The translations under genes and the position numbers were made by a program. From Thermoplasmata archaeon (GTDB lineage: Archaea > Thermoplasmatota > Thermoplasmata > Lutacidiplasmatales > UBA184), in contig JASHWW010000071.1 in NCBI GenBank assembly GCA_030043855.1, positions 1 through 33,683 of the forward strand: 33,683 nucleotides of DNA, read 5' to 3'. This document shows positions 1-33,683 of this stretch, in pieces (the first letter of the stretch is position 1; each line of letters starts with the position of its first letter). Under the pieces are notes generated by a model that saw nothing but the letters and a program-made list of their open reading frames with translations, had not been told where the DNA came from and did no database searches.

Positions 1-2168
1 GTCGCGATCTCGTGCCAGACCTGCGCGGCCGAGAGCCCGCCGAGGGTCGCGGTGAAGTTGTACTGGTTCGTCGTGTACAGACTCTCCGATGCCGAGACGT
101 TCGTCGGACCAGCGTAGATCCCGTCCGTCAGCGTCCCTCCGCTCCCCGGCAGCACGACCGTGACCACCCCGAAGACGAGCGGGACGACGACCGGCACCAA
201 CGGACCCAGCGTCGAGTTGTTCTGGATCTGGCCGGGGAGCCCGTCGACGGGGCCGTTCGTCACGCCGAAGTACGTGTAGCCGCCGGACTCCGCCGTGACG
301 GAGTTCGCGAGGGCGGCCGAGACCGACGCGCCGTACGCGGCGATCAGGACCACCGTGAAGATCACGAGGGCGAAGATGGTGAAGTTGACCGCGCTGCGGG
401 CCGGCTGCCGTCGCGGGTAGCCGAAGCCGACCCGGGCGACCGAGACCCGCCGACCCTTCCGACCGGCGAGGCGCGAGACCCCCGCGACGATCAGGTCGGC
501 GTTGTAGACGAATAGCAGAACGGCTCCCGTGACGAGCTCGATCCCCTCGACGAACACCGCGAAGATCGTCCCGCTATGGCCGGATCCGAGCAGCGCGCGG
601 TGGAGCGGGACCGTTCCGCCCCAGACGACGAGGAGGGCGCCGGCGACGGTGAACGCGTACCGATTCTTGACGAACCGCGTGGCGACCAGCGCGGCGCCGA
701 CGATGGCGAGCCCCAGCCCAATGAACGGGAGGCTGATGTCGCCGGTTCCCGTCCGGGTCCGGAGGAACAGGAGCCCGCCCAGCACGAGGAGCACCGCCCC
801 GAGGTAGGCGAGGTAAGTGTACGTCCGCACGGACGGGGGCGGCTCCGGGATCGACCGGATCGCGCGGACGATGTTGAGCCGGCTCACGCGGGCGCTCGCG
901 GCCGCGATGGTCGCCAGCGTCAGCAGGAAGCCGAGGACGTAGGCGATGACCAGGCTGGTCGCCGAGACCGTGAACGACGACTGGAACGCGGCGGCGACCT
1001 GGCTCGAGACCGAGCCGGAGCGCGTGTAGAGCGTGAGGAGGACAAACCCGACGGCGACGCCGAGGGCGGTCCCGGCGAGCGCGCTGACCGCGGCGTAGAC
1101 CGTCCCCTCGAAGTAGTAGACGTAGACGAGGGACCGACGGGGGAGCCCCACCGCCCGGAGCATCCCCATCTCGCCCTTCCGCTCCTCGGCGAGGGTCACG
1201 AAGATCCCGACGATGAGGAGCGCGCCCGCGACGATCGAGAACAGCCCGAGGACCAGGAACAGCGTGGCGATCGACTGACTCGAGGCGATCGCGGCGTTGA
1301 TCGCGGACTGCAGCACCGGGAATGCGGCGAGGCCATGGGGGCTCCCGGCCGCCACGAGGGTGGCGTTCAGGAAGGCGGTCACCGCGTCCGAGTGCGCGAC
1401 GCCGCCCTCGAGGGAGCCGACGTTCGTCACCGCCACGAAGTTGACGCGACCGCTCTCGTTCGCGACCTTCTGGGCCGTCGCGATCGTCACGAATGCGGTG
1501 TTCCCACCGAGGAATCCGCCTCGCGTGTCGTCCTTGACGATCCCCTGGACGACGAGCGGAACCGCGGAGACGCCGTAGAGCACCACCGCGTCCCCGGTCG
1601 ACGCGCCGACGTTCTGGGCCAACTGGTCGTCCAGAAGGACCCCACCGGCGGCCGGGCCCGCGGTGGTCGACCCGTTATCGAACGTGAAGTCGCCGAGCGC
1701 GGCGGCCGCGCTGGCGTTGACACCGACGATGTTGATCCCGGTCTCGGGGACGCCCGTCGCCCGATCGTAGACCGACCCACCGGCGACGATCTCCGGGGTC
1801 ACGCCGGCGATCAGCGGATTCGCGGCCGCCGCGGTGGAGAGGTTCGTCGCGACCCCGGTCGGGAAGTAGCTGTACGTCCCCGTCGCCGCTGCGACCGAGC
1901 TGTTGTAGACCGCCTCGTCCGTGAACCCCCAGGCCTGGTAGACGAAGTGGACCTCGACCGCCCCAACGGTGTCGTTGATGGTCAGGCTGCCCGAGATGAT
2001 CGTCGTCCCGATCAGCAGCCCGAGGACGATCAGGACCGTCCGCCAGCGGGCGCGTCGCACGTTGCGCATCCCGATCCGGAACGGCAGCCGGTTGCGCCAC
2101 GCGAGCACGGCGGAGACGAGGGCGACCACCAGGAGGAGGCCGAGGAGGACGGCAAACGTGGAGGCCAT
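1..2168 (-). CDS. FtsX/MacB-like ABC transporter permease (3' end runs off the window)
   Basis: Not in the ORF track because there is no stop in the window. Hand translation from ATG 2168 gives MASTFAVLLGLLLVVALVSAVLAWRNRLPFRIGMRNVRRARWRTVLIVLGLLIGTTIISGSL..., with later FtsX-type segments (AEERKGEMGMLRAVG; PARSAVNFTIFA). It lies directly downstream of a LolD/MacB-type ATPase. Confidence 0.9.
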   Translation of the reverse strand, partial: MASTFAVLLGLLLVVALVSAVLAWRNRLPFRIGMRNVRRARWRTVLIVLGLLIGTTIISGSLTINDTVGAVEVHFVYQAWGFTDEAVYNSSVAAATGTYSYFPTGVATNLSTAAAANPLIAGVTPEIVAGGSVYDRATGVPETGINIVGVNASAAAALGDFTFDNGSTTAGPAAGGVLLDDQLAQNVGASTGDAVVLYGVSAVPLVVQGIVKDDTRGGFLGGNTAFVTIATAQKVANESGRVNFVAVTNVGSLEGGVAHSDAVTAFLNATLVAAGSPHGLAAFPVLQSAINAAIASSQSIATLFLVLGLFSIVAGALLIVGIFVTLAEERKGEMGMLRAVGLPRRSLVYVYYFEGTVYAAVSALAGTALGVAVGFVLLTLYTRSGSVSSQVAAAFQSSFTVSATSLVIAYVLGFLLTLATIAAASARVSRLNIVRAIRSIPEPPPSVRTYTYLAYLGAVLLVLGGLLFLRTRTGTGDISLPFIGLGLAIVGAALVATRFVKNRYAFTVAGALLVVWGGTVPLHRALLGSGHSGTIFAVFVEGIELVTGAVLLFVYNADLIVAGVSRLAGRKGRRVSVARVGFGYPRRQPARSAVNFTIFALVIFTVVLIAAYGASVSAALANSVTAESGGYTYFGVTNGPVDGLPGQIQNNSTLGPLVPVVVPLVFGVVTVVLPGSGGTLTDGIYAGPTNVSASESLYTTNQYNFTATLGGLSAAQVWHEIA

Positions 2169-2183
2169 CGGACGCGTCTCCGC

Positions 2184-2873
2184 TCAGGGTGCGAATCGGC
2201 CGTCGAGCATCCGGACCGTCCGGTCGCACTTCGCCGCCACGGAGGCGTCGTGCGTCACGACCACGAGCGTCTGCCGAAGGCGCTGGTTCAGGTCCCGCAG
2301 CAGCCCGATCACCTGCTGGGCCCCCTCTTCGTCGAGGTTGCCGGTCGGCTCGTCGGCCCATACGATCGCCGGGTGGGCGACGAGCGCCCGGGCGAGCGAG
2401 ACCCGCTGTTGCTGACCCCCGCTCAGTTCGGCCGGGCGATGGTCGGCGCGGTTGGCCAGGTCGAGCTCCCCGAGCATCGCGAGCGCCGCGGTCCGTGCCT
2501 CCTTGGGGGACGCGCCGGCGATCAGCAGCGGCATCTCGACGTTCTCGGCCGCCGTGAACACCGGGAGCAGATTGTACGACTGGAAGACGAACCCCATCCG
2601 GCGCGCGCGGTACTCGCTCTTCTGGCGGTCCGGCAGCCGGTGGATGTCGACCCCCTCGATCGTCACCTGACCGCGGCTGATGTCGTCGAGCCCGGAGAAG
2701 CAGTTGAGGAACGTCGTCTTCCCGCAGCCGGAGGGGCCCATCACCGCGATCATCTCGCCGCGAGCGATCTCGATCGAGAGCCCCTGGAGTGCCTGGACCT
2801 GGGTCTCGCCCGAGCCGTAGACCTTCCACACGTCGGCCCCGCGGACGACCGGTTCCGACCCTGCCTGCGCCAT
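2184..2873 (-). CDS. ABC transporter ATP-binding protein, LolD/MacB family
   Basis: Walker A GPSGCGKT, signature LSGGQQQRV, ADEPTGNLD, VTHD. TATA-like CTTACA (minus, 2906-2901) about 27 nt before the ATG. Confidence 0.95.
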   Translation of the reverse strand: MAQAGSEPVVRGADVWKVYGSGETQVQALQGLSIEIARGEMIAVMGPSGCGKTTFLNCFSGLDDISRGQVTIEGVDIHRLPDRQKSEYRARRMGFVFQSYNLLPVFTAAENVEMPLLIAGASPKEARTAALAMLGELDLANRADHRPAELSGGQQQRVSLARALVAHPAIVWADEPTGNLDEEGAQQVIGLLRDLNQRLRQTLVVVTHDASVAAKCDRTVRMLDGRFAP

Positions 2874-2933
2874 GGTCGTTCCCTGCCAGACGGCTCGGGT
2901 TGTAAGCCTAATCCCTGGGGAACCGGGTCGTCG

Positions 2934-3626
2934 CTAGGCGTACCCGAACTGCCGCTTCGCGAACTCGGTCATCCGTTCGGGGCCCCAGGGAGGTTCCCAG
3001 ACGACCTCGACGGTCGCCCGCTTCGCGCCCGCGGCGGGGGCGGCCGCGGTCTCGACCTCCTTCACGAGCTCCTCGACGGCCGGGCATCCGGGGCTGGTCA
3101 TCGTCATCTGGATGGCGAGCTCCCCGTCGTCCTTCCACCGGATCCCGTAGATCAGCCCCAGGTCGACGATGTTCATCGGGATCTCCGGGTCGTAGATCGT
3201 CTTCAGGGCCTCCTTGACGCGAGCCTCGAGTTCGGGGGCGACCCCGGCACCGGCGGCGACCGGAGGCGCGGCCGGCGGCGGTCCTGTAGGGGCCTGGGCC
3301 GGCAGCCACGGACCGACGACCTCGAACCCCGGGGGAGTCCGGTCGGTCCGGTACCGGATCTCCGCATCGAGGAGGAACTTCTTGCTCGCCTCGTCGACGA
3401 GGAGCAGGATCCCGTCCACGGTGACCGGCACATCGCGGTGCGACGGCAGGTCGACCATCATCTGCGGATGCGGGTGCATGCCGCGCTCGACCCAGACCCG
3501 GATCCCGGACCCGTTCGGTCGTCCCGCGAGGGCATGGGCCAGCGCATCGCGCGCCGCGGGGGCGAGTCGGATCCGGATCGGCTCGTTCGGCGCCGGTTCC
3601 TTCGGCATCGCTCCCTCCGCCGACAC
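2934..3626 (-). CDS. Fusion of a Cys-less HesB/IscA-like (A-type carrier fold) domain with a SufT/DUF59 (MIP18-like) Fe-S maturation domain
   Basis: C-terminal DPEIPMNIVDLGLIY...TSPGCP...VWEPPW is the DUF59 signature. The N-terminal half follows the IscA/HesB pattern (IRVWV...D...VDGILLLVDEASKKFL.DAEI.Y...GF). Start is either GTG 3626 or ATG 3608. Confidence 0.8.
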   Translation of the reverse strand: MSAEGAMPKEPAPNEPIRIRLAPAARDALAHALAGRPNGSGIRVWVERGMHPHPQMMVDLPSHRDVPVTVDGILLLVDEASKKFLLDAEIRYRTDRTPPGFEVVGPWLPAQAPTGPPPAAPPVAAGAGVAPELEARVKEALKTIYDPEIPMNIVDLGLIYGIRWKDDGELAIQMTMTSPGCPAVEELVKEVETAAAPAAGAKRATVEVVWEPPWGPERMTEFAKRQFGYA

Positions 3627-3681
3627 GCAGACCGTGCGGGGGTTTACGCCTGTCGTCGACCGCGGAGCGACGCGCGAGCGC

Positions 3682-4554
3682 TCAGCCGCCCGTCACGTCC
3701 AGGAGGAACTCGCGGACGGTCCCGAGGAACTCCCTCGGCTGCTCGAGGATCGCCATGTGGCTACTCCGGGGGAGGACCCGCAAGTGCGCGGGTTCGATCC
3801 GGTCGTTCATCTCCATCGACGGTTCGAGGAAGAAGTCGTACCGGCCGACGACCACGAGTGTCGGGACCTCGATCTTCGAGTAGTACCGTCGCCCGTCCCA
3901 GGCCGCGATCGTGCCGTCGACGACGAACTCATCGCCGGTCTGGGTGAGCATGGCGCGATAGACCGCTTGGCTCAGCTTCGTCGCCTTCCAGTCGGGCGGC
4001 GTGCCGCGCAGGAACCGCGTCTGGAACGGCCGATAGATCTTCTCGGACAGCGACTGGTACTCGGAGCCGTTGAACGCATGCGATCGGGTCAGCTCCCGGA
4101 GCCGGACCCGCTGCGACGGGGAGGCGGCGCCGAGCGCCATCCGTCCCGCCTGACGGACCTCCTCCGCGCTCCCGGCGGTCGCGCACAAGAGGAGCGACGT
4201 CAGCCGTCGCTCGTACCGGTGCGCGTACTCGAGCGCCACGAATCCGCCGGCGGAGTAACCGAGCAGGTGGAGCTCCTCGATCTTCAGCGCCCGGCGGATC
4301 GCCTCGACGTCCTCCGCCATCGCCTCGATCGTGAACTCGCTCGCCCGCTTGGGGGACCAACTGTGCCCGACCCCTCGCGGGTGAAACAGGATCACGCGCA
4401 GGTTCGCGTTCGCGAGCTTCAGGAACGCCCGGAGGTAATGGTAGGTCAGGCCCGGTCCTCCGGGATGGACGAGGAGCGTGGCCGGACCCGTCCCTTGGGA
4501 AACGTACTCGAACGAGCGCCCTCCCCCGACGGAGACGCGACGCAGGCGGGCCAT
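3682..4554 (-). CDS. Alpha/beta hydrolase, proline iminopeptidase (S33)-like
   Basis: HPGGPG oxyanion motif, GYSAGG nucleophile elbow, GRYD acid and SSHM His. CTTTTGA box (minus, 4583-4577) upstream. Confidence 0.8.
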   Translation of the reverse strand: MARLRRVSVGGGRSFEYVSQGTGPATLLVHPGGPGLTYHYLRAFLKLANANLRVILFHPRGVGHSWSPKRASEFTIEAMAEDVEAIRRALKIEELHLLGYSAGGFVALEYAHRYERRLTSLLLCATAGSAEEVRQAGRMALGAASPSQRVRLRELTRSHAFNGSEYQSLSEKIYRPFQTRFLRGTPPDWKATKLSQAVYRAMLTQTGDEFVVDGTIAAWDGRRYYSKIEVPTLVVVGRYDFFLEPSMEMNDRIEPAHLRVLPRSSHMAILEQPREFLGTVREFLLDVTGG

Positions 4555-4673
4555 CGGCTCCGGTAGGGAATCCGGGTCAAAAGGCGTGCGATGCCGCGCG
4601 GGGCGGAGGCCGGACTCCTTATCGTCGGTCCGGCCCTGTCGGCCTCGCGCTGCGGCGCGGGAACCGGCGGACC

Positions 4674-5789
4674 ATGCTCGTGCGCTCGGCTCGCTTGATC
4701 GAGGCCGAGCTCGACCTGCTCGAACCGTTCGAGACCAGCTTTGGCGTCGAGCGACGACGCCGATTCCTCCTCCTCCGCCTCGAGACGCGGGACGGCCTCG
4801 TCGGGTGGGGGGAGTGCGTGGCGGGCCGGGAACCGCTCTACTCGAGCGAGTCCGTCGCCACCGCCGAGTGGGTCCTTGCGGAGTACTTCCTGCCGTGGTT
4901 GCTCGACCTGCGGCGCCCGTCGGCCGAGACGTTCGGGCGGCTCGCCGCCCGGTTTCGCGGGCAGCGGATGGCCCGTGCGGTCGTCGAGGGGGCTCTGCTC
5001 GACCTGTGGGCCCAGAAGGCCGGACGACCGCTCGGCGAGATGCTCGGGGGACGTCGTCGACGCGTGGAGGTGGGTGTCAGCGTCGGGATTCACGCGTCGC
5101 CGGATCGTCTCGTGCGTCGGGTGGGTCGGTACCTGGACGCCGGCTACCGTCGCGTCAAGTTGAAGGTGCGCCCCGGGTGGGACGCGGTCCCCGTCGCGGC
5201 GGTCCGCCGCGCTTTTCCGGATGTCGAGATCTGGGTCGACGCAAACCAGGCGTACGGGCCCTCGGCGACCGGCCGAATTCGACGCTGGGCGTCGCGATCC
5301 CGCGTGGCCCAGGTGGAGCAGCCCTTCCCCGAGCGCGCGATCCGTGCGCACGCGGCATTGGTACGGGGGGCGGGGTTCCGGGTCTGCCTGGACGAGTCGA
5401 TCGTGGATCGGCCGTCGCTCGAGGATGCCCTCGGAGGGCGGGCGCTCACCAGCCTGAACGTCAAGGTCGGTCGGGTCGGGGGCCTCCGGAGCGCGCTGGA
5501 TCTGGGCCGGCGCGCCCGCGCGGCGGGGATTGCGGCGTGGGTCGGCGGGATGCTGGAGAGCGGGATCGGTCGGGCGGCGAACGTGCATCTCGCGTCGCAC
5601 GCCGCGTTCGGCCTGCCCGGGGACCTGTCCGCCAGCGATCGGTACTACGCGGACGACCTGCTCGAGCGACCGTTCGTCCTCGGACCGGGCAGTACGCTCG
5701 AGGTTCCCCGTGGGGCCGGCCTCGGGGTGGAGATCTCGGACCGGGCCGTGCGTCGCGCGACCCGTCGGAGCCGGACCTTCCGGGCGTGA
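4674..5789 (+). CDS. menC: o-succinylbenzoate synthase / N-succinylamino acid racemase (NSAR/OSBS subfamily, enolase superfamily)
   Basis: PFETSFG, GWGECVA..EPLYSSE, KLK, DANQ, EQP, DES, NVKVGRVGG, WVGGMLESGIGRAAN and PGDLSASDRYY are typical of NSAR/OSBS. Confidence 0.88.
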   Translation: MLVRSARLIEAELDLLEPFETSFGVERRRRFLLLRLETRDGLVGWGECVAGREPLYSSESVATAEWVLAEYFLPWLLDLRRPSAETFGRLAARFRGQRMARAVVEGALLDLWAQKAGRPLGEMLGGRRRRVEVGVSVGIHASPDRLVRRVGRYLDAGYRRVKLKVRPGWDAVPVAAVRRAFPDVEIWVDANQAYGPSATGRIRRWASRSRVAQVEQPFPERAIRAHAALVRGAGFRVCLDESIVDRPSLEDALGGRALTSLNVKVGRVGGLRSALDLGRRARAAGIAAWVGGMLESGIGRAANVHLASHAAFGLPGDLSASDRYYADDLLERPFVLGPGSTLEVPRGAGLGVEISDRAVRRATRRSRTFRA

Positions 5790-5877
5790 CTCGGATCCCG
5801 ACGTCGGCGACCGTGGGGGTGGAGGGTCGGACCCGGGGTGGGAGCCGGTCCGGCGGGCGGGTGGAGGCCGTGGACCG

Positions 5878-6648
5878 CTACTGCACCGGACCGAATTCGA
5901 GACGGCGGAACATCGCGACGGCCAGACCGAACGTCGCCAGGGCGAGACCCCCGAGGACGATCCCGGCCGTCAGGTCGCCCGGCCCGAACGAGTGCGTGAA
6001 CGCGTCGCGCACGGTGTTCGCGGCGTAGGTGAGCGGGTTGGCGTACACCACGACCTTCAGCACGACCGGGGTCTTCGACGAGACCGGGTAGTAGACGGTC
6101 GAGATGAAGATCAGGAAGTACTGCAGCAGCGACTGGATCGTGAAGTAGAGGTTCGCCGACCGGATCCGGCTGCCGATCGCGATCAGCAGTCCGCCGAAGA
6201 ACGTCGCGCCCAGCCCGATGGTCGCCAGGATGACGGCGAGCTCGACCGCGGAGAGGGTCGGGAGCCCAGCCAACGGGAGCGCGACGAGCGCCATGATGCC
6301 GACGCCCACCAGCGCGAACAGGAGCGTCGTGAGCAGCAACGCGGCCAGGTACTCGTAGCGGCGGAACGGACCGGAGAAGATCTGCTCGACCATCGACCAG
6401 CGGCGGTCGAGCCAGAAGATCCGACCGGCGAGAACGGCCCCGGTGATCATCTGCGAGGCGATCATCCCCGGGACGAGGAACGCGACGTAACTGCCCGAGG
6501 CGCCGACCGACGGGATCAGCTGGTTGAACATCGTCCCCAGGATCACGATCAGGAACGCCGGCTGCCCGAACATCACGAGCAGGGTGATCGGGTCGATGCT
6601 CGCCCGGAAGTTTCGGACGACGAGGCGGAGGACCGGCGGGAGCGTCAC
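5878..6648 (-). CDS. ABC-2 type exporter permease
   Basis: Hydrophobic 256-aa C-terminal part of the ORF-track frame, with YVAFLVPG and NPLTYA motifs. GTG 6648 overlaps the ATPase stop (GTGA). Confidence 0.88.
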   Translation of the reverse strand: MTLPPVLRLVVRNFRASIDPITLLVMFGQPAFLIVILGTMFNQLIPSVGASGSYVAFLVPGMIASQMITGAVLAGRIFWLDRRWSMVEQIFSGPFRRYEYLAALLLTTLLFALVGVGIMALVALPLAGLPTLSAVELAVILATIGLGATFFGGLLIAIGSRIRSANLYFTIQSLLQYFLIFISTVYYPVSSKTPVVLKVVVYANPLTYAANTVRDAFTHSFGPGDLTAGIVLGGLALATFGLAVAMFRRLEFGPVQ

Positions 6649-7643
6649 GCGCGTCGCCTCGCCAACGTGCCCTCGGGCGCGGGACCCTCGGAGACGATGT
6701 GCACGAACGCTTCCTCGAGGGTCGCCTCGCGCACGGCGATCCGGGTCATCTCGACGCCCCGAGCACCGGCCCACCGGGCCAGCGAGGCGACCAGCGACTC
6801 GGCGTTCGCCGCCTGGAAGAGCAGCAGGTCCGCCCGCCGCTCGATCCACGAGAACCCGTCGCCGTCGTGGGCCAGCAGGGCATCGAGCTCCTGCGCCTCG
6901 ACGGGGTTGAGCGCGCGCTCGAACTCCGCCTCGACCGTCCGGGCGCCGCGGTACGCCCGTTTGATCTCCGCGGGAGGTCCGACCGTACGGAGCCGGCCGT
7001 CGCTCATGACGCCGATCCGGTCGCAGAGGCGGTCGGCCTCGTGCAGGATGTGCGTCGTGAAGACGATCGAGAGGCCGGCGCGGGCGCGGGTCGCCAAGTA
7101 ATCGAGGATCCGACTCCGCGTGAGGGCGTCCAGTCCGACGGTCGGCTCGTCCAGGAAGAGGAGCTCCATGTCGTGCATCAGCTCCCGGGCGACCTGGAAA
7201 CGTCGCCGTTCGCCGCCCGACAGGGCCCAGGGCTTGCGCTCCCGCATCGGGCCCAGCTCGAACAGCTCGAGCATCTCTTCCGCCCGGCTCTTCGCGGTCT
7301 CGCGGTCGACCCCCCACAGGAACGCGTAGAGGCGCAGGTTCTGTTCGACGCTCACGAAGTCGAGCGATTCCGACTGCAGTACGACCCCGATGCGAGCCCG
7401 TTCCGCCCGGCCGCACGCGGTGAGCTCTTTGCCGAACAGTCGGCCGCCGCCTTCGGTCGGAGGGAGCAGCGTCGTCAGCAGTCGGACCGTGGTGGTCTTC
7501 CCGGCACCGTTCCGACCGAGCAGTCCGAAGACCTCCCCGCGTCGGAGTTGGAAGTCGAGGTGCCGCACGGCGAACTGGCCGGGCCGGTAGGCGTACCCCA
7601 GGTCCCGGGCTTCCGCGATGATCTCGGTTCCGGTCGTGCGCAT
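6645..7643 (-). CDS. ABC-2 exporter ATP-binding protein (DrrA/NodI-like)
   Basis: GRNGAGKTT, LSGGERRR, FLDEPTVGLD, TTHILHEADRLCDRI, and C-terminal TLEEAF. Confidence 0.93.
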   Translation of the reverse strand: MRTTGTEIIAEARDLGYAYRPGQFAVRHLDFQLRRGEVFGLLGRNGAGKTTTVRLLTTLLPPTEGGGRLFGKELTACGRAERARIGVVLQSESLDFVSVEQNLRLYAFLWGVDRETAKSRAEEMLELFELGPMRERKPWALSGGERRRFQVARELMHDMELLFLDEPTVGLDALTRSRILDYLATRARAGLSIVFTTHILHEADRLCDRIGVMSDGRLRTVGPPAEIKRAYRGARTVEAEFERALNPVEAQELDALLAHDGDGFSWIERRADLLLFQAANAESLVASLARWAGARGVEMTRIAVREATLEEAFVHIVSEGPAPEGTLARRRA

Positions 7644-7820
7644 CGGTACGGTCGGCCGCTGGCGCGCGCCCCTCTCGCTCTGGGCGCGGCCCGAGGCAAG
7701 CGAAGGCGTACGGCGAGGACGACCGCCGACCTACCCCCACCGGCTCGTAATGTTTGCCGCCCGGTCCCGGGGGCGGCCACGCAGGCTAAAGGGGGCGGCG
7801 TCCCCTGCCACGCTCGGACG

Positions 7821-8615
7821 ATGGCGACGGCGGCGGACCGGCTGGGGGGGTTCCCCCGCTGGGTGACCGAGGAGTACTGGATGGAGACCCGTCGCTCGAT
7901 CCTGACCGCACCGGCCCATCCCTCCGCGTTCCGGCGGGCCGCGCGGAACGCCCGGGAGCTCGTTCCCCGGCTCGCGGAGTTTACGGGGTCCACGGCGACC
8001 GAAATGCACCGATGGCTGGCGGAGGTGCGACGCCGGCGCCTCGCCCAGGAGATCCGGCGGCGCTGCCCCACGGCCTCCGGCATGGGCGGTCCGGCCGCCG
8101 AGGTCCTCTACCTCTTCGCGCGGGCCGCGCGGCCTCGCGCGATCGTGGAGACCGGCGTCGAACTGGGGGTGAGCAGCGCGTACTTCCTGCAAGCCCTCGA
8201 CGACAACGGCAGCGGGGAACTGTGGTCGATCGACCTCCCGTTCGTCGGGGGAGGACACACGAACGCCGACGGGCGGTTCGATGCGGCGCACGTGGACACG
8301 ACGGGCGACGTCGGACGGGCCGTACCGGACCGACTTCGCCGACGGTGGCACCTATCGTTGGGCGACGCCCGGGAACTGCTGCCGACGCTTCCGCTGTCCG
8401 GCCCGTGGGACGTGTTCTTCCACGATTCCGAACACACCCGGGCCCACATGCTCTGGGAGTTCGAGACGGCGTGGCCGAAGATCCCGGCCGGCGGATTCCT
8501 GCTCTCCGACGACATCCCCGAGAACGACGCGTTCTCGACGTTCGCCGCGTCGGTGGGGCGCCCCTCCTTCCGGTGGCTGCGCCGGGGAGCCCTTCGCAGA
8601 CCGGCCACCGCGTAA
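7821..8615 (+). CDS. Class I SAM-dependent methyltransferase (Methyltransf_24-like)
   Basis: [12 protein letters not shown] motif I, SIDLP, and [10 protein letters not shown]...E.ETAW...[11 protein letters not shown] 7821 follows a CTAAAG box near 7786-7791. Confidence 0.8.
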
Positions 8616-8680
8616 CGTCCCCCGCCCGGCCCCGGGCGCGTACGGCACGGGCGTTCGACGATCGGCACCGGGTACGATTC

Positions 8681-8705
8681 GTGTATATACACCAGACGCG
8701 ATATT
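8681..8705 (+). promoter_or_regulatory. TATA box overlapped by a palindromic putative ArsR operator
   Basis: Perfect 12-bp palindrome GTGTATATACAC at 8681-8692, ending 20 nt before the ArsR ATG. A second ATAT half-site lies at 8701-8704. Confidence 0.6.
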
Positions 8706-8712
8706 CGGGTGG

Positions 8713-9042
8713 ATGCGGTCCGACGTCTTCGCCGTGCTCGCGGACCCAGTGCGGCGGCGGGTCGTCGAGATCCTGCACGGAGGCGAGCGGTCGGTCAACG
8801 AGATCGTGGACCGGGTCGCCATCCGGCAGTCCGGGGTCTCCCGCCACCTCCGCATCCTCCGGCACGCGGGATTCGTTCGGGTCCGGCCGGTCGGGCAACG
8901 CCACCTGTACTCCCTCCGCCCCGAGCCCCTGCGCGAGCTCGACGCCTGGATGCGTCGCTACGCCGACGACCAGCGGGGCCGGTTGCACCGACTCGCCGAG
9001 ATCGTCGAGGCGCCGACTCCCCGCTCCCGGAGACGCTCGTGA
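8713..9042 (+). CDS. ArsR/SmtB-family transcriptional regulator
   Basis: [18 protein letters not shown]...SVNEI...[17 protein letters not shown]...[13 protein letters not shown] winged HTH. Confidence 0.92.
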
Positions 9043-9509
9043 GCGAACCCGCGACCGTGCGGCTTCCGTCCGACCGGGAGTTCGTTCTCGTTCACACGTT
9101 CCGCGCGTCCGCAGCGCGGGTGTTCGCGGCGTACACCGATCCCGAGCAGATCCCGCACTGGTGGGCGCCGGCCGGGGGCAGCGTGCGCGTCGACCGGATG
9201 GACGTCCGGCCGGGAGGGACGTGGCGATTCGTGCAGCGGGCCCCCGGGGGACCGGAGCTCGTCTTCGGAGGGACGTACCTGGAAGTGCGGCCGGTGAACC
9301 GGCTGGTGTACACGTTCTCGGTCGAAGGGCAACCCGACAGCGAATTCACCGCGACCATCGAACTTACGGAGTCCGCGGGCGTCACCCACTTGACGATGAC
9401 CAGCCGCTGCCGCTCGAAAGAGGCTCGCGACGCGATGTTGCGGTACGGGGCGGTGGCCGGAGCCGGCGCGGCCTGGGCGCGGCTCGCCGCAGCCCTGAAC
9501 GGAGGATGA
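9039..9509 (+). CDS. SRPBCC/AHSA1-like (START fold) ligand-binding protein
   Basis: [15 protein letters not shown]...[11 protein letters not shown]...GTYLEV.P.RLVYT. GTG overlaps the ArsR stop (GTGA). Confidence 0.9.
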
Positions 9510-9907
9510 CCATGGCCCCGAAACGGACCCGTGCGACCAAGCGAGCGACGCGTCGCCCCCGGACTTCCACCGCGCTCGAGGGAGACGCGGCGGTGCGAGC
9601 CAAGATCGCCCTGCTGCCGGGAGCGTACCGTGCCATGGGCGAGCGACTGCATGCGATCATCCGGGCGAACGCTCCCCTCCTCACGCCGCGGACCTGGTAC
9701 GGGATGCCGGCCTACGCGAAGGACGGAGAGGTCGTCTGCTTCTTTCGGGGTCCGCAAGTGTTCCAGGAGCGGTACCTGACCCTCGGGTTCAACGACGGAG
9801 CGAACCTCGACGAGGGGGGAATGTGGCCCGTCTACTACGCGCTCACCGGGTTGTCCGCGGCCGACGAGGCCCGGATCGCCGAGTTGGTGAAGCGCGCGGT
9901 CGGCTGA
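9506..9907 (+). CDS. DUF1801 (YdhG-like) protein
   Basis: [30 protein letters not shown]...RYLTLGF...ANLDEG.MWP. ATGA overlap at 9506; the alternative ATG 9512 has a GGAGG upstream. Confidence 0.85.
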
Positions 9908-9919
9908 TCGGACGATGCA

Positions 9920-9942
9920 CTCGCCCCCGTTCGCGGGGCGAG
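9920..9942. terminator. GC-rich hairpin between convergent DUF1801 and tRNA-Gly
   Basis: CTCGCCCC-C-G-TTCG-C-GGGGCGAG forms a 9-bp stem with one bulge and a UUCG loop on the + strand. There is no U-tract, so function is inferred from position only. Confidence 0.35.
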
Positions 9943-9950
9943 ACCGGAGG

Positions 9951-10024
9951 TGCGGGCACCGGGATTTGAACCCGAGTTATAGGCTTGGCAAGCCTATGTG
10001 ATAACCAGACTACACTATGCCCGC
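9951..10024 (-). tRNA. tRNA-Gly(GCC), no intron, CCA not encoded
   Basis: Reverse complement GCGGGCA TA GTGTAGTCTGGTTATCAC A TAGGC TTGCCAA GCCTA TAAC TCGGG TTCAAAT CCCGG TGCCCGC A folds as a full cloverleaf with anticodon GCC and discriminator A. Confidence 0.97.
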
Positions 10025-10097
10025 GTTTTGCTGAGGTCCCCGCCGCCGTGCGTGGCCGCCGCGAGGCGGTCCCAACGCAGGCGGCGAAAAGGCCGCC

Positions 10098-12815
10098 CTA
10101 TAAGAAAGCGCCCGCGCCGCGCGCCGGCCGGCGCGGGGCCGAAGAACTCGCCACCGGGCGGAACGCCGCGACCGGAGCGGCCGGCGCCGCCGTCCCGACG
10201 AAGAGCGAGGTCCCGGCGCCGCCCGTGGTTCCCTCCGGCACGGTCACCGTCACACAGGTGCTCCGGGGACTCTGCCCCGTGGCGTTCCAATCGGTGACCT
10301 CGGCGGAGTAGGTGGCCCCGGCCCGGACGTCGGCGACCAGTTTCCAGGGAGCGCGGGTGCGGTGCGCGGCGATCGGTGTCCCGCAGCCGGCGCCGCGATA
10401 CAGATAGAGCGTGTTGTTCCGGATCCCGCCGCCGGGGCTTTCGGTCCACGTCCAATTGATGCCGAGCGCCTCGGCTGTGCCGGTCAGGTTGGTCGGTGCC
10501 GCCGGGAGCGGATGCGGCGTGGCCACCACCAGGCAGCCGGACCGGTTGCTCTGACCGGTCGCGTTCCAGGCGGTGACCGCGAACGCGTACCGCTTGCCGG
10601 GCTTCAGCCCCGTGAGCGTCCAGTTCGTCGCCACCCCGACCGACCGCTCCCGCATCGTCGCGGGGCACGTCGCGCCCGCCACCCAGTAGACGGTGTCCCG
10701 AAGGAGGCCACCACCGCCGGGGTTGACCCATTCCAGGGCCACCGTCGTCGGGGTGACGTTTCTGGCGACGACGTCCGTCGGAGCGCCCGGGACGGTCGCC
10801 GAGGGCGCCGGACCGCCGGTGGTCGCCACCGCGCACGTCGACGCGTTGCTCGGTCCGGAGGAATTCCAGGCGATCACGTCGAAGGCGTACTCCGTCCGAT
10901 CCGCCAGACCCGCGACGGTGTATTCCGTGACGACCCCGACCGAGTCGCGGGCGGTGGGCGGGCCGCACGCCGCGCCGAGAGCGACCTCGACCGTATCGTT
11001 GACGAGTCCGCCGCCCGGTGGGTTCGCCCAGGTCAATGCGACGGAGGAGGGCGTCACGTTAGCGACCGTGAGACCGGTCGGTGCCTGGGGCGCCGGGGGT
11101 GCGGCCAGGGTCTGCGTGGTAACGCAGGCGGAGGCGTTGCTCTGGCCCGTGCCGTTCCACGCCGTCACGGAGAAGGCGTACTCGGTACCGCCGGCCAGTC
11201 CGGCCACCGTGTACTCGGTCGTCACCCCGACGGAGAGGATCGTAGTGGGGGCGCCACAGGCCGAGCCGAGTGCGACGTACACGGTGTCGTTCAGCAGCCC
11301 CCCACCGGCCGGATTCGACCAGTTCAGCTGGACGGAGGTCGTCGTGCGGTTGCTGGCCGTGAGCTCGGTCGGCGGCGGCGGAATCCGTGGCACGGGGGGC
11401 GGCAACGTTCGGTTCAGCGGCCCGAACTCGTTGGTCATGCTCGGGAGCCAGTAGATCAGGAGGGTGCAGACCGTCCCGCACGAATGCCCCGACGCGGTCC
11501 CGTTCTGGAGAATGGCGCCCTCCCAGCCCGCCGAGGGGCCGACGAAGTGCCAGCTGTTGATCCAGGGTCCGCCGCCGAAGCCGAAGTTGTAGGTCGAGAA
11601 GAACGTCGGGAACCAGGTGCTGTTGCTCGCGACGATCTCCGAGCGGTTCAGGGGATCCGCGAACGCGCTCTGGTACGCGGCGGACACGTGCGAGTTGTAC
11701 CCGTTCAGGAAGTAGCCGGAGGTATCCCAGAAGGCGGCGGCGGTCTCATCGGTCGTACCGAAACTGCCCGTGGGCGCGGTCGTCGGAGACCCGTCCTGGC
11801 TCAGGTTCCGGTCGAGCGAGATGTTCAGGACGCGGTTCCCGGCGCCGCTGGCCCCGAGCCCCCAGAGGGTCGTCCGACCGCCCGCCACGCGGAACAGGTA
11901 GGGGATGTTCTCGACATCCGCCCCCACGACCGATCCGCCCCACCGGTCGACGTACGCGATCGTGTCGGCGGCGGTCAGGTTGAACGCCCGAACGAGCAGG
12001 GTGCCGTTCGAGACCTGATCGACGTCCTCCACGACCTGCTCGGCGCTCGGGACGTAGACGGCGCTGTTCCACGCGGGGAGCGCCGGCGCCGTCAGGGAAA
12101 CGAGCTGGTGCGAGAAGATGTTGAAGAAGTCGATCTCGGTCATCGCGGTGTTCGTGTAGTAGACCCAGCCGCTCGCGTTCCAGACTCCCAGGTTCACGTT
12201 CTGCGAGACGGAGGGGGTGCCGAGGATGGTCGTGTTGACCACGTACGACGAGTCGTTCGTCAGGCTGTACCAGGCGACCCAGACGTAGTCGGTCGGAAGC
12301 TCCCCCATCTCGTACAGCACGTCGACGCTCCCGTTCCACGACTGGAACGCCTGGAGCATGGACGGACTGTCGAAGTTGGAGAGGTTCGTCGGCCACGCGC
12401 TCAACGTCTCCGTCGTGCCGCTGGGGATCGACTCCGCGAGCAGCTGGGAGGAGGCGTTGACGTAGTACGCCGTCATGACGCCGCTCGGATTTTGGTCGGT
12501 GATCACGGGCGTGTCGAAGATGTTGTCCGTCGAGCTGAACCAGTGACGGGTTCCCGGGAAGTACGGGAGCGAGTAGTTGCGCCAGTCGATCGTCTGGTTC
12601 CAGGTGGTCCATCCCGCGGGGATCGAGAGCGCGACCGTCGCGCGGGACGGCCCCGGGGTCGCCCCGGTCGGCCCGACGGATCCGAGCGACGGCGGAGCGT
12701 GGCTCGCCGCCGCTCCCGCGGGCACCCCTCCGGCCGGGAGGGACGAGACCGCGAGGAGGGCGACGGCGAGCACTGCCGCGACGGTGACGGCGGGTCTCGT
12801 CCAGCCGACGGGCAC
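10098..12815 (-). CDS. Secreted glycoprotein with a beta-rich N-terminal domain and four C-terminal fibronectin type III repeats
   Basis: Signal-peptide-like AVTVAAVLAVALLAVSS follows GTG 12815 (GAGG upstream; in-frame GTG 12836 is an alternative; TTTAT box at minus 12876-12872). FN3 motifs W.NP...Y.V.GL...T.Y.F.V.AWN..G.S occur four times, with many N-x-S/T sequons. Confidence 0.85.
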   Translation of the reverse strand: MPVGWTRPAVTVAAVLAVALLAVSSLPAGGVPAGAAASHAPPSLGSVGPTGATPGPSRATVALSIPAGWTTWNQTIDWRNYSLPYFPGTRHWFSSTDNIFDTPVITDQNPSGVMTAYYVNASSQLLAESIPSGTTETLSAWPTNLSNFDSPSMLQAFQSWNGSVDVLYEMGELPTDYVWVAWYSLTNDSSYVVNTTILGTPSVSQNVNLGVWNASGWVYYTNTAMTEIDFFNIFSHQLVSLTAPALPAWNSAVYVPSAEQVVEDVDQVSNGTLLVRAFNLTAADTIAYVDRWGGSVVGADVENIPYLFRVAGGRTTLWGLGASGAGNRVLNISLDRNLSQDGSPTTAPTGSFGTTDETAAAFWDTSGYFLNGYNSHVSAAYQSAFADPLNRSEIVASNSTWFPTFFSTYNFGFGGGPWINSWHFVGPSAGWEGAILQNGTASGHSCGTVCTLLIYWLPSMTNEFGPLNRTLPPPVPRIPPPPTELTASNRTTTSVQLNWSNPAGGGLLNDTVYVALGSACGAPTTILSVGVTTEYTVAGLAGGTEYAFSVTAWNGTGQSNASACVTTQTLAAPPAPQAPTGLTVANVTPSSVALTWANPPGGGLVNDTVEVALGAACGPPTARDSVGVVTEYTVAGLADRTEYAFDVIAWNSSGPSNASTCAVATTGGPAPSATVPGAPTDVVARNVTPTTVALEWVNPGGGGLLRDTVYWVAGATCPATMRERSVGVATNWTLTGLKPGKRYAFAVTAWNATGQSNRSGCLVVATPHPLPAAPTNLTGTAEALGINWTWTESPGGGIRNNTLYLYRGAGCGTPIAAHRTRAPWKLVADVRAGATYSAEVTDWNATGQSPRSTCVTVTVPEGTTGGAGTSLFVGTAAPAAPVAAFRPVASSSAPRRPARGAGAFL
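10240..11380 (-). repeat. Four tandem diverged FN3-coding repeats (about 280-295 nt each; boundaries approximate)
   Basis: Recurring protein motifs PT.L, GGG(L/I).N(D/N)T.Y, and WN.(T/S)G.S, with recurring DNA such as (G/A)TTCCA at the WN codons. Confidence 0.75.
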
Positions 12816-13016
12816 CTCTTCCCCTCGACGGTCCACGGAGCGACCGGGCGGGCCGGAATCGCGGGGCCGCGATAAAGGGTCGTTCGGCGCAGAATCCCCC
12901 CGGAACCGTCGCACCCCTCCCGACGGGCGCCTTCCGGGAGCGAATCGGAGGATCGGCCGGGGCCCGTGGCATTATTACGGGCGCTCGGACGTACTCCCGT
13001 CGGGGGAGTCGGCCGG

Positions 13017-13787
13017 ATGCCCGAGGTGTGGGCGGAGGGGGACACGCTCGTCCTGAAGCGGCAAGGAGTCCCGCCGATCCTGGTCCGCCTCTCGAAGGGC
13101 CCCCAGCGGATCGAGGAGTACGGGGTCCTGGACCTCACCGACCAGATCGGGCGGCCGCCGGGCGGGACCGTCACCTGGCTCGACATCGCCTATCGCGCCG
13201 TACGACCGTCGTTGTCCGACCTCTTCGGCAGCATGCACCGCGGCGCCCAGATCGTCACGCCGAAGGACGCCGCGCACCTCGTGTACCTGGCGGGGGTCGC
13301 CCCCGGGGGCCGCGTCGCCGAGGCCGGGTCGGGGAGCGGGGCGCTGACGATCGCACTGGCCGTGGCCGTCGGCGGAGCCGGGCACGTCACGACCTACGAT
13401 CGGCGGAGCGACTTCCTGGAGACCGCGCGCGTCAACGTGCGACGGGCCGGGCTCGAGGGGCGCGTCACCTTCGTCGAACGGGACGTCGGGAAGGACGGGA
13501 TCGATGCGACCGAGCTGACGAGCGTCCTGCTCGACCTCCCGGAACCGTGGGAGGTCCTCCCGTCGGCCCGCGCGGCGCTGGTGCCGGGCGGCTACGTCGC
13601 GACGTACACGCCCACGTACAACCAACTCGAGAAGGCCGTTCGGGGACTCCGCACCCTCGGATTCGATGAGGTGCGGGCGGTCGAACTGCTCGAGCGGTCG
13701 CTGCATGTCGGCGACGGCGGTACCCGACCGGACTTCGAGATGCTCGGGCACACGGGCTTCCTCGCGGCCGGCCGGAAGGTCGACTGA
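13017..13787 (+). CDS. trmI: tRNA (adenine-57/58-N1)-methyltransferase
   Basis: RGAQIVTPKDA, EAGSGSGALT, LDLPEPW, RPDFEMLGHTGFL. ATG 13017 is preferred because the ORF-track GTG 12966 lies upstream of the AT-rich box at 12971-12977. Confidence 0.93.
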   Translation: MPEVWAEGDTLVLKRQGVPPILVRLSKGPQRIEEYGVLDLTDQIGRPPGGTVTWLDIAYRAVRPSLSDLFGSMHRGAQIVTPKDAAHLVYLAGVAPGGRVAEAGSGSGALTIALAVAVGGAGHVTTYDRRSDFLETARVNVRRAGLEGRVTFVERDVGKDGIDATELTSVLLDLPEPWEVLPSARAALVPGGYVATYTPTYNQLEKAVRGLRTLGFDEVRAVELLERSLHVGDGGTRPDFEMLGHTGFLAAGRKVD

Positions 13788-13789
13788 GG

Positions 13790-14578
13790 ATGGTCGTCCC
13801 GTCGCTGTCGCTCGGCGCCCTCGTCGGCGTCGCGCTCTCCGGCGGGTTCGTCTACTGGGAGATCGGGAAGTACGCGACCCCCCAGGTCCCGGCCACCCTG
13901 TTCGACGAGCGCCGCGAGATCTTCGCGTACACGGCGGGACTGTTCGTCGGCGTCCCGCTCGCGGTAGCGCTCATCCTGTTCCTCGACTCGATGGCCAACG
14001 GGGCGCTCCCCGGGGCCGCCATCTTCCTGGTCGCCCTCCTGGCCGGCACCGAGGTCGCGCAGTGGGGCCTCCTCCGCGCCCGGTACTGGGGACGGAGCGA
14101 GAGCTCCCCGTTCTACGCGCTCGGCTACCGGGCCTCCATCGGGGGCATCCTGGCCCTCGCCGTCGTCGCCCAGTACCTCAGCGCCCCCGGTCCGACCGCA
14201 CCGGGGATCGCCCTCGTGCTCGTGCAATCCGCGGCGATCCTGGTCCTCGAGGTCGCCGGAGCCCTGATTTCGTTGCCGCCCCGCCCCCGGGCGGGCCGCC
14301 CGGGCGGCGGTCCGCTCTCGGGGGTGCTGATCGGGGGGTTCGGATTCTTCCTGATTGGGCTCGGACCGCTCGGCGGCGAGGCGGCCGCCTTCGCGGGGGC
14401 GCTGGTGGCGCTGGCCGGAGGCTGGCTCATCTACCAGCGGTTGCGGCCGATGCTCGCCACCATTCCGCCCCCCGGGGCTCCGCCTCCCGCCCCGCCCGCG
14501 GAGCGGGCCCGGGCCTATCGGCGCACCGCGGACGGGACGGAAGCCCCCGAGAGCGACGGCTCGGCGGCCCTTCGGTAG
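13790..14578 (+). CDS. Multi-pass membrane protein of unknown function
   Basis: About 7 hydrophobic segments with GC3-rich codons, starting 2 nt after the trmI stop. Confidence 0.8.
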   Translation: MVVPSLSLGALVGVALSGGFVYWEIGKYATPQVPATLFDERREIFAYTAGLFVGVPLAVALILFLDSMANGALPGAAIFLVALLAGTEVAQWGLLRARYWGRSESSPFYALGYRASIGGILALAVVAQYLSAPGPTAPGIALVLVQSAAILVLEVAGALISLPPRPRAGRPGGGPLSGVLIGGFGFFLIGLGPLGGEAAAFAGALVALAGGWLIYQRLRPMLATIPPPGAPPPAPPAERARAYRRTADGTEAPESDGSAALR

Positions 14579-14610
14579 GTTGATAAGCCAACCGACCTCC
14601 CGCCGACCGA

Positions 14611-15036
14611 ATGCCCCCGAATCCTCCGGCCCGGACGTTCTCCCAGCGCCTCCGGCACGGGTTCCGGGTGCACCGGGAGATCGTCTCGATCGTCATCTTC
14701 GCGATCGGGGTGTTCCTCAGCATCTTGGCTCTCGGGTGGGTCACGCCGCTCCAGACCGTCCCGCCGTTCCCCGCGATCAACGCGGTCACCGACACGCCGA
14801 ACGCGAACTACAATCTGGTCTTCATCGTCGTCGGCCCGATCGTCGCGATCGTCGGCGCGTACCTCGTCGGGGCGTACTACGTCGCCCGGCGGAAGTTCGA
14901 GCACCTGATGCTCACCAAGAGCAAGGCGGAGTTCCTGCGGAACATCCCCGAGCTCGAGGACCTGCTCTGGGACCTGACGCCCAACGACGAGATCCGGTAC
15001 GACGAGAAGCGGTCGGAGCTCCGCGTCCGCCGGTAG
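14611..15036 (+). CDS. Two-TM membrane protein resembling DUF3198 (Thermoplasmata-type)
   Basis: Two TM helices followed by KFEHLMLTKSKAEFLRNIPELEDL.W.L, recalled as the DUF3198 pattern. TTGATAAG box at 14580-14587. Confidence 0.7.
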   Translation: MPPNPPARTFSQRLRHGFRVHREIVSIVIFAIGVFLSILALGWVTPLQTVPPFPAINAVTDTPNANYNLVFIVVGPIVAIVGAYLVGAYYVARRKFEHLMLTKSKAEFLRNIPELEDLLWDLTPNDEIRYDEKRSELRVRR

Positions 15037-15082
15037 GCGCGCCGCGCGGCCGCGTTAAGTACCGTCCGCCGGTCGGCGCGGC

Positions 15083-15979
15083 GTGGCGACCGCCGGGGTC
15101 GACGGCCGGATCGAGGGGTTCCGGCTCCGCCGCCTGGAGAAGCCCGAGGAGTTCCGACAGGTCGAGGAGCTCCTCCAGGCAGCGTTCGGCACGGCCGCCC
15201 CCGGGGGGATGCCGACCTCCCTCCAGCGTGCGCTGCAGGACAACGGGGGCCTCGTCCTCGGCGCGTTCGCCGACATCTACCTCGCCGGGGCGGCCGTCTC
15301 GTTCCTCGGGTGGGACGGGACGACGCTCTACCACTACTCCCACCTCCTGATGGTCCGTCCGGAGTACCAGAACCACCACCTGGGGTTCCGGATGAAACTG
15401 TTCCAGCGCGAGGAGGTCACGAAACTCGGGCTCGCCGAGATCCGGTGGACGTTCGACCCGCTCCTGAGCCGCAACGCCTACCTGAACGTCCGCCGGCTCG
15501 GCAGCGTCCCCCGGAAGTATCTCCCCCACTACTACGGTCAGATGTCCGACGCGGCGAACCAGGGGCTCGAGACCGACCGCCTCCTGACCGCGTGGTCGAT
15601 CGCGTCCCCCGCCGTCGAGGCGCGCCTGACCTCCCCGGCCCCGTCCGCCGCCGACGACCGGGCACGATTCGAGCGGTCGTTCCGCATCGTGACGACCGAC
15701 CAGGGGGAGAGCGGCCTGCGAATCCCCACGGCGGTCGAAGAGCCGACCGGACCGAGCGCCCACCTCGAGATCCCGTTCGACTTCGCCGCCGTCCGGGAAC
15801 ACGAGCCGAAGTCCGTCCGGACCTGGCGACACGCGGTCCGCGACGCGTTCCGGGCCGCCTTCGACGCGGGCTACCGGGTCGACGACTTCGCCGTCGTCTC
15901 GACCGCCGCCCACGAGCGACGGAGTGTCTACTTCCTCGCGCCCGCCCCGCCGCCCGCCGGCGGGAGCCCGCCACCCTAG
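15083..15979 (+). CDS. GNAT acyltransferase of the type associated with NSAR/OSBS (putative D-amino acid N-succinyltransferase)
   Basis: GGLVLGAF, YSHLLMVRPEYQN..LGFRMKL.QRE, WTFDPL.SRNAYLN...LG, YYGQM.D..NQG..TDR...W, and LEIP.DF...R...WR...R..F. TTAAGT box at 15055-15060. Confidence 0.82.
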   Translation: MATAGVDGRIEGFRLRRLEKPEEFRQVEELLQAAFGTAAPGGMPTSLQRALQDNGGLVLGAFADIYLAGAAVSFLGWDGTTLYHYSHLLMVRPEYQNHHLGFRMKLFQREEVTKLGLAEIRWTFDPLLSRNAYLNVRRLGSVPRKYLPHYYGQMSDAANQGLETDRLLTAWSIASPAVEARLTSPAPSAADDRARFERSFRIVTTDQGESGLRIPTAVEEPTGPSAHLEIPFDFAAVREHEPKSVRTWRHAVRDAFRAAFDAGYRVDDFAVVSTAAHERRSVYFLAPAPPPAGGSPPP

Positions 15980-16027
15980 GGGAAGGGTATATCGCCCGTT
16001 CCCGGCCTCCGTCGGTCGGGTGGGGCC

Positions 16028-16930
16028 GTGCACGGCTCGGGACGCAACACCGTCCTCCTCGTGGCGCTGCTCGTCGTGGCGGTCGGGGCGGGCCTCGCCG
16101 CGACGATCCTGGCGACCGCTCCGTCGCACGCGCCGAACGCGGGTCCTTCGACCGAGCTGATCCTGCCGTTCTGGGTCGTCGTCCTTCCGATCCTCGGACT
16201 GTTCGTCGCCGGGATGGCCCTGATGATCGGGCAGCGGGCGCGGGGGACCGCCGCCTCGGTGCCGAATCCGATCGTGGTGGCGATCCTCGTCGGGATGCTC
16301 CTGTTGGCCGGGTTCGTCGTGGTCTCCCATTTCCTGGGCGGCGGAGGGATCCTGAGCGGGGGCGGGACCAGCACCCAGGCGAACTCGACCGTCAACTCCA
16401 CCCCGCCGGCCAACGGAACCCCCCTGCCCAACGGACCGGGTGGGGCGCTCGACCGGTGGTCGATCCCGCCGTGGGTCGGCGATCTTCTCCTGTTCGTGCT
16501 GGTCGGGGGGTTCCTGGCCGTCCTGTCGGGCGGTCTGCTCGCGAGCCGGCTGGCTTCCCCGGGCCGGCTCTCGCTCCGGCGACGGCGGTCGGGAGGCGCG
16601 ACCGCGGCCGCGGCCTCGGCATTGGCCGAGGCGCAGGTCGCCCTCGACGAGGGGGCCGACCCGCGGGCGACGATCCTGGTCCTGTACGGACAGCTGCTTT
16701 CCCGCCTCACCGCGATGATCGGGGACGTGGACGTGGTGACGCCGGAGGAGATCCGCAGTCAGCACCTGGTGCGCCTCGGAGTCGGGCCCCGCGACGCGAA
16801 CGAGCTGACCCGCCTGTTCGAGGAGGCCCGGTACTCGACCCACCCGATGGGCGCCGAGGCGGCCGACCGGGCGCAGCGAGCGATCGGCGGGGCCCTCGCC
16901 GACCTTCAGCGCCGGGCCCCGGCGGCATGA
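16028..16930 (+). CDS. DUF4129 domain membrane protein
   Basis: Four TM segments followed by TILVLYGQL...TPEEI...LTRLFEEARYSTHPM, the DUF4129 pattern. Confidence 0.8.
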   Translation: MHGSGRNTVLLVALLVVAVGAGLAATILATAPSHAPNAGPSTELILPFWVVVLPILGLFVAGMALMIGQRARGTAASVPNPIVVAILVGMLLLAGFVVVSHFLGGGGILSGGGTSTQANSTVNSTPPANGTPLPNGPGGALDRWSIPPWVGDLLLFVLVGGFLAVLSGGLLASRLASPGRLSLRRRRSGGATAAAASALAEAQVALDEGADPRATILVLYGQLLSRLTAMIGDVDVVTPEEIRSQHLVRLGVGPRDANELTRLFEEARYSTHPMGAEAADRAQRAIGGALADLQRRAPAA

Positions 16931-17355
16931 GCCTCTCCCGGTCGTTCGTCGCGTTGCTGCTCGTCGCCCTGGGGGCGGCCGCCGTAGCGATCTGGGCGGG
17001 CACGAATCTGACGATCGCCCTCCCGGCGGCCCTCCTGGCCCTGCTCGTCGCGGCGGCGATGGTCTACGACGGGTGGAGCCAAGGCGCGACGGCCGAGCGT
17101 GCCGTCTCGGGGCTCCCGACCGCAGTCTCCGGCGCCACGACGGACACGAAGTCCGCGTCGCTGCCCCCCCTCGACGGCAGTCGGTTCGACCGGGAGGAGG
17201 TCGTCCTGCTGCTCGACCAGGTCGAGCGGACGATCCGGGACCCGTCCCTTCCGAGCCATCGGTTGGAGGATCTCGACCGCCTCGCCACGCTGCCCCCGGA
17301 GCAGTTCCGCGACTACGTTCGCCGACGCGTCGAGGCGCTCGAGGCGGGGACGTGA
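16927..17355 (+). CDS. Two-TM hypothetical protein of the MoxR/DUF58 cluster
   Basis: ATGA overlap with the DUF4129 stop; MSLSRSFVALLLVALG... hydrophobic N-terminus; GTGA overlap with the next gene. Confidence 0.75.
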   Translation: MSLSRSFVALLLVALGAAAVAIWAGTNLTIALPAALLALLVAAAMVYDGWSQGATAERAVSGLPTAVSGATTDTKSASLPPLDGSRFDREEVVLLLDQVERTIRDPSLPSHRLEDLDRLATLPPEQFRDYVRRRVEALEAGT

Positions 17356-18647
17356 ACGCACCGGAGGTCCCGCCGAACCTCGTGTGGCGGCGTCGGACGT
17401 TGCTCCTCGTCGTCGTCGCGCTCGGGTTGTTCGTCGCGGGGGTCGTGCGTCGCACGCCCGTTCCGGTCTTTCTCGCCATCCCGTTGTTGGTGGCGCCCCT
17501 GGCCGCGGCGATCGCCGGCCCCCGTCGAACGATCCGGTCCGCGATCCGGTGGGAGGCGACCGGCTCGGGCCCGGACGTCCAGGTCGACCTCACCCTGACG
17601 TCGGATCCCCCGGCGCTGGCTCCGGACCTGGAGATCGTCGTCGCGCAGCCGCCCGGCCTCAAGCTCTCCGGCCCGTTCGAGACCCGGCGCGAGGCCGACG
17701 CGATCCGGGGCAACCTCCGCCTGACCGCCCCGGAGCCGACGATCGCGACGCTCGTTCCCCCGTCGGTGACCTGGCGGGACCCGCTCGGGGTCGTGGAACG
17801 TCCGGTCCGGGTCGACGGACGCCCGCTCCTTGTGGAGCGGTATCCGCCCGAGCTGCTCGAGATGGGAGCGGTCCGGCTCGAGCATACGCTCGCGGTCCCG
17901 GGCGAGACCCCGTCCCGGTTCATCGGGTCGAGCGGGGAGTTCTACGGCCTCCGGGAGGCCGCACCGGGGGATCCGTTGCGGCGCGTCAACTGGCGCGCCA
18001 GCGCGCGCGCCGGTCGCCTGCTCACCAACGAGTACCTCCTCGACCGGACCGGCGACGTCATCCTGCTCCTCGACGCCCGCCCGACCGGGCTCGGCGCGGC
18101 GTTGGACGGCCGCCTGCTCGGGCTGAGCCGAGCGGCGGCCCTCGGGATCACCGAGGCGTTCCTGCGGGAGAAGTCGCGGGTCGGCTTCGCGGCGTTCGGG
18201 GAGTTCCTCGAGGCCATCCCGCTGGGCGGGGGCCGGACCCATCGGGTCCGTCTCCGGGCCGCGATCCAGTCCACGGTCCGCTCGGCGACCGGCGGCCCCG
18301 CGGAACGGTGCGCCATCTCCATGCGGCGCTTCTTCCCGCTCGGCGTCACGACCATCGCGTTCACCTCGCTCGCCGAGGAGGAGTCGTTCGACCTCGTCCA
18401 TCACCTGCGACGGCGCGGGTACCCGGTCGCCGTGGTCAGCCCGTCCGCGCTTCCCGTGCTCTCCGGGGCACGGACGATGGCGTCCTCGGACGAACAGCTC
18501 CAGCGGCGGATCGCCCGTCTCGCCCGCCGGGCGCAGGTCGCCCGCGCGTGGCGGGACGGGCCGGTGCTGGACTGGGACGAGTACTGGTCGCTCGGCGGTC
18601 TCGGCGACGTTCTCCGGTGGACCGGCCAGCGGAGGCCGAATCGATGA
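17352..18647 (+). CDS. DUF58 domain protein (MoxR-associated, vWA-like)
   Basis: DPLG, GEFYGLREAAPGDPLRRVNWRASARAG.L.TNEY, and VILLLDAR. GTG 17352 overlaps the preceding stop. Confidence 0.88.
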   Translation: MNAPEVPPNLVWRRRTLLLVVVALGLFVAGVVRRTPVPVFLAIPLLVAPLAAAIAGPRRTIRSAIRWEATGSGPDVQVDLTLTSDPPALAPDLEIVVAQPPGLKLSGPFETRREADAIRGNLRLTAPEPTIATLVPPSVTWRDPLGVVERPVRVDGRPLLVERYPPELLEMGAVRLEHTLAVPGETPSRFIGSSGEFYGLREAAPGDPLRRVNWRASARAGRLLTNEYLLDRTGDVILLLDARPTGLGAALDGRLLGLSRAAALGITEAFLREKSRVGFAAFGEFLEAIPLGGGRTHRVRLRAAIQSTVRSATGGPAERCAISMRRFFPLGVTTIAFTSLAEEESFDLVHHLRRRGYPVAVVSPSALPVLSGARTMASSDEQLQRRIARLARRAQVARAWRDGPVLDWDEYWSLGGLGDVLRWTGQRRPNR

Positions 18648-19162
18648 AGTCCCCGTTCGTCCGGGCCCCAGTCGCCCGCGGGGCTGCATCGACCGTGGTG
18701 CTCGGCGCGTCGGTCGTCGCGCTCGCACTGGTCGGTGGCCTCGGGTTCGTCGGGGCCGCGGTCGGCGCGGGCTCGGTCGTGGCCGCGGCGATCGTGCGGC
18801 GGCTGCACGCCGCCGGAGCCCGGGAATATGCCGTCGGCGTCGCGCTCGTGGGCGCCGGGGGGATCGCCGTGCTGGGCACGATCGGGCCGCTCTCGGAGTT
18901 GCTCGCCGGCGCCGTCGGGGTCGCGTCCGTCGCGTGGCTGGCCGACGACCCGACCCGGCGGCCCGGGGCTCTCGGTCGCGCGGCCTCCTCGCTGTTGCTC
19001 GTCGCCGGGGCCGTCGTATTGGCCTGGGTGAGCGCGACCGCCCTGCCGAGCGGCGCGGCGCCGATCGGAGTCGCGGCGGTCCTGTTGATCGTGGTGCTCG
19101 CGGTCGCGGCCGTCCTGCTCGGTCGGCCGGCCTGGGTCGACCCCGCAGCGGCAACGTCTTGA
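18644..19162 (+). CDS. Small multi-pass membrane protein of the MoxR/DUF58 cluster
   Basis: ATGA overlap with the DUF58 stop; 172 aa, almost entirely hydrophobic. Confidence 0.75.
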   Translation: MKSPFVRAPVARGAASTVVLGASVVALALVGGLGFVGAAVGAGSVVAAAIVRRLHAAGAREYAVGVALVGAGGIAVLGTIGPLSELLAGAVGVASVAWLADDPTRRPGALGRAASSLLLVAGAVVLAWVSATALPSGAAPIGVAAVLLIVVLAVAAVLLGRPAWVDPAAATS

Positions 19163-19206
19163 ACCGGCGGCGACCATCCCGGTCCGACGTGGCCGACGGT
19201 CGCGTC

Positions 19207-19365
19207 CGGACGCCGACGAAGGGTCCCTCTCGACTCAACGCGGACGGGTCGTCCGCCGAGGATGACGTGAGGACAACCCCGGGGTCCGACATCCCCGGCC
19301 GGGGTCAGACCGCCGAGAGGGCGGACGCCTGCCGTGACGCGGATCGTTACGGCCGGGGCACAGCG
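19207..19365 (+). ncRNA. Two-hairpin archaeal box H/ACA pseudouridylation guide RNA
   Basis: HP1: P1 19207-19215/19280-19288, K-turn (GA 19232-33; bulge GAU 19261-63; GA 19264-65), ACA 19289-91. HP2: P1 CCCCGGCC 19293-300/GGCCGGGG 19351-58, K-turn (GA 19315-16; bulge CGU 19333-35; GA 19336-37), ACA 19360-62. Both ACA boxes are 14 nt from the upper stem. The HP2 pocket GGGUCA/GUUAC is complementary to conserved 23S helix 69. Confidence 0.85.
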
Positions 19366-19419
19366 ACCGCCGCGCCCTCCATATAGTAGCCGCCGCTCGG
19401 TCGGCGGCGGGGTCGGGCG

Positions 19420-20370
19420 GTGGATCCACAGACGGCTCGCACCTTCGCGGAGAAGGTCCGGGCGACCGTCCAGACCGCCGTGGTCGGGCGCGACGTCGCC
19501 GTCGACCAGGTCTTGACCGGGCTGCTCGCCGACGGCCACCTCCTGTTGGAGGATCTTCCCGGACTCGGCAAGACGCTGATGGCGAAATCGTTCGCCACCG
19601 CCCTCGGCCTGGGGTTCCAGCGCGTCCAGTTCACGGCCGACCTGCTCCCCCACGACATCACCGGCGGCGAGATCCTCGACCCGCGCAAGGGCGAGCTCAC
19701 GTTCCGCCCGGGGCCGCTGTTCACGAACCTCCTGCTCGCCGACGAGATCAACCGCGCCCCCCCGAAGGTGCAGTCCGCCCTGCTCGAGGCGATGCAGGAG
19801 TACCAGGTCACCAGCGAGCGGTCGACGTACCCGATCCCCCGCCCGTTCCTCGTCATTGCGACGGAGAACCCGATCGAGCTGGAAGGGACGTACCCGTTGC
19901 CGGAGGCGCAGGTCGACCGGTTCCTGCTCCGGCTCCGGGTCGGTTATCCGACGGTCGAGGAGGAGCGGACGATCCTGGAGCGCCGACGGGCGCGCAAGGA
20001 GGATGCGGTCTCCGTCGCGTCGGTGCTCGACGCACCGACGTTCCTCGAGCTGCAGCGGGCCGTGGAGGAGGTCGAGGTCGAGCCGTCGGTCGCCGGCTAC
20101 ATCGTGGACCTCGTCCGCGCGACCCGCGACGACGGGCGGGCCGAGGTCGGCGCCTCCCCGCGCGGGGCGCTCGCGCTCCAGAAGATCGCCCGGGCCCGCG
20201 CCCTCTTGCAGGGACGCGACTTCGTGCTCCCGGACGACGTGAAGGCGTTCGCCGAGCCGGCGCTCGCCCACCGCGTCCTGGTCAAGCCCGAGCCGTGGAT
20301 CCGCGGCGTCCGCGGCGACGCGATCGTCGCCGCCGCCCTCGAGCGCACGTCGGTCCCGAAGCTGGCCTGA
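19420..20370 (+). CDS. moxR: MoxR-family AAA+ ATPase
   Basis: GHLLLEDLPGLGKT, RVQFTADLLPHDITG, LLADEINRAPPKVQSALLEAMQE, NPIELEGTYPLPEAQVDRF, GASPRG. ATATAG box at 19381-19386. Confidence 0.95.
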   Translation: MDPQTARTFAEKVRATVQTAVVGRDVAVDQVLTGLLADGHLLLEDLPGLGKTLMAKSFATALGLGFQRVQFTADLLPHDITGGEILDPRKGELTFRPGPLFTNLLLADEINRAPPKVQSALLEAMQEYQVTSERSTYPIPRPFLVIATENPIELEGTYPLPEAQVDRFLLRLRVGYPTVEEERTILERRRARKEDAVSVASVLDAPTFLELQRAVEEVEVEPSVAGYIVDLVRATRDDGRAEVGASPRGALALQKIARARALLQGRDFVLPDDVKAFAEPALAHRVLVKPEPWIRGVRGDAIVAAALERTSVPKLA

Positions 20371-20412
20371 CGGGCGAGGGCTTTTGAACGGAGCCCCGCT
20401 CCGTCGCGCCGG

Positions 20413-21363
20413 ATGGCCGACCTGCCGCTCGTCGTCGTCGCCGACCCGATCGATCGGGCGGCGGTGGAGGCGCTCCGGGCCGGTCCGTGCCGCGTCGTCG
20501 ATGCGAGCGGCGACCCGAAGTCCTTGGCCGCTCCGCTCGCCGACGCCTGGGGCCTGATCGTCCGGTCCCGTACGAAGGTGACCGCCGAACTGCTCACCGG
20601 CGCTCCGCATCTCACGCTGGTCGCCCGGGCGGGCGTGGGCGTCGACAACGTCGACCTGGCGGCGACCGGGGCGCGCGGGATCCGGGTCGTGAACGCGCCG
20701 ACGGCCGCCACCGTGAGCGTCGCGGAGTTGACGGTCTCGCTCTACCTCCTGCTCGTCCGCGAGCTGCTCCCCGCCATCGGGGCGACCCGGGCGGGCAAGT
20801 GGGAGCGCGGGACCCGGGGCCACGAGCTCTCGGGTCGGACGGTCGGGTACGTCGGGTACGGCCGCATCGCCCGCGAGGTCGCGCGCCGCGCGTCCGCCTT
20901 CAGGGCCCGCGCGATCGCCTTCGACCCGTTCGTGGCGTCCGCGCCCGACGGGACCGAGATGGTCGCGCTCCCGGAACTGCTCGCGCGGTCGGACATTGTC
21001 AGTCTCCACGCCGCCCTCACCCCCGACAACCGGCACCTCCTCGACGCCGCCGCGTTCGCGCGGATGCGCCCGGGGTCCTACCTCGTCAATGTCGCACGCG
21101 GCCCCCTCGTGGACGAGGCCGCCCTCCTCGGGGCCCTGGACGGAGGGCGACTCGCCGGCGCCGCGCTCGACGTGTATGAGGTGGAACCTCCGATGAACCG
21201 AGCGCTCCTCGAGCACCCGCGCGTGATCCCGACCCCGCACCTCGGCGCATCGACCGAGGAGGCCCAGCGCCGCGCCGGGGCCGACGTCGTCGACGAGGTC
21301 CTCCGCGCCCTGCGCGGGGAGCCGCTGACGGCGCTCGTGCCGGCCCCCGGGGGACGCCCGTGA
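20413..21363 (+). CDS. serA: D-3-phosphoglycerate dehydrogenase-like 2-hydroxyacid dehydrogenase (short form, no ACT domain)
   Basis: IVRSRTKVT, RAGVGVDNVD, GYGRIA, NVARG, AALDVYEVEPP, TPHLGASTEEAQ. TTTTGAA box at 20382-20388. Confidence 0.85.
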   Translation: MADLPLVVVADPIDRAAVEALRAGPCRVVDASGDPKSLAAPLADAWGLIVRSRTKVTAELLTGAPHLTLVARAGVGVDNVDLAATGARGIRVVNAPTAATVSVAELTVSLYLLLVRELLPAIGATRAGKWERGTRGHELSGRTVGYVGYGRIAREVARRASAFRARAIAFDPFVASAPDGTEMVALPELLARSDIVSLHAALTPDNRHLLDAAAFARMRPGSYLVNVARGPLVDEAALLGALDGGRLAGAALDVYEVEPPMNRALLEHPRVIPTPHLGASTEEAQRRAGADVVDEVLRALRGEPLTALVPAPGGRP

Positions 21364-22496
21364 CGTTCGACCCCGAGACCACGACGTTCCTCATCGCGGG
21401 CCCGGTCAAGATCCACCCCCGGGTCCTCCGCGCGATGTCGATGCCGTCGCTGAACCACCGCGGCGACTACTTCCACGAGGTCGTGAAGGAGATCCGGGAG
21501 CTGCTGCCGGTCCTCTTCGGGGCGCCCGGCCACCAGGTGATCCTGAGCGGCAGCGGAACCGCGGGATTGGAGGCGATGTATTCGAGCCTCGTCCCGTCCG
21601 ACGGCCGCGCGCTCGTCCTCACGAACGGGAACTTCGGCGACCGGTCGGCGGAGATCGTCCGGCGGTACGCGGGGGACGTCACGACGCTCTCGGCGGCGTG
21701 GGGACGGACCCTCCCGATCGAGGACGCGAAGGCGGAGCTCGAGAAGGGCGACGTGCGCGCCGTCTGCGTCGTCCACAACGAGACCAGCGTCGGGCTCGCC
21801 AACGACCTCGCGCCGCTCGTCCCGGCGATCCAGGCGTCCGGCGCCCTCTTCCTCGTCGACGGGATCAGCGCGGTCGCCGGGATCCCCGAGCCGATCGAGT
21901 CGTGGGGGATCGACGCCGTCGTCGCGGGCAGCCAGAAAGGGCTCGCCGCGCCCGCCGGGCTCGCGCTCGTCCACCTCTCCGACCGGGCGGTCGCCGCCCT
22001 CCATCCCGGGACGTTCTACCTCGATCTCGGGGCGCACCTGAAGTCCCTCGAGAAGAACGACACGCCGTGGACGCCGGCCGTGCCGCTGTTCCTCGCGCTC
22101 CGCGAGGCCCTGAAGATCCTCCAGGAGGAGACGCTCGCCGGGCGGCTCGAGCGGACGCACCGTCTCGCGGAGGCGAGCCGGGCCGCGATCGCCGCGCTCG
22201 GGCTCGAGCTCTTCCCCGATCCGACCTCCCCGTCCGACACCGTCACGGCGGTAAAGAACCCCGAGGGGATGGGGGACCCCGAGCTGCGCAAGGTCCTCCA
22301 GCAGCAGTACAACGTCCTCGTCCAGGGCGGTCAGGGGGCGCTCACCGGGAAGATTTTCCGGATCGGCCACATGGGGATCGCCGACTGGCCGGACCTCCTG
22401 GTGACGTTCGCGGCCCTCGAGCGGATCCTCGCGAAGGCCGGTCGGGTCCCCGAACCGGGCGCCGCGCTCCGCGCGATCGTCGACCGGATGCCGTGA
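21360..22496 (+). CDS. Class V PLP aminotransferase (AGT/SPT family; probable archaeal phosphoserine aminotransferase)
   Basis: IAGPV, GSGTAGLEA, VHNETSVG, VDGIS, GSQKGL (PLP lysine), FRIGHMG. GTGA-coupled to serA. Confidence 0.88.
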   Translation: MTFDPETTTFLIAGPVKIHPRVLRAMSMPSLNHRGDYFHEVVKEIRELLPVLFGAPGHQVILSGSGTAGLEAMYSSLVPSDGRALVLTNGNFGDRSAEIVRRYAGDVTTLSAAWGRTLPIEDAKAELEKGDVRAVCVVHNETSVGLANDLAPLVPAIQASGALFLVDGISAVAGIPEPIESWGIDAVVAGSQKGLAAPAGLALVHLSDRAVAALHPGTFYLDLGAHLKSLEKNDTPWTPAVPLFLALREALKILQEETLAGRLERTHRLAEASRAAIAALGLELFPDPTSPSDTVTAVKNPEGMGDPELRKVLQQQYNVLVQGGQGALTGKIFRIGHMGIADWPDLLVTFAALERILAKAGRVPEPGAALRAIVDRMP

Positions 22497-22503
22497 GGCC
22501 CGG

Positions 22504-22950
22504 CTAGATATCGACGATCACCCGGGCTCGCCCGCGGGCGGCGTCGAACACGGCGTCGTGGAGGGTCGCGGCCTTCACCTCGACCCCGGAGGTATGCCGC
22601 GCCGCATCGAACGGCTCCCCGGCGACCTCGGCGAGCACCGCCGTCGGCGGGTGGCCGATCGTCCGGGCGACGATCGTCCGCCCGAGGAAGCCGTCCTCGG
22701 CGCTCGCCAGGATCAGCTGGTTGAGGAAGGCGACCGCGAGCGACGCGGGGTCCGATGCGCTCGCGCTCACGGTCCGGACCTCCCGGGGCCGGACCTTCGT
22801 CCGGTCGGTGACGAGCCCGTAGAGCCCGAGCCCGAGCGCCTCGAGCATCGCCCCGGGCGTCGGCCCCGTCGCCCAGATGCCGACGTCGGCCGTCGTCGGG
22901 AACCGACCCCACCGGCGGGCGGGCGGCTTCCCGCCGCGACGGGCCGTCGT
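22504..22950 (-). CDS. Archease (RtcB tRNA-ligase activator); start uncertain, possibly ACG at 22950
   Basis: The frame reads ...RWGRFPTTADVGIWATG.T...EVKAAT.H...VIVDI*. The TAD motif lies upstream of the first ATG (22848), and no ATG/GTG/TTG occurs in frame between the upstream stop (about 23035) and 22848. Confidence 0.8.
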   Translation of the reverse strand, partial: TTARRGGKPPARRWGRFPTTADVGIWATGPTPGAMLEALGLGLYGLVTDRTKVRPREVRTVSASASDPASLAVAFLNQLILASAEDGFLGRTIVARTIGHPPTAVLAEVAGEPFDAARHTSGVEVKAATLHDAVFDAARGRARVIVDI

Positions 22951-22974
22951 GGGGTCGCCGAGGGTCCGGAGGGG

Positions 22975-22980
22975 TTTAAG
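22975..22980. promoter_or_regulatory. Bidirectional TATA-like box shared by archease (-) and GT2 (+)
   Basis: TTTAAG/CTTAAA is the only AT-rich island in the gap; it lies 26 nt before GT2 ATG 23007 and 24 nt before ACG 22950. Confidence 0.6.
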
Positions 22981-23006
22981 CGGCCGGCGCGCTCGTCGTC
23001 CGGACG

Positions 23007-23798
23007 ATGAAGGCCTCCCTCGTGATCCCGACGCTCAACGAGGCGTCCTCGATCCGCCACGTCCTGCGCCTCTTCCGGGGCGCGGCGACCGAGGCGAACC
23101 GGACAATCTTCGCGGGCGACCCGCTCGAGTGGGAGATCCTGGTGGTCGATGGGGCGTCGATCGACGGGACGGCCGCGATCGCCGCCGAGGAGGGGGCGCG
23201 CGTCATCATCGAGCGCCGGCGCGGGTACGGCCGGGCGTACAAGACCGGCTTCGCCGAGGCGAAGGGGGACGTCGTCGCGACGGCCGACGGGGACGCGACG
23301 TATCCGGTCGAGACGGTCCCCGGCCTGGTGAAGCGCCTGCTCGACGAGCAGATCGACTTCCTGACGGGGAACCGGATGGCGTACCTCGACCGGAAGGCGA
23401 TGACGACCGAGCACCGGATCGGCAACCGGATGCTCAATCTCCTGCTCGGGATCGCCTACCACGCCTGGCTGAAGGAACTCCCCGGCGGCCGGCTGGAGGA
23501 CAGCCAGAGCGGCTTCTGGGTCTTCCGCCGCTCCGTCCTCGACCGGGTCCACCTCACCCAGGACGGGATGTCGTTCAGCGAGGAGTTCAAGGTCGAGGCG
23601 ATCCTGCGGGGCCTGCGCGTGATCGAGGTCCCGATCCGGTACGGGGAGCGGTGGGGACCGCCGAAGCTCTCCAGCTGGCGGGACGGGCTCCGGAACATGT
23701 TCTACCTGGTCGACAAGCGCCTCGACGTCGCCCGGGAGCACCGGCGGGGCACACTCGCGCCGTTCGTCCGGAAGGACGATCGGGGCCTCTCGCCGTAG
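23007..23798 (+). CDS. Glycosyltransferase family 2 (dolichol-phosphate hexosyltransferase-like)
   Basis: VIPTLNEA, ILVVDGASIDGT, RGYGRAYKTGF, DGDATYP (DxD), DSQSGFWVF, EVPI.Y..R.G..KL..WRDG. Confidence 0.92.
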   Translation: MKASLVIPTLNEASSIRHVLRLFRGAATEANRTIFAGDPLEWEILVVDGASIDGTAAIAAEEGARVIIERRRGYGRAYKTGFAEAKGDVVATADGDATYPVETVPGLVKRLLDEQIDFLTGNRMAYLDRKAMTTEHRIGNRMLNLLLGIAYHAWLKELPGGRLEDSQSGFWVFRRSVLDRVHLTQDGMSFSEEFKVEAILRGLRVIEVPIRYGERWGPPKLSSWRDGLRNMFYLVDKRLDVAREHRRGTLAPFVRKDDRGLSP

Positions 23799-23804
23799 CG
23801 GGCC

Positions 23805-23957
23805 CTACTGGGTCTTGCCGGAGCGTTCCCGCGACTTCACGCGGAGCCCCTTGTAGCCGCACCGCCGGCACTGCACCGCGCGCGGCGGGTTCCGCGCCGA
23901 GCAGTTCATGCAGACCTTCTTGTTCAGAAGGCGCTCGACGGCCTCGGGAAACGGCAT
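23805..23957 (-). CDS. rpl40e: 50S ribosomal protein L40e
   Basis: Below the ORF-track size cutoff. Hand translation: [50 protein letters not shown], a C4 zinc ribbon with the L40e pattern. Confidence 0.96.
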
Positions 23958-23982
23958 GGGGAGGCGGGGACGCGGCCCTCCC

Positions 23983-23989
23983 TATAAAA
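23983..23989. promoter_or_regulatory. TATA box for rpl40e (-), possibly shared with AMMECR1 (+)
   Basis: TATAAAA/TTTTATA, 25 nt before rpl40e ATG 23957 and 28 nt before TTG 24018. Confidence 0.65.
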
Positions 23990-24017
23990 GCTGCGAGGGC
24001 GGCCGCGCGAAGCCGAT

Positions 24018-24686
24018 TTGCCGCCGGCCGGTGTCGGGGGGGCCGTGTTCGCGGACGAGGACGGTCGGCGGGCCGTACGGTGGGCCCGCCGGTCGGTCGA
24101 ACGCGCGCTGGCCGCCCCGCCGCTCGCCGCGGACGGGGCCGACGACGCCGCCGCGTTGCCTCCGGTCTTCGCCGAGCGACGCGGGACGTTCGTCACGTGG
24201 AAGCGGCACCCGTCCGGGGAGCTCCGCGGGTGCATCGGGTTCCCCCGACCCGTCCTCCCGCTCGGACGCGCGATCGCCGAGGCGGCCGTCGCCGCCGCGA
24301 CGGAGGACCCGCGCTTCCGCCCGATCCGCGCGGCGGACCTCGGCTCCCTCACGGTCGACGTCTCGGTCCTGACCCCGCCCGAACCGATCGCGCGGCCCGG
24401 ACCGACCGAGGTCGTGGTCGGGCGGGACGGGCTGATCGTGGAGGGACGCGGGACCAGCGGCCTCCTCCTCCCGCAGGTCGCGGTCGAGGAACGGTGGGAT
24501 TCGCTCACGTTCCTGGCGGCGACGTGCGAGAAGGCCGGCCTTCCGTCGGGGGCATGGCGGGACCCGACGATCCGGGTGCTGCGGTTCGGCGCGGACGTCT
24601 TCCGCGAGCGCACGCCGGGCGGCGACGTCGAACGCGAATCGCTCGCGGTCAGTCCGTCCGCGGGGCGACGACCGCCTCGAAGCTAG
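24018..24686 (+). CDS. AMMECR1-domain protein (TIGR00296-like)
   Basis: RGTFVT, LRGCIG, AA..DPRF, VSVLTPPE, GRDGLIV, GLLLPQVAVE, CEKAGL. Start is TTG 24018 or GTG 24045; the 3' end overlaps ileS by 38 nt. Confidence 0.92.
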   Translation: MPPAGVGGAVFADEDGRRAVRWARRSVERALAAPPLAADGADDAAALPPVFAERRGTFVTWKRHPSGELRGCIGFPRPVLPLGRAIAEAAVAAATEDPRFRPIRAADLGSLTVDVSVLTPPEPIARPGPTEVVVGRDGLIVEGRGTSGLLLPQVAVEERWDSLTFLAATCEKAGLPSGAWRDPTIRVLRFGADVFRERTPGGDVERESLAVSPSAGRRPPRS

Positions 24687-27615
24687 TTCCGTCGAGCTCC
24701 CAGCGGCGCACGTCGGGGAGCGACCCGAGGGACCCCTCCACGAGCTCGAGGGGGTCGGCGAGGAGGTCGCGGGCGAGCTCGGTGCCGTGGCTTCGCAGCG
24801 CGGCGAGCAGGCGGCCCGTCGCCCCCAGCCGCACGGCCACGCGGTCGGTGTACTGCAGGTGCAGGTCCTTGCGGGTCTGCTGCAGCCGGCGCGCGACCTC
24901 CCGGACCATCCCCTCGTCCCGAAGCTCCTCGGGCGGGTGGCGGGTCAGGGCCGCGACCGGCCGTCCGTCGACCTCGCGGACCGCCCACTCCTCGTCCCCG
25001 TAGCGGGAGCGGTCCTCCGCCGGGACGCGGGCGATCCGCCGGACGTTGAGCTCCTCGGCGACGAGCGCCTCCCCTTCCGCCCCGAGGGCCGCGAGACCGC
25101 CCGGTCCCGGGGCGAAGACGACGAGCTCGGGGAGCGGGATCCGCGACTTCACGCCCGCGCGTTGCCGAAGCTCCCGGCCGACCTCGACCAGCTCCCGTAC
25201 CTCCGCCATCGCGGCTTCGAGCGACGGGTCCCGGTCCGCGAGCGGGCCGGGCCACCCGGCCAGGTGGACCGAACCGACCGCGTCGCGGTAGGCGTGCCCG
25301 CCGACCTCCTGATGGACCCACTCGGCGGTGAACGGGAGCATCGGCGCCGCCGTCCGGGCGAGGCCGAGCAGGGCGTACGAGAGCGTCGCGTGGGCGGCGC
25401 GCCGGTCCTCGCCCCCGGTCTCCGACCAGAAGCGGGGACGCGAGCGACGGACGTACCACGTGGAGAGGTCGTCGACGAAGCCACGGACCGCCTCGGCGGC
25501 CCGACGGAGGTCCGCGGCGGAGAACCCGGCCTCGGCCTCGCGGCGGGTCGTCTCCAGCCGGGAGAGGATCCATCGGTCGAGGGCGGACGCGGCGATCGGG
25601 CGGTCGGGCGCGGCCGGCAGGTCGTCCGCGCGGGCGTTGGCGAGATGGAACGCGACGACGTTCGCGAGCGTCCCGAGCGTGCGGGCCGCCGTCCGCTGGA
25701 TCGTGACGTCGCCGATCCGCATCGGCTCCGTCCAGTCGACGGCGAGGAACGTCCACCGGACCGCGTCGCCCCCGAACTTCTCGAGGGTCGCCATCGGGTC
25801 GAGGACGTTCCCCTTCGACTTCGACATCTTGTGGCCGCCCTCGTCCAGCACCATCCCGTTGACGAGGCAGGTCCGGTAGGCGGGACGGTCGAACAGGAGG
25901 GTGGCGATCACCAGCAGCGAGTAGAACCAGCCGCGGGTCTGGTCGAGCCCTTCCGCGATGTAGTCGAGCGGTTGGGTCGGGTCGAACGGGCCGGGATCGA
26001 ACGGGTAGTGGAACCCCGCGAACGGAGCGCAGCCGCTGTCGTACCAGCCGTCGATCGTGTACGGCTCCCGCGTCGCCTCCCCGCCGCACGTGGCGCACCG
26101 GAGGACCATCCGGTCGACGGTGACCCGATGCGGGTCGAACGGGGTGGGGAGCGGAGCTCCCGCCCGCTCGGCGAGCTCCGCGAAGCTTCCCACGCACGTG
26201 GCGTGTCCGGCCGCGCAGATCCAGATCGGGAGCGGGGTGCCCCAGTACCGGTTCCGGGAGAGCGCCCAGTCCTTCGCTTCCGTCAGGAAGTTCCCGAACC
26301 GGCCGTCCCGCAGGTGCTCGGGCACCCAGTGGACGGTCGCGTTGTTCCGGACGAGCCGATCGGTCGCCCGGGAGGTCCGGACGAACCAGGAGTCGATCGC
26401 CCGGTAGAGGAGCGGCGTGTCGCACCGCCAGCAGAACGGGTAGGTGTGCCGGAGGGTGGCCGCATGGAACACACGACCCCGCTCGGTCAGGTCGCGCAGC
26501 AGGATCGGGTCCGCGACCTTGAACGATTTCCCCTGCACCAGCGGCACGCGGTCGGTGAAGACGCCGCGGCTGTCGAGCGGGTCGTAAACCCCGACCTTCT
26601 CGCGCGCCCCGATCCGCTGATCGTCCGGCCCGAAGCTCGGCGCAACGTGGACGAAGCCGGTCCCGTCCTCCGTCGTGACGAAGTCGTCCAGGACGATCCG
26701 GTACCGTCCGGGTCCGGGCCCCGGGGTGTCGAACGGCGGGCGGTACTCGAGCCCTGCCAGCGCGCGCCCGGGGAGTCGCTCCACGACGTCGGCGCCGCCG
26801 GGGAAGTACCGGGGCACGGCGGCCGACGCGAGCACCAGCTCGCCGCCGTCCTCCGACCGGACCACCGCGTACTCGACGTCGGCCTTCGCCGCGACCAGCA
26901 GGTTGGCCGGGAGCGTCCACGGCGTCGTCGTCCACACCAGGAGCTCGCGGCGGCGGGGATTCGGATCCGCGAGCGTGAACCGGACGGTGACCGACGGGTC
27001 GGTCGCCTCGCGGTATCCCTGAGCCACCTCGTGCGAGGAGAGCGGCGTCTCGCACCGCGGGCAGTACGGAAGGACGTAGTGGCCCTTCTCGAGCAGTCCG
27101 CGGTCGAACAGCGTCTTCAGCGACCACCAGACGCTCTCGATGTACGGCGCGTCCATGGTCCGGTAGGCGTGGTCGTAATCGAGCCAGTAGCCGAGCCGTC
27201 GGCTCATCTCCCGCCAGACCGCGGCGACCTCGAGCACCGAGGCCCGGCAGGCGTCGCAGAACCGGTCGACGCCGTACGCTTCGATCTCCTTCTTCGACTT
27301 GACCCCGAGCCGCTTCTCGATCTCGAGCTCGACCGGGAGCCCGTGACAATCCCACCCGGCGATCGAGCTGACGATCCGCTCGCCGCGCATCCGGTGGTAG
27401 CGAAGTTCGGTATCCTTGAGCAGCCGCGAGATCAGGTGCCCCATGTGGGGCGCGCCGTTCGCCGTCGGCGGTCCCTCGGTGAACCGGAACGTCGCCCCGT
27501 CCGACGCACCCGCCACGGAGCGACCCGGGACCCCCGTCGCCTCCCAGTAGGCGAGCACGCGGGCCTGTCGGCTCGCGCCCGACGGCGTGCCCGGCTCTCC
27601 TTCCTCGGCGGCCAC
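24649..27615 (-). CDS. ileS: Isoleucine--tRNA ligase (type 2, archaeal/eukaryote-like)
   Basis: EGPPTANG.PHMGH (HIGH), GWDCHGLPVE, WTTTPWTLP, GTGFVH.AP, DWALSRNRYWGTPLP, EGLDQTRGWFYSL, KMSKSKGN. TTTTAT box (minus, 27647-27642) 26 nt before the GTG. Confidence 0.97.
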   Translation of the reverse strand: MAAEEGEPGTPSGASRQARVLAYWEATGVPGRSVAGASDGATFRFTEGPPTANGAPHMGHLISRLLKDTELRYHRMRGERIVSSIAGWDCHGLPVELEIEKRLGVKSKKEIEAYGVDRFCDACRASVLEVAAVWREMSRRLGYWLDYDHAYRTMDAPYIESVWWSLKTLFDRGLLEKGHYVLPYCPRCETPLSSHEVAQGYREATDPSVTVRFTLADPNPRRRELLVWTTTPWTLPANLLVAAKADVEYAVVRSEDGGELVLASAAVPRYFPGGADVVERLPGRALAGLEYRPPFDTPGPGPGRYRIVLDDFVTTEDGTGFVHVAPSFGPDDQRIGAREKVGVYDPLDSRGVFTDRVPLVQGKSFKVADPILLRDLTERGRVFHAATLRHTYPFCWRCDTPLLYRAIDSWFVRTSRATDRLVRNNATVHWVPEHLRDGRFGNFLTEAKDWALSRNRYWGTPLPIWICAAGHATCVGSFAELAERAGAPLPTPFDPHRVTVDRMVLRCATCGGEATREPYTIDGWYDSGCAPFAGFHYPFDPGPFDPTQPLDYIAEGLDQTRGWFYSLLVIATLLFDRPAYRTCLVNGMVLDEGGHKMSKSKGNVLDPMATLEKFGGDAVRWTFLAVDWTEPMRIGDVTIQRTAARTLGTLANVVAFHLANARADDLPAAPDRPIAASALDRWILSRLETTRREAEAGFSAADLRRAAEAVRGFVDDLSTWYVRRSRPRFWSETGGEDRRAAHATLSYALLGLARTAAPMLPFTAEWVHQEVGGHAYRDAVGSVHLAGWPGPLADRDPSLEAAMAEVRELVEVGRELRQRAGVKSRIPLPELVVFAPGPGGLAALGAEGEALVAEELNVRRIARVPAEDRSRYGDEEWAVREVDGRPVAALTRHPPEELRDEGMVREVARRLQQTRKDLHLQYTDRVAVRLGATGRLLAALRSHGTELARDLLADPLELVEGSLGSLPDVRRWELDGTSFEAVVAPRTD

Positions 27616-27661
27616 GGTCGACCCGCGACGCGGGACGGGGGATAAAACTCCGCGTCCGGCG

Positions 27662-28459
27662 CTACCGCCGCAGACCGTACGGCGGCGGACTCTTCGACCG
27701 GGGGCCGACGCGCGCGGAGGGGTGGCGCCGGACGATCGTCCCCTCCACCGCGGTCACCTGCGCGTCGCGGCCGAGGACGATCTCCTTCGCCTCCACGAGT
27801 TCGACGTCGACGCCGACGATCTCGGCGCGGTCGGCGGAGACGCTGCCGACCGACACCGCCAGGTGCCGGCCGAGGACTTTCTCGATCAGATTCGGAGGAT
27901 GTCCGGTCAGTCGGACGGTCCGGGCCGCCACCGACCCGATCTGCGATCGAGCCCGAAAACGGGCGTCGACGAGCAGGGCCCGCACGTCGCCCGGGATCTC
28001 GGCGGCGCCGTCCAGGTGGAACTCCCCGGCGGCGACCGACGGAGCACGCAGCGCACCGCGCACGGAGAGGAGTCGCTCGACCTGGACGGGCCCGACCGTC
28101 TGGCACTGTCCGTCGAGCCGCGCGTCGCCCGCCCGGAGCGCGGCGCCCGCCCGCAGCTCGCCCGCGAGCGTGAGCGCCCCGGTCACGGCCGCGGCCCCGC
28201 TCAGAACGGCGGACCCCCGCAATTGCACGGCATCGGCGGTCAATGTCCCGCCGATCGCGACCTGCCCGTCGAGGTCGGCGCGTCCGACGTCGGCGTCGCC
28301 GACGACCTTCACGATTCCCCGCGCGGTCCACCGCTCGGCGACGATCGACGGATGGCGGGCCGCGCCCTCGTCTCGGATCGCTCCCGTGCGCGCGGGGCGA
28401 GAGGACGGGGGAGGCGCCGCGCCGGCGGGCGTCGCCGGCGTCACGGCCGCCGCCGACAT
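27662..28459 (-). CDS. Bactofilin-like (polymer-forming cytoskeletal) beta-helix protein, YhbE/YhbF-like
   Basis: Repeated V.G/L.G short beta-strand units and a C-terminal V.AD.A.I..V.V..V.A..I.LG...V..VE pattern. ATG 28459 overlaps the upstream stop (TGATG). Confidence 0.65.
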   Translation of the reverse strand: MSAAAVTPATPAGAAPPPSSRPARTGAIRDEGAARHPSIVAERWTARGIVKVVGDADVGRADLDGQVAIGGTLTADAVQLRGSAVLSGAAAVTGALTLAGELRAGAALRAGDARLDGQCQTVGPVQVERLLSVRGALRAPSVAAGEFHLDGAAEIPGDVRALLVDARFRARSQIGSVAARTVRLTGHPPNLIEKVLGRHLAVSVGSVSADRAEIVGVDVELVEAKEIVLGRDAQVTAVEGTIVRRHPSARVGPRSKSPPPYGLRR

Positions 28460-28890
28460 CAGTTCCTCGCGATCGGCGGGATCCGCAGCCGCCGGTGCTG
28501 CACCATGATGCACTCGTCCTCGATCGTCGTGATCCCGGCGGCCGCGGCCGCGGCGGCCGCCGCGGGGTGGACGACGCCGAGTTGCATCCAGAGCGCGGGA
28601 ACGTGCCGGTCGATCGCGGCGGCGACAATCGGGGGGACCTCCGCGCTGCGACGGAAGACGTCGACGAGGTCGATCCGGACGTCGTCGGGTACGTCCCCGA
28701 GCGCGGGGTACGCCGGCTCGCCGAGCACCTCGCGCACGTTCGGGTTGACGGGGACGACACGGTACCCCTGGGCCTGGAGATATCGCGCGATCGCGTGCGA
28801 GTCCCGCGCCGGCTTCTCCGAGAGGCCCACGACCGCGATCGTGCGGGCCCGGGTCAACAGTGAGCGCACCGTCGCGTCGTCCGGGAGCAT
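28459..28890 (-). CDS. CoA-binding protein (YccU-like)
   Basis: TIAVVGLSEKPARDS..IA.YLQ..GY.VVPVNP, IDLVDVFRR, LWMQLGV, D.CIM. ATG 28890. Confidence 0.92.
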   Translation of the reverse strand: MLPDDATVRSLLTRARTIAVVGLSEKPARDSHAIARYLQAQGYRVVPVNPNVREVLGEPAYPALGDVPDDVRIDLVDVFRRSAEVPPIVAAAIDRHVPALWMQLGVVHPAAAAAAAAAGITTIEDECIMVQHRRLRIPPIARN

Positions 28891-28980
28891 CGTCCGGGCA
28901 GGCCGGCTCCCGCTTTTGATGGTGACGGAGCCGCCGACCGCTCGCCGGGGGGCTATATCGGGGTGGCCGCTCGCCGGACG

Positions 28981-29367
28981 ATGCACCTCGACTACGCCGG
29001 CCTCCGCGTGACGCGACTGGCCCGATCCGTCCGGTTCTTCGAGAGCGCGCTCGGGCTTCGCGAGATCCGTCGCGGGACGATGGCCCACGGCGGGGTCTGG
29101 GTCCTCCTGGAGGACCCGACGTCGCATCAGCGCCTCGAGCTCAACTGGTACCCGCCCGGGTCGCCGTACGCCGTCGAGTTCCGCGCCGGCGAGGGGCTCG
29201 ACCACCTCGGGGTCCGGGTGCACAGCCTCCCCGCGGCCGGCCGCCGTCTGCGGGCCGCGGGGGCCCATCGGGTCCACCAGATCCGCTACCGGGGCCGCGT
29301 GGAGTTGGAGTACTGGGAAGGACCGGACGGCGTCTGGGTCGAACTGATCCGGGATCCGGTGACCTGA
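28981..29367 (+). CDS. VOC/glyoxalase-family protein
   Basis: GLRV..L.RSV.FF...LGL, LELNWY, LDHLGVRV, GPDGVWVEL. TATAT box at 28954-28958. Confidence 0.88.
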   Translation: MHLDYAGLRVTRLARSVRFFESALGLREIRRGTMAHGGVWVLLEDPTSHQRLELNWYPPGSPYAVEFRAGEGLDHLGVRVHSLPAAGRRLRAAGAHRVHQIRYRGRVELEYWEGPDGVWVELIRDPVT

Positions 29368-29382
29368 CCGTCGGCGGGAGTA

Positions 29383-30231
29383 CTACGGGGACCCGCTCGT
29401 GCGGGTCGCCGTCCCGGGTGGGTGATTCTCCGCGCGCAGGTAGTGGATCAGGGCGACGAGGCCCCCGGCGAGGATCACCAGGTAATGGATCGCCACCCCG
29501 ACCTCCCCCACGACGAGGGTGAGGTACGCGCTCGCGTCGTTCTCGCCGTGCAGCAGGGCCACGACGACCAGGTTGCCGCCCGAGAGTCGGTACGTGGCCG
29601 CGAATCCGAAGCCGATCAGGAACAACGTCGGGAAGATCAGCGGGGACGCCGGTCCGTAGGTCAGACCGTAGTACAGGTGGACCCCCGCGAAGATCGCGCT
29701 CGTCCAGGCGGCCGGACCGATCCACGATTTCGAACGGCTCGCCCAGTAGCCGAAGATCCACCCCCGGAAGATCGTCTCCTCGACCGCCCCGACGACGAAC
29801 GAGAACCCGACGAAGAACCACGGGTCGCCGCGTGCCTGCTCCAGCGCCGGGTTCGGCTTCCCGAGGAGCTGGAGGGCCGCCGGGTCGACCAGCTCGTAGA
29901 CGACCGCGAGCGCGATGACGATGCCGAGGGCGAGGAGCGACAGGGCGCCGTACCAGCGCAGTCCCTCCCAGGTCGCCCGGCCCATCCGGTCCCGCCACGC
30001 ACGCAGGGACGCGGGACCCAGCAGGATCGAGAAGGTGAGGATCGGGATCCCGTAGACGACGAACAGGTCGCCCGGCAGGTTCCCGTACACGACGAGCGTC
30101 GCGGGCCACTCGACCGGTACGAAGTACTGGCTCAGGATCGCGACGACGGTGATCGCGACTCCGAGGACGTACGCCCCGGTCGAGGCCGGGGACCGAGGCG
30201 GCAGGGGCGGCTCGCCCGTCCGGTCGTCCAC
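29383..30231 (-). CDS. CPBP/Abi family intramembrane metalloprotease (CAAX protease-like)
   Basis: EETIFRG (EExxxR), FAGVH (FxxxH) and HGEND (HxxxB) motifs with multiple TM segments. Confidence 0.88.
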   Translation of the reverse strand: MDDRTGEPPLPPRSPASTGAYVLGVAITVVAILSQYFVPVEWPATLVVYGNLPGDLFVVYGIPILTFSILLGPASLRAWRDRMGRATWEGLRWYGALSLLALGIVIALAVVYELVDPAALQLLGKPNPALEQARGDPWFFVGFSFVVGAVEETIFRGWIFGYWASRSKSWIGPAAWTSAIFAGVHLYYGLTYGPASPLIFPTLFLIGFGFAATYRLSGGNLVVVALLHGENDASAYLTLVVGEVGVAIHYLVILAGGLVALIHYLRAENHPPGTATRTSGSP

Positions 30232-30292
30232 GCGCCGGCGAGCGGCCCGGCCTACTTATCCCCCCGCGCCGCCGTCCGCGGGCGGCGCCCGG

Positions 30293-32104
30293 ATGCGGAT
30301 CCTCGTCCTCGCGAAGGCGGTCCCGGCGCTCGACCGGCTCGTCTTCGACCCGGTGCGGCGCACCGTCGACCGGAGCGTCGCGGAGCTGTTCCTGAACCCG
30401 TTCGACCAGCGCGCGCTGCGGGTCGGGATCGACCTCCGCCGAGACGGAGATCGCGTGCTCGTCGCCTCGCTCGGACCCCCGGCCGCGGTCGGCCCGCTCC
30501 GCGAGGCGATGGCCGTGGGAGCCGACCGGGCGATCCTCGTCACCGATCCGGCGTTCGCCGGCTCGGATACGCTCGCGACGTCCCGCGCCTTGGCCGGCGT
30601 GGTGCGCGCGGTCGACCCGCAGGTGGTGCTCGTCGGGGCCTGGACGACCGATAGCGAGACGGGCCAAGTCGGTCCGGAGCTCGCGGCGCTGCTCGGTTGG
30701 CCGGTCGCCACGGTCGCCCGCTCGCTCGAGTGGGATCCCGCGCGGTCGGGGATCGAGGTCGTCTGCGACACCGCGGACGGTTGGGCGGGCTGGCATCTGC
30801 CCCTGCCGGCGGTCGTCTCCGTCGGCGAGAAGATCGCGAAGCCGTTGCGGCCCGATCCGGCGGCCCTGGCGGGCGTTGCGGACGCCGCGATCGACCGGTG
30901 GTCGGCGGAGCAGCTCGGCGTACCGGTCGAGGCGGTCGGTCTCCGGGGTTCGCCGACGATCGTCGTGGCCGTGCAGGAGGCCGCGGTCGCGCGGACCCCG
31001 GTCGTCGTCGCGGACGGCGAGATCTCGACGCGTGTCGAGCGTGCGGTCCGCGCCCTCGCGCCCCGCCTTCGGGCTCGCGTGCCGGTTCCTCCCCTGCCGC
31101 CGGTGCCCGGGGAGGTCACGGACGGATCCGAGGTCGCCGTGCTGGTCACGGGACCGGACGGAACGCTCCTCGGCGGCACGGTCGGGGCGGTCGCCGAGGT
31201 CCGCCGCGCCCTGCCGGGGCATTGGGCGTCGGTCGTCTGGGTCGGGGCACCGCCCACGGAGGCCGACCGGTTCCGGCTCGCCGGCGCCGGGGCGCGGGCC
31301 GGGTACCTCGACGAGTCCGCGGAGCCGAGGGTCGACCCCGATCGAGCCGTGGCCGCTCTGGAAGGTCTCCTTCGGGAGCGCCCGCGTCTCGCGGGCCTGA
31401 TCCTGGCCGCCGACCCGTTCGGCCGCGAGGTCGCGGGGGCGTTGGCGGCACGGAACGCGCTCGGATTGACCGGGGACGCCATCGGACTGCACCTCGATGT
31501 CGACGGCACGATCGTGTGGACAAAGCCGTCGTTCGGCGGTCGGACGGTCGCCACGATCCGGAGTCGGACGCGGCCGTCGGTCGCGACGGCGCGTCCGGGC
31601 GTCTTCGCCGTTCCCCCTCCGACGCCGGATCGGACGGGATTCGTATGGCACACGCTCGAGCCGACCCGACGGCCCTCCCGCCGGACCCCCCGTGGGTCCG
31701 GTCGAGAGGTCGGGGACGTGCCGGAGCTCGACGCGTTCGACGTGATCGTCGCCGTCGGAATGGGGGTCGGCGGGCCGGACGGGATCGCGCGCCTCGCCCC
31801 GACCCTCCGTCGTTGGGGTGCGGGCCTCGCGGCGACTCGCCGCGTGGTGGATGCGGGATGGGTGCCCCGCCAGCGTCAGGTAGGACTCACCGGCCATCTG
31901 CTGGCGCCGCGGCTCGCGATCCTGCTCGGCGTCTCCGGGTCCGTGAACCACGCGGTCGGATGGCGTCGCGCCGGCGCCGTCCTCGCCGTCAACCGGGACC
32001 CGGCGGCCCCCGTTTTCCAGGACGTGGACGTCGGGATCGTCGGAGAGATCGACGCGGTGCTACCCGCCCTCGTCGGACCGATCGCGGCCGCCCTCGGTCG
32101 CTGA
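30293..32104 (+). CDS. Fused electron transfer flavoprotein beta-alpha (EtfB-EtfA)
   Basis: N-terminal EtfB motifs (NPFDQRAL, GADRAIL..D..FAGSDTLATS, DSETGQVGP) and C-terminal EtfA motifs (GLTGD, KPSFGG, ATARPG, TRRVVDAGW....QVGLTG, GVSGS.NH..G, AVNRDP.APVF) in a single 603-aa frame. Confidence 0.9.
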   Translation: MRILVLAKAVPALDRLVFDPVRRTVDRSVAELFLNPFDQRALRVGIDLRRDGDRVLVASLGPPAAVGPLREAMAVGADRAILVTDPAFAGSDTLATSRALAGVVRAVDPQVVLVGAWTTDSETGQVGPELAALLGWPVATVARSLEWDPARSGIEVVCDTADGWAGWHLPLPAVVSVGEKIAKPLRPDPAALAGVADAAIDRWSAEQLGVPVEAVGLRGSPTIVVAVQEAAVARTPVVVADGEISTRVERAVRALAPRLRARVPVPPLPPVPGEVTDGSEVAVLVTGPDGTLLGGTVGAVAEVRRALPGHWASVVWVGAPPTEADRFRLAGAGARAGYLDESAEPRVDPDRAVAALEGLLRERPRLAGLILAADPFGREVAGALAARNALGLTGDAIGLHLDVDGTIVWTKPSFGGRTVATIRSRTRPSVATARPGVFAVPPPTPDRTGFVWHTLEPTRRPSRRTPRGSGREVGDVPELDAFDVIVAVGMGVGGPDGIARLAPTLRRWGAGLAATRRVVDAGWVPRQRQVGLTGHLLAPRLAILLGVSGSVNHAVGWRRAGAVLAVNRDPAAPVFQDVDVGIVGEIDAVLPALVGPIAAALGR

Positions 32105-32326
32105 CGCCCCCTCGGACGAGGCGAGGCGGTCGGCCGCGGCGAGGCACGCCATCAGGTCCTCCAGGGTCGCGCGGGCGCTCCCGGGAGTACGGGCCGTCAG
32201 CTCGATCGTCAGCGCGTTCCCGTCGATCCGGAGGGTGACGAACTCCGGCGTGTCGGCCGCCACCGCCCGGAGCAGGGCGGCGGCCCCCGCCGGCGTGGCG
32301 CACTCGCGGCGGACGGAGACCGTCAC
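32060..32326 (-). CDS. pcc1: KEOPS complex subunit Pcc1-like protein
   Basis: 88 aa from GTG 32326, which overlaps the DUF1028 stop as GTGA: ...V.LRIDGNALTIELTARTPGSARATLEDLMACL, matching the Pcc1 strand-helix pattern. The 3' end overlaps the etf gene by 45 nt. Confidence 0.7.
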   Translation of the reverse strand: MTVSVRRECATPAGAAALLRAVAADTPEFVTLRIDGNALTIELTARTPGSARATLEDLMACLAAADRLASSEGASATEGGRDRSDEGG

Positions 32327-33318
32327 TTCGACGTCGAGCGGGGCGGCTGCGTCGGGGATGCTCCACCTCCCGGCGGGGCCGCACCGGGGCCGCGGTCGAG
32401 CGCCCCGGGCACGATCGGCGCCGTCCGGGTCCGGCGCGCCGTCTCGGCCGCCGCCTGCTGCTTGAGGTACTCGAGGACGGACGGCCAGACCGTGTCGTCG
32501 TCCCGCTGCTTGTTCTCGAAGTTGTGCTCGCCGATGAACCGGGAGAACGCGGCCCGCCCGGCGTCGTCCCACGCGCCGGTGAGTCGGCCCGTGTAGTAGC
32601 CCAGGACGTGCAGGTCGTGCTGGAGCGCGACCGCGGTCTCGCCGGAGATCGGGAGCACCGTCGCCGGGTCCTCGCGGGAGAGCATCGTGAGGTCGTAGAG
32701 ACGGAAGATGCGCCGGAGCTCCTCGATCGGCGAGACGTGGTCGTCGACGCGGAGGTCGACCCAGCGGTCGCTGCCGCCATACCCCGCGCCGGCGCGGGCA
32801 ACGTAGAGCGCGGCCGACTGCATTCCCCGCTTGTCCCCGCCCTCGCGCTGGCCCGCCGCGAGCGCGGCGAGGAGCCGGTCGAGGATGTCCCCGGGCGTCG
32901 CCTCGTACGTCCGGGCCATCGCGCGGACGACCCCGGGACCGAACAGGATGTTCCCCTGGCAGGCGAAGCCGTCCCCGACCTCGTGCCCGGCCCACTCCAT
33001 GCACTTCGCACCGGTGAACGACGCGGCCCGGCCCTTCGCGTCCACGACGCCCAGCTGCCGCTCGTCGCGGCCCGCGTCGGCGGCGGTGAGCTTGCGCACG
33101 ACGTCCGACGCCGCGGTCCCCTGGCGGAGCAGCGCGAGCGCGTCGTGCCCGTACTCGAAGTTCGCGAGCGCCTGGGTGGCGACCGCCCCGACCCCGGCCT
33201 CGGCGAACGGCACGACGGAGCCGACCGAGATGAACCGCGACTGGACCGCCACGCCCCACGCCCCGAGCTCGCGGTCGTGGGCGACGATCGAGAACGTTCC
33301 GAACCGAGGATGCGGCAT
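32323..33318 (-). CDS. DUF1028 (Ntn-hydrolase-like) protein with a C-terminal helical putative peptidoglycan-binding-like domain
   Basis: TFSIVA...GVAVQS...VGSVVP..AGVGAVATQA, RQLGVVD, QGNIL, GGDKRGMQSAAL, DLRVDDH..PI.EL. CTTAAG box about 26 nt before the ATG. Confidence 0.92.
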   Translation of the reverse strand: MPHPRFGTFSIVAHDRELGAWGVAVQSRFISVGSVVPFAEAGVGAVATQALANFEYGHDALALLRQGTAASDVVRKLTAADAGRDERQLGVVDAKGRAASFTGAKCMEWAGHEVGDGFACQGNILFGPGVVRAMARTYEATPGDILDRLLAALAAGQREGGDKRGMQSAALYVARAGAGYGGSDRWVDLRVDDHVSPIEELRRIFRLYDLTMLSREDPATVLPISGETAVALQHDLHVLGYYTGRLTGAWDDAGRAAFSRFIGEHNFENKQRDDDTVWPSVLEYLKQQAAAETARRTRTAPIVPGALDRGPGAAPPGGGASPTQPPRSTSK

Positions 33319-33345
33319 CGGGCGAAGGGGACGCGGGGGGGTCCC

Positions 33346-33681
33346 TTAAGGTGGCGGGAGGCCGGACGACGCCGCATCGATCGCGGCGAGCAACCGGTCG
33401 AGCCGGGCGGTCGCCGCGCTCCGGTCGCCCGCCTGCCGGAGCGCGTCGATGGCCCGCAGTTCCTCGACCTCGGCGTCGACCCGGCGGCCCTGGCCGGCGA
33501 GCAAGGTCAAGAGCCGACCCGCGAGGTTCGCCCGCTGCAGCAGGCGATCCTCCTCGGGGTCCGGCGTCGCGTCGGCGATCCCGCTCGGCGTGTACTCGAC
33601 GAGACCGCGGGGCCACTGGGTCACTTCGCCCTCCCCGCGCCGGACCGGCCGCCGCGGCGCCGGCGACCCGTCGCCGCTCAC
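33346..33681 (-). CDS. Hypothetical protein (start may lie outside the window)
   Basis: Open 111-codon frame with a helical-looking C-terminal half. Its TAA stop coincides with the TATA-like box of the DUF1028 gene. Confidence 0.55.
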   Translation of the reverse strand: MSGDGSPAPRRPVRRGEGEVTQWPRGLVEYTPSGIADATPDPEEDRLLQRANLAGRLLTLLAGQGRRVDAEVEELRAIDALRQAGDRSAATARLDRLLAAIDAASSGLPPP

Positions 33682-33683
33682 GT

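Follow-up and report, generated by a model that had tools for sequence, protein, structure and literature searches.

The 33,683-nt stretch of DNA analysed here (the window) belongs to an archaeal genome of the class Thermoplasmata, and all 20 sequencing runs listed as containing the stretch are DNA runs, from metagenomes of peat, soil, wetland and wastewater. An initial annotation had placed a two-hairpin box H/ACA guide RNA between a DUF58 gene and a moxR gene, and both neighbours were found where this placement implied (Table 1). The locus raises the questions of whether the intervening segment encodes a guide RNA, which rRNA nucleotides such a guide would select, and how it relates to the guides of other archaea. 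Comparative sequence analysis indicates that positions 19207–19362 of the + strand are, in this uncultured archaeon from soil, a real and so far unannotated gene for a box H/ACA guide sRNA. We hold with high confidence the overall reading of a ~160-nt H/ACA guide sRNA with two adjacent hairpins, predicted to target helix 69 and the A-loop of 23S rRNA and orthologous to HgcG and sR-h45.

Architecture and conservation of the RNA

As the initial annotation had described, 19207–19362 (+) contains two consecutive hairpins, in each of which an internal pocket separates the lower from the upper stem and both a K-turn motif and an ACA box are present. In the host genome, the 9-bp lower stem of hairpin 1 contains one G·G mismatch and that of hairpin 2 consists of 9 perfect bp. 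Each K-turn comprises a 3-nt bulge ending in U, tandem G·A pairs and a C·C apposition: G19264·A19233 and A19265·G19232, then C19266 opposite C19231, in hairpin 1, and G19336·A19316, A19337·G19315 and C19338·C19314 in hairpin 2. An L7Ae site is predicted in both. An ANA/ACA box, kept as ACA or AUA, lies just 3′ of each lower stem, 14–15 nt from the top of the pocket. The 14-nt spacings originally counted at 19275–19288 and 19346–19359 are correct; 19346 + 14 gives 19360, the start of the terminal ACA, and 19274 + 15 gives 19289, the first A of the hairpin 1 box. For the pocket of hairpin 2, the proposed 5′ strand GGGUCA (19302–19307) stands. The proposed 3′ strand GUUAC (19346–19350) does not, since C19350 pairs with G19301 in the lower stem, a pair that is C–G in 3 of 20 same-genus sequences (columns 108/161). 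G19308 and A19309 may in turn close onto C19345 and U19344.

According to blastn, the region is present in all 24 other same-genus genomes. The conserved block in these relatives starts at ~19202–19213 and ends at 19362–19365, coinciding with the predicted RNA and stopping at the ACA. A covariance model, R1, matched the window at 19205–19365 with 182.7 bits. It found one full-length copy in 58 of 61 genomes of the order, representing 10 of 10 genera. Class-wide, 86 of 121 genomes, drawn from 46 of 57 genera, had one full-length match; some Thermoplasmata families yielded no match (0/3, 0/10 and 0/2 genomes). The best minus-strand match of the model scored 26 bits, and 107 of 1484 cells in the per-pair table of 37 sequences were G·U. 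Both observations point to an RNA transcribed from the + strand.

We counted base pairs in these 37 sequences, which came from three families with GC contents of 42–76% and whose alignments were fitted to the model, a procedure that favours structure. Overall, 94.2% of cells paired, as compared with 34–48% when the partners were slid, and 28 of 42 base pairs showed compensatory changes. None of 500 shuffles reached any of five covariation measures. The same-genus set was 97.6% paired with 7 compensatory pairs, so that covariation of the stems was evident both within the genus and across the three families. For example, U19235–A19259 is replaced by C–G in 4 of 20 same-genus sequences, and 5 of the 7 pairs of the hairpin 1 apical stem are compensatory across the order.

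Conservation is highest in the columns of the pocket cores, the G·A/A·G pairs and the ACA boxes, whereas the stems vary. Mean identities in the order and the class, respectively, were 0.94 and 0.90 for the GGGU core of hairpin 1, 1.00 and 0.96 for its CAACCC, 0.90 and 0.95 for the 5′ guide strand of hairpin 2, and 0.95 and 0.98 for its GUUA. The GA/GA columns had identities of 0.95–0.99, except in hairpin 1 class-wide (0.73), where the alignment is poor. Among same-genus sequences, U19263, G19264 and A19265 (20 sequences) and U19335, G19336 and A19337 are invariant; positions 19314 and 19338 vary freely, as expected at a non-Watson–Crick position. In the first ACA box, same-genus relatives always have both A residues, with C or U between them (mean identity 0.92–0.95).

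At gathering thresholds, an Rfam search of the whole window returned a tRNA as its sole match and missed the guide RNA. At relaxed thresholds, hairpin 2 aligned to motif 3 of HgcG/Pab40 (RF00064, positions 197–268) with 20.2 bits and an E-value of 1e-3. The gathering score of 77 bits was thus not reached by the window, nor by the best relative (67 bits over 1–276). The HgcG model aligned with same-genus loci from position 53–58 within ~180 nt. In seven loci from other families, in other orders of Thermoplasmata, the full model (1–276) aligned with 40.7–67 bits (E 5e-8 to 4e-16), with hairpins 1 and 2 falling on motifs 2 and 3, respectively. The expectation that standard annotation would miss the RNA was therefore correct, but the RNA is less novel than was assumed: it is not peculiar to this locus and is a class-wide homologue of a known family.

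Table 1. Features of the guide RNA locus, with window coordinates. RNA ends and rRNA pairings are predicted.
Feature	Positions	Strand	Basis or remark
Upstream DUF58 gene	17073–18647	+	Pfam PF01882, 32.2 bits (cut-off 23.4); GC by codon position 0.78/0.59/0.85
Possible short ORF between DUF58 gene and RNA, uncertain	18644–19162	+	Stop 19160–19162; GC3 0.93 over 18800–19100 in this frame
Two-hairpin box H/ACA guide sRNA gene	19207–19362	+	First base of stem 1 to last A of second ACA
Hairpin 1 lower stem, 5′ strand	19207–19215	+	Pairs with 19280–19288; 6/9 pairs compensatory across order, 95.4% of cells paired
Hairpin 1 pocket, 5′ guide strand ACGAAGGGUC	19216–19225	+	GGGU would pair with GCCC of 23S A-loop
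Hairpin 1 upper stem (P2), 5′ strand	19226–19231	+	Pairs with 19267–19272; 94.4% paired, 2/5 pairs compensatory
Hairpin 1 K-turn, non-bulged strand G-A	19232–19233	+	Faces G19264-A19265; GA/GA columns mean identity 0.95 in order
Hairpin 1 apical part	19234–19260	+	K-turn canonical stem 19234–36/19258–60; apical stem-loop 19240–46/19250–56
Hairpin 1 K-turn, bulged strand	19261–19266	+	Bulge GAU 19261–63, sheared G-A, then C
Hairpin 1 upper stem, 3′ strand	19267–19272	+	Partner of 19226–19231 (helix covariation table)
Hairpin 1 pocket, 3′ guide strand ACAACCC	19273–19279	+	Would pair with GGGUUG(U) of A-loop
Hairpin 1 lower stem, 3′ strand	19280–19288	+	Partner of 19207–19215
First ACA box, internal, H-box position	19289–19291	+	Single base 19292 between box and hairpin 2
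Hairpin 2 lower stem, 5′ strand	19293–19301	+	Pairs with 19350–19358; 6/9 pairs compensatory, 96.6% paired
Hairpin 2 pocket, 5′ guide strand	19302–19309	+	GGGUCA (19302–07) would pair with UGACCC of helix 69
Hairpin 2 upper stem, 5′ strand	19310–19313	+	Pairs with 19339–19342; 4/4 pairs compensatory, yet 83.1% of cells paired
Hairpin 2 K-turn, non-bulged strand C, G, A	19314–19316	+	GA/GA columns mean identity 0.98–0.99
Hairpin 2 apical stem-loop (K-turn canonical stem)	19317–19332	+	95.8–100% paired (helices 7–8); 3/4 helix-8 pairs compensatory
Hairpin 2 K-turn, bulged strand	19333–19338	+	Bulge CGU 19333–35, sheared G-A, then C
Hairpin 2 upper stem, 3′ strand	19339–19342	+	Partner of 19310–19313
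Hairpin 2 pocket, 3′ guide strand	19343–19349	+	GUUA (19346–49) would pair with UAAC of helix 69
Hairpin 2 lower stem, 3′ strand	19350–19358	+	Partner of 19293–19301
Terminal ACA box	19360–19362	+	AUA in some relatives; conservation ends here; mean identity 0.88–0.94
AT-rich CATATAGTAG box, likely moxR TATA element	19381–19390	+	Similar CATATA box in relatives L013, L006, L021, L142
Downstream moxR-type AAA+ ATPase gene	19420–20370	+	Pfam AAA_3, 202 bits, and AAA_lid_2

Predicted targets in 23S rRNA

The host assembly contains no 23S rRNA gene, and targets were read from the 23S genes of relatives. At the top-scoring site of each hairpin, the pocket strands are complementary to the rRNA sequences that flank an unpaired U-N dinucleotide. 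In the case of hairpin 2, helix 69 had the sequence foreseen in the initial annotation, GGGGGUAACUAUGACCCUC, in all 13 Thermoplasmata 23S genes examined, and alignment to E. coli K-12 rrlH placed the unpaired U at U1915, as proposed. In the 16S and 23S rRNA of a same-genus relative, U1915 was the best site, with 11 Watson–Crick pairs versus 9 for the next best. A first scan, which combined tight offsets with a pocket that included upper-stem bases, missed helix 69, and the offsets were then widened. With this loose pocket, helix 69 was the top site in 11 of 53 guides; with a restricted pocket, a definition chosen after the target was known, it was the top site in 51 of 53.

The best site for hairpin 1 in same-genus 16S and 23S rRNA was U2555 of the A-loop, with 11 pairs. 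The A-loop ranked first for 51 of 53 guide sequences, with up to 16 pairs in other families, whose 5′ strand, AAUGGGU, extends the pairing to GCCCAUU. Both target sequences were invariant in the 12–13 Thermoplasmata 23S genes read. Shuffled guides equalled the score of hairpin 2 in 56 of 300 trials (19%) and that of hairpin 1 in 28 of 300 (9%); rRNA complementarity by itself is only modestly unusual. On these pairings, hairpin 1 most likely targets the A-loop (U2555/U2554) and not the Haloferax site, U2586.

The competing assignment, in which hairpin 1 of an H/ACA guide targets U2586 (Haloferax 2605) as does SL1 of sR-h45, was our first guess by analogy with Haloferax and corresponds to the peptidyl-transferase-centre site mentioned in the initial annotation. 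Hairpin 1 aligns to HgcG motif 2, which excerpts of Grosjean et al. describe as homologous to the hairpin that haloarchaea have for the U2586 equivalent (PMC2584109), and excerpts of Muller et al. argue that this equivalent is the true target of motif 2 in Afu4 and Pf7 (PMC2377435). The 3′ strand AACCC can, moreover, also pair with the GGGUU preceding U2586. Nevertheless, the fit proved poor: in same-genus 23S rRNA, the U2586 site provides 8 pairs with three unpaired target bases, as compared with the 11 pairs at the A-loop. In the window's order, the base after U-A is C rather than G, with the loss of the pair to C19225. The AAUGGGU strand of other families extends pairing at the A-loop but not at the U2586 site. 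Finally, U2586 is replaced by C in 3 of 12 Thermoplasmata 23S genes (G042, G028 and G096), and hairpin 1 is kept in those genomes. Because the A-loop pairs better and U2586 is not always U, we rejected the latter as the main target and consider this assignment unlikely.

We somewhat favour the view that the Thermoplasmata 5′ hairpin, a homologue of Pab40/Afu-4 motif 2 and Haloferax SL1, directs pseudouridylation of the A-loop, at U2555 or U2554, rather than of U2586. A literature search found no experimentally established archaeal pseudouridine at an A-loop position, and we know of none at U2555/U2554. In yeast, the A-loop carries a pseudouridine at 2923, beside Um2921/Gm2922, for which snR10 is the guide. 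The predicted archaeal site adjoins the conserved Um2552/Gm2553. The Um/Gm equivalences of yeast Um2921/Gm2922 are given in an excerpt of PMC2584109.

Genomic setting and non-guide readings

The uncertain short ORF at 18644–19162 had no Pfam match and no tblastn match in 36 related loci. In the relatives L013, L006, L021 and L142, the CATATA box sits after the RNA and ahead of the following gene. Relatives of lower GC content have a TATA-like box ~22–30 nt before hairpin 1, and in them an oligo-T run follows directly after the ACA. No recognisable TATA box was found in the 45 nt before hairpin 1 in the window's family. A conserved box (..CAACG.TTTAG/TCTTGA..) ~50 nt upstream was considered as a promoter and rejected, as it is more simply explained as the end of the upstream ORF.

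We also considered that the segment is a conserved structured RNA with some other role, such as a moxR leader or cis-regulator or an element in the upstream gene's 3′ UTR, and that its likeness to H/ACA RNAs is superficial. The arrangement would suit such a role: the RNA lies on the same strand, 45 nt past the ORF stop and 58 nt before moxR, and has no obvious promoter of its own in the window's family. It is also found 50–90 nt upstream of moxR in 36 of 37 Thermoplasmata loci whose MoxR is at least 69% identical (L051 had no match), and was absent from nine other moxR sources, six distant archaeal and three bacterial. However, at 29 of 36 loci in other genera and families no moxR lies within 1.5 kb of the RNA, which indicates that the RNA is not tied to moxR. 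In lower-GC relatives, the RNA has a TATA-like box and an oligo-T run of its own, its bases are best conserved in the unpaired pocket strands, the G·A pairs and the ACA boxes, and the full HgcG model aligns in other families. Overall, these data make a non-guide role very improbable.

Thermodynamic folding of the segment is not above chance (+ strand, z = −0.42, equalled or bettered by 68 of 200 shuffles; − strand, z = −0.50), and energy is uninformative here. The reading as two hairpins formed by chance in GC-rich DNA, or as a segment of a coding ORF such as 18934–19386 (+), would accord with that z-score and with the many long spurious ORFs covering this region of 72% GC, but has a negligible probability in view of the single copy kept across an archaeal class with compensatory stem changes, the flat GC by codon position of that ORF (0.79/0.74/0.72, versus ~0.95 at position 3 in real neighbouring genes) and the 1–2 nt indels among relatives. 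Chance is thus excluded by conservation and covariation, not by folding energy.

Relation to known guides and proposed function

The RNA is a further member of a guide family already known from other archaea and not a new kind of system. In HgcG/Pab40/Pf7/Afu-4 (RF00064), the three-hairpin RNAs of Thermococcales and Archaeoglobus, motif 3 shares with hairpin 2 the lower stem, the GGGU.A/GUUA pocket and the K-turn. The last motif of RF00064 guides a helix-69 uridine, as would hairpin 2 by its predicted pairing; according to an excerpt of Muller et al., Pab40 motif 3 guides the helix-69 site of P. abyssi in vitro (PMC2377435). The hairpins follow each other directly, an arrangement described for Thermococcales in part of PMC2584109. 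By contrast, the window has two motifs, where RF00064 and other Thermoplasmata families have three: motif 1 is missing from the window's order, and model coverage starts at position 53–58 or only at 197. The GC content, 73%, also sets the RNA apart. Finally, the motif 2 homologue is predicted here to target the A-loop, which excerpts of Muller et al. reject for Afu4 and Pf7. The same excerpts would credit Tang et al. with first proposing the A-loop for Afu-4 motif 2 (PMC2377435), if Afu 2601 corresponds to E. coli U2555, as the numbering offset suggests.

The Haloferax double-hairpin guide mentioned in the initial annotation does exist, as sR-h45. As described in excerpts of PMC7075261, sR-h45 has two guide stem-loops, the 3′ one for helix 69 (Haloferax 1940/1942, equivalent to E. 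coli 1915/1917), with a K-turn and an ANA/ACA box in each; like the RNA described here, it has no homologue of the first Pf7 hairpin (PMC7075261, PMC2584109). In the window's RNA, the 3′ stem-loop fits U1915 by canonical pairing; to reach U1917 as well, it would need a different and looser pairing of the kind described for Haloferax. According to the same excerpts, sR-h45 differs in having a 56-nt linker with a possible pseudoknot and an H box, AUAGCU, where the present RNA has the single base 19292. Its SL2 leaves UNUN unpaired, whereas the pocket here can pair up to U1917, leaving U1915-A1916, and its SL1 guides the equivalent of E. coli U2586, whereas the A-loop fits better here (PMC7075261).

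A literature search on H/ACA RNAs in Thermoplasma/Thermoplasmata returned nothing relevant, which is a weak blank as the slashed term is unusable in a search. Eukaryotic guides lack the K-turn, carry their H and ACA boxes in a hairpin-hinge-hairpin-tail organization and have Nhp2 in place of L7Ae. In eukaryotes, H/ACA snoRNAs, snR191 in yeast and U19 in human, serve as guides for these helix-69 uridines too, according to part of PMC7075261.

The host's own assembly encodes Cbf5 (TIGR00425, 276.9 bits; cut-off 238.15) and L7Ae. Of the two genes named in the initial annotation, cbf5 was thus found in the host itself; the search for nop10 was negative in this assembly, which is 64% complete, but positive in 4 of 5 relatives, among them all 3 of the same genus. 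Gar1 was detected weakly in 2 of the 5 relatives, with one match above cut-off. By the established mechanism of the family, L7Ae would bind the K-turn of each hairpin, and Cbf5–Nop10(–Gar1) would bind the lower stem and ACA box. The pocket strands would pair with 23S rRNA on either side of the unpaired U-N dinucleotide, whose exposed U Cbf5 would isomerise to pseudouridine. More specifically, GGGUCA/GUUA of hairpin 2 would pair with UAAC-UA-UGACCC of helix 69, exposing U1915. In hairpin 1, ..AAGGGU/(A)CAACCC would pair with GGGUUG(U)-U(U)C-GCCC of the A-loop (helix 92), exposing U2555, or U2554 if A19273 is unpaired. On this model, the RNA most likely guides pseudouridine formation at two functional sites of 23S rRNA. 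Within Thermoplasmata, it is the orthologue of both HgcG/Pab40/Pf7/Afu-4 and the sR-h45 of haloarchaea, and the window's order has lost, or never had, the first of the family's three hairpins and holds motifs 2 and 3.

These results add a confidently supported H/ACA guide gene to uncultured soil and peat Thermoplasmata, in which standard Rfam annotation finds none, and R1 could serve to annotate the RNA in Thermoplasmata genomes. They show that the HgcG/Pab40/Afu-4/sR-h45 guide is kept across most of the class, in two- and three-hairpin forms. The predicted pseudouridines fall in the helix-69 bridge and in the A-loop, both of them functional centres of the 50S subunit, and the comparative data bear on the old disagreement over whether the middle hairpin targets the A-loop or U2586. 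If the A-loop assignment is correct, archaea would possess an RNA-guided A-loop pseudouridine like the eukaryotic one, and a single ancestral guide hairpin would have had two alternative targets sharing GGGUU, with different lineages settling on different ones.

Structure and conservation of the RNA

Inspection of the sequence revealed two adjacent hairpins at 19207-19362 on the + strand, and the hairpin features listed in the initial annotation were all found at their positions on re-reading (table). By itself, this motif reading is weak evidence for an RNA because the window is ∼72% GC and the folding energy is ordinary for such a composition: the minimum free energy of 19200-19370 had a z of −0.42, with 68 of 200 shuffles equally good. 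The opposite strand of the same region gave a z of −0.50.

Features of the candidate H/ACA RNA and its surroundings (window coordinates)
Feature	Position	Strand	Remark
tRNA-Gly(GCC) gene	9949-10024	-	
DUF4129 gene	16028-16930	+	upstream
DUF58 gene	17073-18647	+	upstream
Short ORF, perhaps	end at 19162		unconserved; upstream of the RNA
Hairpin 1 lower stem	19207-15 / 19280-88	+	9 bp; one G.G mismatch in this genome
Hairpin 1 pocket	5' strand 19216-25; 3' strand 19273-79	+	
Hairpin 1 upper stem	19226-31 / 19267-72	+	
Hairpin 1 K-turn motif	bulge 19261-63	+	bulge GAU; G19264/A19265 opposite A19233/G19232
Hairpin 1 top		+	additional stem and apical loop
Hairpin 1 ACA	19289-91	+	immediately 3' of lower stem
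Spacing, hairpin 1 to hairpin 2		+	one base
Hairpin 2 lower stem	19293-19301 / 19350-58	+	9 perfect pairs
Hairpin 2 pocket	19302-09; 19343-49	+	GGGUCA(GA); (AUC)GUUA
Hairpin 2 upper stem	19310-13 / 19339-42	+	
Hairpin 2 K-turn	bulge 19333-35	+	bulge CGU; G19336/A19337 opposite A19316/G19315
Hairpin 2 top		+	apical stem-loop
Hairpin 2 ACA	19360-62	+	one unpaired C between lower stem and ACA
AT-rich CATATAGTAG box	19381-90		5' of moxR; similar boxes in relatives
moxR-type AAA+ gene	19420-20370		downstream
tRNA-Arg(CCG) gene	25980-26057	-	

Used as a blastn query, the 257-nt intergenic spacer containing the RNA matched every one of the 24 other genomes sampled from the same genus and gave only a weak match outside it. 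The conserved block started at ∼19202-19213 and ended at 19362-19365, coinciding exactly with the proposed RNA, and identity dropped sharply directly 3' of the second ACA. A covariance model, R1, was built from 20 same-genus sequences and a hand-drawn structure. Within the order, 58 of 61 genomes, representing all 10 genera and three families, each had a single full-length R1 match; across the class Thermoplasmata, such a match was obtained in 86 of 121 genomes and 46 of 57 genera. Three families had no R1 match (0/3, 0/10 and 0/2 genomes), which is no proof of absence because searches over more than 40 genomes ran with strict filters that may lose weak matches.

The stems of the RNA covary. 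Standard pairs filled 97.6% of pair cells in the same-genus alignment, and seven pairs had changed on both sides. In 500 shuffles, the paired fraction and covariation score were never attained, nor was the number of cells with changes on both sides; 1/500 equalled the count of pairs with a both-side change and 49/500 that of further pair types. A wider alignment comprised 37 sequences from three families (42-76% GC). In this set, 94.2% of cells were paired, versus 34-48% when the 3' partners were slid by 1-3 columns, compensatory changes occurred in 28 of 42 pairs, and none of the five measures was attained in 500 shuffles. The wider alignment was fitted to R1 and is thus biased towards the proposed structure; the effect size and the earlier MAFFT-based count nevertheless argue that the covariation is real. 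One assignment was revised: C19350, initially placed in the guide strand, belongs to the lower stem, since the pair G19301-C19350 switches to C-G in three relatives. By our own sum of the per-pair table of the 37-sequence alignment, 107 of 1484 cells were G.U. As these would mismatch on the other strand, where the best R1 match was just 26 bits, the RNA is encoded on the + strand.

The most conserved columns were the unpaired pocket cores, the sheared G.A pairs and the ACA boxes, not the stems. Identities in the order and class, respectively, were 1.00 and 0.96 for CAACCC and 0.94 and 0.90 for GGGU of the hairpin 1 pocket, and 0.90 and 0.95 for GGGUCAG and 0.95 and 0.98 for GUUA of the hairpin 2 pocket. 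The lower stems, upper stems and apical loops were variable. Such a pattern would be expected of single-stranded pockets constrained to pair with a sequence that does not vary.

Predicted targets of the two pockets in 23S rRNA

Helix 69 reads GGGGGUAACUAUGACCCUC in all 13 Thermoplasmata 23S genes examined. Besides the same genus, these represent other genera, two further families of the order and three further families of the class. When a same-genus 23S was aligned with rrlH of E. coli K-12 using MAFFT, the U flanked by UAAC and UGACCC fell on E. coli U1915. Hairpin 2 forms 11 Watson-Crick pairs around it, GUUA(C) with (G)UAAC and GGGUCA with UGACCC. U1915, the target proposed in the initial annotation, was the top site of this hairpin over all 16S and 23S uridines of one same-genus relative, the runner-up having 9 pairs. 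Among shuffled controls, 26 of 200 rRNAs and 56 of 300 guides equalled the score. The complementarity is thus modest as a bare statistic; it carries weight because it falls on the site proven for the homologous motif, Pab40 motif 3, which was shown to guide 23S U2016 of stem-loop 69 in vitro (Muller et al., PMC2377435). Pairing in the pocket can extend as far as U1917, so that only U1915-A1916 would be left unpaired, and U1917 would be reachable just via a looser pairing with UNUN left free, as described for Haloferax. Separately, the 23S gene of one relative (G027, locus L159) is ∼85 nt longer than those of its relatives and diverges directly after ..GACCCUCUUAA past helix 69; an rRNA intron or an insertion could account for the extra length.

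For hairpin 1, the top site was the A-loop (helix 92), where GGGUUGU pairs with ACAACCC and GCCC with GGGU, leaving U2555-C2556 unpaired. Shuffled rRNAs equalled these 11 pairs in 3 of 200 cases and shuffled guides in 28 of 300. Lineages differ at position 19273 (A, C or U), so U2554 may also be unpaired; the n+15 rule (19274 + 15 = 19289) would then indicate U2554. The exposed target may accordingly be U2555 or U2554. Among 53 guide sequences, the A-loop was the best site in 51 (U2555 in 45, U2554 in 6). In other families, the 5' strand of hairpin 1 reads AAUGGGU or extends further, and the number of pairs, now with GCCCAUU.., rises to 13-16. The A-loop sequence was the same in all 12 23S genes read.

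The alternative is U2586, the uridine pseudouridylated in haloarchaea (Haloferax 2605; PMC7075261), whose equivalent Muller et al. prefer as the site of motif 2 in Afu4 and Pf7 (PMC2377435). Its pairing with hairpin 1 is poor, with 8 pairs and three target bases left free. Moreover, the 2586 equivalent is C in three of the 12 Thermoplasmata 23S genes (G042, locus L161; G028, L162; G096, L185), and these genomes retain hairpin 1 all the same. Nearby base 2588 is C or U in place of G in most of the 12 genes. The first target proposed for Afu-4 motif 2 was A. fulgidus 2601, which corresponds to position 2647 in P. abyssi (reported by Muller 2008, PMC2377435). As P. abyssi 2678 is given as H. marismortui 2621 (Muller, PMC2377435), and the latter as E. 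coli 2586 (Grosjean, PMC2584109), the offset of 92 would make P. abyssi 2647 E. coli 2555, assuming no indel in P. abyssi. Overall, the A-loop is the likely target of the 5' hairpin, and the modest novelty of the RNA lies here.

Genomic context and host machinery

The RNA is located between the DUF58 gene and moxR, in agreement with the initial annotation. Of 37 Thermoplasmata loci encoding a MoxR at least 69% identical, 36 carry the RNA 50-90 nt 5' of moxR; the sole locus without an R1 match there is L051 (JASIDM010000046.1 region). The RNA is nevertheless not a moxR leader: at 29 of 36 loci from other genera and families, no moxR lies within 1.5 kb of it. In lower-GC relatives, hairpin 1 is preceded at ∼22-30 nt by a TATA-like box and the ACA is directly followed by an oligo-T run, which fits an independent small gene. 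In the window's family, no clear promoter was found in the 45 nt upstream of hairpin 1, and the RNA may be co-transcribed with the upstream gene and then processed. Very long overlapping ORFs at 14912-19292 (1003 aa, −; 687 aa, +; 659 aa, −) have no Pfam match and flat codon-position GC, and appear to be artefacts of the 72% GC content; codon positions instead favour 15083-15979 and the DUF4129 and DUF58 genes, all on the + strand.

The host genome is archaeal. The source assembly (1.37 Mb, 200 contigs including the window, C117; estimated completeness 64%) encodes L7Ae and Cbf5, the latter of which scored 276.9 bits against TIGR00425, above a cut-off passed solely by the four archaeal control genomes. 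Nop10 was not found in this 64% complete assembly and its contigs contained no 23S rRNA. Nop10 was present in 3/3 same-genus relatives and 4/5 overall; Gar1 was weakly seen in 2/5 relatives by a search positive in just 3/4 archaeal controls. In same-genus relatives, such as G010 with its 23S gene at C1:59393-62330 and its 16S gene at C1:1342642-1344111, the two rRNA genes are far apart on one contig, an unlinked arrangement described for Thermoplasma (PMC3608112).

Relationship to the HgcG/Pab40 family

At relaxed Rfam thresholds, hairpin 2 (19289-19359) aligned with positions 197-268 of the 276 in the HgcG/Pab40 model (20.2 bits, E 1e-3), with the lower stem, both pocket strands and the K-turn all in register. 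In seven loci of other Thermoplasmata families, the full model (1-276) aligned with 40.7-67 bits (E 5e-8 to 4e-16), hairpin 1 corresponding to motif 2 and hairpin 2 to motif 3. Every score was below the Rfam gathering score of 77, at which there is no match; routine annotation therefore misses the RNA, as initially suggested.

Two of the other-order loci, L166:1387-1500 and L168:1654-1766 (− strand), were inspected and carry one more hairpin, the third, immediately upstream; it has an ACA of its own and matches HgcG motif 1. This hairpin also occurs at similar loci in other Thermoplasmata orders and is absent in the window's order. At L166:1312-1375 (−), the H/ACA RNA is adjoined by a weak C/D-box sRNA family match (sR38, 21.7 bits, E 0.51) that is probably due to chance. 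In the window's genus, the model aligned from position 53-58 only, inside ∼180 nt, or through motif 3 alone; the order thus has a two-hairpin form without motif 1. Grosjean et al. describe the haloarchaeal hairpin pair as homologues of Pf7 stems II and III, with stem I absent from haloarchaea (PMC2584109). The double-hairpin Haloferax guide mentioned in the initial annotation is sR-h45, in which SL1 was proven to direct pseudouridine 2605 and SL2 1940 and 1942 (Gupta and colleagues, PMC7075261).

The analysis shows the motifs and their single-copy conservation, covarying stems, conserved pockets and boxes, the HgcG alignment, complementarity to both rRNA sites in relatives, and the presence of Cbf5 and L7Ae in the genome. 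Both the original observation and its interpretation as an H/ACA guide RNA stand. Among the listed sequencing runs containing this sequence, none is an RNA run. The RNA would be transcribed and assembled into an RNP, with pseudouridine presumably formed at U1915 and U2555/U2554. It is a sub-threshold new member, in two-hairpin form, of a known guide family that is widespread in Thermoplasmata.
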